A stretch of DNA of 64,000 bases from Acidobacteriota bacterium (GTDB lineage: Bacteria; Acidobacteriota; Thermoanaerobaculia; Multivoradales; UBA5704). The position numbers and the translations under genes were made by a program. Under the pieces are notes generated by a model, which was given only the letters and a program-made list of their open reading frames with translations, did not search any database and had not been told where the DNA came from. Shown here one piece after another: positions 1-64,000 of this stretch; within the stretch, counting starts at the first letter, position 1; each line of letters begins with the position of its first letter. The stretch is from NCBI GenBank assembly GCA_040005235.1, contig JBDTZG010000020.1, forward strand, positions 1 to 64,000. The letters are read 5' to 3'.

Positions 1-168
1 TATCGCCGTCCGCCACCAGGGCGGACGAACTACCCACACAGAGAGGCGAAGACCCTCCGGAAAGACCTCCCGAATCTCTGCCGGCGAGTTCGCCTCAATC
101 CTGAGAAGCTCACATTCGGCGATCTGGTCGAGGCGATTCGTACGTGGCTGGAGGAGCAGGAGGTCTGA
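1..168 (+). CDS. 3' end of a hypothetical protein running in from the previous window (possibly degenerate)
   Basis: Open frame 1 ends at TGA 166-168: ...KDLPNLCRRVRLNPEKLTFGDLVEAIRTWLEEQEV. It looks protein-like, but no start is visible. Confidence 0.4.
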   Translation, partial: YRRPPPGRTNYPHREAKTLRKDLPNLCRRVRLNPEKLTFGDLVEAIRTWLEEQEV

Positions 169-436
169 GCCCCCCTTTACACCCGACATTGCCCGGTTCA
201 CCTAGCGCTGGCTTCCGGCATCGGGTTGAGTGCCTTTTCACCACCGGGCGTGGCTGCGAGATCGTCAAACAGTGCTGCATGGAGGTGTCCCTATTGCGGT
301 CGACCGAATCTCGCCAATGAGCTGGCGGCCGAACGCTATATGATTGTTAATTGCTAGGCTTAATCGCGGGCAATGACGTACGGTCCGTTGAAAAAAATGA
401 GACTCTTTTTTCATCGCCAAGGAGGGTACGCAAGGA

Positions 437-1300
437 ATGATCGAAACTAGCGCTATGAGCCAGGTCTTCGTCACACACGCTATCGCACTGCTTCTCGAAA
501 GAGCCCGATCTGCGCAGAGGATTCTCGGTGAGCTTGACGGTTGTATGACCTTGGATTTTAGAGGCATCAAGGAGTTTCAAGCGGAACGGACTGAAGCCTT
601 GTCATACAGACTGGAGGGGCTTGGCCAACAACTTCCCGTGCTACTAGACCTCATGGGAATGGACAGCACACGACAGAAGTTCCTTAGCTCCTGGGAACTT
701 TCCTCCAAGGATCTTGAATTCACGAAGATTGTCGTCACCGGCGAGGACGCATTTCTTGTTTCACCGCCCTTGGGGCTGGTAAATGACATCCTTGAAATCC
801 TTAGCGCCGGCTCAGAGGGAGTACTGGGAGAAGATCCTGCCGACATCAGGACGCTTGAGTACATACTTCGATCGACTCCGCAGATTCTCAATGCGCGCGG
901 CATCTCGCCCAAAAGAGAGCTAGACATCCAGAGGGTACTTCATGAGCACTTGGAGAACACCTTCCCGGATTACACCAGAAAAGTTAGCCTACCAAAGGGG
1001 TTGAAGTGCTTCGAACCTGACGGAGCGATCCCTTCACTCGGAGTACTAATCGAAGTAAAGTATATTGACACAAAGCGGAAGGTGGACCAAATTTTCTCAG
1101 GCATAATGGAGGATCTGTCAGGCTATGGAGGCACTAAGGATTGGACTCGTTACTACTCGGTGATTTACCAGACAGAACCCTTCGTAAACGAAACCCGATT
1201 CGATCGATCGCTTCAGCTTTCGGGAAATTCTGGCCGCTGGAGGCCTATCGTAGTCGCCGGTACCGGGCAACCTAAACGCAAAACGGCACCAAAACCCTAA
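437..1300 (+). CDS. PD-(D/E)xK restriction-endonuclease-fold protein (DpnII/MboI-like C-terminal REase domain)
   Basis: 287 aa with AGGA RBS. C-terminal E..IQ..L...FPD...EPDGAIPSLGVLIEVKY is a PD..ExK motif. The DNA is visibly AT-richer than the rest of the window. Confidence 0.7.
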   Translation: MIETSAMSQVFVTHAIALLLERARSAQRILGELDGCMTLDFRGIKEFQAERTEALSYRLEGLGQQLPVLLDLMGMDSTRQKFLSSWELSSKDLEFTKIVVTGEDAFLVSPPLGLVNDILEILSAGSEGVLGEDPADIRTLEYILRSTPQILNARGISPKRELDIQRVLHEHLENTFPDYTRKVSLPKGLKCFEPDGAIPSLGVLIEVKYIDTKRKVDQIFSGIMEDLSGYGGTKDWTRYYSVIYQTEPFVNETRFDRSLQLSGNSGRWRPIVVAGTGQPKRKTAPKP

Positions 1301-1409
1301 CTAACTGACGTGACCGCGGTCATGACGCTGAGGAGCGCATATCAGGCAGACGAGTGAACCCATCCTGAGCCAGGAGCCTCGACAGTAGTTTGGTGAGGGT
1401 CTTTCGCGC

Positions 1410-2150
1410 TTAACCTAACAGTGTCGCTTCCGCCGTCTCTGCCACAAGCGCCGCGCGGTGCCAGCGCCGCAAAACCGCCGGATCGTTGCACGCGGCGATG
1501 GCGGACTGCGCGGCCTCATCGACAGCGAGCCCGCGGGCGGCGAAAACTTCGAGCAGGCTCTCGCGCAGCTCCGTGGCGCGGACGGCTTCTAGGCTGTCGA
1601 AGCCCTGCCGTTGGAGGAGGTTCCGCAGCGTGGCGTCGAGCCCTGCCTGGGGCTCATAGAGCGCCTCGACCGCGACGGGATTTCGCAGGACTCCTGGTGC
1701 CCGCAGCTCTTCGCCGGGATTGGCCAGCCGCATCGACTGGCCGGCGGCATGAACCTCCACTCGCCGCGGCCCTACCAAGCGGACGACCCATACCCACCGG
1801 GTACCTGCGGCAAGCAACTCGCGGATCTTGACCGCGAGATCGGTCTCGTCCTGTCCGACGTCGGCGTATTCGACCGCGAGCTGCGGCACGCCCTGGATCC
1901 AGCCCGGCTGGTCCGGCACATTGCCCACCGAGACGTCGGGGGCTCGCAGCGAGTCGGGAGTTGGGGAGAACCCGGCGTCGAGCCCGGCCGAGGTGACGTC
2001 GGGGTCGCTGGCAAGAACCGTTCCGCCGATCAAGCTGGCGCGAGCACCCCGTCCTCCTGTGGGCGAGCACCAGATCGCATGCCCAGCGGACAGCTCGTAC
2101 CGGTCTCCCTGTCGGAGCTGGTCGGCATGGAAAGGGCCGTGATCGGTCAT
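1410..2150 (-). CDS. Uma2 family endonuclease with C-terminal DUF4351-like helical tail
   Basis: RYELSAG...LRAPDVSV...PQLAVEYAD...AGTRWVWVV. Start taken at ATG 2150 (GTG at 2168 is possible). The longer ORF-track version overlaps yhbY antisense. Confidence 0.8.
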   Translation of the reverse strand: MTDHGPFHADQLRQGDRYELSAGHAIWCSPTGGRGARASLIGGTVLASDPDVTSAGLDAGFSPTPDSLRAPDVSVGNVPDQPGWIQGVPQLAVEYADVGQDETDLAVKIRELLAAGTRWVWVVRLVGPRRVEVHAAGQSMRLANPGEELRAPGVLRNPVAVEALYEPQAGLDATLRNLLQRQGFDSLEAVRATELRESLLEVFAARGLAVDEAAQSAIAACNDPAVLRRWHRAALVAETAEATLLG

Positions 2151-2273
2151 CGCCCGGGCGTTTTTCACGGTGATGAAGATACCACGGTGGCTCCGGCAGA
2201 TCGCGACGCGGCATGCTAGTCTCCACCGCTCTTCGCGGCACGGCCGCGGGGACAGCTTAAGGAACCCCTCCCT

Positions 2274-2576
2274 ATGGCCCAACTCACCAGTTCCCAACGC
2301 AAATGGCTGCGCGGCCTGGCCCATCCGCTGGAGCCGATCGTCCGGCTTGGCAAGCATGGCGCAACCGAAGGGGTTCTCTCCGAGATCGACGCCGCGCTCG
2401 ATATCCATGAGCTGATCAAGGTCCAGGCACCGATTCCGCGCGAGGAAAAGAGCGAGCTTTCCGCGCATCTCGAAGCGGAGCTCAACGCCCAGGTGGTCGG
2501 CCGGGTCGGCCATATTTTCATTCTGTATCGCGAACAGCCCGATCCGGAGAAGCGCAAGGTCCATCTGCCTCGATAG
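2274..2576 (+). CDS. yhbY: YhbY/CRM-domain RNA-binding protein (ribosome assembly)
   Basis: LTSSQRKWLRGLAHPLEPIVRLGKHG...HELIKV...GHIFILYR is the canonical CRM signature. Confidence 0.92.
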   Translation: MAQLTSSQRKWLRGLAHPLEPIVRLGKHGATEGVLSEIDAALDIHELIKVQAPIPREEKSELSAHLEAELNAQVVGRVGHIFILYREQPDPEKRKVHLPR

Positions 2577-2684
2577 TCCGGACGCCTACCCCACATCCCT
2601 TGCGCGAACGGCGCGAGGCATGGGGGGATCGTGGTACCCTCTTCCGGCCTTTTCAAGCAGCTGACAATCTAGGGAGAGCTCCGC

Positions 2685-5639
2685 ATGACAAGTCGTTGGT
2701 TGGCCGTCGTTCTGGCCCTGGGCAGCAGCGTCTCCGCCGCCTACGCAGCGCCCGTCTCCACCATGATCCGGCTCAATTCGATCCTTCTCGACACGGCCCG
2801 TCCTCCGGCAGTGCCCGAGCCTCTGCAGGCGAAACCGGGGGGGATCGACGGCAACGTCGCGCTGGTACAGTTCCCCGGTCCGATCACGGCCAAACAGCGC
2901 GCGGCGCTCGACGAGCGGGCTCTCCGCGTCTACACCTACCTACCCGACAACGCGTTCCTGGTCCGGCTGCCGGCCGGCTCGACGGCGGTCGCCGCGAGCG
3001 AGATCGGCGCGAGCTGGGTGGGCGTCTACCATCCCTTCTACAAGATCTCCGCGGACGTGGCGGCGGTCGCGGCTCCCGAGGTCGAGGGGCGCGCGCCGCG
3101 GGTCCGCTCGGTGTTCGTCCAGGTCTATCCCGACGCGAACCTGGACGAGGTGGTCCAGCAGATCCGCGATCTCGGCCTCGACGCCAAGGTCGCCGGATCG
3201 AGCGCGAACCCCTTTTTCTCGCGCGTCCGCCTGCTGCTCACCGACGCCGAGATGGTGCGTTTCCGGAAGCAACTCGCCACCCTGGCCGACGTGTTCTGGA
3301 TCGACCTCGAGCCGCGCCGCGCCCTGTTGAACGACACCACGATCTGGGTCGGTCAGTCGGGCCTTTCCGCCGGCATGACCACGCCGATCTTCTCGCGCAA
3401 CATCTTCGGCGAGGGACAGACGATCGCCGTCCTCGACACGGGGATCGACGCCGACATGTGCTTCTTCCGCGATACCGCCCGCGGCTTGCCGCCGACCAAC
3501 GCCTGCAACGGCGGCACGGTGGTCGATACCGCCCAGCGCAAGGTGATCGCGGTCGATTTCCTCTGGCAAACCGAGTGCAACGGCGGCATCACCTCGACCG
3601 AGTGGGACACCCAGGATCACGGCACTCACGTCTCGGGCACCGCGGCGGGCGACAACTTCGCGAACGTGTTGACCCACAACACTGCGGATGGCATGGCGCC
3701 GGGGGCCAAGCTGGTGATGCAGGACGCCGGCTATCTGGTGGACAACTGTGGCGACTTGCCCGGCATCGGCTGTCCGGTTGTCGATCTGAACCCGCTCTTC
3801 CAACAGACCTACGACCAGGGCGCGCGCTTCCATTCGAACTCCTGGGGCGACAATGAGAACGCCACGGTGCAGAACAACTACTCGGCGGGCAGCCAGGACG
3901 TCGACGAGTTCATGTGGAACCACAAGGACTTTCTGATCCTGTTCGCGGCCGGCAACTCAGGGCCTGGCACCGCTTCGGTCGGCAGCCCCTCGACCGCCAA
4001 GAACGGGCTTTCGGTCGGCGCCACCCAGCGCAGCACCGCGGCCAACTCGATGGCCAGCTTTTCCAGCTGCGGCCCGACCTCCGACGGCCGGTTGAAGCCC
4101 GACATCACGGTGCCCGGCCAGAGCATCATCTCGGCGAACGCCGACAACAACACGGCATCCAACAACTGCGACACCAAGAGCAGCTCGGGCACCAGCATGG
4201 CGACGCCCGGCGCGGCCGGTTTCGCCGCCCTCACCCGCCAGTACTATTCGGACGGCTTTTATCCCTCCGGGGCGGCCAACTCGACGAACGCGTTCACCCC
4301 CTCCGCCGCCCTGGTCCGCGCGACGATGATCAACTCGGCGATCAACATGACCGTGCCGACGGCAATCCCCAGCAACTGCCAAGGCTGGGGGCGCGTGCTG
4401 CTCGACGACGCGCTGTTCTTCCCCGGCGATACGCGCAAGCTGTGGGCAAAGGACGACCCGGGTTTCGCGACCGGCTCGACCGCGACCAAGACCTTCACCT
4501 TCACCGTGGTCGCGGGACAATCGTTCAAGGCGACGCTCGCCTGGACCGACTTCCCCTCTACTCCCGCGGCGTCGATCCATCTGATCAACGACCTCGATTT
4601 GACGGTTTCGGGTCCCTCCGGCACGTTCCTCGGCAACGTCTTCGCGAGCGGCGCTTCGACCACCGGCGGTGCGGCCGATCGCCGGAACACGCTCGAACAG
4701 GTGCTGGTCGCAAGCCCCGCAGCCGGCACCTACACGGTGACCGTCAAGGCATTCAACATCCCGCAGGGTACGGAGCCGTTCGCCCTGGTCGTGACCGGCA
4801 ACGCCACCGAAGCGGGCGGCAACCAGTCGCCGATCGCCAACGCCGGCCCCGATCAAAACGTCGGCGTGAACGCCACGGTGACCCTGAACGGCTCCGCGTC
4901 CTCCGACCCGGACGGCGGCCCGAATCCGCTCACCTACGCTTGGTCGCAGGTGTCCGGCCCGGCCGCAACGATAACCAATCCAACCTCTGCGATGGCGAGC
5001 TTCGTCGCGGCCTCCGCCGGCACCTACGTCTTCCAGCTCCAGGTGAGCGACGGGGCGGCCTCGGCCACCGACACGGTTTCGATCGTCGCGAGCACCGGTC
5101 CGGTCACCGTCTTCTTCGATGATTTCGAGACCAACAAGGGTTGGACGACCAACCCGCTCGCCACCGACACCGCCACCACCGGCCAGTGGGAGCGGGGCGA
5201 TCCGGAGGCGACCACCGATACCGGCGCGCGCCAGCTGGGTACGACGGTTTCCGGTTTGAACGATCTGGTCACCGCGCGACTGGCCGGCGCATCGGCGGGA
5301 GCGAACGACATCGACGGCGGCACCACGACGATCCAGTCTCCGGCGATCGTGCTGCCTTCGACCGGCACGCTAACGCTCACCTTCTCGTACTACTTCTCTC
5401 ACTCGACCAACTCGTCCTCGGCCGACTTCTTCCGCGTCCAGGTGGTGGGGACCACGACCACCCAGGTACTCCAGGAGCTCGGTGCGGCGACCGGCGACAA
5501 CGCGGCCTGGGCAACCGGCACGGCCAACATCTCGGCGTTCGCCGGCCAAACCGTGCGCATCCTGATCTCGGCCGCCGACGCCTCGACCGCGAGCCTGGTC
5601 GAAGCCGGAGTGGACGACGTGAAGATCGTTCAGCAGTAG
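2685..5639 (+). CDS. Secreted subtilisin-like S8 serine peptidase (KP-43-like) with PPC, PKD-like and C-terminal beta-sandwich domains
   Basis: Signal peptide; VLDTG (Asp), DHGTHVSG (His), FAAGN (oxyanion), GTSMATP (Ser); QGWGRV; ATLAWTD...NDLDL; PIANAGPDQ PKD-like repeat; GGGAGAG RBS. Confidence 0.93.
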   Translation: MTSRWLAVVLALGSSVSAAYAAPVSTMIRLNSILLDTARPPAVPEPLQAKPGGIDGNVALVQFPGPITAKQRAALDERALRVYTYLPDNAFLVRLPAGSTAVAASEIGASWVGVYHPFYKISADVAAVAAPEVEGRAPRVRSVFVQVYPDANLDEVVQQIRDLGLDAKVAGSSANPFFSRVRLLLTDAEMVRFRKQLATLADVFWIDLEPRRALLNDTTIWVGQSGLSAGMTTPIFSRNIFGEGQTIAVLDTGIDADMCFFRDTARGLPPTNACNGGTVVDTAQRKVIAVDFLWQTECNGGITSTEWDTQDHGTHVSGTAAGDNFANVLTHNTADGMAPGAKLVMQDAGYLVDNCGDLPGIGCPVVDLNPLFQQTYDQGARFHSNSWGDNENATVQNNYSAGSQDVDEFMWNHKDFLILFAAGNSGPGTASVGSPSTAKNGLSVGATQRSTAANSMASFSSCGPTSDGRLKPDITVPGQSIISANADNNTASNNCDTKSSSGTSMATPGAAGFAALTRQYYSDGFYPSGAANSTNAFTPSAALVRATMINSAINMTVPTAIPSNCQGWGRVLLDDALFFPGDTRKLWAKDDPGFATGSTATKTFTFTVVAGQSFKATLAWTDFPSTPAASIHLINDLDLTVSGPSGTFLGNVFASGASTTGGAADRRNTLEQVLVASPAAGTYTVTVKAFNIPQGTEPFALVVTGNATEAGGNQSPIANAGPDQNVGVNATVTLNGSASSDPDGGPNPLTYAWSQVSGPAATITNPTSAMASFVAASAGTYVFQLQVSDGAASATDTVSIVASTGPVTVFFDDFETNKGWTTNPLATDTATTGQWERGDPEATTDTGARQLGTTVSGLNDLVTARLAGASAGANDIDGGTTTIQSPAIVLPSTGTLTLTFSYYFSHSTNSSSADFFRVQVVGTTTTQVLQELGAATGDNAAWATGTANISAFAGQTVRILISAADASTASLVEAGVDDVKIVQQ

Positions 5640-5680
5640 TACTGCCGTAAACCGAGCACGCTTCGCACCGCAGACTCCTG

Positions 5681-5706
5681 AGGCCCCTCCCGCGGGAGGG
5701 GCCTTT
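5681..5706 (+). terminator. Intrinsic terminator after the S8 gene
   Basis: AGGCCCCTCCC-GC-GGGAGGGGCCT hairpin followed by a short T run. Confidence 0.7.
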
Positions 5707-5776
5707 CGCGTTTCGGCCTTCTCTTCGCTCTGCGAAACGGTACACTCCCCCGCGCCAACCTGAGTGGAGATCCGCA

Positions 5777-7555
5777 ATGCGCCGAGCCAGTGTCGTTGCC
5801 GTCCTTGTCGTACTCGCAGTCCTCTTTCCTTTGCACGTTCGCGCCGCCGAATCGGCCTCCGCGACCGCTAAGCTCCACGACCTGTTCGATCGAGAGTGGG
5901 AATGGCGCATCAAGGAAGATCCGGAATTCGCAACCTCGGTCGGCCGGCACGAGTACGACGATCGGCTGACCTCCGGCGCCCCGGAAGATCTGGCGCGCCG
6001 CGCCGAGGGGACGAAAGGGTTTCTCGCGGATCTAAAAGGCGTCGACGCGGCCCAGCTTTCGCCCGACGACCAGACGAGCGCCGAGGTCTTCCGCCGTCAG
6101 CTGGAATCGCGGCTCGCCGATATCCAGCTGGGCGACGACGAAATGCCGTTCAACGCCGACTCCGGCTTCCACACCGGATTTGCCCAGCTGCCGGACAGCG
6201 TTCCGCTCTCTTCCGTCCGCGACTTCGACAACTATCTCTCCCGCCTCGAAGCCTGGCCGACCGTCGTGGCGCAGCACATCGTGCTAATGCGGCGCGGCCT
6301 CGCGCGCGGCTTTACCGTTCCGAAGGCGACGCTCGCCGGCTACGAGAAAACGATCTCGGCGCACGTCGTCGAAGATCCGACGAAGAGCGTGTTCTGGGTG
6401 CCGATCGAGAACTTTCCGGCGACCTTCCCCGAGCCGGAGCGCGAACGCCTGCGCACCCGCGGCAAGGCCGCGGTGCTCCGGGCGATCTCGGGCTATCGGA
6501 CGTTCCTCGACTTCTACACCAACGAGTACTACCCGAAAACCCGCACCACCCTCGGCGCCTCCGACCTGCCGGACGGCGCGGCGTACTACCGCCAGCAGAT
6601 CCGCAAGTTCACGACGCTCGACCTCTCACCCGAGCAGATTCACCGGATCGGCCTGGCCGAGGTCGAACGGATCGGCAAGGAAATGCAGGAGGTGATGAAG
6701 AGCACCGGTTTTGCCGGAGACATGCCCGCCTTCCTCCAATTTCTCCGCACTGATCCGCGGTTCTACGCCAAGACCCCCGAGGAGCTGTTGATGCGGGCGG
6801 CCTGGATCGCCAAAAGGATGGACGGCAAGCTGCCCCCGCTTTTCGGCCGCCTGCCGCGCCTCCCCTACACGGTCGAACCGGTGCCCGACCATCTGGCGCC
6901 CAAATACACCAGCGGGCGCTACGTCGGCGCGCCCTACGGCGGCACCCAGCCCGGAATCTATTGGGTGAACACCTTTCAGCTCGAAAGCCGCCCGCTCTAC
7001 AACCTGCCGGCTTTGACCCTCCACGAATCGGTCCCCGGCCACCACCTCCAGGGCGCGCTCTCTCAGGAGATGGAGAGCCTGCCAAACTTCCGGCGCCACT
7101 CCTACATCTCGGCCTACGGCGAGGGCTGGGGCCTCTACTCCGAATGGCTTGGCATCGAAGCCGGCTTCTACACCGACCCCTACGCCAACTTCGGCCGTCT
7201 GACCTATGAAATGTGGCGCGCCTGCCGTCTAGTCGTCGACACCGGTCTGCACGCCATGGGCTGGACCCGCCAGCAGTCGATCGACTACCTCGCGAGCCAT
7301 ACCGCCCTCCCGCTTCACGAATGCGAGACCGAAACCGATCGCTACATCTCCTGGCCCGGCCAGGCGCTCTCCTACAAACTCGGTCAGATCCAGATCCTGA
7401 ACCTCCGCCGAAAAGCCGAGCAGGCACTCGGAGCGAGCTTCGACGTCCGCGCGTTCCATGACGTCGTCCTGGGTAGCGGATCGGTCCCGCTGGACGTTCT
7501 GGAGCGAAACGTGGAGCGGTGGATCGCGGGGCAGGGGGCGGCCGGCAAGCCCTGA
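5777..7555 (+). CDS. DUF885 family protein (putative secreted metallopeptidase)
   Basis: Signal peptide; LHESVPGHHLQ, AYGEGWGLYSE, RACRLVVDTGLH, RYISWPGQALSYKLG. Confidence 0.92.
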   Translation: MRRASVVAVLVVLAVLFPLHVRAAESASATAKLHDLFDREWEWRIKEDPEFATSVGRHEYDDRLTSGAPEDLARRAEGTKGFLADLKGVDAAQLSPDDQTSAEVFRRQLESRLADIQLGDDEMPFNADSGFHTGFAQLPDSVPLSSVRDFDNYLSRLEAWPTVVAQHIVLMRRGLARGFTVPKATLAGYEKTISAHVVEDPTKSVFWVPIENFPATFPEPERERLRTRGKAAVLRAISGYRTFLDFYTNEYYPKTRTTLGASDLPDGAAYYRQQIRKFTTLDLSPEQIHRIGLAEVERIGKEMQEVMKSTGFAGDMPAFLQFLRTDPRFYAKTPEELLMRAAWIAKRMDGKLPPLFGRLPRLPYTVEPVPDHLAPKYTSGRYVGAPYGGTQPGIYWVNTFQLESRPLYNLPALTLHESVPGHHLQGALSQEMESLPNFRRHSYISAYGEGWGLYSEWLGIEAGFYTDPYANFGRLTYEMWRACRLVVDTGLHAMGWTRQQSIDYLASHTALPLHECETETDRYISWPGQALSYKLGQIQILNLRRKAEQALGASFDVRAFHDVVLGSGSVPLDVLERNVERWIAGQGAAGKP

Positions 7556-7628
7556 GGTCTTCGACCCTAAACCTCGCCCGGGTTCGTTGCGTATGCTCCC
7601 CTGACCGGTTTTGAGGGAGAGCCCACCT

Positions 7629-10178
7629 ATGTCCTCGACTTCCTTTTTCGAAACGACCCTCCAGGATCTCGGCTACGCCGTTCGCACCCTGCGCAAGAGC
7701 CCCGGGTTCACGGTGATCGCGGCGTTGTCGCTCGCCCTCGGGATCGGGGCGAATACGGCGATCTTCAGTTTGATCTCGGCGCTTATTCTTCGGCCTTTGC
7801 CCGTGGAAAATCCGAAGGCCTTGGTGGTGATCGGCGACGGCTCGCGGATCGGCTCGATTTCAAGCGGCAGCCTGCGGCCGGAGATCTACTCGGTCCCCAT
7901 GTACCGTGAGCTCAAAGCGCAGAATCGGTCGTTCTCCGGCATCCTGGCGTCCGGAACGTCCGGACGGGTACTGTTGGGATTGGGCAGCGGGCACACGGAG
8001 CCCGAAGATCCGAACGCTCCCGGGGCTTCCGTGCGGGGCCGGTTGGTGTCGGGCAACTACTTTTCGGTCCTCGGCGTACCGGCTTTTGAGGGACGGACCT
8101 TTAGCGAAGCCGACGACCAGGCGCCGGGAGCCTCCCCTTTCGTCGTCGTGAGCCATGACTTCTGGCAACGGCGCTTGGAGAGCGACCCGCACGCGCTCGG
8201 CCGCAAGATCACGCTCAACGGCTCGCCGTTTTCAATCGTCGGGATTGCTCGGCCCGGATTTACCGGCGAGATCGTCGGCAACGCCACCGAGGTTTGGATT
8301 CCGCTTTCGATGCAAGAGCAGATCAACCCCGGGCGATCGTTCGGCACACATTGGGAGATCAGCTGGCTGCTGCTGATGGGCCGCACCCGACCGGGGGTTT
8401 CGCTTTCGGCGGCGCGCGCCGAGGTCCAGGGGCTGTTCCACCGCATGATCGCCGCCCAACCGCCGAACCTCGTCGCTGCCGAAGAACGCGACGAGTTAGG
8501 CCGCGCCGAGGTGCCGGTGAACCCGGGGGCGAATGGCTTATCGCGCCTGCGCAACCAATTTGGGCATTCGTTGTTCACCTTGCTTGCGATCGTCAGCCTG
8601 GTCTTATTGGTCGCCTCGGCCAACGTAGCGAATCTGCTGCTCGAACGGGCGACCGGTCGAAAGAAGGAGATCGGCGTTCGCCTCGCGCTCGGCGCCGGCC
8701 GCGGTCGCCTGGTGCGCCAGCTGCTGACCGAGAGCTTGGTTCTCGCACTGCTCGGCGGAGCGCTTGGCCTGGTATCGGCGTTCTGGGCCGACACGGCCCT
8801 GGTCCGTCTGGTGGCAGGGCCGTCGAGCGCGCTCGACCTTCGTCCCGATCTGTCGGTTCTCGCCTTCACCGCGTTCCTCTCGCTGGTCACGGCGATCGTC
8901 TTCGGGCTCGCCCCCGCGCTCACCGCGACCCGCGTCGAGCTGGCTCCCACTCTCAAGGAAAGCTCGCGCTCGCTCGCGGGCGGCTCGGGCAACCGCTGGC
9001 CGCTCGGCAAGATCTTGGTGATCGCCCAATTCGCCCTCTCCCTCCTGCTGCTGGTGGGAGCCGGGCTGTTCGTCCGGACGCTCCAAAACCTCGAACGCCT
9101 CGATCTCGGCTACAAGCGCGAGGGGCTGTTGATGGCGAGCCTCGATCCGATCGGCGGCGGTGTTTCGCTCGAACGCTTCGAGCCCTTCGCCACCGACCTG
9201 TTCGAACGGCTGAAAGCCGTCCCCGGGGTCGCCGCGGTCACCGCCTCGGAAAATGGCCTGTTCAGCGGCACGGAATCCTCCACCGGCGTGCGAATCGAAG
9301 GCTATTCGACGGGGGCCGACGGCGATCCTGAGGTGGACACGGACCAGGTGGCTCCGGCCTACTTCGAAGTCGTGGGCATCCCAATCCAGTCCGGCCGGGA
9401 CATCTCCGCCGCCGACCGCAAAGGAGGCGCCGCGGTGGCGGTGGTCAATCGGGCGCTGGTCGAGACCTACTTCAAGGGCGCGAATCCGCTCGGCCGCCAC
9501 ATCTCCACCTACGATCAAGAGGGGAAAACGACCGCGATTTACGAAATCGTCGGAGTTGCCGCCAACTCGCGCGACCATGAGCTGCGCGGCACCGTTTCGC
9601 CCCGGTACTTCACCGCGATGCTCCAGGGCGAGCGGCCACCCTCGCGGCTGAACCTGGAGATCCGCGCCGCTCAACCCGACGTGACCAAGCTGGCGGTGCG
9701 CAAAGCGCTTCTCGCCGCGTATCCGCAGGTGCCGCTCGAAGACCTGGCGTCGCTGTCTTCCTCGCTCGGCGATCAGGTCCAGGACGAGCGCCTGATCGCC
9801 AAGCTGTCCGCGATCTTCGGCCTGCTCGGGTTGGTACTTGCCGCGATCGGTCTGTACGGCGTGGTCTCGTACGCAATCGCCCGCCGCACCCACGAGCTGG
9901 GGTTACGCATGGCGCTGGGCGCGCAGCGAACCAAAGTTCTTTGGATGGTTCTGCGCGAGACGCTGCTTCTAGCTTTAGCGGGCACCGCCCTCGGCATTCC
10001 GGCGGCGCTCGCCGCGACACGCGCGGTCGAAAGCCGGCTCTTTGGCCTTTCCCCCACGGATCCGGCGACCCTGGCGGTCGCAGTGGGAGTCCTGCTTGCG
10101 GTCGCTCTGGTGGCGGGCAGCGTCCCGGGAGCGCGGGCGACCCGGGTCAATCCGGTCCAGGCGCTGCGCTACGAATAG
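7629..10178 (+). CDS. Acidobacterial duplicated orphan ABC permease (ADOP; MacB/FtsX-like, duplicated)
   Basis: QDLGYAVRTLRKSPGFT...LGIGANTAIFS; NVANLLLERA...EIGVRLALGAGRGRLVRQLLTES; GLYGVVSYAIARRTHELGLRMALGA; RVNPVQALRYE. Confidence 0.92.
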   Translation: MSSTSFFETTLQDLGYAVRTLRKSPGFTVIAALSLALGIGANTAIFSLISALILRPLPVENPKALVVIGDGSRIGSISSGSLRPEIYSVPMYRELKAQNRSFSGILASGTSGRVLLGLGSGHTEPEDPNAPGASVRGRLVSGNYFSVLGVPAFEGRTFSEADDQAPGASPFVVVSHDFWQRRLESDPHALGRKITLNGSPFSIVGIARPGFTGEIVGNATEVWIPLSMQEQINPGRSFGTHWEISWLLLMGRTRPGVSLSAARAEVQGLFHRMIAAQPPNLVAAEERDELGRAEVPVNPGANGLSRLRNQFGHSLFTLLAIVSLVLLVASANVANLLLERATGRKKEIGVRLALGAGRGRLVRQLLTESLVLALLGGALGLVSAFWADTALVRLVAGPSSALDLRPDLSVLAFTAFLSLVTAIVFGLAPALTATRVELAPTLKESSRSLAGGSGNRWPLGKILVIAQFALSLLLLVGAGLFVRTLQNLERLDLGYKREGLLMASLDPIGGGVSLERFEPFATDLFERLKAVPGVAAVTASENGLFSGTESSTGVRIEGYSTGADGDPEVDTDQVAPAYFEVVGIPIQSGRDISAADRKGGAAVAVVNRALVETYFKGANPLGRHISTYDQEGKTTAIYEIVGVAANSRDHELRGTVSPRYFTAMLQGERPPSRLNLEIRAAQPDVTKLAVRKALLAAYPQVPLEDLASLSSSLGDQVQDERLIAKLSAIFGLLGLVLAAIGLYGVVSYAIARRTHELGLRMALGAQRTKVLWMVLRETLLLALAGTALGIPAALAATRAVESRLFGLSPTDPATLAVAVGVLLAVALVAGSVPGARATRVNPVQALRYE

Positions 10179-10181
10179 GTA

Positions 10182-10213
10182 AGCCCTCACCCCCCGCCAG
10201 GGGGTGAGGGGCT
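10182..10213. terminator. Bidirectional hairpin terminator between convergent genes
   Basis: AGCCCTCACCCCC...GGGGGTGAGGGGCT inverted repeat. Confidence 0.65.
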
Positions 10214-10220
10214 AGCGGCA

Positions 10221-10730
10221 CTACGCGCCGCCGGGGTTCGACTTCCCGCCTTCGCGGGAGAGGAAATTCTCGACCGAGAGCAGTCGATCGGTGCCGGCGC
10301 GCTGGATGACCTGGAGCAGATTGCCCATCGAGCTCATCTCTTCGAGCTGCTCGTCGACGAACCAATCGAGGAACCGGCGGGCGATGTGGTTCTTATCCTC
10401 GACCGCGATGTCGAGCAGATCGTAGATCTGCTGCGTCACTTGCTTTTCCCACTGAAGGGCAAGCTGCGCCGCCTCCTCGGCGGAGGCGAAATCGCATTTC
10501 GACTTGGCGATCGCCGGGATTTCCACCCGGCCGCCGACGTCGACCACGAATTTGACGAATTTCATCGCGTGCATCCGCTCTTCGTCCGCCTGGCGATAGA
10601 AGAAGCTCGCAAGCTCCGGCAGCGCCGCGGAATCGAAATAGGCGGCCGAGGCGATGTATTGAATCGATGCGCCCATCTCATGGGCGATCTGGGCGTTGAA
10701 GGCGGCGATCAGGCGTTCGCTGGCGTACAT
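10221..10730 (-). CDS. ftn: Non-heme ferritin
   Basis: FNAQIAHE...Y...FFYRQADEERMHAMKF...WEKQVT...FLDWFVDEQLEE ferroxidase centre; GGAG RBS. Confidence 0.92.
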   Translation of the reverse strand: MYASERLIAAFNAQIAHEMGASIQYIASAAYFDSAALPELASFFYRQADEERMHAMKFVKFVVDVGGRVEIPAIAKSKCDFASAEEAAQLALQWEKQVTQQIYDLLDIAVEDKNHIARRFLDWFVDEQLEEMSSMGNLLQVIQRAGTDRLLSVENFLSREGGKSNPGGA

Positions 10731-10764
10731 TTAGTCTCCTCTTTGGGCATTCACCTGCAAGGTA

Positions 10765-12156
10765 TCAGCATTCGATGACGTTGATCGCGAGACCGCCGCG
10801 CGAGGTCTCTTTGTATTTGGTCTTCATGTCGGCGCCGGTCTCCCGCATGGTTTTGATCACCCGGTCGAGCGACACCTTGTGCGAGCCGTCGCCGCGCTGG
10901 GCCAGACGCGCGGCGTTGATCGCCTTGACGGCGCCCATGGCGTTCCGCTCGATGCAGGGAATCTGCACCAGACCGCCGACCGGGTCGCAGGTAAGGCCCA
11001 GGTTGTGCTCCATGCCGATCTCGGCGGCGTTTTCGACTTGAATCGTCGGTCCACCGAGCGCGGCGACCAGGCCGGCCGCGGCCATCGAGCAGGCGACGCC
11101 CACCTCTCCCTGACAGCCGACCTCGGCGCCGGAGATCGAGGCATTCTCCTTATAGAGAATGCCGATCGCCGCCGCGGTGAGCAGGAAGCGGATCACCCCT
11201 TCGTCGTCGGCACCGGGGGTGAGCCCGCGGTAATAGTGCAAGACGGCTGGAATGATCCCCGCGGCGCCATTGGTCGGCGCGGTGACCACGCGGCCGCCCG
11301 CGGCGTTTTCTTCGTTCACCGCGAGGGCATAGAGGTTCACCCAGTCGAGCAGGGTGAGCGGATCTTGAAGGGCAGCCTCGGGCCGGCTGGTCAGCTCTTT
11401 GAACAGGCGGGATGCCCGGCGCTTGACGTGCAGGCTGCCTGGTAACACTCCGCCCTCGCTGCACCCCCGGGCGACACAAGCCTGCATGGCACCCCAAATC
11501 TTGAAGAGCCCGGCGCGGATCTCCTCCTCCGAACGCCAAGCCTTCTCGTTTTCGAGCATCAGTTGCCAGATCGCCAGGCCCTGCTCGCGCGACAGGCGCA
11601 GGAGGTCCGCACCCGAGAAAAACGGAAAGGGCTGCGGCGTCTCATCCCGAACCAGCCGATCGGCCCCGGCAGAAATCTCATCTACCACGAACCCACCGCC
11701 CACCGAGTAATAGATCCGCTCTTCGACAATCTCCCCCGCCGCATCGAACGCGCGGAACCGCATGCCGTTCGAATGAAGAGGAAGAATCTCGCGCCGATTG
11801 AAGACCAGGTCGCGCTTCTCCTCAAACCCGATCTCGACTCCCAACCCCTTTGCCCGCAGCGGACCCAGCCGAAGCGTCTCGCGAATGGCGGCCACCCGCG
11901 TCCCCATCGCGGCCGGATCGACCTCCTCCGGCGTCTCCCCTTCCAACCCCATCAAAACCGCTTTATCTGTGCCATGCCCTTTGCCGGTCATCGCCAGCGA
12001 CCCATACAGAGTCGCCTCGATCCGCGCGAGACCCGCCACCTGCCCCTGGCGCTCCAACCGCTCCACGAACCGCTTCGCCGCCCGCATCGGCCCCACCGTA
12101 TGAGAACTCGAAGGGCCGATGCCGATCGTGAACAGGTCGAAAATGCTGATGGCCAT
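10765..12156 (-). CDS. sdaA: L-serine ammonia-lyase (Fe-S dependent, single chain)
   Basis: [83 protein letters not shown]. Confidence 0.96.
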
Positions 12157-12236
12157 GCGGTAGGGGAGCCTCCGGTTGGGGGGTGGATCATATGCGAGGG
12201 GAGCGGGGCGGCCTTCCGGCACGACGGGATGTCGAT

Positions 12237-12484
12237 CAAAAAAGATCGAACTTTTTCGGAAAAAGAGTGAAATCGAGCGCCTCAAAAGTGAACTCGAACC
12301 GTTGAAAAGCGAACTTTTTCGGAAAAAGATCGAACTTCAGCCGTTCGAGAACGTTCTCGAAGAGCCGGGAAGCGAACTTGGCGCCTCAAAAGTGAACTCG
12401 AGCCGCTGAAAAGCGAACTTGCCCTGCTGAAAAGCGAACTTGAGGCGCTCACGAGCGAACTTCAAGAGCTGGAGAACGAACTTT
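12237..12484. repeat. Degenerate 21-nt tandem repeat array (consensus ~CTGAAAAGCGAACTTnnnnnn)
   Basis: AAAAG(C/T)GAACT-like units recur every 21 nt. The + frame reads [28 protein letters not shown] with one frameshift near 12380. Confidence 0.85.
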
Positions 12485-12887
12485 GGGGGGGCCGCGACCT
12501 CTTGCCCGCCGGCCGGCGGCTCGAAAGGCGTGAGCGCGGCGGCGAGGGTCGTGCGCACCCGCCCAGGAGGAAAGTAGGGAGTTATCCTTCAGCGGCCCGC
12601 TCCTCGACCAACTCGGCCACGGAGTCTCGGTGCCGCTCGCGTTTTCCCGGGGGAAAAAGTCGCCGCGCGGTCCCACCCGCTGGAGTTGCGAATTTCGAGG
12701 GAGCCTCTGTATAAGGCTGGAGACCTTCGGAGACCGGGGAATGGGTCGTTCCAGGAAGCAAGCTCGGATTCTTCGGTGCCGAATTCGCGTTGGCGCGTGA
12801 AAAGATCACTGCCTCGGTCGGGCGAACCTCTCTGCTCGGCGCGGAAATCACTCCGTCGCGTGCGCGAACTGGTGCGCGGAGCCGCGG

Positions 12888-13400
12888 CACCGGTCAGATG
12901 AACCAGAACACCGGTGAGCTGGACGACGACACCGGTTCGCCGGGCCAGGGCACCGGTGAGATGAGCCGTACCAGCAGTGCGCTGAGCCAGGGCACCGGTG
13001 AGTGGGGCCGTGACAGCAGTGCGCTGGGCCAGAGCACCAGTTAGCTGGACCGTAACACCAGTGCGCTGGGCCAGGGCACCGGTGAGCTGGACCGTGACAC
13101 CAGTGCGCTGGGCCAGAGCACCAGTTAGCTGGACCGTAACACCAGTGCGCAGGGCCAGAGCACCGGTGAGCTGGACCGTGACACCAGTGCGCTGGACCAG
13201 GGCACCAGTTAGCTGGGCCGTAACACCAATGCGCCGGGCCAGAGCACCGGTGACGTGGACCGTGGCACCCGTGTGCTGAACGGGAAAACCTGTGGGCTCG
13301 GCCGGCACACCGGTGAGCTGAGCCAGAACACCGGTTGATGAGAGCCGTAACACCCGTCCAGGTAACCGCGCCACCGGTGGTCCCGGCGGCCGAAGAGGTG
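12888..13400. repeat. 21/42/84-nt hierarchical tandem repeat array (CACC(A/G)GT cores)
   Basis: CACCAGTGCGCTGGGCCAGAG / CACCGGTGAGCTGGACCGTGA / CACCAGTTAGCTGGACCGTAA units; the minus frame reads TGALAQR-TGVTVQL. Confidence 0.92.
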
Positions 13401-13519
13401 AGAGGAACCGCAACACCGGGATGGTGGGCCTCGACACCGCCGGCCGGCAGCTCAAATGGGGTGAGCGCGGCGGCGAAGGTCTTGGGCTCCCGCGCCGAGG
13501 TCCGCGATAAGATCACATC

Positions 13520-13753
13520 ATGGAGATCCGAGGCCGGGCCGCTGATCGTCACGGTCGCATCTGGGAGGCGCGGGTGCTGACCTTCGAGGAGGCCGAGGAG
13601 GAGGACTTCCGTTTCTGGCACGACGAGCTGACGCCCGAGGAGCGGGTGGTGGTGGCGATGGATTGCCTCATGGACAGCCTTAAGGCTCAGGGGATCGATG
13701 AACTACCCCGATTACGAGGACTTTCTCGAGTCGTGCAACGCGAGGAGCGTTAG
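13520..13753 (+). CDS. Small hypothetical protein (putative partner/antitoxin of the downstream nucleotidyltransferase)
   Basis: 77 aa with FEEAEEEDFRFWHDELTPEERV, a motif I associate with small genes preceding this NTase family. Overlaps the next ORF; TAAGAT lies 6 nt upstream. Confidence 0.65.
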   Translation: MEIRGRAADRHGRIWEARVLTFEEAEEEDFRFWHDELTPEERVVVAMDCLMDSLKAQGIDELPRLRGLSRVVQREER

Positions 13754-14165
13754 GTACCTCATCGTCGGCGGCTTCGCGTTCTCGTTTCATGCGATCCCGA
13801 GAGCGACGAAGGATCTCGACCTCTTCATCGATCCGACCCCCGAGAACGTCGACGCCGCGCTCGCGGCGATCCGCGAATTCTTTGGCGGCGATGAGATGAA
13901 AATCCTCGCCGCGGATCTGATGGAGCCTGGGCGCTTCATTCAGCTCGGCGTCTCTCCTCACCGCATCGACCTGATGAATCGCCTCGCCAGCCGGGTCGAT
14001 TTCGGGGAGGCCTGGGAACGCCGCTGTAGCGCCAGATTCGGCAGAGTCCCCGCCTTCTACCTCGACCTGGACGATCTGATTCGAGAGAAAAAAAGTTCCG
14101 GACGCCCCCAGGATCTCGTCGACCTCGCCGGCCTCCAGAGGGCAAAGCAGCGGAAAACTCCCTGA
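13698..14165 (+). CDS. Nucleotidyltransferase-like protein (DUF6036/AbiEii-like)
   Basis: YLIVGGFAFSFHAIPRATKDLDLFI (GG...DxD) and C-terminal LIREKKSSGRPQDLVD. Confidence 0.8.
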   Translation: MNYPDYEDFLESCNARSVRYLIVGGFAFSFHAIPRATKDLDLFIDPTPENVDAALAAIREFFGGDEMKILAADLMEPGRFIQLGVSPHRIDLMNRLASRVDFGEAWERRCSARFGRVPAFYLDLDDLIREKKSSGRPQDLVDLAGLQRAKQRKTP

Positions 14166-14238
14166 TCTCCTACGAGAACCTGGACGGTTGCACCTTGAAA
14201 AGCTGGATATCTCAGCCTGCCAGGCATAAACTGTCCGC

Positions 14239-15435
14239 ATGTGGGTCCCAAGGCTTCTCTCTCAGCAAGTGCTTTCGGCGGCGCGCCAATACCCTGCGCT
14301 GGTCGTAACCGGTGCCCGCCAAACCGGCAAGACCGCCCTTTTGCGGCATTTATTCGACTCCGCGGATTTCGCATCTCTCGACCTTCCCTCGGCGGCCGCC
14401 CAGGCCGATGAGCGGGGCGAGGAGTTTCTTCGCGGGTTTACCGAGCCGGTGATTCTCGACGAGGTGCAGTACGCACCGGGATTGTTTCGCCATCTCAAGC
14501 TCGCGATTGACGCGAAGCGAGAAGAACGCGGGCGGTTTTTGATGACCGGCTCGCAGAAGTACTCCCTCATGCAATCGCTGTCGGAGAGCCTGGCGGGGCG
14601 GTGCGCGGTGCTCGAGCTCGACACGCTCGCGAGCGTCGAGATCTTTTCCGCCTTTCCGGAGGAGGAGATCCTCACCGAGGAGATTATTTGGCGCGGCGGC
14701 TTCCCCGAGCTCTGGCGCGATCGGGAGAACGAGCCGCGGCTGTTCTATTCGAGCTATGTCGCCACCTATCTGGAGCGAGATGTCCGTTTGGCCCTGCGGG
14801 TTGGGAGCCTGCGCGATTTCGAACGATTCCTCCGCGCCTGTGCTCTGCGCTCCGGCAACCTGCTCAATCTGAGCGAGCTGGCGCGCGACATCGGCATCGC
14901 CAGTTCGACCGCACGCGACTGGCTCTCGGTCCTGGAGGCCTCGAATCAGCTTCTCCTCCTCGAACCCTATTTCGACAACCCCACGAAGCGGATGGTCAAA
15001 TCGCCCAAGCTCTACTTCCGCGACACGGGCCTGCTTTGCTTCCTGCTCGGCCTCGAAACCCCGGCCGCCCTGGCCGCCTCTTCCCTCGCCGGGGCGGTCT
15101 GGGAGACCTTCGTTCTCGGCCAGATCCTGCGCGCGCGAACCGCCGCGGGCTCCGCCGGAAAAGTGTTTTTCTGGCGCGACGCGCGGGGCGTCGAGGTCGA
15201 CTTCGTGATCGAACGCAACGGCCGCATCCGCTTGATCGAGGCGAAATGGACCGAGTCCTTTTCCGACCCGCGAGCGCTGAAACCGCTGCTTGCGGTGCGC
15301 GAGGAGCTCGGGGACCGCGCCGAGACCGAGCACTGGGTGGCGAGCCGGACCCGCCATGCCCATACCCCGCGAGGGGTCGAGGGCGTCCGCCTGATCGACA
15401 CCGCGCGGTTCTCGGGTTGGTTCGAGGATTCATAG
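14239..15435 (+). CDS. AAA_14 ATPase with DUF4143 domain and C-terminal PD-(D/E)xK-like motif
   Basis: Walker A TGARQTGKT, ILDEVQY, LMTGSQ, ESLAGR, KSPKLYFRDTGL, EVDFVIE...IEAK. Confidence 0.9.
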   Translation: MWVPRLLSQQVLSAARQYPALVVTGARQTGKTALLRHLFDSADFASLDLPSAAAQADERGEEFLRGFTEPVILDEVQYAPGLFRHLKLAIDAKREERGRFLMTGSQKYSLMQSLSESLAGRCAVLELDTLASVEIFSAFPEEEILTEEIIWRGGFPELWRDRENEPRLFYSSYVATYLERDVRLALRVGSLRDFERFLRACALRSGNLLNLSELARDIGIASSTARDWLSVLEASNQLLLLEPYFDNPTKRMVKSPKLYFRDTGLLCFLLGLETPAALAASSLAGAVWETFVLGQILRARTAAGSAGKVFFWRDARGVEVDFVIERNGRIRLIEAKWTESFSDPRALKPLLAVREELGDRAETEHWVASRTRHAHTPRGVEGVRLIDTARFSGWFEDS

Positions 15436-15575
15436 GCCGCCGGCCCAGGAACAACTCCGCCCGATCCGCTGTTGTCTCCGGACGGACCGGCCGCCGCGGA
15501 TATACTCCCGGCCGAGCTTCGAAGGCCGCCTTCCGGCTAGCCGCTTTTCCGTTCCAGGAGGTCAGTTTCGTCCCC

Positions 15576-16586
15576 ATGTCCATTTCCGAGTCTGCGTCGA
15601 ACACGTCTACGAATCCCGTCTATCGTCTGATCATCCTCGGCTCCGGCCCGGCCGGATTGACCGCTGCGCTCTATGCCGCGCGGGCTGATCTGGCTCCTTT
15701 GGTGCTCGAAGGGAACCAGCCGGGCGGCCAGTTGACGATCACCACCGAGGTCGAAAACTTCCCCGGTTTCCCCCAGGGGATTCTCGGTCCCGAGCTGATG
15801 GAAAAAATGCGCGAGCAGGCTCAGCGCTTCGGCGCGCAGGTGAAGTTTGAGGCGGCGATTGACCTCGATCTGTCCGAGCGCCCGTTTACCGTGCGCACCG
15901 ACGAAGGCGTCTACCGCGCCCACTCGCTGATCCTTTCGACCGGCGCCACGGCGAAGCTCGGCGGCTTGGCGGCCGATCAGGAGCTGATGGGCTACGGCAT
16001 TTCCGCCTGCGCCACCTGCGACGGTTTCTTCTTCCGCGACAAGGAGGTCGTGGTGGTCGGAGGCGGCGACTCGGCGATGGAAGAGGCGATGTTCCTCACC
16101 AAGTACGCCTCCAAGGTCACCGTTTTCCATCGTCGGCGCGAGCTGCGCGCCTCGCGGATCATGCAGGACCGGGCTCTCACCAATCCAAAGATCGCCTGGC
16201 TGTGGAATTCCGAAGTGATCCACGTCCTCGGCGACCGAGAGACTGGCGTCACCGGCATTCAGGTGCGCGATACCGAGACCAGCGCTTTAAGCGAGTACCC
16301 GGCGCAGGGGCTGTTTTATGCCATCGGCCACGTGCCGAACACCCAGCTGTTCAAGGGCAAGCTCGAAATGAACGCGGGCGGATACTTGATCGTCGACGAA
16401 CCCTCGACCCGCACCCAAATCCCCGGCGTGTTCGCGGCGGGCGATGTGACCGACCCGACCTACCGCCAGGCGATTTCCTCGGCCGGCAGCGGCTGCAAGG
16501 CGGCGATCGACGCGGAGCGATTCCTCTCTGAACACGCGGTGGAGCCGCTGGCTGTACCGGTTCTGGCAGAAAAGGCGGCCCACTGA
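15576..16586 (+). CDS. trxB: Thioredoxin-disulfide reductase
   Basis: ILGSGPAGLTAALY, GGQLTITTEVENFPGFP, SACATCDGFF, VVGGGDSAMEEA, GVFAAGDV; CAGGAGG RBS. Confidence 0.96.
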   Translation: MSISESASNTSTNPVYRLIILGSGPAGLTAALYAARADLAPLVLEGNQPGGQLTITTEVENFPGFPQGILGPELMEKMREQAQRFGAQVKFEAAIDLDLSERPFTVRTDEGVYRAHSLILSTGATAKLGGLAADQELMGYGISACATCDGFFFRDKEVVVVGGGDSAMEEAMFLTKYASKVTVFHRRRELRASRIMQDRALTNPKIAWLWNSEVIHVLGDRETGVTGIQVRDTETSALSEYPAQGLFYAIGHVPNTQLFKGKLEMNAGGYLIVDEPSTRTQIPGVFAAGDVTDPTYRQAISSAGSGCKAAIDAERFLSEHAVEPLAVPVLAEKAAH

Positions 16587-18091
16587 TGTCGAAGCGACCG
16601 ACCACACTTGGGGCATTGCGCGAAACCGGCTATCGCCCCCGTTCGGTGAAAAGCGAGCTGCGCGCCAATTTGCGCGAACGGATCAAGTCCGGCAAGCCGC
16701 TCTTTTCCGGGATTCTCGGCTACGACCGGACAGTCATTCCCGGCGTGGTGAATGCCCTGCTCGCGGGGCATGACTTCATCCTGCTCGGCCTGCGCGGCCA
16801 GGCGAAGACGCGCATCCTGCGCGGGTTGATCGATTTTCTCGACCCGGAGGTGCCGATCCTCACCGGTTCCGAGCTGAACGACGATCCGCTCGCGCCGATC
16901 TCGGTCCCCGGCCAGCGCCGGGTGGCCGAAGCGGGCGACGAAACGTCGATCGAATGGCTGCCGCGCGAGGCGCGCTACAACGAGAAGCTCGCAACGCCGG
17001 ATGTCTCGATCGCCGACCTGCTGGGCGACATCGACCCGATCAAGGCCGCCACCCGGCGCCTCACGTTCGCCGATCCGGAGGTGATCCACTTCGGCATCAT
17101 CCCGCGGACCAACCGGGGGATCTTCGCGATCAACGAGCTGCCCGACTTGGCGCCGCGCATTCAGGTCGGCTTGTTCAACCTGCTCGAAGAGCGCGACCTG
17201 CAGATCCGCGGATTTCCCGTGCGCATCCCGCTCGACCTGATGATGTGCTTTTCGGCGAACCCCGAGGACTACACGAACCGCGGCTCGATCATCACGCCGC
17301 TCAAAGACCGGATCGCCTCGCAGATCCTCACCCACTATCCGCCGGACGCCGAGACCTCGGCCGCGATCACCCGCCAGGAGGCGTGGACCGACCGCGACGT
17401 GCCGGGCCTGGAAATCCCCGACGAGATCCGCATGCTGGTCGAAGAGATCTCGATCGTGGCGCGCGAAAGCGAGCTGGTCGATCAGTCCTCAGGTGTCTCG
17501 GCGCGGGTGGCGATCGCCGCTCTCGAATTGCTCACCTCGAACCTCGAACGCCGGCAGCTGAAGACGAACGAGGCGCAGATCTTCCCTCGGTTGGCCGACC
17601 TGCAAATGCTGCTTCCCGCCATCACCGGCAAGGTCGAGATGGTCTACGAAGGGGAGCAGCAGGGGGCCGAAGTGGTCGCCCGCCGCCTAATCGGCCTCGC
17701 GGTGAAGAAGGTATTCGACGCCGGCTTCCCCGAGATCGGCAAAGAGCTGGGCAGCCGCGGCGTGGACGACGACGGGCCGTATTCGGGGATCGTCCGCTGG
17801 TTCGCGGCGGGCAACGAAGTCTCGCTCTCGGACGAGCAGACCGCCACCGAGTACCACGGCGAGCTGGCGCGCGTTCCCGGCCTGTTCGACCTCGTCGAGC
17901 GCTACCGCGGCCAGAGCGCCACGGAAGCCGAAAAAGCGCTCGCCGCCGAAATCGTGCTCGAAGGGCTGCACCAGCATCTCAAGCTCGCCCGCCACGACCT
18001 CGACAGCCGGATCAGCTACAAGGAGCTGGTGAAGTTCCAACTCCTGAAGCCGCGGCGACGGGGCGGCCGGTCGGAGAGCGATCTGAACTAA
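16586..18091 (+). CDS. ChlI/MoxR-like AAA+ ATPase ('magnesium chelatase' family, Rv0958-like)
   Basis: LLGLRGQAKTR variant Walker A, INELPDL, SANPEDYTNRGSIITPLKDRIASQILTHYP; coupled to trxB by a TGATG overlap. Confidence 0.88.
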   Translation: MSKRPTTLGALRETGYRPRSVKSELRANLRERIKSGKPLFSGILGYDRTVIPGVVNALLAGHDFILLGLRGQAKTRILRGLIDFLDPEVPILTGSELNDDPLAPISVPGQRRVAEAGDETSIEWLPREARYNEKLATPDVSIADLLGDIDPIKAATRRLTFADPEVIHFGIIPRTNRGIFAINELPDLAPRIQVGLFNLLEERDLQIRGFPVRIPLDLMMCFSANPEDYTNRGSIITPLKDRIASQILTHYPPDAETSAAITRQEAWTDRDVPGLEIPDEIRMLVEEISIVARESELVDQSSGVSARVAIAALELLTSNLERRQLKTNEAQIFPRLADLQMLLPAITGKVEMVYEGEQQGAEVVARRLIGLAVKKVFDAGFPEIGKELGSRGVDDDGPYSGIVRWFAAGNEVSLSDEQTATEYHGELARVPGLFDLVERYRGQSATEAEKALAAEIVLEGLHQHLKLARHDLDSRISYKELVKFQLLKPRRRGGRSESDLN

Positions 18092-18103
18092 AGGGACGAT
18101 GAC

Positions 18104-18131
18104 ACCGGGCGGAGGAGACCCGCCGCCCGGT
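18104..18131. terminator. Hairpin between the convergent AAA gene and the small peptide gene
   Basis: ACCGGGCGG...CCGCCCGGT inverted repeat. Confidence 0.65.
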
Positions 18132-18146
18132 CGCTTCATCGCTCGA

Positions 18147-18320
18147 CTAGGCGCAGGGGCAGCTGTTGGCCGCGCCACCCGTGGCGCAGCAAACGATCCG
18201 GCTCTTGGTGCAGGTGAAATTGCAGGTCGCGGTGTTGATGTCGCCCGCCACCGCTTCCCGGCTGTCGATCTGGCGCAAAGTTTCCCGCGAAAGCGACAAC
18301 TTCAGGTTCCGCTTCTTCAT
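18147..18320 (-). CDS. Putative RiPP (lanthipeptide-like) precursor peptide, 57 aa; not in the ORF track
   Basis: MKKRNLKLSLSRETLRQIDSREAVAG-DINTATCNFTCTKSRIVCCATGGAANSCPCA*. GAGGGAGGAGAGGG RBS upstream, hairpin downstream, KLxLxRETL leader, Cys/Thr/Ser-rich core. Confidence 0.82.
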   Translation of the reverse strand: MKKRNLKLSLSRETLRQIDSREAVAGDINTATCNFTCTKSRIVCCATGGAANSCPCA

Positions 18321-18433
18321 TTCCCTCTCCTCCCTCGATTCGAGACGATCCCTTTCGCCCCGCTACATCCTCAGTGCCGCGAGAGGGCGTTTCTGGGGCT
18401 TTGAGGTCCCTCGGATCGTGCGATGATCTCCCC

Positions 18434-19036
18434 ATGGCGATCGCACAGACGAAACCGCGCCTCTCCCCGGCGGAGTACCTGGAAATCGAACGGGCGGCCG
18501 AGACCAAGAGCGAGTACATCGAAGGCGAGATGTACGCGATGAGCGGCGCGAGCTACGCTCACAACGTGATCGTGACAAATCTCGGTGCCGGCCTTCACGC
18601 CGCGCTCAAGGGCGGTCCGTGTCGCCCGGTCGTAAGCGACATGCGGGTTAAGGACGACAGCTCGGAGCTGTACACCTACCCGGATGTCGTGGTCGTCTGC
18701 GGTAAGCCGCGGTTCGAGGAAGAAGCCTACCTCGACACCCTGATCAACCCGGTTTTGCTGATCGAGGTTCTGTCACCCTCGACCGAGCGCCACGACCGGG
18801 GCCTCAAATTCGCCTACTACCGTTCGATTCCGTCGCTCCGCGAAGTGCTGTTCGTCGCCCAAGACCGACCGGTCGTCGAGCGCTACACCCGAATGAACAA
18901 CGGCGACTGGGCGCTGCACGTTACCGAAGGGTACGACGCGACGATCGATCTCCCGAGCGTCGGCGTTCAACTGCTGCTCGCCGAGATCTACGACGGCGTC
19001 CCCAAGGGATCTTCCAGGGCGAAGCGGGAATCTTGA
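18434..19036 (+). CDS. Uma2 family endonuclease
   Basis: LSPAEYLEIERAAETKSEYIEGEMYAMSG...YPDVVVVC...NPVLLIEVLSPSTERHDRGLKFAYYRSIPSLRE. Confidence 0.92.
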   Translation: MAIAQTKPRLSPAEYLEIERAAETKSEYIEGEMYAMSGASYAHNVIVTNLGAGLHAALKGGPCRPVVSDMRVKDDSSELYTYPDVVVVCGKPRFEEEAYLDTLINPVLLIEVLSPSTERHDRGLKFAYYRSIPSLREVLFVAQDRPVVERYTRMNNGDWALHVTEGYDATIDLPSVGVQLLLAEIYDGVPKGSSRAKRES

Positions 19037-19094
19037 GCCCCGGACTCCGCTTCTCCTCTTCATGACCCTCGGCTCAACCGTCTAAACTCCGCCC

Positions 19095-20183
19095 ATGCGC
19101 CATAAATACGCCTGGCTCGACCCCGAACTTCTTCGCGCCCTCATGGCGGGGATGGATCTGCTGCGCCTGTTCAACCAGCTGGTGCTCGCCGCCGGGGGGG
19201 ACCCGGAAGAGGCGATGAACTGGATGCGCGAGCTTCAGGCGCAGGGATATCTGCCCGAGAACCTGGACCTTGAGGAGTTCTTTGAGAGCCTGGAGGATCA
19301 GAATCTGATCGGCCGCGACCAGGAGGGCGGGATGTCGCTCACCTCGGGCGGCGAGCGGAAGATCCGCAAGAGCGCGTTCGAGGAGATCTTCGGCGGGCTC
19401 GACCGGTCGTCCGCCGGCTACCACCCGATCCACTCCTCCGGCGAGGGGATCGAGCGCCAGCCGGAGACGAAGCCGTGGAGCTTCGGCGACGACTTGAACC
19501 TGCTCGACTCTGCCCGGTCGCTGCAAAACGCCATGCGGAGGACCAAAGGTGAGCTCGATCTGGCCGAAGAGGACCTCGAAGTCTTCGAGACCGAGCACAT
19601 GACCTCGTGCGCGACGATCGTGGCGATCGACGTCAGCCACTCGATGATCCTCTACGGCGAAGATCGGATCACCCCGGCGAAGACCGTCGCCTTGGCGCTC
19701 ACCGAGCTGATCACCACCAAGTACCCGAAAGACCACCTGGGGGTCATCCAGTTCGGCGACCGCGCCGAGCCGATGAAGCTTTCCGATCTTCCTTACCTTC
19801 AGGCCGGGCCGTACCACACCAATACCCGAGAGGCGCTCCAGCTCGCCCGCGGCCTCCTGTCGCGGCAGAAGCAGCCGAACAAGCAGATCTTCTTGATCAC
19901 CGACGGCAAACCCTCGGCGATCACCGAAGGGGGGCACGTCTACAAGAACCCCTTCGGGCTCGACATGCGAATCGTCAACCTGACGCTCGAAGAGGCCGAC
20001 CACTGCCGTCGGCAGAAGATCGTGATCACCACCTTCATGCTCGCAACCGATCCGATGCTCACCGACTTCGTCGAGAAGCTGACCCAGATCAACCGCGGCC
20101 GCGCCTACTTCGCCTCGCCCTACAACCTGGGCGAGTTTCTGCTCGCGGATTACATCCGGAACCGGCGGAAGCGGGTGCGGTAG
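19095..20183 (+). CDS. VWA domain protein (Rv0959-like partner of the ChlI/MoxR-like ATPase)
   Basis: MIDAS DVSHSM, TNTREAL, ITDGKPS. Confidence 0.9.
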   Translation: MRHKYAWLDPELLRALMAGMDLLRLFNQLVLAAGGDPEEAMNWMRELQAQGYLPENLDLEEFFESLEDQNLIGRDQEGGMSLTSGGERKIRKSAFEEIFGGLDRSSAGYHPIHSSGEGIERQPETKPWSFGDDLNLLDSARSLQNAMRRTKGELDLAEEDLEVFETEHMTSCATIVAIDVSHSMILYGEDRITPAKTVALALTELITTKYPKDHLGVIQFGDRAEPMKLSDLPYLQAGPYHTNTREALQLARGLLSRQKQPNKQIFLITDGKPSAITEGGHVYKNPFGLDMRIVNLTLEEADHCRRQKIVITTFMLATDPMLTDFVEKLTQINRGRAYFASPYNLGEFLLADYIRNRRKRVR

Positions 20184-21705
20184 GAAGGGAAAGCGGTTTC
20201 GGAAGGGCCATTTTCCACGCCTTCACCTCATCGGCGCGAGATTCCAACCCAAGCTTCTGGAAGAGATGCTCCGCCTTGGTCCAAGCATGATCAGCTCCGC
20301 CAACATCTCCTGACGTTTCGAGAACTACACCCAGATTACTAAGGACCGCTGCTTGGTTGTAGGGATCCCCGATCTGCTCAAAACTGGCAAGAGCTTCGCG
20401 AAATCTTGCACCAGCCTCAACTAGCTGGCCTCTCCTTGAAGCGATGACCCCGAGGCTCATCAACCGGTTCGCGACTCCAGCAGATCTGCCAAGTTTAATT
20501 TCGCTCTCTAGAGCGCTGCGAATCAATGCCTCGGCTCGATCAAGGTCTCCTCGATCCAACGCGAGGAAACCAAGATTGCCCACAGCCATCGCTTCACCCG
20601 CCTGATTGCCGATGGAACGCTCAAGTTCCACGCATCTCTCCAAGAGCTTCTCGGCTTCGTCGAAACGCTTCCACAGGCGCAAGACCCCGGCAAGGTTGGC
20701 GAGAGCCATAGCCATTCCCCGCTGATCACCCAAAACCTCGTAGAGATCGATCGCGCGCTGGTAGTGCCCGGAGCCCCCTTCCAAGTCGCCAGCCCGAACG
20801 AGCAGAGTGGCTAGATTCGCCAGGCTCCCCGCCAGTGCTTGCCGGTCGCCCTCCTGCTGTTCGATTTCGATCGCCCGCTCGAAGAGCAACCGCGCTTCGG
20901 GATACCGTCCAAGCCCGAACTGGACGGCAGCTAGATTCGAGCAAAGCCCGGCAATGGGTAGAGGCTCACGGAGCCTCTCGGCGATCTCCAGCGAAGCACG
21001 AAATCGAACGTCGGCTTCGTCAAGCCGCCCTTCTACCAATGCGTGATGCCCAAGCTCGTTCAGCCAAGACGACCGAGCTGAGAGAGTCGTAGGGTTGTCA
21101 CTCCACACAACCGACGTAAGGCGGTTTTCAAGCTCCTTGACACGCCGTTGACGAGATTCAGAACTCATATTCTCGATCTGGCCCGGGCTGAGGTCGAGAT
21201 CGGCTGAAACCAGACTGCTCTGTTCCTCCGAAAAGAAATAAGCCCCACTCTGCCAGTCGTAGAAATCAGGTGCCTCTTTCCCCAGAATACCGATCGCGTA
21301 TTCCGGCACCCAGAAGACGATTGGCCGCGCCAGCCGCGGGGGCCATGCGGGTCGGCTCAGATTAAGGCCGTGAAGGATCGGATGGTCCGCTACGGTTGAA
21401 TCGAGCGAACGTTCGAGGCCAAGCACCATCAGCGGGCCACGAGCCTGTTGATCGCTCGCGGCGACAATGGCTTCGAGGATGCTTTCGATTCCCTTTATGA
21501 GCTCGATCGTCTCGATCGGCCGATCCGGCGCGAACTCGCGAAGCTTGTCGATATAGCGGCGGCCTTGCGCCGGGCTGTTGCAAACGGCGAAGAACAGCCC
21601 GAAGCTTTCGGTTCTCGCAAGCCCTCTCGCGAGCGCCCGAAGCGACTCCTCGACGGACTCGACCGCCTCAATCGGCCGCGTAGAGTCTGGGAAGGGTACG
21701 GACAA
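20089..21705 (-). CDS. Tetratricopeptide repeat protein with conserved N-terminal alpha/beta domain
   Basis: N-terminal FGLFFAVCN...LNLSR...PIVFWVPEYA...APDFYDWQSG followed by about 7 TPR-like repeats (e.g. LAGSLANLATLL...YQRAIDLYEVLGD). TTG start overlaps the upstream ATPase. Confidence 0.82.
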   Translation of the reverse strand: MSVPFPDSTRPIEAVESVEESLRALARGLARTESFGLFFAVCNSPAQGRRYIDKLREFAPDRPIETIELIKGIESILEAIVAASDQQARGPLMVLGLERSLDSTVADHPILHGLNLSRPAWPPRLARPIVFWVPEYAIGILGKEAPDFYDWQSGAYFFSEEQSSLVSADLDLSPGQIENMSSESRQRRVKELENRLTSVVWSDNPTTLSARSSWLNELGHHALVEGRLDEADVRFRASLEIAERLREPLPIAGLCSNLAAVQFGLGRYPEARLLFERAIEIEQQEGDRQALAGSLANLATLLVRAGDLEGGSGHYQRAIDLYEVLGDQRGMAMALANLAGVLRLWKRFDEAEKLLERCVELERSIGNQAGEAMAVGNLGFLALDRGDLDRAEALIRSALESEIKLGRSAGVANRLMSLGVIASRRGQLVEAGARFREALASFEQIGDPYNQAAVLSNLGVVLETSGDVGGADHAWTKAEHLFQKLGLESRADEVKAWKMALPKPLSLPTAPASAGSGCNPRAETRPGCRARRSRRGRG

Positions 21706-22987
21706 CAGGGTTCACCTCGTACCAGGGCTCACCGTTCATATACTCGAAGACATGGAGCAGGCGCAGCATCTGAAGGTGCTCCGGGTCGTGGCGAATCTCG
21801 CCGCTCGGCTCAAGAAAGCTCCTCAGGCGAGGCCACTCATCCTGGTCGATCTGGCGCACGAGCGAGTTCGCCGCCTCACGGATCGCTCCATCGGCGGCCG
21901 CCCGCGTGATCGGCAGACCCTCTACACGAGTTAGCGCCGAGCGGAGGAACATCATCAGGTGTCGAGGATGCCCCCCGGTCATCTCGCAAAGCAAATGACA
22001 GGTTTCAGCGCTATCGAAGACCTCGGCGAAATCAACCTTCGCGAACTGGCACCGCTTATCGATGATTTCGCGCATCTTTTTCATGCCGGCTGTGTTGGGG
22101 GTCACAGGGGATCGATGATCGCCACGCAGCCGAATCATCGGCACCGGGATCGGGCGGCCGCCAAAGGCCTGCTCGACCCCGGCGAACTGCGGCGAATAGA
22201 TCAAAGTGATGGGCACCGAGTAGATGACATGCGCGTTCAAGTTGGCGAGTTGCTCGCTGCGGTGAATGAACAGCCGCTCGTGGGTGGTCACTCCGCTATC
22301 CAGGCTCCGATCCGGCATCTTTTCGAGATCGTCAACGATCAGGACGAGCCCCTCCCACCCTGCCTCCCACAACTTGACTCGGGCAAGTTCAAGAAGATCG
22401 TTGACCGCGTTCTGGAGGCTCGTGCTTTGCTTCTCGATCTCGGCCCGCAACAACGCGCGAGAGCTCGGTCGGTTTCTGAGCTCGGCGGTCAGAGAGCCGA
22501 AGGGGACGTCGATCTCGACCTCGGAAAAACTCACGTTCGACTGAAGCGCCGCTTTGACCTCATCCCAGACGCGATAGAGATATTCCGTGGTTCCCGTGAA
22601 ACCGGGAATCTTGAGGGCCTGGAGGTTACGCTGCACCTCCGCCGCGAGAAACACCAAGAGATCCGGAAAATCGAGATCGTTGAGGTCGAGCGCCTTCCCC
22701 GTTTCGGCGAGGATCACCTTATAAGGACGGCCTGTCTCCGGATTCTCGAGCCGGTGCTGAAGCCGGCGAAGCTCGCTGCTCTTGCCCACCCCGATATGCC
22801 CGGCAAAGACCTTCACTTCCGGCCGGGTCGAATCGGACAACCGCAGGCTGCGCTCGTATTGCCGAGAGGGTGTCTCCCCGCGCACGTCATCCAAAATGAC
22901 GAATCTCGGGTCGTCGGCGGCAAGCGCTTCGTTCGGTTCGCACGCCCGGTAGAGGCGGGTGATCGCATCTGGGGTATCGGGTGTCAT
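21668..22987 (-). CDS. STAND/KAP-like P-loop ATPase
   Basis: Walker A FAGHIGVGKSSEL, Walker B LVLIVDDLEK, TGGHPRHL (GxP) motif, C-terminal FEYMNGEPWYEVNP. Start taken at ATG 22987. Confidence 0.85.
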   Translation of the reverse strand: MTPDTPDAITRLYRACEPNEALAADDPRFVILDDVRGETPSRQYERSLRLSDSTRPEVKVFAGHIGVGKSSELRRLQHRLENPETGRPYKVILAETGKALDLNDLDFPDLLVFLAAEVQRNLQALKIPGFTGTTEYLYRVWDEVKAALQSNVSFSEVEIDVPFGSLTAELRNRPSSRALLRAEIEKQSTSLQNAVNDLLELARVKLWEAGWEGLVLIVDDLEKMPDRSLDSGVTTHERLFIHRSEQLANLNAHVIYSVPITLIYSPQFAGVEQAFGGRPIPVPMIRLRGDHRSPVTPNTAGMKKMREIIDKRCQFAKVDFAEVFDSAETCHLLCEMTGGHPRHLMMFLRSALTRVEGLPITRAAADGAIREAANSLVRQIDQDEWPRLRSFLEPSGEIRHDPEHLQMLRLLHVFEYMNGEPWYEVNPVVRTLPRLYAAD

Positions 22988-23246
22988 AGGTCGAACCGTA
23001 GCCACCTGAGGAGTTTCCGTCAAGCACCGCGCAGTGGAGGTGCAGGCTGCAACCGCTGCAACAAGGAGACGAAGCGGGCGATCTGTAGAAGTACGAGAGG
23101 TCGCCAGCAATATTTGCCGAATGCTCCAGCCAACACGCAGCCCCTTCTCGATCCGATAACGTGTCCCCAAGCCTACCCCCCTGGCACGTCCGCTGCTTTT
23201 CAGCTTGGGCGACCGTCCGAATTACCGGGCGAGGAGGACTTAAGCC

Positions 23247-23549
23247 ATGCCACAAGGTGCTTGGAATTCCAAAGACGAACGCCAATACAAGCATGTCAAA
23301 GAGAGCGAGCAGGAGCGGGGACGAAGTGAGGATCGCGCCGAGGAAATCGCCGCGCGTACGGTCAACAAGCAGCGGTTTCAGGAAGGGCGAACGCAGAATC
23401 GCGTTAGCCGGTCGACCGGCAATCCACACGGCCGGCTGGAGGATCTGACCATCCTTCAGCTGCGCAATCGCGCCCGCGAGGGGAACGTTCCCGGACGCAG
23501 CAAGATGAACAAGAGCGAGCTGGTCGCCGCGATTCGCCGACATCGGTAA
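23247..23549 (+). CDS. Small conserved protein with C-terminal Rho-N-like helix-extension-helix ('plasmid stabilization protein'-like)
   Basis: AWNSKDERQYKHVKES...AEEIAARTVNKQR...GRSKMNKSELVAAI; GAGGAGG RBS. Confidence 0.8.
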   Translation: MPQGAWNSKDERQYKHVKESEQERGRSEDRAEEIAARTVNKQRFQEGRTQNRVSRSTGNPHGRLEDLTILQLRNRAREGNVPGRSKMNKSELVAAIRRHR

Positions 23550-23779
23550 GGGAGCGGAACAGCTGGCATGAGCCTTGCCCTTATCGAGATCTGTCGCGAA
23601 GCAAACCTTACGGTGCGCCGAGCGGCTTCGACACGATCCGGCAGATTCTCCCAGACTTCACTCCCAGCCAACCCTGCCGGGTCTCCGAAATTACGGTGCC
23701 GCAGCCAGCCTGCGGCACCACCTTTCCGCAAAGCGTCAGACAACCGGTAGGCCATCCCTACCTGAATTTCGCATAAGGA

Positions 23780-23818
23780 GCGGGCGGCCGGAGGAGGGGC
23801 CGCCCGTTTCGCATTTTT
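23780..23818 (+). terminator. Intrinsic terminator
   Basis: CGGGCGGCC...GGCCGCCCG hairpin followed by TTTCGCATTTTT. Confidence 0.6.
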
Positions 23819-23957
23819 GGGCTCTCGCCGATCCCGTCGCAGGCCAGCCGCACTAATGAGCAAGATTTTGATAGCGCCGGTCGGATCGTTTCGGTACTCT
23901 TCGGTTTCTGATATGCTACTCTGACATTTCGATTCCACCCATTCACGGGAGTTACTC

Positions 23958-25907
23958 ATGCCGACCCGCAGGTTCCGAACGCTCGCCGTCCTCTGCCTTT
24001 TTTTCGCCCTGGCTTCGGCCGCCTCGGCAGTGGTGGGAATCGATCGCCGCGCCTCTTTTGCTCTCGGGGACGACACCTGCGACGACACCTCGCCGGAGAT
24101 CGCCACCCAGCCCGACGGCACGTTTCTCGCGGTTTGGCAGCATTGCTATTTCCCCGCTCGGATCGCGGCCCAGCGGCTCGACGCGGCGGGACGGAAACTC
24201 GGGACGCAGATCGACCTCGGCCTCGGCGGATTCCCCCAGGTGGCGGCGCTTCCCGATCGGGGTTTTGCCATTGCCTATATCCAGGAAGTGACCGCCGACA
24301 CGGGCATCTTCGGCGTCTATGCGCGCCGGCTCGACCCGACCGGTGCGCCGCTCGCCGGCCCGGCCCGAATCGACGAAGGGGGAAGCGAGGAGCGCCGAGT
24401 CGCCTTCATGGTGCCGCGTTTGGCCTCCGCACCCGACGGCCGGCTTTTGGTCGGCTGGCGCAACCTGTTTCTGTCGCCGTTTCCGATTCCGATCACCCAG
24501 CTTCCCGCGTTCGGCCGCCTGCTCGGCGCGGATTTGACTCCCCTCGGCGGGACGTTCGACCTCGGTTCCGCGGGTCTGTTCGACGACCTCGACGTCTCCT
24601 TCGACGAAGCCGGAAGGGCTCTCGTCGTGAGCGCCCTGGGCAGCGTCGCGGCGCGGCGCTTCGACGCGGCGGGCATCCAGATCGGCAACGCGATCGAAGT
24701 GGGAGGCGGTGCCATTCCAGCCTTCAACCCGCACCTGGCCCCGCGCCAGGGCGGCGGCTGGTGGGTGACCTGGGAGGAGCAGGAAGGGGGCGTTCAGTCG
24801 ATTCTCGCCCGAGCGTTTCTCCGCGCGGTCGACGCCAGCGGCCATCCGGCCGGCCCGCGGATCGACGTCGGCCTGGTGGGCGACTTCGGTTCGACTGGCC
24901 CGGTGGTGGGCGTCGACCCCGATGGCCTCGCCCTGGTCGCCGGCCGCGACAATCTCGGGGCGGTCAAGATGCGCTTGTTCGACGCAGCGGGCGCGCCGGC
25001 TTCGGAACTTACGCCGCTCGCGGGTCCTGATCCTTTCCCGCTCGGCCGCACCGCAATGGCCGAGAGCGCTGCGACCGGTTTCGCGGCTCTTTGGGAAGGA
25101 AACGTCGATTTCTTCCCCCCTCCTCCCGGACCGCAGGCAGGCTGGGATCTGCGCGGCGCGCTGCTCGCGGCGTCCTGCCTGAGCGTCAACGCAGTCTGCG
25201 CGCGGATTGGAGGCCATCAGGCCGAGGTCGAAGTGCAGTGGCGTTTGGGGGCGCGAAGCGGGTTCGGACGCGGCCTGCGGGTCGGCAGTCATCTCCTTTT
25301 CGCGCTCGAAAATCCCGGCCGCTTCGATGTCGCGGTCGATCTGCGCGGCGGCGCCATCGATTGGGCGGCGACCACCAACGCCGAGGTCATGATCCGCTGG
25401 ACGGAAGCCGGAATCACCCGCAACGCCACCAAACTACGTGGACCGTTCGGGAGCGGCAGGCTCGAAAACCTGGCTCCGCCCGTCAGCCTGAATCCCTCGG
25501 CAATGATCGCCGAGACCGCCCTGGCCGCCGACACCGCCGAAATTTCCGACCAGCCGGCCGGAGCCGTCGCGGCCGACGGTTGCTCCCCCTCGATCCGGAC
25601 GGGCTGCCTGTTCGGTGGGCGTTTCCGCGTGGCGGCGGTCGCCACGGGAGCGGACGGCGTCGAGCGACCGGCCACCGTGCTGGCGTTCGCCGATCGCCAA
25701 GCGGTCTTGTCGTTCGCCGAAGCGGGCGGAGCAACGGTCTCCCTTCTCGACGGCCGAGCGAACAACAGCAAGATCTGGGTCTATTGGGGCGGGCTCTCGA
25801 AGGCGGCGTTCCGGATCGAGGTGACCGACGTCTCGACCGGCACCCTCCGCACCTATTCGAACCCGGCCGGAAAGCGCCAGAGCCGCGCCGACCGCCAGGC
25901 GTTTTAA
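23958..25907 (+). CDS. Secreted beta-repeat protein with duplicated C-terminal 'SRADRxAF' domain (paralog 1)
   Basis: Signal peptide; repeats of PxVAxxPDGxFxxxW...ARRFDAAG; C-terminal CLFGGRFRV...KIWVYWGGLS...TYSNPAGKRQSRADRQAF. Confidence 0.85.
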   Translation: MPTRRFRTLAVLCLFFALASAASAVVGIDRRASFALGDDTCDDTSPEIATQPDGTFLAVWQHCYFPARIAAQRLDAAGRKLGTQIDLGLGGFPQVAALPDRGFAIAYIQEVTADTGIFGVYARRLDPTGAPLAGPARIDEGGSEERRVAFMVPRLASAPDGRLLVGWRNLFLSPFPIPITQLPAFGRLLGADLTPLGGTFDLGSAGLFDDLDVSFDEAGRALVVSALGSVAARRFDAAGIQIGNAIEVGGGAIPAFNPHLAPRQGGGWWVTWEEQEGGVQSILARAFLRAVDASGHPAGPRIDVGLVGDFGSTGPVVGVDPDGLALVAGRDNLGAVKMRLFDAAGAPASELTPLAGPDPFPLGRTAMAESAATGFAALWEGNVDFFPPPPGPQAGWDLRGALLAASCLSVNAVCARIGGHQAEVEVQWRLGARSGFGRGLRVGSHLLFALENPGRFDVAVDLRGGAIDWAATTNAEVMIRWTEAGITRNATKLRGPFGSGRLENLAPPVSLNPSAMIAETALAADTAEISDQPAGAVAADGCSPSIRTGCLFGGRFRVAAVATGADGVERPATVLAFADRQAVLSFAEAGGATVSLLDGRANNSKIWVYWGGLSKAAFRIEVTDVSTGTLRTYSNPAGKRQSRADRQAF

Positions 25908-25913
25908 GTCTCC

Positions 25914-26375
25914 ATGTCGATCGAAGATCGTCTGCAGGCCCTTGGAATCGAGTTGCCGATCGCCGCCCCGGCGGGCGCGAACTACCTGCCCTTCCTTCAG
26001 ATCGCCGACATCGTCTATATCTCGGGGCAGCTGTCGAAATGGAACGGCGAGTACAAGTACATCGGCAAGTTGGGCCGCGAGTTCGAGGTGCCGGAAGGCC
26101 AACAGGCGGCGCGGCTTTGCGCCCTCAACGTGATCGCCGTGCTCCGCCAAGCGTTGAATGGTGACCTGGATCGGGTGCGGCAATGCGTCCGCGTCGGGGG
26201 CTACGTCAACTGCATGCCCGACTTCACCTCGCACTCCCAGGTGATCAACGGCACCTCCGACCTGCTGGTCGAAATCCTCGGCGACCCCGGCCGCCACACC
26301 CGCATCGCGGTCGGCATGTCGTCCCTGCCCTACGGCTGCGCGGTCGAGGTCGAGGCGCAGTTTCAGGTGCGGTGA
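25914..26375 (+). CDS. RidA/YjgF family protein
   Basis: LGIELP...NYLPF...YISGQL...GQQAARLCALN...INGTSDLL...GRHTRIAVGMSSLPYGCAVEVE. Confidence 0.92.
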   Translation: MSIEDRLQALGIELPIAAPAGANYLPFLQIADIVYISGQLSKWNGEYKYIGKLGREFEVPEGQQAARLCALNVIAVLRQALNGDLDRVRQCVRVGGYVNCMPDFTSHSQVINGTSDLLVEILGDPGRHTRIAVGMSSLPYGCAVEVEAQFQVR

Positions 26376-26470
26376 GGCGGACCGGCCGGCCCGCGGGACG
26401 TGTCCTTGCCGGTAATGCTTGAAGTTCGCTCACGTTCCCTCTGATGAGACATGCTATTGCGACATTCTTC

Positions 26471-26578
26471 GGCTACTAAGTGAAGATCACCGATATTTCG
26501 AACGGCCGGACCCAGACCTACGCCAACCCATCCCATCCGGTCGACTCGAAAGCCGCGCGGATCGGACGGCGTTCTAAT
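26471..26578 (+). pseudogene. Decayed 3' remnant of a fourth paralog of the secreted protein family
   Basis: GY*VKITDISNGRTQTYANPS/(5-bp CATCC duplication)/GRLESRADRTAF*, aligning with the 3' ends at ~30476-30577 and ~28479-28580. Confidence 0.8.
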
Positions 26579-26606
26579 GACGAACTGGAAGGAAGGAACC
26601 TCGGAC

Positions 26607-28580
26607 ATGCACCTTGGCCGCTTGAGGTTACGCACCACACGTTGCGCCTGGATTCTCGCCTTGGCGCTCATCGCGCTGCCTGCCGTCGGCGCAGAGATCG
26701 AACGGATCGCCTCGTTTTCGGCCGGCGATCCGCCGAATTGCGCAGACATCGGCCCGGATATCGCCGCGCAGCCCGGCGGGTCGTTTCTTTTGCTCTCGCA
26801 GCAGTTCAAATGCCCTGAAGGGACTCTCAAGGTTCGCTCTCAGCGCTTCGACGCCGCTGGCCGGCCGCTCGCGCCGGCCGTCAAGCTTTGGGATGGAAAT
26901 GACCCGCGGGTTGCGCCCCTTCCGGACGGAGGGTTTGTCGCCGTCTCTTGGTTCGAGCGAGATTTCGGCCTGTTCCTCCCGACTGGGATCGGTCTTCATC
27001 GGCTCGACGCGCTCGGCCGGCCTATCGGTGATCCGATCGTCGTCGCGCTCGATCCGGACAGCTTCGATCTGAATAAACAGCCTCGGCTGGCGGTCGCTCC
27101 GAACGGCGCGGTCGCAGTCGTATGGCTCGACGCTCACGAAGTGCTGCGCGGTCAGTTTTTCGATGCCTATCTCCGCCCTACGTCCGACGTGATCCTCCTT
27201 TCGACGTTTCTTCCGTCGGATCACAACGAGGCCGATCCGGATGTTGCTTTTCAGACCGACGGCACAGCGCTCGTCGTCTGGAGGCGATTCCTCGGATCTT
27301 TCATTTACAAGATCTTCGGACGTCGGTTCAGCGTCACCGGCGAGCCTCTCTCCGAGACTATTTCCATCAGTGAGCTCGACGATTTTCGCGTGAATCTCAC
27401 ACCCCGCGTCGTAGCCCGTTCCGAAGGAGGCTGGGCTGTAGGCTGGGGCGCCTATGCGGCGAGCCCCCCTCCCTTGGCGGCTTCAGAGACGGGCCATGAG
27501 ATCCAGTTCGTTCGCTTGGCCTCGGACGGTTCAAGGCTTGAGGCCCAGCAGTCCTTGGGCGTTTCTGAGGACTCTGATTCTTTCGCTCTCGGCACCGATG
27601 CCTTGGGCAATTTGCTGGTTTTCGCGGCGGCGACCGACCGTTCGATTTCCGGTCGCCTGATCGATCGCAACGGCGCCCCGGCTTCGGCCCTCATCAACCT
27701 CTCCGGGACCGGTCCCCTCTTCTTCGTCGAACCGGTCCTCGCCGGGCGGTCACCGGGCGGATTTCTTGCCGCGTGGTCCGGATACTCGCTTTCGACGCAG
27801 GCCGACTCCGATCTTTTCGGCGCCATCCTCACCCCGACCTGTCTCGAAGGCCGAAGCGCCATCTGCCTCGGACCGGAAGGGCGTTACGGGGTGGAGGTCG
27901 CCTGGCAAATCGGCACCCAAAGCGGCACGGCGAAACCGCTGCCGTTCGCGGGCAACGTCGCGACGTTCGGCTTACGCAATACCGCCGACCCTGACGTGAC
28001 CGTGCTCCTCTCCGGCACCGGATCGCGCGATCTGGCGTTCGCAGCAACTACGGGCGCGGCGCTCGAAATTCGCGTGACCGACAAGACGACCGGCATGGTC
28101 CGCACCTTCACCAAACCCGCCGGACGGTTCGCGAGCAGGCGCTTTCTGGGCGCTCTGCCGAGTCTTTCGGGCGACGCCGATCCTTCGACCGCTGCTTTTG
28201 TCGTTCCCGACGAGGAGCCCCGCCCCGCGCGGGAACCGGCCGTCGGCGAAACCTGCGTCCCGACGAGCCGCGCCCTCTGCCTGCTCGGCGGCCGGTTCCG
28301 CGCCGAGCTTCTCGCGGGGCAATACCCCAACCCGGCGCTCGCGATCCTGCGCACCGACAAGAGCGGCGCCTTCGCGTTGCCCCGCGCTCCCGAAACTCCG
28401 CTGGTCACCTTGTCGATGATCGACGGCCGGGCGAGCAACGGCAAGTTCTGGGTCTATTTGGGCGGACTGTCGTCGTCAGGTTATAGAGTGAGAATCACCG
28501 ATCTGTCGACCGGTGCCTCAAAGGCGTACGCCAATCCGGTCGGCAAGCTCGACAGCCGCGCGGATCGAACGGCATTCTGA
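26607..28580 (+). CDS. Secreted beta-repeat protein with duplicated C-terminal domain (paralog 2)
   Basis: Signal peptide then EIERIASFSAGDPP; ends KFWVYLGGLSSSGYRVRITD...DSRADRTAF; GGAAGG RBS before ATG 26607. Confidence 0.85.
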   Translation: MHLGRLRLRTTRCAWILALALIALPAVGAEIERIASFSAGDPPNCADIGPDIAAQPGGSFLLLSQQFKCPEGTLKVRSQRFDAAGRPLAPAVKLWDGNDPRVAPLPDGGFVAVSWFERDFGLFLPTGIGLHRLDALGRPIGDPIVVALDPDSFDLNKQPRLAVAPNGAVAVVWLDAHEVLRGQFFDAYLRPTSDVILLSTFLPSDHNEADPDVAFQTDGTALVVWRRFLGSFIYKIFGRRFSVTGEPLSETISISELDDFRVNLTPRVVARSEGGWAVGWGAYAASPPPLAASETGHEIQFVRLASDGSRLEAQQSLGVSEDSDSFALGTDALGNLLVFAAATDRSISGRLIDRNGAPASALINLSGTGPLFFVEPVLAGRSPGGFLAAWSGYSLSTQADSDLFGAILTPTCLEGRSAICLGPEGRYGVEVAWQIGTQSGTAKPLPFAGNVATFGLRNTADPDVTVLLSGTGSRDLAFAATTGAALEIRVTDKTTGMVRTFTKPAGRFASRRFLGALPSLSGDADPSTAAFVVPDEEPRPAREPAVGETCVPTSRALCLLGGRFRAELLAGQYPNPALAILRTDKSGAFALPRAPETPLVTLSMIDGRASNGKFWVYLGGLSSSGYRVRITDLSTGASKAYANPVGKLDSRADRTAF

Positions 28581-28609
28581 TGACCGCACTCCAAAGAGGA
28601 ACCTCCTAA

Positions 28610-30577
28610 ATGCCCATCGGCCCTTCGAGTTCGCGGGCGATCCGCGGCGCTCTCACCGTCTTTATCGCGCTTGCCGCCTGGCCCGCTCTGGGGGTCGAGA
28701 TCGACCGGATCGCCTCGTTTTCGGCCGGCGATCCGCCGCCTTGCGCCGACCGGTCTCCGGACAGCGCGGTCCAACCGGGCGGCTCGTTTCTATTGATCTG
28801 GCAGAGGAGCGGATGCCCCAGCCCTGCGACGCGAAAGGTCCGCGCCCAGCGCTTCGACGCCACCGGGCGACCGGTTGCCCCCCCCGTCGAGCTTTGGGAT
28901 GGGGTGCTGGCGCATGTCGTTCCCCTACCCGACGGAGGTTTCGCGGCGGTCTCCGAATTCGAAACGCTCCTGAGGCCCCTTGGCCCTCCGGGGATCGGTC
29001 TCCATCGGCTCGACGCGTTCGGCCGGCCGGCGGGGGCGCCGATCGTTGTCGCGATCAACCCGGACAGCCTCAACTTCAATACCCAGCCACGTCTGGCGGT
29101 TGCGCCGAACGGTTCGGTCGCCGTCGTCTGGCGCGATCCTCGCGGAATGACGCGCGGCAGGTTTTTCAACCCTGCTTTGCAGCCGTTGACCGATGCCATC
29201 CCGCTGTCCACCCTCGCCACGCCCCCCTTCGGTGAGATCGATCCGGATATCGGCATCCAAAGCGACGGCACGGCGCTCGCGGTCTGGGCGCGCTTCGTCG
29301 ATACCAACGAGTACCAGGTCGTCGGCCGCCGATTCAGCCCCTTGGGCGGGCCGCTCTCTCCGACTTTTCCGATCAGCCGGGCCGAGCGGTTTCGGATCAA
29401 TGGCAGCCCAAGGGTCACACCACGGGGCACCGACGGCTGGTGGGCTGGCTGGAATAGCCAGCAGGGCCTTCCCGGCGGTCCACCTCCCTTTTCCGAGATC
29501 CGAATCGGACGCCTGGGAGCGGACGGCATTCCGATCGGAAGCGAGCAGTCTTTCAACGATCCTGACGCGATCGAAGCGTTCGCCCTGGGCTCGGAGGCCG
29601 CGGGAAGCCTCTTGGTACTCGTTGGCGAGAAATCCGGAACGATTTCCGGTCGCTGGTTCGATTCCGGCGGCGCGCCGGCCTCGGATCGTACCCGGATCTC
29701 CGCCGCCGGTCCGCTCACAACCAACTTCCCCACGTTGCCCGACCGTTCATCCGGAGCGATCCCAACGGCCTGGTTCAAACACTCGGGAAGTACTTTCGCC
29801 GACGCGGACCTCTCCGGGTCGCTGATATCGCCCCCCTGCATGGAGGGTCAAAGCGCAGCCTGTCTCGGTCCCGGCGGGCGCTACAGGGTGGAGATCGCCT
29901 GGGGAACGGCCGGCGAAAGCGGCACGGCGAAACCGCTGCCACTCTCAGGCAACGTCGCGACGTTCGGCCTCAAAAACATCGCCGACCAAGACGTCACGGT
30001 GCTCCTCGCCGGCCCTGGGTCCAAGAATCTGACCTTTGCCGCGACCACCGGCCTCGCCATCGAGATTCGGGTGACCGACCGGACGACCGGTATGACCCGC
30101 ACATTCACCAAAGCCGCGGGAAACTTCGAGAGCCGGCGCATTGTCAACGCATTGCCGGTTGGACTGAGCGGCGATCTCGACCCTCGCCCGAAGGCCGAAG
30201 AGAACGCGGCGGACGAAGAGACTCTCGCCGTCCCGGCGGCTGGCGAACCTTGCGTTCCGACGAGCCGCACACTCTGTCTGCTGGGCGGCCGATTTCGCGC
30301 CGAGCTCATTGCGGCGCAGGATCCACGGCCGACCTCAGCCCTCTTGCGCTCCGACAAGAGCGGCGGGTTCGCGTTTCCGAGGGCTCCCGAAACGCCCGTC
30401 GTCATCTTGTCGATGATCGACGGCCGGGCGACCAACGGCAAATTCTGGGTCTATTTGGGCGGACTCGCCTCGGCGGGCTACCAGGTCAAGATCACCGAGG
30501 TTTCGACCGGCCGGACCAAGACCTACGACAATCCGGCGGGCCGGCTGGAAAGCCGCGCGGATCGGTCGGCGTTCTGA
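28610..30577 (+). CDS. Secreted beta-repeat protein with duplicated C-terminal domain (paralog 3)
   Basis: Colinear with paralog 2 (EIDRIASFSAGDPP; GNVATFGL; KFWVYLGGL...ESRADRSAF). Confidence 0.87.
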   Translation: MPIGPSSSRAIRGALTVFIALAAWPALGVEIDRIASFSAGDPPPCADRSPDSAVQPGGSFLLIWQRSGCPSPATRKVRAQRFDATGRPVAPPVELWDGVLAHVVPLPDGGFAAVSEFETLLRPLGPPGIGLHRLDAFGRPAGAPIVVAINPDSLNFNTQPRLAVAPNGSVAVVWRDPRGMTRGRFFNPALQPLTDAIPLSTLATPPFGEIDPDIGIQSDGTALAVWARFVDTNEYQVVGRRFSPLGGPLSPTFPISRAERFRINGSPRVTPRGTDGWWAGWNSQQGLPGGPPPFSEIRIGRLGADGIPIGSEQSFNDPDAIEAFALGSEAAGSLLVLVGEKSGTISGRWFDSGGAPASDRTRISAAGPLTTNFPTLPDRSSGAIPTAWFKHSGSTFADADLSGSLISPPCMEGQSAACLGPGGRYRVEIAWGTAGESGTAKPLPLSGNVATFGLKNIADQDVTVLLAGPGSKNLTFAATTGLAIEIRVTDRTTGMTRTFTKAAGNFESRRIVNALPVGLSGDLDPRPKAEENAADEETLAVPAAGEPCVPTSRTLCLLGGRFRAELIAAQDPRPTSALLRSDKSGGFAFPRAPETPVVILSMIDGRATNGKFWVYLGGLASAGYQVKITEVSTGRTKTYDNPAGRLESRADRSAF

Positions 30578-30588
30578 TTTGAGAGGAA

Positions 30589-30612
30589 GAGGGCCTCCGT
30601 CCGGAGGCCCTC
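30589..30612. terminator. Bidirectional hairpin terminator
   Basis: GAGGGCCTCCG-TC-CGGAGGCCCTC perfect inverted repeat between convergent genes. Confidence 0.7.
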
Positions 30613-30616
30613 GATC

Positions 30617-31480
30617 TTACCGAGAGAACGTGTCGCAGTCGTTCGGGTCGCCCGACTGGAGGCCCCGACGAAGCCACTCGGAACGCTGAGCGGCCGTTCC
30701 GTGGGTGAAGCTCTCGGGAACGACGTACCCTTGCGTCTGCTTTTGGATCTCGTCGTCGCCGATCGCCTGGGCGGCTTTCAATCCCGATTCGAAGTCGCCC
30801 GGCTCGATCATATTGTAGTCGTGGTCGGCGTGGTACGCCCAGACCCCCGCCAGACAATCGGCCTGCAGCTCCATCTTCACCGACAGGTCGTTCGCCTGCC
30901 CTTCGTCCCGGGCGCGCTCCTGGGCATCGCGCACGTTCTGATCGATTCCCAGGAGATTTTGGACGTGATGGCCGATCTCGTGGGCGACGACGTACGCCTC
31001 GGCGAATTCACCCGGCGCGCCGAAGCGCTGGGAGAGCTCGGCGAAAAACGCGGTGTCCAGATAGACCTTCTGATCGGCCGGGCAGTAGAACGGACCGACC
31101 GCCGCCGAGGCCATGCCGCACTGCGAAGGGATCGAGCCCGAGAACCGCACCAGATGCGGATCTTGGTAGGGCGTCTTGGTGTTCGCGAGCAGCTTGGTCC
31201 AGACGTCCTCGGTGCTGCCGAGAACCGCCCCGACGAACTTCCCCTCTTGATCGGGCGCAGGCGTCGTGCCGTCTCCCGAAGGAACGGTCTGCGCCGGGCC
31301 GCCGCCCTGGGTCTCCTGGATGGTCTGCAGCAGTTGGAGCGGGTTCCGGCCGGTGACCAGGGCGAAAATGATCACCAGGACCATGCCGCCGCAACCGATG
31401 CCCAAACCCCGTCGTCCACCGCCCCCGCTGCCGCGCACGTCCTCGACGTTGGTGCTCTGTCTCCCGCCTTCCCATCTCAT
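30617..31480 (-). CDS. ypfJ: Neutral zinc metallopeptidase (YpfJ family)
   Basis: MRWEGGRQSTNVED, GPFYCPADQKVYLD, YVVAHEIGHHVQ, ELQADCLAG, VPESFTHGT, CDTF. Confidence 0.92.
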   Translation of the reverse strand: MRWEGGRQSTNVEDVRGSGGGGRRGLGIGCGGMVLVIIFALVTGRNPLQLLQTIQETQGGGPAQTVPSGDGTTPAPDQEGKFVGAVLGSTEDVWTKLLANTKTPYQDPHLVRFSGSIPSQCGMASAAVGPFYCPADQKVYLDTAFFAELSQRFGAPGEFAEAYVVAHEIGHHVQNLLGIDQNVRDAQERARDEGQANDLSVKMELQADCLAGVWAYHADHDYNMIEPGDFESGLKAAQAIGDDEIQKQTQGYVVPESFTHGTAAQRSEWLRRGLQSGDPNDCDTFSR

Positions 31481-31570
31481 GCCGCAATTGTAGCCTGAAG
31501 ATGGGGAACAAATGCCATGGTTTCCCGGTCCGAAGTTAGAATCGTTCGATCTTCCGGAGAAACCTAGCTC

Positions 31571-32110
31571 ATGAGACCGAGATTCCTCCTGCTGCTCGCC
31601 CCGCTCCTGCTCGCCGCCTGCGGCGGTTCCTCCGGTTCCCCGAGCGGGGAGGCGAAGGGCACGGCGGCTGCAAAATCCGCGGTCTCTTCGATCGACGCCT
31701 GCGATCTGTTTCCGGACGACGAGGCGAACGCGATCGCCAGAGGGTACGTCTCCGGCATGAGCAGCACGTTGGAGGACGCCAAGGGGCGCGATCCGCTCTC
31801 CTGCGCCTACAACGCCGGATCGACCGAGCAGCCGAGGATCTTGAGCCTCGTCGTCCGCCTGCATGAGACCCCCGAGCGGGCGGAGCGTACCCTCCTCGCC
31901 ACGCGTGGCGCGCTCGACACGCTCACCCACGGCGACCTGAAGGACGTGCCGAACCTCGGCGACGGCGCCTTCTGGGCGGGAGGGCGCTTGATGCAGCTCC
32001 ACGTCCGCAAAGGGGAAAAGCAGCTCCTGATCACCTGCCAGCTGAACGACCCGGCGGCCTCGTTCGCCGGAGCGCAAAAGATCGCCAAGGCCGCGCTCGG
32101 CCGGCTCTAG
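31571..32110 (+). CDS. Lipoprotein, hypothetical
   Basis: Lipobox LLAAC; DACDL...CAY...VPNLGDGAFW. Confidence 0.8.
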   Translation: MRPRFLLLLAPLLLAACGGSSGSPSGEAKGTAAAKSAVSSIDACDLFPDDEANAIARGYVSGMSSTLEDAKGRDPLSCAYNAGSTEQPRILSLVVRLHETPERAERTLLATRGALDTLTHGDLKDVPNLGDGAFWAGGRLMQLHVRKGEKQLLITCQLNDPAASFAGAQKIAKAALGRL

Positions 32111-32127
32111 ACGTCCGGGCCGCCTCC

Positions 32128-33555
32128 ATGTGGTCCGACCGCCCCTCCGCACCCGTCCGCGCCCGCCGGGAAAAACGCCTTCGCGCGCTGCTTCCCGCAC
32201 CGCGCGAAGGAGCGCGGGGATCGAAAACTCCCCTACGCGGCACGGCTTCCCCCGAGCAGGTGGCCGAGGCGCTGCGGCGGCTGCCGGGCTTCGCCTGGCT
32301 CGACGGCGGGGCCGAAGGTCACCGGCTGGCCGCCCAGCCGATCGCGCAGCTTGCCGTGCGCGCCGGCCGGGCGACCGTTTCGACCGCGGCCGGGCAGGCG
32401 ACGTTTGCCGCCCGAGGATTCGATCTCCTGGAATCCGCCCTTTCCGTCTGGGGCGGAGCGGGGGGACTTCTGCTCGGCTATCTCGGCTACGAGCTGGGCG
32501 CGGAGATCGAAAAGCTGCCGACCCCGCCGCCGGACGACCTTTCGCTCCCCGACCTCAAGCTCTCGCTGTTCGATCGTGTGCTGCTCTGGGACGGCAAGCA
32601 CTGGGCGCTCGAATCTTCCAACGCCTGGCGCGGCGGAAATCCGACCGATGAGGCGGAGGCTCTGCTCGCCCGCGCCGCCGCGCTCGACATTCCCCCGCTC
32701 GAAAGGCTCGCCACACGAACCCATGTGGCAAGCCGGCCGACCCGCGACGGATTCGAGGCGGCGGTTTCGCGCACGGTCGAGCGGATCGGCCAAGGCGAGA
32801 TCTTCCAGGCGAACCTCTGCCGGCGGCTCGAAGCGCCCTGTGCCGCCCCTCAAGTCTGGCCCCTCTACCGCCGCCTGCGCGCCGCGAGCCCGGCGATCCG
32901 CGGCGCGTTCTTCGACCTCGGCGCGGGCCGCGCGCTCCTGTCGATCTCGCCCGAGATCTTCCTGTCGGTGCGCGGGCGCGCGGTCGAGACCCGGCCGATC
33001 AAGGGAACCCGTCCCCGCGGCAGGAACCCGCACGAAGATCGGGCGCTTGCCCGCGAGCTGGTCGAAAGCGCCAAGGACAAGGCGGAGCTCGCGATGATCG
33101 TCGACGTGGCGAGAAACGATCTCGGTCGGGTGGCAGAGCCCGGCTCGATCTCGACACCCACACTCGGCGAGCTCTCGACCCTGCCCACCGTCCACCATCT
33201 CATGGCGGTCGTCCGCGGCACGCTCCGCCGCGACGTCGGCCCAGCCGACCTGCTGCGCGCGACGTTTCCCGCAGCCTCGATCTCCGGCGCGCCGAAGATC
33301 CGGGCGATGGCGGTGATCTCGGCCGAAGAGGAGCGGCGCCGCGGCCCGGCGATGGGCGCGTTCGGCTGGATCTCGTTGAATGGCGACCTGGAGCTGGCGG
33401 TCGCGATCCGCACCGCGGCGGTCGCAAAGGGAAAGATCGCCTACCACGCCGGTTGCGGCATCACGGCCGACTCGCTTCCCAATCTCGAACGGGAGGAGAG
33501 CGAAGCGAAGGCCGCGGCATTCCTGACCGCGATCGGCGGACTGGAATTCGATTGA
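32128..33555 (+). CDS. pabB: Aminodeoxychorismate synthase component I / anthranilate synthase-like chorismate-binding enzyme
   Basis: GYLGYELG, GEIFQANL, SPEIFL, TRPIKGTRPRG, KDKAELAMIVDVARNDLGRV, SISGAPKIRAM, VAIRTA. Exact start uncertain. Confidence 0.85.
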   Translation: MWSDRPSAPVRARREKRLRALLPAPREGARGSKTPLRGTASPEQVAEALRRLPGFAWLDGGAEGHRLAAQPIAQLAVRAGRATVSTAAGQATFAARGFDLLESALSVWGGAGGLLLGYLGYELGAEIEKLPTPPPDDLSLPDLKLSLFDRVLLWDGKHWALESSNAWRGGNPTDEAEALLARAAALDIPPLERLATRTHVASRPTRDGFEAAVSRTVERIGQGEIFQANLCRRLEAPCAAPQVWPLYRRLRAASPAIRGAFFDLGAGRALLSISPEIFLSVRGRAVETRPIKGTRPRGRNPHEDRALARELVESAKDKAELAMIVDVARNDLGRVAEPGSISTPTLGELSTLPTVHHLMAVVRGTLRRDVGPADLLRATFPAASISGAPKIRAMAVISAEEERRRGPAMGAFGWISLNGDLELAVAIRTAAVAKGKIAYHAGCGITADSLPNLEREESEAKAAAFLTAIGGLEFD

Positions 33556-34298
33556 GCGCCCTCGACGCCCTCCAGGTGGCCTGGTGGAACGGCCGCCTCG
33601 TCCCGCGCGCCGAGGTGAAGATTTCCCCCAACGACGCGGGATTCCGTTTCGGAGATGGCCTGTTCGAAACGCTCCGAGTGGACCAAGGCGCCGCAATCGA
33701 CGTCGAAGCTCACCTCGACCGGCTATTCGCTTCCCTGCCACGCATCTCGCTGGACGTGCCTGAAGATCGAGCGGCCCTCGACCAGGCGATCGCCGAGGTG
33801 GCAACCGCCGCCCCGTGGCCCTGCGCCCGCCTACGCCTCACCGTCACCCGAGGAACGCCAGGCGACGGACCGACCCGCCTGATCGAAGCCTTCCCCTACA
33901 CGCCGCCCAATCCCGACGCCGACTTGACCGTCGTTCTGCTTGCCGAATTCCGCATCGATTCCCGTGGCCCGCTCGCGGGGCTAAAAAGCCTCTCCTATCA
34001 GGCGAACCGCCTCGTTCTCGCACGCGCCACGGTCGCAGGAGCCGACGAGGCGATCCTGCTGAACGAACGGGGCGAGCTGTGCGAAGGGTCGCGCAGCAAC
34101 CTGGCGCTGCGGCTCGACGGAAAGTGGCTCACGCCGCCGATCCGCTCCGGCTGCCTGCCCGGGACGGTCCGGCGGCGGCGACTCGAACGGGGCGAGGTCG
34201 AAGAGCGGGATCTCCTGCCGGAGGATCTCGATCGCTCGGAGGGGATCGAGCTGATGAACAGCCTTTGGGGCGTGGTGGCGGGTCGGCGGATCGGGTAA
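33552..34298 (+). CDS. pabC: Aminotransferase class IV (4-amino-4-deoxychorismate lyase-like)
   Basis: DAGFRFGDGLFETLR, HLDRL, RLTVTRG, GLKSLSY, CEGSRSN, GCLPGTVR; TTG start overlapping the pabB stop. Confidence 0.82.
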   Translation: MSALDALQVAWWNGRLVPRAEVKISPNDAGFRFGDGLFETLRVDQGAAIDVEAHLDRLFASLPRISLDVPEDRAALDQAIAEVATAAPWPCARLRLTVTRGTPGDGPTRLIEAFPYTPPNPDADLTVVLLAEFRIDSRGPLAGLKSLSYQANRLVLARATVAGADEAILLNERGELCEGSRSNLALRLDGKWLTPPIRSGCLPGTVRRRRLERGEVEERDLLPEDLDRSEGIELMNSLWGVVAGRRIG

Positions 34299-34331
34299 TG
34301 CGCAGGGAGCCGATTCTCTGCATCAAGGTAG

Positions 34332-34434
34332 TCCGGCCCAACGGGCCGGCAGAACCTAGCCCAGGGCTGAGGCCGAAGGCCGATGCCCTGGGTTCTAAGA
34401 CCCCCACAGAAAGGCGGCCTGAAAGGCCGCGAGA
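34332..34434. repeat. REP-like palindromic element of the RAYT-associated type
   Basis: CGGCCCAACGGGCCG, CCCAGGGC..GGCCGAAGGCC..GCCCTGGG and GCGGCCTGAAAGGCCGC nested hairpins. Confidence 0.7.
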
Positions 34435-34435
34435 G

Positions 34436-34503
34436 CTTTCTTGAGGTGGCCGATCACGTCGCTCAGCACCTCAGTCCGTGCGAGGAGAAACAGGACGTTC
34501 AAA
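34436..34503 (-). pseudogene. Fragment of an IS200/IS605-family (RAYT-like) Y1 transposase
   Basis: LNVLFLLARTEVLSDVIGHLKK resembles the segment immediately after the HUH motif of TnpA/RAYT, and it abuts the REP. Confidence 0.5.
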
Positions 34504-34529
34504 GGGTCGGGCCCGGTGGGGATCGGCGT

Positions 34530-34745
34530 CCCTTCATCGGTCTTTGGCGTCCACCCACCTGTGTTTCGTTTCCGCCCAGAGGTATTTTGAATCCGTCCAG
34601 AAGTTCGCAGGTTCCACCCCTGAGTTGTGCACGTCGGTAAGGCGGTCTCTCGCGTTGGCAATGCGGTAAGCCGCATCCCGGGATCGGAATTCGCCGTCCG
34701 CCCGCCTGTGGCCAGATCTCGCCGGCCGGTATCGAGCGTCGGCAA
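34530..34745. repeat. Highly degenerate 21-nt period array
   Basis: Minus frame TGGRTAN-SDPGMRL-TALPTRE-TALPTCT-TQGWNLR-TSGRIQN-TSGRKRN-TGGWTPK-TDEG has Thr/Ser every 7th codon. Confidence 0.55.
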
Positions 34746-34801
34746 AGGGACGGCTCAACTATATCTTGACCAGATATACCTACCGCGAATACACTCGCTG
34801 C

Positions 34802-35170
34802 ATGGCAACGCACTCCGACGATCCCACCCCCGCCTCTCTGCTGCCGCTTCCGACCGCTACGTTCCACATTCTGATCGCGCTCGCCGAAGGGGATCGGCAT
34901 GGCTACGCGGTGATGCAGGAGGTGGCCGAACGGACGGGAGGGCGGACGAAGCTGAACCCCGGCACGCTCTACACGACGCTCCATCGCTTGCTGGAGCAAG
35001 GACTGATCGTCGAGCCGGACGCCCGGGAGGTCGCCGCGAATTCGGACGAACGCCGCCGGCACTATCGGTTGACGCCGTTGGGTCGGGAGGTCGCGGAGCT
35101 GGAGCTGGCCCGCCTGGGGGACCTGCTGAACCTCGGCCGGCGCGCCGGCCTTTCGTACGAGGGGCGGTGA
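34802..35170 (+). CDS. PadR family transcriptional regulator
   Basis: FHILIALAEGDRHGYAVMQEV...PGTLYTTLHRLLEQGLI...RRRHYRLTPLGR. Confidence 0.92.
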   Translation: MATHSDDPTPASLLPLPTATFHILIALAEGDRHGYAVMQEVAERTGGRTKLNPGTLYTTLHRLLEQGLIVEPDAREVAANSDERRRHYRLTPLGREVAELELARLGDLLNLGRRAGLSYEGR

Positions 35171-35173
35171 ACC

Positions 35174-37819
35174 ATGCACCCTGAAACCCCAACTTCTTGG
35201 TCCGAGCGGGGGTACGCCTCTCTCCTCTGGCTTTACCCCGGTTCGTTCCGCGAGGAGTACGGCGGCGAGATGACCGCAGCGTTTTCCGCCCGCTGGGCGG
35301 AGGCGAAGAGAGATCGAGGCCCATTCGCCTCGGCTTGGGTTTGGCTCTCCGCCGCGGCGGACGCTCTGGCGACCGCCCTTTCCGAGCACCGCTCGCGGCT
35401 TGCTCAGGACTTCGGCCGCGCAGCCCGCACGCTCGCACTCCGGGGCAACCGGGCCTTTACACTGGCTTCGGTTGCGACGCTCGCCTTGGGACTCGGCGGC
35501 GCCACCACGATCTTCAGCCTGGTCCATGCGGTCTTGCTGGCCCCCCTACCGTTCAAAGAGCCCTCGCGGGTGGTCCACCTGGCCGCCGTGAATCTGTCGC
35601 ACGACCTGCCGCGCTTCACCGTCTCGGTACCCGATTTCCTCACCTGGCAGGAGCGCGGTAAGAGCGTCTCAAGGCTCACCGCCATCCAAGAGGTGGGCGT
35701 GAATCTCTCGGGAGGCGGCGCGCCGGAACGGGTGACCGGCTTCGCCGTCTCGGGAAATCTGTTCGACCTCCTGGGCACGCCGTTGCTCGCGGGCCGGGAG
35801 TTCACTCTCGAGGAAGACTCACCCGGCGGACCGGCGGTCGCAATCCTCGGCGAAGGGCTCTGGCGGCGCCGCTACGGCGCGCAAACTTCGATCCTCGGAC
35901 GGCCGATCCGGGTGAACGGCGAAACCCGCACGGTGGTGGGCATCGCCCCGGCGGACGTGGGTTTCTCGACCGACGTCGGCCTTTGGCTGCCGCTTGCGCC
36001 GGAGCGATCGGGCGAGAACCGTGGCGACCGCCGGGTCGACGTGCTCGGCCGGCTGGCGCCCGGGGCGACTCTCGCCACTGCGCAGGCGGAGATCGGGGGG
36101 ATCAGCGCGCAGCTCGAAAAAGATTTCCCCGACACCAACCTCGGCTGGCAGGCCGCGGTCGAATCGGTGCGCGATTGGAGGGTCGGAGGGGAGCTGCGTA
36201 CCCGGCTGCTCGTCCTGCTCGCCGCGGTCGGCGTCCTGCTGCTCGTCGCCTGCGCGAACGTCGCGAACCTTCAGCTGGCCCGGGCGACGGCGCGGGTACG
36301 CGAGATCGGCATCCGCCGCGCGCTCGGCGCGAGCCCCGCCCGGGTGGTCCGGCATCTGATGACCGAGAACCTGCTGCTAGCGAGTTTGGGCGGTGCGCTC
36401 GGGCTGGGGCTCGCCGCGGCGGCCCTGCGCGGCGCCGCGGCGATCCTACCCGCGACACTCCCCCGGCTCTCTTCGATCGCGCTCAACGGGCCGGTGTTGA
36501 TGGTCGCCTTTCTGCTCACCGCAGCCACCGCGTTCGCATTCGGCATTCTTCCTTCCGCGCTCGCCGGCCGGACGGACGTGCGGACCGCCCTCGCCCAAGG
36601 CGGTCGCTCCGCGGTCGACGCTCGCCGGGCTCCCCTTCGAGAAGGCCTGGTGGTGGCGCAGCTCGCCCTCGCGACCGCCTTGGCGATCGGCGCGGTGCTG
36701 CTCGCGCAGAGCTTCGCCCGGCTGCAACACGTGTCGCTCGGATTTCGGCCGGATCACCTGCTCACCGCGCGCCTGACTTTGCCGGATGTCGAGGACAACG
36801 ACGAGATCTACAAGACCAACCTCGCGCTTTATGCCGCCCTGCTCGAAAAGGCGCGCGCGCTCCCCGGGGTCACCTCTGCCGGGCTCACCAGTGAAATCCC
36901 GCTCGGCGAGGTGAATACGAGCATGGAGGTTTCGGCCCTCGCGCCGCCCCCCGGCACGAGCATCGGCTCGGCAGCGAACCGCGAGGGAGCGCAAGCCTCC
37001 TGGCGCATCGTGACCGAGGGATACCTGCCGACCCTCGGCGTGCCGCTCCTTCGAGGTCGCTGGTTCGCCGAGCACCACGAGCCGCACCATTCGCTCCTGC
37101 TGAGCGAGGGCCTCGCCCGCCGTCTTTTCCCTCGCGGCGCCGACCCGATCGGCCGGACGGTCTATCTAGGAAACAATCAGGAGCGCACCGTGGTGGGCGT
37201 CGTGGGCGATGTCCGCCAGGTCGGCCTGGAACAAAACCCAACCCCCACGATGTATATGCCGACCACCTGGTACCTTTGGCCGACGATGACGATCGCTGTC
37301 CGCACCGCGGGCGATCCGGCGGCCCTCACCCCCGGTCTCCGCCAAGTGCTCCATCAACTCAACCCCGACCTCGCCCTGTTCGACGTCCGCACCCTTTCCA
37401 CCGTGATCTCCGGAAGCGTCTCCCAACCTCGCCTCCAGACTTGGGTCGTCGCCCTCTTCGCGGGCCTGGCGCTCCTCCTCGCCGCCATCGGAGTCGCCGG
37501 TCTAGTCGCCTACAACGTCACCCGCCGCACACCCGAGCTGGCCGTCAGAGCCGCCCTGGGAGCTTCCCCCGGCCGCATTGTGGGGCAGGTCCTCGCCCGA
37601 GGATTGGCGCTGTCGCTTTCGGGTGTCACCGCCGGAGTCCTCCTCGCCGCGCTGCTCGGAAGAGGATTGAAGAGCCTCCTCTACGGCATCGACCCCCACG
37701 CCCCGGCAACCTACGCCGCGACCGCGTTGATTCTCGGCAGCCTGGGGGCGCTCGCGGCCTGGCTCCCCGCCCGGCGGGCGACGCGGATCAGCCCGGTCTT
37801 GGCGCTTAAGGGGGAGTGA
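35174..37819 (+). CDS. Acidobacterial duplicated orphan ABC permease (ADOP) with N-terminal prefix domain
   Basis: LLWLYPGSFREEYGGEM prefix; VACANVANLQLARA...REIGIRRALGAS; RRATRISPVLALKGE; PadR directly upstream. Confidence 0.92.
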   Translation: MHPETPTSWSERGYASLLWLYPGSFREEYGGEMTAAFSARWAEAKRDRGPFASAWVWLSAAADALATALSEHRSRLAQDFGRAARTLALRGNRAFTLASVATLALGLGGATTIFSLVHAVLLAPLPFKEPSRVVHLAAVNLSHDLPRFTVSVPDFLTWQERGKSVSRLTAIQEVGVNLSGGGAPERVTGFAVSGNLFDLLGTPLLAGREFTLEEDSPGGPAVAILGEGLWRRRYGAQTSILGRPIRVNGETRTVVGIAPADVGFSTDVGLWLPLAPERSGENRGDRRVDVLGRLAPGATLATAQAEIGGISAQLEKDFPDTNLGWQAAVESVRDWRVGGELRTRLLVLLAAVGVLLLVACANVANLQLARATARVREIGIRRALGASPARVVRHLMTENLLLASLGGALGLGLAAAALRGAAAILPATLPRLSSIALNGPVLMVAFLLTAATAFAFGILPSALAGRTDVRTALAQGGRSAVDARRAPLREGLVVAQLALATALAIGAVLLAQSFARLQHVSLGFRPDHLLTARLTLPDVEDNDEIYKTNLALYAALLEKARALPGVTSAGLTSEIPLGEVNTSMEVSALAPPPGTSIGSAANREGAQASWRIVTEGYLPTLGVPLLRGRWFAEHHEPHHSLLLSEGLARRLFPRGADPIGRTVYLGNNQERTVVGVVGDVRQVGLEQNPTPTMYMPTTWYLWPTMTIAVRTAGDPAALTPGLRQVLHQLNPDLALFDVRTLSTVISGSVSQPRLQTWVVALFAGLALLLAAIGVAGLVAYNVTRRTPELAVRAALGASPGRIVGQVLARGLALSLSGVTAGVLLAALLGRGLKSLLYGIDPHAPATYAATALILGSLGALAAWLPARRATRISPVLALKGE

Positions 37820-37826
37820 CGGAGCG

Positions 37827-39194
37827 CTACCCCCCCACCACCTCTTCGAACAGCAACTCGGCTTTTCCAGTGTCCTGGTAATACGAGAGCCGCGCGGTTT
37901 TCTTCGCGTCGTCGAATTTGGCGATCACGTACCCGTGGTTGTACATGTCGTCGGTGATACCCAATTGAACTGGATTTTCGTTGTTCGGCATCAGGGGGAT
38001 CTTGTCGCCCACCCGCGAGGCGTAGGGCACTTGGTCGGTGAGGACCGGGACGGCGGCGTGGCCGATGCACCGCCCTCGGGAAAGGCCGGCGTAGGGACCG
38101 TAGATCTCCAGGTTGTGCTCGTGCCCCCAAAGCCAGGCGTCGATTTCCGGGAGCACGTCGGCGAACTGAGCCAGCAGGCGGGTGTTCATCGAGCGGTCGC
38201 CGTTGTTCGCCGGGCCGATCGGGGAAAAGGCCGAGAACAGCTGGTGGTGAGAGAGCAGGATCGTCCGACGTCCGGCGGAGTTGTTGATCTTGTCCTTGGC
38301 CCAAGCCAGCTCGGCGTCTTCGAGGTAGGTCATCGAGGTCGCCACGTCGAACAAGTCGTCGTCGTGGAGCCCCGTGTTGAGGCCCAAGATTTGCCACCCG
38401 GAGCTTTGCAAGCAGAAAAAGCTATGCGATTGGACCTGCCCTTCCGGCGCGAACGACGGCAGGTTCAGACGGTCGAGCGTGCTGTAGTACCCGGCTCCGC
38501 CCGAGTACATGTCGTGGTTGCCGGGAAGGTTGAACACCGGCAGCGGCCGGTCCGGCCCGCGACCGAAGATCTGGTTGATCGGATCGAGGAAGTACCGCTC
38601 GTTTTCCGAGGCGGTGCCTGAGTAGTAGACGTCGCCCAGGTGAATCAGCACGTCCGGCTTGTGGGCGGCAACTTTTTCGAGCAGGGCGATCGCTTCGGCC
38701 GTCCCGGTACCCCAGTCGGCGATCAGCGCCACCGTCGCGTTTTCTGACAGAACGTGAGGCGCCGGATCGCCCAGCCCGGTCGAGGGGCGATAGGGAACGG
38801 AGCCTTTGTCGAAGTCGAAGAAATGGACGTAGGCGGCCACCGCCTCGGACCAGAGCGGATCGCAAGTGCCGAACCTGAGCTCGGATTCGAGCTCGGCGAT
38901 CTCTTCCGCCGGTCGGTGCTCTATCTTCGCGGTGGCGATCCGCAGCGCCAGGTGGGCGCACTCTTGGTGGGTGGTGCACGCAGGGTCGGGCGGCGCGGCC
39001 GAAGCGAACGAGCCGCCCGCGGCCCCTGCCGCCACCGCCGAAGCGCCGGCCGCGGCGGCCGCCGAGACGACCGGGTGGTCGAGCGTCGGGCGTTGGCCCG
39101 CGGGGGCCGGCGGTTCGCTCTGCCGGTGGAGCACCTCGTCGACAATCGACTGCCACCGCGAGACGTGCGGATCGCGAAAGGTCTTGACGCTCAA
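37827..39194 (-). CDS. Calcineurin-like metallophosphoesterase
   Basis: IADWGTG, HLGDVYYSG, PGNHDMYSG, LSHHQ, WGHEH; TTG start with GGGAGG RBS. Confidence 0.9.
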   Translation of the reverse strand: MSVKTFRDPHVSRWQSIVDEVLHRQSEPPAPAGQRPTLDHPVVSAAAAAGASAVAAGAAGGSFASAAPPDPACTTHQECAHLALRIATAKIEHRPAEEIAELESELRFGTCDPLWSEAVAAYVHFFDFDKGSVPYRPSTGLGDPAPHVLSENATVALIADWGTGTAEAIALLEKVAAHKPDVLIHLGDVYYSGTASENERYFLDPINQIFGRGPDRPLPVFNLPGNHDMYSGGAGYYSTLDRLNLPSFAPEGQVQSHSFFCLQSSGWQILGLNTGLHDDDLFDVATSMTYLEDAELAWAKDKINNSAGRRTILLSHHQLFSAFSPIGPANNGDRSMNTRLLAQFADVLPEIDAWLWGHEHNLEIYGPYAGLSRGRCIGHAAVPVLTDQVPYASRVGDKIPLMPNNENPVQLGITDDMYNHGYVIAKFDDAKKTARLSYYQDTGKAELLFEEVVGG

Positions 39195-39206
39195 ACGTAG
39201 CCTCCC

Positions 39207-39818
39207 TTAGATCTTCGCGTGCCTCACGTAGGTGTTCCACAGCTCGCCCAGGAAGAAGCCGCCGAACTTGGTGAACGCCGCGGACTTTTCCTCGAACGTT
39301 TCAGCTCCCGGAGCGGCCATGGTGCCGAGCAATTGAATCAGCTGCTTGACCCCCAAGGTGAGAATGCCCGCGCCGATCGTTGGTCCGCTCTTGTCGGTCC
39401 CCTCGTGGAGGGTCGAATAAAGCGTCGTCGTATCGCTCCATAGGTCAAAGCCCGGATCGTCCCGAACGTTCTTCTGACCGGCGAAATAGTAGGCCTTGCC
39501 CCCGTCGGTGAAGCCCATTTCGTAGACCATCAGCGTGAGCCGCGGGTCGTCGGTGGGGCGAAACAGGTTAAAGACTCCGGAAGTGGAAGCCAGGCCATCG
39601 CCGAACGGGGTGAAATCGATTGTTCCCGACAGCTTGCCCGGATGCTCGGCCTCCGCGATGAAGCGGCCGAGGTCTTCGATCAGGATCGAGCCGTGGAGCG
39701 TCAGCTCGCTCCCCTCGCTTCGACCCTTCTTCTTGCCGGCCGCCGCATCGGTCTCGCCCAAGGCGAAGCCACCCGACATCACTTCCTGGAAGCTGATGCC
39801 AACGGTTTTCACGCTCAT
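39207..39818 (-). CDS. Hypothetical protein (resembles the domain found C-terminal in cholesterol-oxidase/GMC fusion proteins)
   Basis: FQEVMSG, GVFNLF, MVYEM, GQKNV, WSDTTTLYSTLHEG, GAGILTL, FGGFFLGELWNTY; AAGGAG RBS. Confidence 0.7.
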   Translation of the reverse strand: MSVKTVGISFQEVMSGGFALGETDAAAGKKKGRSEGSELTLHGSILIEDLGRFIAEAEHPGKLSGTIDFTPFGDGLASTSGVFNLFRPTDDPRLTLMVYEMGFTDGGKAYYFAGQKNVRDDPGFDLWSDTTTLYSTLHEGTDKSGPTIGAGILTLGVKQLIQLLGTMAAPGAETFEEKSAAFTKFGGFFLGELWNTYVRHAKI

Positions 39819-39922
39819 CGGTTCTCCTTTCGGGGAAAGGTAGAGCTCGTCGAGACACTCGGAAAGGTGCTGTTGTAGTAAGCGAAGGGTAGCACAAGGC
39901 AGCCTCTGCCGAGTCGCTGCGG

Positions 39923-40939
39923 CTACCTTCCGGATGCGGCTATCCCCGGCCACCAATGGGCGGGAGGCAGGTCGCGCATGGTGATCAAACCGGAAGGAGC
40001 CGCAAGCACCCGAGGGATCGCGTTGACCACGATCGAAGCCGTCGCGAGGTCGCCCGGGATGCCTCCTTCGACCCGCGATTTGAGCGCGGGCGAGCCGGCG
40101 ATCTCGATCTCGTCATAGCTCGCGGGCGCCCCCAGATAGGCCTCGAATTCGAGGCGAATGCGAACCCGATCGCCTTCCTTGCCCAATCCGAGCTGGACCA
40201 CGCCGCTGCAATCTCCCGCTGCCACCTCGAGATCCGGCGAGGCGACGCGAGCGACCGCGATCTTCGGCCAGATCTCGTCGGTGACCGAATCGAGCTTCCA
40301 GCCGAACGCGCTCGCGAGCATTCCAATCGATTCGGCGAGCCCGACATGGCGGACGCCGCCGGCCGCCACTTTCGCGTGGAACTCGGCGACCGTGAGCCCC
40401 GCGCCGATTTTCTGCTGGAACGGCAGCCGCCGCTTCGAAGCATCCTGAATGCGCCGGACGATCACCCCGTCGACCCGCTCGCAGACGGCGGTGAGCGCGA
40501 GCGGCAAAGCATCCATTGCGAAACCGGGATTGACTCCCGTGCCGAGCACCGCGCGTCCCACGGCTCGCGCCGCGTCATCGATCCGGCGCGCCAGCTCCGG
40601 CCGCTCGCGCCAGGGGAACGAAAGCTCCTCCGTGGTCGAGACGACCGCCACCCCGGCCGCTAAACATGCTTGGATCGTCCCCGTCACCTTTTCGAGCGCC
40701 GAGCTGGTCGAAACGACGGCGATTTCGGGCTTGAGCTCAGCCAGCGCCGCCGCGAGATCTCCCGAAACCGCGATTCCGAGGTCTTTCCCCAATCCACAGA
40801 TCGGTCCGAGATCGCGGCCGACCTTGCCCGGATCGAGGTCGACCCCGCCCACCAGCTCGAACCCCGAGCGCGCTCCGATCTGCCGCGCGATCGACGCACC
40901 GATCGGCCCCAACCCCACCTGCAGCACGCGAATCGCCAT
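39923..40939 (-). CDS. NAD(P)-dependent dihydrodipicolinate reductase-like / 2,4-diaminopentanoate dehydrogenase family protein
   Basis: VGLGPIG Rossmann motif, VVSTTEEL, LGTGVNPGFAMD, RRLPFQQKIGAG, GDLATASIVVNAIP. Confidence 0.85.
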   Translation of the reverse strand: MAIRVLQVGLGPIGASIARQIGARSGFELVGGVDLDPGKVGRDLGPICGLGKDLGIAVSGDLAAALAELKPEIAVVSTSSALEKVTGTIQACLAAGVAVVSTTEELSFPWRERPELARRIDDAARAVGRAVLGTGVNPGFAMDALPLALTAVCERVDGVIVRRIQDASKRRLPFQQKIGAGLTVAEFHAKVAAGGVRHVGLAESIGMLASAFGWKLDSVTDEIWPKIAVARVASPDLEVAAGDCSGVVQLGLGKEGDRVRIRLEFEAYLGAPASYDEIEIAGSPALKSRVEGGIPGDLATASIVVNAIPRVLAAPSGLITMRDLPPAHWWPGIAASGR

Positions 40940-41073
40940 GGCAGCCTCTCTTCGACTTCGGGGAACCTGAGAATTGCGGCGAGAGTGTAGCGGGAGTTGG
41001 AGTCTCACAAAAGCAAGTGCGGACATCTTGGGGCGTTCAAGAGGAACCGAACGGGCGCGAGTAAGATACGCCC

Positions 41074-42474
41074 GTGCAACCCTTCACCCTCGACGAGCTG
41101 TCCCAGCTCTCTCCAGAGAAAGCGGTCGCCAATCGCTTCGACATATCGAATCTCGGCAAGGCGCGCTGGTTCCTGGTGGTCTACGCGCTGGCCACCGCGG
41201 GCGGGACGATCGCCGCCTCGATCGGCGATCACCGGCGGCTGGCGATCCTGGTGCCGAATCTCGTCTTCGCCCTGATCTTTTCCTTCGCGCTGCGCCGCTG
41301 GCATTTGAGTCGCCGGAGTGACGAAGGGGTCGATCGGGTGCTCGAACCGGTGCGTCGGCTGATCGTCGGACATCCACGTGCGGCGATCGTGACTCTTCTC
41401 GTCACGTTGCTTCAGTCGACTTTACTTGCGACGCTCGGGCTCGACGGTTTGATCCCGCTCCTGGTGATCGCCGGGTACTTCGTGCCGCCGTTCCGGATGC
41501 GGCCGGTCGAGCGGCTCCTGATCCATGGATCTCTGGTGCTCGGCCTGCTGCTTGCGGCGCTGTTGGGAGTGGCGGTAGCCGAGAAGAAGACCGACGTCAC
41601 GGGGACGGTCGCCGCGGTGGTCAGCAACCAGTTCTTCGCCCTAATCGTCGGGCTCGCGGCCTCCCGGCGGAATCGACGCGACATCCTCGGCATCTTCATA
41701 TCGGCGCAGGAGAGCACGAAGGATCAGCTGCGGATGCGCCAGGAGCTGGACTACGCCCGCGAGATCCAACTCGCCATGCTGCCCTCCGGCTGTCCGCCGC
41801 AAGGCTGGCTCGACATCTGTAGCGTTTCCTGGCCGGCGACCGAGGTGGGCGGCGATTACTACGATTATTTCCCGCTCGAAGGAGGCCGCTTGGCCGTGGT
41901 GGTAGGCGACGTCGCCGGCCATGGGATGGCGAGCGGTCTGTTGCTGGCAGGGGTCCGCAGTTGCCTCACGATCCTGGCCACCGAGCTCGATCAGCCGCTC
42001 GCCGTGTTGGCCAAGCTCAATCTGATGGTGCAGCAGACGGCGCGGCGGCGAAAGCTGGTGACACTCGCGATCGTCGTCTTCGATCCGGTTCGCCGGATCG
42101 CCACGGTGGCGAACGCCGGGCATCCCCCGGTCCTTCTTTCGAACGCCAGAGGGGTCTCAGAGGTGGCGCTCCCCTCGCTGCCGCTCGGGACGCAGCTCGA
42201 TCCCCACTTCGGCCTCCGCGAGCTGCCGCTCGAAGACGGCGACGTGCTGCTGCTGCATTCCGACGGCCTTTACGAAGGAGTGGACCGGTTCGGCGAACCC
42301 TACGGATTGGACCGCCTCGCGGCGTCGCTCGCCCGCGTACCGCGAGAGCTGGAGGCGACGGCGGTGCGCGATGCCCTGCTCGCCGATTTCTCCGCTTTTC
42401 AGGGAGGCGCACCCCAGCGCGACGACCTGACGTTCGTGGTGGTGAGAATCAGCGCCGACGGGCCTACCGGTTGA
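41074..42474 (+). CDS. Membrane-bound PP2C/SpoIIE (RsbU-like) phosphatase
   Basis: About 6 hydrophobic segments, then AREIQLAMLP, VGGDYYD, GDVAGHG, NAGHPP, HSDGL, RDDLT. Confidence 0.9.
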   Translation: MQPFTLDELSQLSPEKAVANRFDISNLGKARWFLVVYALATAGGTIAASIGDHRRLAILVPNLVFALIFSFALRRWHLSRRSDEGVDRVLEPVRRLIVGHPRAAIVTLLVTLLQSTLLATLGLDGLIPLLVIAGYFVPPFRMRPVERLLIHGSLVLGLLLAALLGVAVAEKKTDVTGTVAAVVSNQFFALIVGLAASRRNRRDILGIFISAQESTKDQLRMRQELDYAREIQLAMLPSGCPPQGWLDICSVSWPATEVGGDYYDYFPLEGGRLAVVVGDVAGHGMASGLLLAGVRSCLTILATELDQPLAVLAKLNLMVQQTARRRKLVTLAIVVFDPVRRIATVANAGHPPVLLSNARGVSEVALPSLPLGTQLDPHFGLRELPLEDGDVLLLHSDGLYEGVDRFGEPYGLDRLAASLARVPRELEATAVRDALLADFSAFQGGAPQRDDLTFVVVRISADGPTG

Positions 42475-42880
42475 TCCGGCCCCGGCAGCCGGGCGCGCCG
42501 CAGGTGCAGCGCTTGGAGTCGGGGTGCCAGGTCGCCTGATAGTCGAGCACGATCTCTTCGCCTGCCGAGATATCGCGTAGAGCGAAGAACAGCACGTGTC
42601 CGGCAAGAATCTTCAAGTAGCAGTTCGGCGCGCAGGAGTGGTTCATGCAATGGGTGCCGTTACCGCCCCGGCTGCCGTCGATCGCCCAATACGAATCGAT
42701 CGCACAGATTCGATGTTTGCGGCTGCGGCGAACCCGCCGCGCGATCTCGGCGCGGGAGATCCTCTCTCCCGTGTACTCGGCAATCTTCTTGGCCTTCAGG
42801 AAGGTCCGGGTGGCGAAGCACCCTTTGCCATCGATCGGCGAGGGCGCGATGGCAAGCCCGGGAGCGAGGCGGTCGCCCAT
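42464..42880 (-). CDS. SET domain protein-lysine methyltransferase with post-SET motif
   Basis: SPIDGKGCFA, IAEYTGE, MNHSCAPNC, GEEIVLDY, CTCGAPGCRG. Confidence 0.92.
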   Translation of the reverse strand: MGDRLAPGLAIAPSPIDGKGCFATRTFLKAKKIAEYTGERISRAEIARRVRRSRKHRICAIDSYWAIDGSRGGNGTHCMNHSCAPNCYLKILAGHVLFFALRDISAGEEIVLDYQATWHPDSKRCTCGAPGCRGRINR

Positions 42881-42889
42881 CGAAAGACG

Positions 42890-43333
42890 TCAGTCGAGAA
42901 ATTCGACGGCGTTCGGCAGCTCGTCCACGTCGTCGCTCCGACGCGGGAAATGGGTCGCCAGCTCGGCTGACAGCCGTTCGAGCGCAGCGACAATTCCGCC
43001 GGTGAAATCGCCGTTCCGGAAATGGCGGGAGATTTCAGCTGCGACCTCCTCCCAAAAGGCGGGATGGACCTTCTCGTGAATTCCTACATCACCCAGCACC
43101 GCGAAGCGGCGACGCGACGGAACGACAAACAGCAACACGCCGTTGCGCTCGGCCGTCGCCCGCATGCCAAGCCGGTCGAAGGCACGGTCGGCGACCTTTT
43201 GCACGTCGCCCCAGAACAGCGGCGAGACGGCCACGCGCACCTCCCCCGAGGTGATCGATTCGGCCGCTTCGATCGCTTTCTCAACGCGATCCTTGTCGAT
43301 CGCTCGGTACAAACTTCGCCGGGTGAGGATCAT
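42890..43333 (-). CDS. TPM (DUF477) domain protein
   Basis: AIEAAESITSGEVRV, RNGVLLFV...FAVLGDVGIH, DVDELPN. Confidence 0.9.
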   Translation of the reverse strand: MILTRRSLYRAIDKDRVEKAIEAAESITSGEVRVAVSPLFWGDVQKVADRAFDRLGMRATAERNGVLLFVVPSRRRFAVLGDVGIHEKVHPAFWEEVAAEISRHFRNGDFTGGIVAALERLSAELATHFPRRSDDVDELPNAVEFLD

Positions 43334-43346
43334 CGATTCTCCTCCT

Positions 43347-44153
43347 TCACCAGGAACCCGTGGCGCCACCGCCACCGCCCCGCCCACCACCGCCGCTCCA
43401 GCCCCCGCCACCGCCTCCGCCACCCCGCCCACCCCCGCCCGACGAACCCGAAAGGATCTGCAGCAGCAGCCAGAACGCGAGCCCTGGGTTGGTGATGATG
43501 AAGATCAAAACACCGATCGCGATCAGCGCGTAGAGGATCTTCTGGCCCATCGACAGGGGCTGATCGGCCGGCTCCGCGGCCGGTTGCTGCCGGGCGGGCG
43601 AACCGCCCGGTACTACCGCGCCGTTTCCCGGTTCGCCCTCGATCGCCGAGATCAGTCCGGCGACTCCTTCGGTGATCGCCCCGTCCCGGTCGCCCGCGCG
43701 AATCTTCGGCAGAATCCGGTCCTGGATGATCCGGTTGGCGATGATGTCGGGGACCCGTTCCTCGAGGCCGTAGCCGACCTCCACCCGAACCTTCCGGTCG
43801 TCGGCGAAGACGAACAGAACCAGACCGTCGTCGATCCCCTTCCGGCCGACCCTCCAGGCGGTGAAGGTCTTGATCGTGAAGTCTTCGACCGCGCCATCGC
43901 CGAACGTCGGACCGATCCAGACCAGCACCTGGTGGCCGGAGCTGAGCTCATAGCTTTCGAGCTGCGAATCGAGGCGATCCTTGGTCTCGGCCGAAAGAAA
44001 ACTTGCCGTATCGGTCACCCAGCGGGTGGGCGCGGGCGGGATCTCCTGCGCGACCGCGGCTCCGGAGAGCCACGCGAAGAGCCCGAGCAGGGGAAGCATA
44101 AAGGCAAGGCTTCGCAAAACGAGCGGGCGGCGAGGAAGGGAGCTTCTAAACAT
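43347..44153 (-). CDS. TPM domain protein with Gly-rich C-terminal tail (YgcG-like)
   Basis: WVTDTASFLS, WRVGRKGIDDGLVL, VEVGYGLEE, GGGWSGGGGRGGGGGATGSW. Start is approximate. Confidence 0.88.
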   Translation of the reverse strand: MFRSSLPRRPLVLRSLAFMLPLLGLFAWLSGAAVAQEIPPAPTRWVTDTASFLSAETKDRLDSQLESYELSSGHQVLVWIGPTFGDGAVEDFTIKTFTAWRVGRKGIDDGLVLFVFADDRKVRVEVGYGLEERVPDIIANRIIQDRILPKIRAGDRDGAITEGVAGLISAIEGEPGNGAVVPGGSPARQQPAAEPADQPLSMGQKILYALIAIGVLIFIITNPGLAFWLLLQILSGSSGGGGRGGGGGGGGWSGGGGRGGGGGATGSW

Positions 44154-44169
44154 GAGCCGAGGTTTGACC

Positions 44170-44940
44170 CTACATCGCGCGACGATAGCGGCCGAAGGAA
44201 CCGGTGGCAAACAGGCCGCAGACGAGAGCGAAGGCCGCGAGCAGCGCGAGGCGCGTCGCCAGCTCGTGCGGCGCACCCCCTTCGAACCCGTCGCGCGCGG
44301 CGACGATCGCCCAGTTCACCGGGTTGACGTTCGCGGCCCGCTGCACCCAAACAGGCATCAGGTTGGCGGACATCAACATCGTTGAGGTGAACGTGGCCGG
44401 CAGGATCACGAAGTTCATCACCGCGATCACCGTCTCCTGCCGTCGCGCGAGCAAGGCCACGGCGTTCGAAAAAGCCGCGACCGCCGCGCCGAGCAGGGAC
44501 GCCGAAAGCATGACCAGGAGGATTCCGAGCAGGCCGCCCTTCGCTTTGGCTCCCAGCAGCATGGCGACGCCGATGATCAACCCGGCCTGGAGGAACACCT
44601 GCACTCCCGAGTTGAGCAGACGGGCCGCGATGATCGAGCCGCGGGCTGCCGGTGTCGCGAGCAGGCGATCGAGCACGCCGCGCTCGATGTCGACCAGCAT
44701 GCCCATGCCGGAATGGGCGGCGCCGAACAGCGCGGTCATGATCGCCACACCGGGCGCCAAAAACTGCACGTACGACGTGGCGCCGAAGCCGGGGATCTGG
44801 ACCACCGAGCGGAACAGGGCGCCGAACATCGCAACCCAGAGGATCGGCTGGGCGATCGACAGGATGATGAACACCGGCATGCGCATTGTCGCCCGGACCA
44901 GGCGGAGGAAGAGAATCCAGGTATCGCGAAGGAATTCCAT
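44170..44940 (-). CDS. ABC-2 type transporter permease (DrrB-like)
   Basis: IAQPILW, YVQFLAPGV, DIERGVLDRLLATP, NPVNWA. Confidence 0.9.
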   Translation of the reverse strand: MEFLRDTWILFLRLVRATMRMPVFIILSIAQPILWVAMFGALFRSVVQIPGFGATSYVQFLAPGVAIMTALFGAAHSGMGMLVDIERGVLDRLLATPAARGSIIAARLLNSGVQVFLQAGLIIGVAMLLGAKAKGGLLGILLVMLSASLLGAAVAAFSNAVALLARRQETVIAVMNFVILPATFTSTMLMSANLMPVWVQRAANVNPVNWAIVAARDGFEGGAPHELATRLALLAAFALVCGLFATGSFGRYRRAM

Positions 44941-44943
44941 GGG

Positions 44944-45954
44944 TCAGCTCTCCTGGTAGGCGTGGCCGGTGGCGTTCAGATAGACGTCGTCGAGCGAGGG
45001 CCGGGTGAGGGCGACCCCGGCGACCGCGATTCCGGCACGTTCGAGCACGCCGAGCACCGTGGGCAGCTCTCGCGCTCCGTCGATCACATGGGCGTAGACC
45101 CGGTCGGCGCGCCCGGCGTCGGCCAAGACGCCCTTGACTCCGGCAAGGCCGCCGAGCAGCGTCCGAGCCTCGCCGCTCTTTGCGGATTCGACGAGCTGGA
45201 GCGAAATCCGATCGCCCGCGAGCTGAGCTTTCAGGCCATCCGGCGTCCCTTCGGCGACGACCTGCCCTTTGTCGACGATCGCCAGCCGATCGGCGAGCTG
45301 ATCCGCCTCTTCAAGGTAATGGGTGGTGAGCAGTAGGGTCAGCCCGCCCGCGGCGAGGCGGCGGACTTCGCGCCAGAGCACCGCGCGGCTCTCGGGGTCG
45401 AGCCCCGTCGTCGGCTCGTCGAGGAAGAGCACCTCGGGCCGGTGAACGAGCCCCATCGCGACGTCCAGCCGGCGTTTCATACCGCCGGAATAGGTGCGTG
45501 AGGCCCGATGCGCGGCGTCCGTGAGCGCGAACAGTTCGAGCAGCTCGTCCACCCGGGATTTGAGCTCCGGGGCCGGAATGCGGAACAGCCGCCCTTGCAG
45601 CTCCAGGTTCTCTCGTCCGGTGGCCGCGAAGTCGACCCCGGATGCCTGGGCGACGCAACCGATCCGTCGCCGGACCTCACGGGCGTCGCGGACGACGTCG
45701 AAGCCGAAGACGGTGCCGCTTCCCCCGGTCGGCTCGGAGAGCGTGGTGAGGATCTTGACCGCGGTCGACTTGCCCGCCCCGTTGGGGCCGAGAAGGCCGA
45801 ACACCTCGCCCGCGCGGACCGAGAAGGAAATCCCCCGCAGCGCCTCGACGCCGCCGGAGTAGGTCTTCTTCAAATCGCGCGCTTCGATCGCCAGCACGTC
45901 GGAGGCGCGAGGGATCTCGTTCGCGCTCGGCGCGACGGAATCGGCAGATGTCAT
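44944..45954 (-). CDS. ABC transporter ATP-binding protein (DrrA-like)
   Basis: GPNGAGKST, YSGGMKRRLDVA, FLDEPTTGLD, TTHYLEEAD, RPSLDDVYL. Confidence 0.93.
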   Translation of the reverse strand: MTSADSVAPSANEIPRASDVLAIEARDLKKTYSGGVEALRGISFSVRAGEVFGLLGPNGAGKSTAVKILTTLSEPTGGSGTVFGFDVVRDAREVRRRIGCVAQASGVDFAATGRENLELQGRLFRIPAPELKSRVDELLELFALTDAAHRASRTYSGGMKRRLDVAMGLVHRPEVLFLDEPTTGLDPESRAVLWREVRRLAAGGLTLLLTTHYLEEADQLADRLAIVDKGQVVAEGTPDGLKAQLAGDRISLQLVESAKSGEARTLLGGLAGVKGVLADAGRADRVYAHVIDGARELPTVLGVLERAGIAVAGVALTRPSLDDVYLNATGHAYQES

Positions 45955-46010
45955 GGAAGTTCCTCGAAATCGAGGCTCACCGCGAGCCGACGCAGAGTGT
46001 ACGGGAAAAC

Positions 46011-46865
46011 CTAGCCTCCGTCGTCCGGCAGGAGGCTGCCCGGAATCCGCGTGAACCGGTTGCCGGGGCGCGAGGGCGGCAAAGACCCGGGGACCGGCGT
46101 CGGGCTGGGGCTCCCGGGCGTCGGCTCGGTGCGCGGGCGGGGTTGCGGGATCGGCGCAGGCGTATAAACCAGCGGCCAGGGATAGTAGACCGGCGCCACA
46201 GGAAGAAGGACCGGCACAGAGGCCGCCCGTTCCGCGTCTTGCCGTTCCAATGTCGCGTTGAGTAGCGAAAGTTCAAGCTGGCGGGTCAGGCGGTCGCGCG
46301 ACTCGGCCTCGCGGGCCGCGGTCTTTCGACTCCGTTCCTCTTCGAGCGACCGCTCGCGGTCGGCGAGCTCCTTGGCAGAGATCCATTGCCCGCCGTCGCG
46401 GACCAGGCCCTTCCGATGCATCGATTCCTCGTAGGGAATCCACCGCCCCAGATCGCCTTCCAACACGTAATCGAGACGGCGCATCAGCGGGGGAAGCCCC
46501 TGGAGGCCCGGATCGATCTTCGCCGCCTTGAGCGCCGCTTCGCGGACGCCCGTTTCGAGACCCTGGCCCTGCGCCCAGAGAGCGAGACCCAGCCAGCCTT
46601 CAGCGCTCGGCGCCTTGCCGAGCGCGCTCTTCCTCGCGAGGTACTCGCCATAGGGGGAGGTTCCCCGGTCGATCCGCAGCACCTGCGCCCGGGAAATCGC
46701 CAATTCCCCGCCGGGCATCTTCATCCGGACCTGCGCGCCGTCTTCGGTCGCGATCACGTCGCGGAACGACTTGCCATTCTTCAAGTACACGTCGTCGGCG
46801 GAAGCGCCGAGGGGAAAGAGGGCGAGGAGAACGGCGGGACCGAAACTGAGGAGCGAGCGTCGCAT
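46011..46865 (-). CDS. Secreted hypothetical protein with Pro-rich tail
   Basis: Signal peptide, ADDVYLKNG, LALWAQGQGL, KGLVRDGGQWI. Confidence 0.75.
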   Translation of the reverse strand: MRRSLLSFGPAVLLALFPLGASADDVYLKNGKSFRDVIATEDGAQVRMKMPGGELAISRAQVLRIDRGTSPYGEYLARKSALGKAPSAEGWLGLALWAQGQGLETGVREAALKAAKIDPGLQGLPPLMRRLDYVLEGDLGRWIPYEESMHRKGLVRDGGQWISAKELADRERSLEEERSRKTAAREAESRDRLTRQLELSLLNATLERQDAERAASVPVLLPVAPVYYPWPLVYTPAPIPQPRPRTEPTPGSPSPTPVPGSLPPSRPGNRFTRIPGSLLPDDGG

Positions 46866-46945
46866 GGCGAGGTCTCCGAGCGTTACCTCGAATCGTAGCA
46901 CCGTCGATCGCTTTCCGGAGCGAGTCTGCTAGCCTCTGTCTCAAT

Positions 46946-48538
46946 ATGAGTACCAGCCTCGACGATGCGCTCCTCAGGCGCCTCGCGCTCCATTACAAAC
47001 TGGCCACGGAAGACCAGCTTCAGGGGGCTCGACAGCACCAGGAGGCGACCGGGAACGACCTCGGGTCGGCGCTCATGGCGCTCGGAGTGCTCTCGCCGCA
47101 GCGTTTGGCGCAGCTCGAAGCGGCGCGCTCCGAGGTGCAGAAGCGCCAAGGTGCCCCCCCCTCCGGTCCGCCGCCCACGGCACCCGTTGCAACCCCCGCG
47201 CAAATCTCGGTTCTCACCGCGGAGAACCCCCGCTCGGCAGTTCCGGTGCCTTCTCCCGTCTCTCCCGCTTCCGCGCCCGGACATCCTGAGGCGATTCCAA
47301 CGGCCCCCCCCGCGCCGCTCCCTGCGCTCGAACCGGCGGTCGCGAACACCTCCCCCGCCAAGCCGATGTCAGCCCCTGCTCCTGTTCCTGCTCCAATTCC
47401 GACCCAGACTCCGACCCCGGCGAAAACGACGCCTCCGCCCGCCGAGCCGCGATCCGTTCCTCGCCTCGAACGGATTCTCTCTTTCGGGCTGAGTCAGGGC
47501 GCAAGCGACATCCACTTCCACAGCGGCGCGCCGATCCGCTACCGCCGCCACGGCCGGATGATCGAAGCGGAGGGCCAATCGGCCGACCCGAAGATGGCCG
47601 CCGCCGCGATCGCGGAGATCCTGTCGCCGACGGAGAGCGAGATCCTGGAGCGCACCGGCCAGGTCGACCTGGCGTACAACGCGCCCGGGCTCGGCCGTTT
47701 CCGGACCAACGTCTATCGCCAGGCTCGCGGCACCGACGCCGTGTTTCGCGTCATCCCTCCCGAACCGCCAACGCTCGAATCGCTCGGTATGCCCGCGTCG
47801 CTCGCGAAACTTGCCGACTACCACCAAGGGCTGGTGCTGGTTACCGGCCCGGCCGGGTGCGGCAAATCGGCGACCCTCGCCGCGTTGGTCCACCAGATCA
47901 ACGCTTCGCGTCGCGATCACATCATTACGATCGAAGATCCGATCGAAATCATCCATCCCTCGCTCTCCTGCGTGGTCAACCAGCGCCAGGTAGGCAATCA
48001 CACGCAGTCGTTCGCGCGCGCGCTGCGCGCCGCGCTGCGCGAAGATCCGGACGTGATCGCGATCGGCGAGCTGCGCGACCTGGAAACCATTTCGCTCGCG
48101 ATCACCGCCGCCGAGACCGGCCATTTGGTGCTCGCGACACTCCACACGTCGAGCGCCATCCGGACAATCAACCGGATCTTGGGCGTCTTCCCCCCGAACC
48201 AGCAGGAACAGATTCGCACCATGCTTTCCGAATCGCTGCGCGCCGTGATCTCCCAGCGCCTGGTCGCGCGGGCCGACGGCACCGGCCGGGTACCTGCGCT
48301 CGAAATCCTGATCGCGACCAAAGCGGTGGGCAACTTAATCCGCGAGAACAAGACGTTTCAGCTCAAGTCGGTGCTCCAGACCGGCAGTACCCACGGCATG
48401 TTCCTGCTCGACTACTCGCTCGCCGAGCTGGTGAAGTCCGGTGTGATCACGAAGGAAGAGGGCCTCCGCCACGCCGAAGATCCGGCGAAATTCATGCTGC
48501 CGCCGCCTCCCGTGATGCCCGGGGAAGGACCCCGCTGA
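46946..48538 (+). CDS. pilT: PilT/PilU type IV pilus ATPase with N-terminal MshEN-like domain and Pro-rich linker
   Basis: GASDIHF, GPAGCGKSAT, ITIEDPIE, ALREDPDVIAIGELRD, AAETGHLV, AVGNLIRE. Confidence 0.9.
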   Translation: MSTSLDDALLRRLALHYKLATEDQLQGARQHQEATGNDLGSALMALGVLSPQRLAQLEAARSEVQKRQGAPPSGPPPTAPVATPAQISVLTAENPRSAVPVPSPVSPASAPGHPEAIPTAPPAPLPALEPAVANTSPAKPMSAPAPVPAPIPTQTPTPAKTTPPPAEPRSVPRLERILSFGLSQGASDIHFHSGAPIRYRRHGRMIEAEGQSADPKMAAAAIAEILSPTESEILERTGQVDLAYNAPGLGRFRTNVYRQARGTDAVFRVIPPEPPTLESLGMPASLAKLADYHQGLVLVTGPAGCGKSATLAALVHQINASRRDHIITIEDPIEIIHPSLSCVVNQRQVGNHTQSFARALRAALREDPDVIAIGELRDLETISLAITAAETGHLVLATLHTSSAIRTINRILGVFPPNQQEQIRTMLSESLRAVISQRLVARADGTGRVPALEILIATKAVGNLIRENKTFQLKSVLQTGSTHGMFLLDYSLAELVKSGVITKEEGLRHAEDPAKFMLPPPPVMPGEGPR

Positions 48539-49602
48539 TGGCGCGCCTTCACGAACTGTTCCACCTGTTGCGCGACAGCGGCGGTTCGGACCTCCACATG
48601 GCGGCGGGGCTCGAACCGCGACTGCGGCTTCACGGTTCGCTCCAGTCGATCGAAGGTTGGCCGGTGCTCGACCACGCCGCGCTCCTCTCCCTTCTACGCG
48701 AGATCGCGACCGAACTTCAGTGGCAGAGCTATCTCGATTGCGGCGATCTCGACTTCGCCTATGGGCTCGAAGGGATCGCCCGCTTCCGTTGTAACTTCCT
48801 AATGCAGGGCAATGGCGCCGCCGCGGTGTTCCGGATCATCCCGGAGGAAATCGTCTCGCTCGAAAAGCTGAACCTGCCTCCAGCGATCGAGGCGCTTGCC
48901 CATCTGCACCAGGGTCTCGTCCTGGTGACCGGACCGACCGGCTCGGGCAAATCGACGACGCTCGCCGGGATCATCGACAAGATCAACTCGACGTACCCCA
49001 AGCACGTGGTGACGATCGAAGATCCAATCGAGTTCGTACACAAAAACCGCCGCTGCCTGTTCTCCCAGCGCGAGGTGGGTACCGACACCGAGAGTTTCGC
49101 CTCCGCGCTTCGCTCGGCGATCCGCCAGGATGCGGACGTGGTCCTGGTCGGCGAAATGCGAGATCTCGAAACGATCGCTTTGGCGATTACCGCGGCCGAG
49201 ATGGGCTCTCTTGTGTTCGGAACGCTTCATACCAACGGTGCCGCCAACACGATCGACCGCCTGATCGACGCCTTCCCCGCCGACGAACAGGCGCAAGTCC
49301 GCACCACCCTCTCCGAATCCCTCGCCGCGGTCGTCTCCCAGCTGCTCTTGAAAACCGCCGACGGCCAGGGCCGGATCGCCGTGAACGAGATCCTGCTCAA
49401 GACCCCCGGTCTGCCGAACATCATCCGCGAAGGGAACACGCCGATGATCGCAACGATCATCCAGGGCGGAAAGTCCCAGGGCATGCAGCGGATGGACGAC
49501 GCCCTCCTCGCCCTCGTGCAGCAGAAGAAGATCACCCCCCGCGACGCCTACATGAAGGCGGGGGACAAGCAGCGCTTCGAACTGATGATCGAGGACGAGT
49601 AG
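48538..49602 (+). CDS. pilT: PilT type IV pilus retraction ATPase
   Basis: GGSDLHM, GPTGSGKSTT, TIEDPIEF, VGEMRDLE, GTLHT; TGATG coupling to the upstream gene. Confidence 0.92.
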   Translation: MARLHELFHLLRDSGGSDLHMAAGLEPRLRLHGSLQSIEGWPVLDHAALLSLLREIATELQWQSYLDCGDLDFAYGLEGIARFRCNFLMQGNGAAAVFRIIPEEIVSLEKLNLPPAIEALAHLHQGLVLVTGPTGSGKSTTLAGIIDKINSTYPKHVVTIEDPIEFVHKNRRCLFSQREVGTDTESFASALRSAIRQDADVVLVGEMRDLETIALAITAAEMGSLVFGTLHTNGAANTIDRLIDAFPADEQAQVRTTLSESLAAVVSQLLLKTADGQGRIAVNEILLKTPGLPNIIREGNTPMIATIIQGGKSQGMQRMDDALLALVQQKKITPRDAYMKAGDKQRFELMIEDE

Positions 49603-49611
49603 GGGCTTTTG

Positions 49612-51390
49612 CTAGGCACCCTCACGCATGAGTCGCTCAAGCGCTCCGCGCGATGTCGGGATCTCGACCCGCTCCCCTACTCTCGGCAAAGGGAACGGCG
49701 CGTAGCCCTCTCCCTTCCAGATCAAAAAGCGAAGCGACGGATCTTCGAGTGGCCGATCGAAGACGAACTCTGCGTAGGATGGCGCGCCGTCTAGCGTCAC
49801 ACCCAGGACCTGAACCGAAACACCCGGCAGATCGACCCGGTCTCCAGCCCGTAGCGGGCGCGTCTCGCTACGAAACAGGCGGCCGAGGGGACCTCGAAAG
49901 AACCCTTCAGGCGAGGAGAGTCGGAGCGTTCGGCCATCCAGGCGATCCACCGAAAGGGCCACCGGCCCGGCCGCCAGACCGCGTACGCGATGCGGCAGTG
50001 CCCGATGCTGGTATTGAAGGATCGAGGGCACGTAGCTCAAGTTCATCAAGTAGTCAGGCGGATTGAGCACGTAAACGTCCTGGAGAGCGATCTCGGGAGG
50101 CGTTGGAAAACTCTCCACCGCGGCGAGCACCAGATCACCGATCTGGCGCGGGGACGTCGCGTAGAACGGAGCGGCCACGATTTCGAGGGGCAGGTGGAAA
50201 ATCAGCAGGGTGACGAGCCCGGCGGTCGCCCATCGATTTGCGGTTCTCCGCCCGGCGAGCAGGGCAACCAGGCCGAGCGCGCCGAAGCTCACAAACAGAA
50301 GTAGGCGATTCGAGGCGGTGGTGGCCGCTGACGGGACCAGCGAGAGCAGCATTCCCAGAGCGAAGAAGCGAGCCGCCCGATCGCCCCGCAGGAGGGGCGA
50401 GAACAGAAAGCCCAGCAGGATCGCGAGAGTCACTCCGACCAGGGCAAAGAGTCGTGCTTGACCGGGGAACGCGCTGACGGCGTCGGCCGGGAACGGAGTC
50501 CAGGTACCGATCCAGAGCGCAGGCAGATGATTCCAAAGGGCGCCCAAGAAGCGCAATGGCTCGGAACCCGGATCGACGTAGAGGCCCGATCCGCGGGCGC
50601 CGAAACCGCCGAGCTTGTAGTACACCACCCAGGCACCGAGCCCCAATAGAACAGGACCGAGTGAAGCGAGTCTTCGGGTGAGCGGTCCTTCTTCGAGGGT
50701 GAGCGCGTAGGCCAACAGGAACGCCGCGGAACCGAGCGCAATCTCGGCCGAGAGGAGTCCGAGCACCAGGAGTACCGGCGCGAGAAGCGCTCCCGCTCGC
50801 CATCCGTCTCGACGCCATCGATCGTGGGCAACGAGAGCGAGCAGGCCAAACGTCCCGCCAATCAGAGCATTCCGATTCGCGAGCCAGGCGGCGGGCAGGG
50901 CGTGCGAATTGTCGAGCGCGAACAGGAGCGCTGCGAGGCCGCCGACCCAAACGGGTAAGCCTGGATCGCGCCCCAAGATCCGGCGATAGGCAAATCCGGC
51001 GGCGAGCACCAGTCCCGCGAGCCAGGCCAGGCTCTGGAGGTGCATCAGCATCGGCATATCGGGCCAAAGCTGAAAGTCGAGCCAGTGAGTCGCCGCCGAG
51101 AGCGGCCGGCAAAGCGCAAACTTGAGATCTGGCGCCGACCACCAGGGGGTGAATCCGAGATCCCGGAACTTCGCGTTCGTGGCTGCCGAACCGTCCACCG
51201 AAGCGAAGGCGTTCAGCGGATGGATATTGATCTCGGTTTGCCCAAGCCAAATCAGCCGCTGCGGGAAATCGTCGAGCTGGAACCCAAGCTGGAGCGAAGG
51301 GAGCATCAGGAAAGCGGAAAACAGCGCCGCGAACCAAGGCCACCGCGGCGCGGCGAGGCCGCGGAGCAGGCGGGCGAGAAGGTTTCTCAT
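49612..51390 (-). CDS. Polytopic membrane protein (GT-C glycosyltransferase-like)
   Basis: GFQLDDF early loop, RPLSAATHWLD, WLANRN, LLSAE, many TM segments. Confidence 0.7.
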   Translation of the reverse strand: MRNLLARLLRGLAAPRWPWFAALFSAFLMLPSLQLGFQLDDFPQRLIWLGQTEINIHPLNAFASVDGSAATNAKFRDLGFTPWWSAPDLKFALCRPLSAATHWLDFQLWPDMPMLMHLQSLAWLAGLVLAAGFAYRRILGRDPGLPVWVGGLAALLFALDNSHALPAAWLANRNALIGGTFGLLALVAHDRWRRDGWRAGALLAPVLLVLGLLSAEIALGSAAFLLAYALTLEEGPLTRRLASLGPVLLGLGAWVVYYKLGGFGARGSGLYVDPGSEPLRFLGALWNHLPALWIGTWTPFPADAVSAFPGQARLFALVGVTLAILLGFLFSPLLRGDRAARFFALGMLLSLVPSAATTASNRLLLFVSFGALGLVALLAGRRTANRWATAGLVTLLIFHLPLEIVAAPFYATSPRQIGDLVLAAVESFPTPPEIALQDVYVLNPPDYLMNLSYVPSILQYQHRALPHRVRGLAAGPVALSVDRLDGRTLRLSSPEGFFRGPLGRLFRSETRPLRAGDRVDLPGVSVQVLGVTLDGAPSYAEFVFDRPLEDPSLRFLIWKGEGYAPFPLPRVGERVEIPTSRGALERLMREGA

Positions 51391-51420
51391 GCTTCGCGAC
51401 TCCTGACGACCTCATCTACG

Positions 51421-51451
51421 AAAAACGGCCGGCCCTCGCGGGCCGGCCGTC
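51421..51451 (-). terminator. Intrinsic terminator of the rpoBC operon
   Basis: ACGGCCGGCCC-GCGA-GGGCCGGCCGT followed by TTTT on the minus strand. Confidence 0.8.
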
Positions 51452-51478
51452 GTGTTTCTCATGAAGCGAACCGAGAGC

Positions 51479-55657
<4,179 letters not shown>

Positions 55658-55674
55658 TTGTAGACCTCCCTTCC

Positions 55675-59967
<4,293 letters not shown>

Positions 59968-60340
59968 GGCTGGTCCTTGCTAACTCCGTAGTCCGAGCTG
60001 CTGGTCCGCGGCGTAGGGTGCGGTGACTTGTCTGTGCAACGGGCTCAATGTGAGTGCTGTCGAGCGCACCGAAGAAATCCTCGGAACTCCCGGGAAAGCA
60101 GAAGACACCATGCCCTCTCCATCGAAATTCCTCGATGGTTCAGCGGGCATGGTGTAGTTCGTTTCCAACGGAGGTCTGTTCAGATCGATTCGTCGGCCCT
60201 CCCCGCGGTAAGGAAGCAAACGCCGAGGCTTAAGCTTCGGCGGGAACTGCGCTCACCGGCGGGTCGCTAGAAACTGCCGTTGCAACGCTTGTTTGAGCGT
60301 GTGTCGCGCGCTCCAACGAAAAGAGCGCGCGGCGGACGAG

Positions 60341-60718
60341 CTACTTGACCTCGACCTTCGCTCCAGCATCTTCGAACTTCTTCTTGATCGTCGCGCCCTC
60401 TTCCTTCGAGACCCCTTCCTTGATCGTCGAAGGAGCGGCCTCGACGAGGTCCTTGGCTTCCTTGAGACCGAGGCTCGTCACTTCGCGGACGGCCTTGATG
60501 ACGTTGATCTTGTTCGCGCCGAAGTCCTTGAGGACGACGGTGAACTCGGTCTGCTCTTCAACCGGAGCCGCCGCAGCCGCCGGACCGGCCGCAGCCGCCG
60601 GAGCCGCCGCAGCCGCGGACACGCCATAGTGATCTTCGAGCGCCTTGACCAGGTTGTTCAGTTCGAGGACGGTCAGATCGTCGATCTGCTTGATGAAATC
60701 TTCGGTCGCAATGGCCAT
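60341..60718 (-). CDS. rplL: 50S ribosomal protein L7/L12
   Basis: [31 protein letters not shown]. Confidence 0.98.
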
Positions 60719-60766
60719 TTTCTTCTCCTTCCAGGACTTTTCAGTCTCTTTAAGAACGTATCGAAT

Positions 60767-61306
60767 CTAGAGGGCAGCGCCCTGCTCTTCTTTTTTCTTC
60801 GCGACCTGATCGAGCACCACGACGAAGCTCTGCGGCACCGCGGCGAGGGTCCGGACGAACCGGGCGATCGGCGACTGGAGCAGGAACAGAAGCTTCGAGA
60901 GCAGCGCCTCGCGGCTCGGCAGCTCGGCGATGGCTTTGATCTGGTCGGCCTGAATCTGCTGGCCTTCGACCAGACCGGCCTTGAACTCGAGGACCGGCGC
61001 GGTCTTCGCGAAATCGGTCAGCGCCTTGGCGAGGGCGACCGGATCTTTCAAACAGTACGCCACCGCGGTCGGGCCGACGAAGTGCTGCTTGAGGTCGGCG
61101 AGCTGGCCCCCCTCGATCGCGCGCAGGGCCAGGGTGTTCTTTACCACCAGATAGTGGCCCCCGCTCTGGCGAATCTTTTCGCGGAGCTCCGTCACCTGCG
61201 GAACGCTGATGCCCTTGTAGCCCAGGAGGAAGGCATGCGGCGCGGCCGCCAAGCCCTCCGTATAGTCCTGGATCATCTCTTCTTTGACATTACGTGTGAG
61301 CGGCAT
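60767..61306 (-). CDS. rplJ: 50S ribosomal protein L10
   Basis: YLVVKNTLALRA, GPTAVAY, LPSREALL. Confidence 0.97.
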   Translation of the reverse strand: MPLTRNVKEEMIQDYTEGLAAAPHAFLLGYKGISVPQVTELREKIRQSGGHYLVVKNTLALRAIEGGQLADLKQHFVGPTAVAYCLKDPVALAKALTDFAKTAPVLEFKAGLVEGQQIQADQIKAIAELPSREALLSKLLFLLQSPIARFVRTLAAVPQSFVVVLDQVAKKKEEQGAAL

Positions 61307-61317
61307 CGTTCCCTCTC

Positions 61318-62022
61318 CTAGGCTTCGGCAGCACCGGTCATTCCAGTTTCGTCCACGCGAATTCCAGGGCCCATGGTCGAGGAAAGGCTCACTGACTTCA
61401 CGTACTTACCCTTGGCCGCGGCGGGCTTCGCCTTGATCACAGCGCCAATGAAGGCGTGGGCGTTGTCCGCCAGCTGCTCCTCGGAAAACGAGAGCTTGCC
61501 GAGCGGCGCGTGGATGATCCCGGTCTTTTCGACCCGGAACTCGACCTTGCCGGCCTTGATCTCTTCGACCGCCTTGGCCACGTCCATCGAGACCGTGCCG
61601 GCCTTCGGGTTGGGCATCAGGCCGCGGGGCCCAAGCACCTTACCCAGACGACCGACGACGCGCATCATGTCCGGGGTCGCGACCACCGCGTCGAAATCGA
61701 GCCAACCGCCCTCGATCCGCTTCGCGAGATCGTCGCCACCGACGTAATCCGCGCCTGCGGCCTCGGCCTCGCGCAGCTTCTCGCCGCTCGCGAACACCAG
61801 GACTTTCGCGGTTTTGCCTAGACCGTGCGGCAGGACGACCGTGCCGCGGACCATCTGGTCGGCGTGCTTGGGATCGACGCCCAGCCGCATGGCGATCTCG
61901 AGCGTTTCGTCGAACTTGGCGAACGCGACTTCCTTGGCGATATGTACCGCTTGGTCCAGCGGATGCGCCTGCTGGTCCACCTTCTGCGACGACTGTGAGT
62001 ACTTCTTTCCGTGCTTCGCCAC
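61318..62022 (-). CDS. rplA: 50S ribosomal protein L1
   Basis: [38 protein letters not shown]. Confidence 0.98.
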
Positions 62023-62053
62023 GACGCAATTCTCCCGTTTGGTCTTTAGCCGG

Positions 62054-62479
62054 CTAGCCGACGATCTCGACGCCCATCGAGCGCGCGGTTCCTTCGATGA
62101 TCCGCACCGCGGCCGCCAAGGAAGCCGCGTTCAGGTCGGGCATCTTCGCCTTCGCGATTTCCTCGACCTGGGCGGCCGTCACCGAACCCTTTTTGGTGCG
62201 GTTCGGCTCGCCCGAGCCCTTGTCGATTCCCGCGGCCTTCTTGAGCAGGATCGCCGCCGGCGGCGTCTTGGTGATGAAGGTGTAGCTGCGATCCGAATAG
62301 ACGGTGACCACCACCGGGATGATCAAACCGATCTGAGATTGCGTGCGGGCGTTGAAATTCTTCACGAAATCCATGATGTTGACGCCCGCCTGGCCCAACG
62401 CCGGGCCTACGGGCGGCGCAGGCGTGGCCTGACCTGCCGGAATCTGCAACTTGACCAGCCCTGTGACTTTCTTAGCCAT
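62054..62479 (-). CDS. rplK: 50S ribosomal protein L11
   Basis: [32 protein letters not shown]. Confidence 0.98.
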
Positions 62480-62495
62480 CGCTAGCGCTCCGCGC

Positions 62496-62571
62496 GAATG
62501 TCGAGTGTCGAATCAGGAATCCAGAATGTCGAAGAAAAATTTCGAGATTCTCGATTCGCAATTCGCCATTC
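62496..62571. repeat. 7-nt periodic inverted repeat between nusG and rplK
   Basis: GAATGTC-GAGTGTC-GAATCAG-GAATCCA-GAATGTC-GAA ... TTCGAGA-TTCTCGA-TTCGCAA-TTCGCCA-TTC. Confidence 0.75.
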
Positions 62572-63136
62572 AGATTTTCTGCACCTTCGAGAAATCCAGC
62601 TCGACCGGCGTTTGCCGGCCGAAGATTGTGACCATGACCTTCAGGCTGTTGCGGTCGAGATTGACCTCGTCCACCAAGCCGGTGAAATTGCTGAAGGGGC
62701 CTTCGGTAATCCGAACCTGCTCCCCTTTTTCGAAGAGATACTTCGGTTTCGGCTTTTCCTTCGCGGTCACCACCTGCTCGAGGATCTGATTGACCTCTTC
62801 TTCGGACAGCGGCGTCGGCTTCTTGCCCATGCCGACGAAGCCCGTAACCTTCGGCGTGTTCTTGACCACGTGCCACGCCGCGTCGGACATCGCCATCTCG
62901 ACCAGGATGTACCCCGGGAAAAACTTCCGCTGCGTCTCTTTCTTCTTACCGTTCTTGTACTCGACCACCGTCTCCGTGGGGATACGGATGTCCCCGAAGG
63001 CGGGCCCCATGTCGAGCGCGTCGGCACGCTGGCGCAACGTCTCCTTGACCCGCTCCTCAAACCCGGAGTAGGTATGGACGATGTACCATTTCTTGTCGAG
63101 TGCCGTTTCAGCCATGGCTTCGATCGTTTTGTTCAC
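62570..63136 (-). CDS. nusG: Transcription termination/antitermination factor NusG
   Basis: [44 protein letters not shown]. Alternative ATG at 63115. Confidence 0.98.
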
Positions 63137-63417
63137 GAGCCCAGTGCCTTGAAGAGTCCTTCATACCCGCGAAGGATCAGGAAGTCCGCCACCCACAGAT
63201 AGACGGCGAAGATGACGCTCGCGACGATGACCACGATCGTCGTGGCCACCACCTCGTCCCGCGGCGGAAACGTGACCTTCTTCATCTCCGACCGGACCTC
63301 GCCAAAAAAGACGAGGCCCTTGGCATAGTGACCCACTTTGTACAGCCACCACCCCAGCCCGGCAAGGCCGGCCACCACCACCGCTGTTACGATCCAACCG
63401 ATCTTCTCAGGCGTCAT
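63133..63417 (-). CDS. secE: Preprotein translocase subunit SecE
   Basis: EVRSEMKKVTFPPRDEV followed by a TM helix; lies between tRNA-Trp and nusG. Confidence 0.93.
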   Translation of the reverse strand: MTPEKIGWIVTAVVVAGLAGLGWWLYKVGHYAKGLVFFGEVRSEMKKVTFPPRDEVVATTIVVIVASVIFAVYLWVADFLILRGYEGLFKALGS

Positions 63418-63453
63418 TGGCGTTCTTCGACTCCACCCTCGCGAGCGGGAAAA

Positions 63454-63530
63454 TGGCAGGCCAGGAGGGATTTGAACCCCCAACCCCCGGTTTTGGAGAC
63501 CGGTGCTCTACCAGCTTGAGCTACTGGCCT
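63454..63530 (-). tRNA. trnW: tRNA-Trp (CCA)
   Basis: AGGCCAG acceptor stem, TAGCTCAA D arm, CCGGT-CTCCAAA-ACCGG anticodon arm, GGTTCAAATCC T arm, encoded CCA end. Confidence 0.97.
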
Positions 63531-63552
63531 TCGCCCCTGACTTCTCGTAATT

Positions 63553-63999
63553 TCAAGCCAGAATCTCGGTGACGGTACCGGCACCGACCGTGCGTCCACC
63601 CTCGCGAATCGCGAAGCGAACGCCTTTTTCCATTGCGATCGGAGCGATCAGCGTGATCTCCAGGTTGATGTTGTCCCCGGGCATCACCATCTCCGTTCCC
63701 GCCGGCAGGGTCGCGACACCCGTCACGTCCGTCGTGCGGAAGTAGAGCTGAGGACGGTAACCATTGAAGAACGGCGTGTGACGACCGCCCTCCTCCTTGG
63801 TCAACACGTACACCTCGCCCTTGAACTTCGTGTGCGGCTTGATCGACCCCGGCTTCGCCAGTACCTGACCCCGCTCCACGTCGTCCTTCTTCGTGCCGCG
63901 CAGCAGAACGCCGACGTTGTCGCCCGCCTGACCTTGATCCAGTAGCTTCCGGAACATCTCGACGCCCGTCACGATCGACTTGGCCGTGTCGCGAATGCC
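63553..63999 (-). CDS. tuf: Elongation factor Tu (3' part; continues beyond the window)
   Basis: [38 protein letters not shown]. Confidence 0.99.
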
Positions 64000-64000
64000 C

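Follow-up and report, generated by a model that had tools for sequence, protein, structure and literature searches.

The closest described relatives of the gene analyzed here are class I lanthipeptide precursors (LanA) from Bacteroidetes. According to excerpts of Walker et al. (2020; PMC7268733), these precursors have an LxLxKx5L leader, many of the leaders end in Gly-Gly, and a C39 protease is often encoded in the same cluster. Leaders of this type are curated as NCBIfam NF038153 (lant_leader_L1a). Named examples include the pinensins (PMC7268733) and PedA15.2 of Pedobacter lusitanus. The dehydratases of class I use glutamyl-tRNA (excerpts of PMC9993889). A second described system, the prochlorosins of marine picocyanobacteria, is modified by the class II enzymes ProcM and SyncM. 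As presented in excerpts of PMC10783134, PMC9872173 and PMC8524650, scattered precursors that share a leader are served by very few enzymes.

We found that a short gene from an Acidobacteriota bacterium resembles the L1a precursors in its leader and core, and the prochlorosins in its genomic arrangement. From comparisons of sequence, we consider it quite probable that the product of this gene is a class I lanthipeptide precursor that is functional, has a leader of the LxLxKx5L, double-glycine type and is processed in trans.

The gene is in the window, that is, the whole 64-kb stretch of DNA analyzed, which is part of contig C21 of a 6.2-Mb genome (G000; 100% complete by marker genes). It occupies positions 18147-18320 on the minus strand and has an ATG start and 57 codons followed by a TAG stop (18147-18149), as read from the sequence and its translation. 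An initial annotation of the window had proposed this 57-aa ORF, and the translation quoted there matched ours. The strong ribosome-binding site described in that annotation is also present: a GGAGG Shine-Dalgarno (SD) sequence lies at 18329-18333 (minus strand), 8 nt upstream of the ATG. The predicted leader, residues 1-26 (MKKRNLKLSLSRETLRQIDSREAVAG; 18243-18320, minus strand), contains the motif LxLx(K/R)x5(L/I) from L8 to I18 and ends in Ala-Gly. The predicted core, residues 27-57 (18150-18242, minus strand), is 31 aa long, and a composition count gave the 6 Cys, 5 Thr and 2 Ser initially reported.

A GC-rich hairpin (~18096-18142, minus strand) lies 3' of the precursor stop, between the convergent stops of the precursor (18147) and a 501-aa ORF (18091). 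Its calculated folding energy is -32.3 kcal/mol (z = -3.62), which was equaled by 1 of 200 shuffled sequences. When flanking sequences were read by eye, a GC-rich inverted repeat was found in this slot at 5 of 5 orthologous loci, with sequences that differed from one another. The initial annotation had called the hairpin a terminator. The stable hairpin is there, but its U run is weak, and a consensus scan of 17800-18700 called no promoters and no terminators. The hairpin is likely a terminator, maybe a bidirectional one.

Orthologs of the gene were found in the same slot in four of the seven other genomes of the genus (91% identity in G003, 60% in G004 and G007, 54% in G001). Another was found in a metagenome-assembled genome labeled as a Holophagales bacterium; its peptide is identical to that of G004 and so is not independent. 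The slot is between the 501-aa ORF and a gene encoding a protein with a vWA domain. Proteins encoded by the flanking genes are 94-100% identical to those of the window, compared with 54-91% for the peptide. The reading frame, SD sequence and hairpin are intact in all five genomes that have the precursor slot. Across the 10 pairs of precursor orthologs, dN/dS was always below 1, ranging from 0.04 to 0.70. All eight candidates from a public protein collection were homologous (61-98% identity) and are annotated as unnamed or "hypothetical".

We aligned 11 orthologs (54-98% identity), including the eight public homologs. Cys was invariant at 6 of 6 positions in the core. Six of the seven Ser/Thr positions were strictly Ser or Thr, with swaps between the two at positions 30, 32, 36 and 47, and invariant Ser at 40 and 53. 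The remaining core positions were variable in 15 of 18 cases. Leaders ended in GG or AG. Based on these comparisons, the 57-aa ORF is a real gene under selection. Both hydroxyls and thiols appear to be under selection, and this fits the prediction for a substrate of dehydration and cyclization.

The slot itself has other features. The 501-aa ORF (window 16586-18091, plus strand) had no Pfam family at E<=1e-6 and yet is 96-98% identical across the genus. It is always paired with the vWA-domain gene (window 19095-20183, plus strand), so that a conserved two-gene unit is split by the precursor slot. A Uma2-family gene (PF05685; window 18374-19036, plus strand) separates the precursor from the vWA gene. 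This small indel beside the precursor is present in the slot of the window genome, G003 and G007 and missing from locus L055.

The window gene belongs to a large paralog family. We scanned the whole genome for the leader, as the initial annotation had suggested. A regular expression for the leader matched 23 short ORFs, 22 of them plausible, and a looser pattern combined with filters gave 31. A profile built from those 31 detected 39 members with distinct cores on 30 contigs among 96,679 six-frame ORFs, all with E<=1.3e-3; nothing further appeared in that search up to E=10. With the reversed genome as a decoy, the profile had no match at E<=1e-3 among 130,205 ORFs. When the window copy was left out and a profile was built from the remaining 37 paralogs, the window ORF scored E=2.4e-8 against it (search space, 96,679 six-frame ORFs). 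Upstream of 34 of the 39 paralogs there is an SD-like motif, which was seen at 2537 of 20,000 (12.7%) ATGs chosen at random from the genome.

Thirty-eight of the 39 paralogs are intact. The exception, on contig C24 (L032:6115-6204; G000:C24:59259-59348), has a normal leader with a stop directly after it, and two TAG codons in the read-through. This truncated copy is probably a pseudogene and evidence for continuing loss of precursors.

The leaders of the 38 intact paralogs are conserved and the cores are not. In the leader, L8, L10, E13 and G26 are each conserved in at least 90% of the paralogs, and T14 is invariant. Mean pairwise identity is 0.41 for leaders, 0.24 for cores, and 0.12 for cores outside of Cys. 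Core length has a median of 33.5 aa, and the cores have 2-9 Cys (median 6); Cys accounts for 16.5% of residues in cores and 0.1% in leaders. None of the 38 cores has fewer Ser plus Thr than Cys, and 22 of the 38 have an odd number of Cys. Relative to Cys, Ser/Thr is enriched at positions -1 (39%) and -5 (42%), and the spacing between Cys residues peaks at 4. That is, the cores have a repeating (S/T)-C-x3-(S/T)-C pattern, which is unlike the motifs of nisin or mersacidin. Lipid II motifs of the nisin type and of the mersacidin type were found in 0 of 38 cores each.

The leader is of a known type. NF038153, a model for class I lanthipeptide leaders, matched 28 of the 38 paralogs at E<=1 (best E, 3.9e-6). 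NF038158 matched five of 38, and TIGR04149 matched five of 38 weakly (best E, 0.0031). The window peptide itself had no match to any NCBIfam or Pfam model at E<=10 in direct scans, so its membership in the family rests on the profile of its paralogs. Its leader fits LxLxKx5L, as L8-K-L10-S-R12-ETLRQ-I18, with Arg replacing Lys and Ile replacing Leu, and ends in Ala-Gly26 rather than Gly-Gly. The initial annotation had assigned the leader to the type that characterizes class I lanthipeptide precursors, and both the NF038153 matches and the published motif agree with that assignment. It had also suggested that the peptide might represent an undescribed system. This does not hold for the leader type, which is curated (NF038153) and described in excerpts of Walker et al. 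(2020; PMC7268733). Judged through its paralogs, the peptide is a further member of a curated kind, not an undescribed kind.

The window copy and its paralogs share several properties with the L1a precursors: the same leader motif and a Gly-Gly-type site together with a C39 protease-transporter (NF038153; excerpts of PMC7268733), as well as a Cys/Ser/Thr-rich core and LanB and LanC as separate enzymes (NF038153). They differ in phylum, being from Acidobacteriota and not from Bacteroidetes, and the window copy falls below the reporting threshold of NF038153. They also differ in organization. The L1a family is described through gene clusters (excerpts of PMC7268733), whereas here there are 17-56 precursors per genome, most of them far from enzyme genes. 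For an L1a precursor, a position beside LanB or LanC would be expected. That is not so for the window copy, and it is so for family members in the related genomes G005, G025, G027 and G030.

Genes for a class I enzyme set are present in the genome, away from the window. The initial annotation saw no maturation enzymes in the 64 kb, and genome-wide family searches bear this out for contig C21, on which we found no LanB, LanC, Lant_dehydr_C, C39, SPASM or YcaO. It had proposed a search for maturases in the rest of the genome, where we found one LanB, three LanC and one C39-peptidase ABC transporter (C39-ABC). The single LanB (1125 aa, contig C66) has both dehydratase domains (PF04738 and PF14028), and its neighbors are glycine-cleavage, SUI1 and solute-transport genes. 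The single C39-ABC transporter (LanT; 795 aa) is also on C66, 41.5 kb from LanB. The three stand-alone LanC (467-502 aa), on contigs C8, C35 and C115, are the only ORFs in the genome with a LanC domain. LanC matched NisC (2g02; E 5.7e-6) and a LanC-like structure (8byk; E 2.6e-12). All three, and 7 of 7 aligned LanC sequences, keep the Cys...Cys-His zinc triad. The intact triad matters because stand-alone LanC-like genes without it have been reported in Bacteroidales (excerpts of PMC10352776). Searches for DUF4135 (LanM) gave no match genome-wide, and the control for the same search also matched nowhere. Three SPASM genes and one YcaO are also encoded, and each is more than 75 kb from every precursor.

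Directly upstream of the LanC gene on C8, and on the same strand, is a gene for an M1-family peptidase of 950 aa that has HEAT repeats (L022:9341-12190; G000:C8, ~31340-34189). This peptidase could be a leader-trimming aminopeptidase.

Some precursors are still next to an enzyme gene. On C115, a precursor is directly upstream of LanC. On C35, two tandem precursors are directly upstream of LanC, and a third precursor is 3.8 kb downstream. The precursor-LanC pairs of both contigs recur in G001, G002 and G003. The window precursor had been called an orphan. The description is correct locally, with no enzyme on C21, but not for the family, of which four paralogs adjoin LanC.

We also looked at the neighborhoods of the remaining precursors. 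The 225 ORFs within 4.5 kb of them are of many kinds, with no LanB, LanC, SPASM or YcaO among them. A single plain radical SAM gene was found, next to a type III PKS, as was a single MbnB-like gene. Repeated types of neighbor were peptidases (three M28, two reprolysin-like and one S8), three CHAT proteins and two MacB/FtsX permeases. The possibility that a dedicated partner gene travels with each copy was rejected; the 225 neighboring ORFs had no recurrence beyond these scattered types.

In related genomes, family members occur inside canonical lanBC clusters. We confirmed these clusters with the family profile and Pfam. The G030 cluster has lanA-lanC-lanB and a methyltransferase-like gene followed by C39-ABC. 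The G027 cluster has HlyD, C39-ABC (lanT), lanA, lanC and lanB, and a second locus in G027 has lanB, six tandem lanA and C39-ABC. The G025 cluster has two lanC, two lanA and lanB. In G005, which is of the same genus as the window genome, lanT (C39-ABC), a precursor (E=1.5e-12) and lanB are contiguous within 5.6 kb (L101:2965-8567; G005:C448); the precursor is between lanT and lanB and on the opposite strand. Compared to the 41.5-kb gap between lanT and lanB in the window genome, this arrangement looks like an intermediate in the breakup of a cluster. The enzymes of the window genome are similar over their full lengths to the clustered homologs: 45-49% identity for LanB, 54-56% for LanT and 34-44% for LanC.

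The LanB at the six-precursor locus of G027 (L068:4782-8864; G027:C7) is 1361 aa long. Its dehydratase domain is preceded by an N-terminal extension of ~330 residues, which matches no Pfam family at E<=1e-8.

We found precursor matches in 24 of 41 genomes of the order, from 0 to 56 per genome and ~700 in total. Each of the eight genomes of the genus has 17-56 precursors, exactly one LanB, two to four LanC matches, and one C39-ABC of ~797 aa. All 24 genomes with precursors have a match to PF04738 (LanB). In contrast, a PF04738 match was found in 7 of the 17 genomes that lack precursors, and it was strong in only one of these. Because the genomes are related and not independent of one another, this co-occurrence should be read as a pattern and not as the outcome of a statistical test. 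Elsewhere in the phylum, an even sampling of 80 genomes from 67 genera yielded a single genome with a match at E<=1e-6, and that match was inside a 487-aa ORF.

Individual precursors come and go. When the window genome was compared with that of a sister species, G003, 14 of its 39 precursors had a counterpart (>=70% identity, >=80% coverage) among the 30 of 33 G003 precursor loci covered. Judged from this comparison, turnover of precursors between sister species is fast.

We propose the following pathway for the window peptide. The 57-aa peptide would be produced from a small transcription unit of its own, and its conserved leader would be recognized in trans by the single LanB encoded on C66. 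LanB would glutamylate the conserved Ser and Thr of the core and eliminate the glutamate to give dehydro-residues. One of the three stand-alone zinc-binding LanC would then add the six Cys thiols to form up to six (methyl)lanthionine rings. Finally, the single C39-peptidase ABC transporter would cut after Ala-Gly26 and export a 31-aa polycyclic peptide. The ~39 fast-diverging paralogs would share these few enzymes, giving the lineage a combinatorial library of peptides. The initial annotation had raised the idea of a dispersed, genome-wide library processed in trans. This idea is well supported by the genomics: there are 39 paralogs, a few distant LanB, LanC and C39 genes, and clusters in relatives. 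For the window copy, we infer all four steps, the ring pattern, and any antimicrobial or signaling role. Several observations count against the pathway. The window peptide reaches no NCBIfam or Pfam model, its contig has none of the enzyme genes, and its leader ends in Ala-Gly rather than Gly-Gly. Ser/Thr is most enriched directly before Cys, and such a pair is unable to form a ring. In addition, one LanB acting on 39 cores would need a tolerance for substrates of which we saw no class I example in the literature searched.

It is possible that the peptide is instead an unmodified, disulfide-bonded bacteriocin or signal peptide of the double-glycine type. In this case the C39-ABC transporter would cut and export it, LanB and LanC would not act on it, and its six Cys would form three disulfides. 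The double-glycine-type leader, the one C39-ABC in the genome, the even number of Cys in the window core and the lack of a modifying enzyme nearby would all be expected. Disulfides do not account for the hydroxyl residues, however. Six of the seven Ser/Thr positions are strictly kept, swaps included, against variation at 15 of the 18 others; Ser plus Thr is never fewer than Cys; and a majority of paralog cores (22 of 38) have an odd number of Cys. The family is also found inside lanBC clusters of relatives, and LanB occurs in every genome that has precursors (24/24). We regard a disulfide-bonded peptide as unlikely. The initial annotation had offered a disulfide or metal-binding peptide as its alternative, and the conserved Ser/Thr and odd Cys numbers make this less likely.

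It is also possible that the window gene is a silent or decaying relic of a broken ancestral cluster, neither expressed nor processed now. The cluster is indeed fragmented, the C24 paralog is truncated after its leader, and copies are lost often, as seen in the comparison with G003. Against this, the window copy has kept an intact frame, SD sequence and hairpin in all five genomes with the slot, dN/dS was below 1 in every pair, and its Cys and Ser/Thr are conserved over 11 orthologs with 54-98% identity. Across the eight genomes of the genus, the genes for LanB, LanC and LanT have all stayed intact. A relic seems decidedly unlikely. Modification by a different class of RiPP enzyme, either a radical SAM/SPASM protein (as for the TIGR04149 leader family) or an enzyme of the MbnB/TglH type, would be consistent with the weak TIGR04149 ("rSAM-modified RiPP") matches of five paralogs, with the three SPASM genes and one YcaO of the genome, and with an MbnB/TglH-like gene 3.3 kb from the paralog on C9. 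But the SPASM and YcaO genes are all more than 75 kb from every precursor, the 225 neighboring ORFs hold just the one plain radical SAM gene by the type III PKS and the one opposite-strand MbnB-like gene, and matches to the lanthipeptide leader model are far more common (28 of 38 paralogs). We think it highly improbable that such an enzyme modifies the window peptide.

A class I precursor modified in trans by LanB and LanC is the reading we prefer, and for the family as a whole it invites comparison with the prochlorosins. We lean slightly toward the view that the acidobacterial family, with its LanB and LanC enzymes, is a class I equivalent of the prochlorosin system. In this view, 17-56 scattered, hypervariable precursors that turn over rapidly would share a single tRNA-dependent dehydratase, two to four cyclases and a single C39 exporter. 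The traits held in common with prochlorosins are a shared leader (0.41 identity), hypervariable cores (0.12 outside of Cys), a large number of copies (39) spread over 30 contigs, and very few enzymes to serve them; turnover between sister species is fast here. The enzymes differ from those of the prochlorosins, which are of class II: here there is LanB plus a separate LanC and no match to LanM, though the DUF4135 control also matched nowhere. The leader is not of the Nif11 or NHLP type (the window peptide had no Pfam match at E<=10), and the lineage and habitat are different as well.

Compared to nisin-type clusters (NisA/NisB/NisC/NisT/NisP), the same two-enzyme chemistry is expected. In contrast to the nisin type, there is no FNLD-type leader, no nisin lipid II motif in any of the 38 cores, and the genes are unclustered; leader removal would be by the C39 domain of the transporter and not by a subtilisin. 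The rSAM-modified precursors of TIGR04149 ("GG_sam_targ_CFB") have a similar basic N-terminus and a Gly-Gly leader. Unlike these, the precursors described here have no SPASM partner near any copy, and the window peptide has no match to the model.

We did not find a class I precursor library in Acidobacteriota in the open-access literature searched, and the search found no lanthipeptide papers on Holophagae; the precursor tables of Walker et al. (2020) might already list acidobacterial members. The novelty lies in the architecture: a class I enzyme set that would serve dozens of scattered, hypervariable precursors in Acidobacteriota. Natural combinatorial lanthipeptide libraries, as described in excerpts on the prochlorosins, use class II enzymes, whereas in this soil lineage dozens of unrelated cores appear to depend on one class I dehydratase. 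If so, this LanB is unusually tolerant of its substrates, and the cluster broke apart while the substrate family expanded. LanB and LanC of this genome would then be attractive tools for making lanthipeptide libraries, and the family would offer a case, open to dating, in which a biosynthetic gene cluster dissolves as its substrates multiply. The ~700 precursor matches in 24 of 41 related genomes could be an untapped set of polycyclic peptides. Genome mining that is based on clusters and confined to the vicinity of lanB and lanC would miss most such precursors.

The gene near the C9 paralog (L026:1767-3313; G000:C9, ~9053-10599) encodes a RiPP-modifying enzyme of the MbnB/TglH/ChrH type (PF05114; E 5e-58) and is on the opposite strand from that precursor. 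Adjoining it are a 201-aa ORF with no Pfam family and then a reprolysin-like peptidase that is convergent with the precursor. This locus may be a separate RiPP system.
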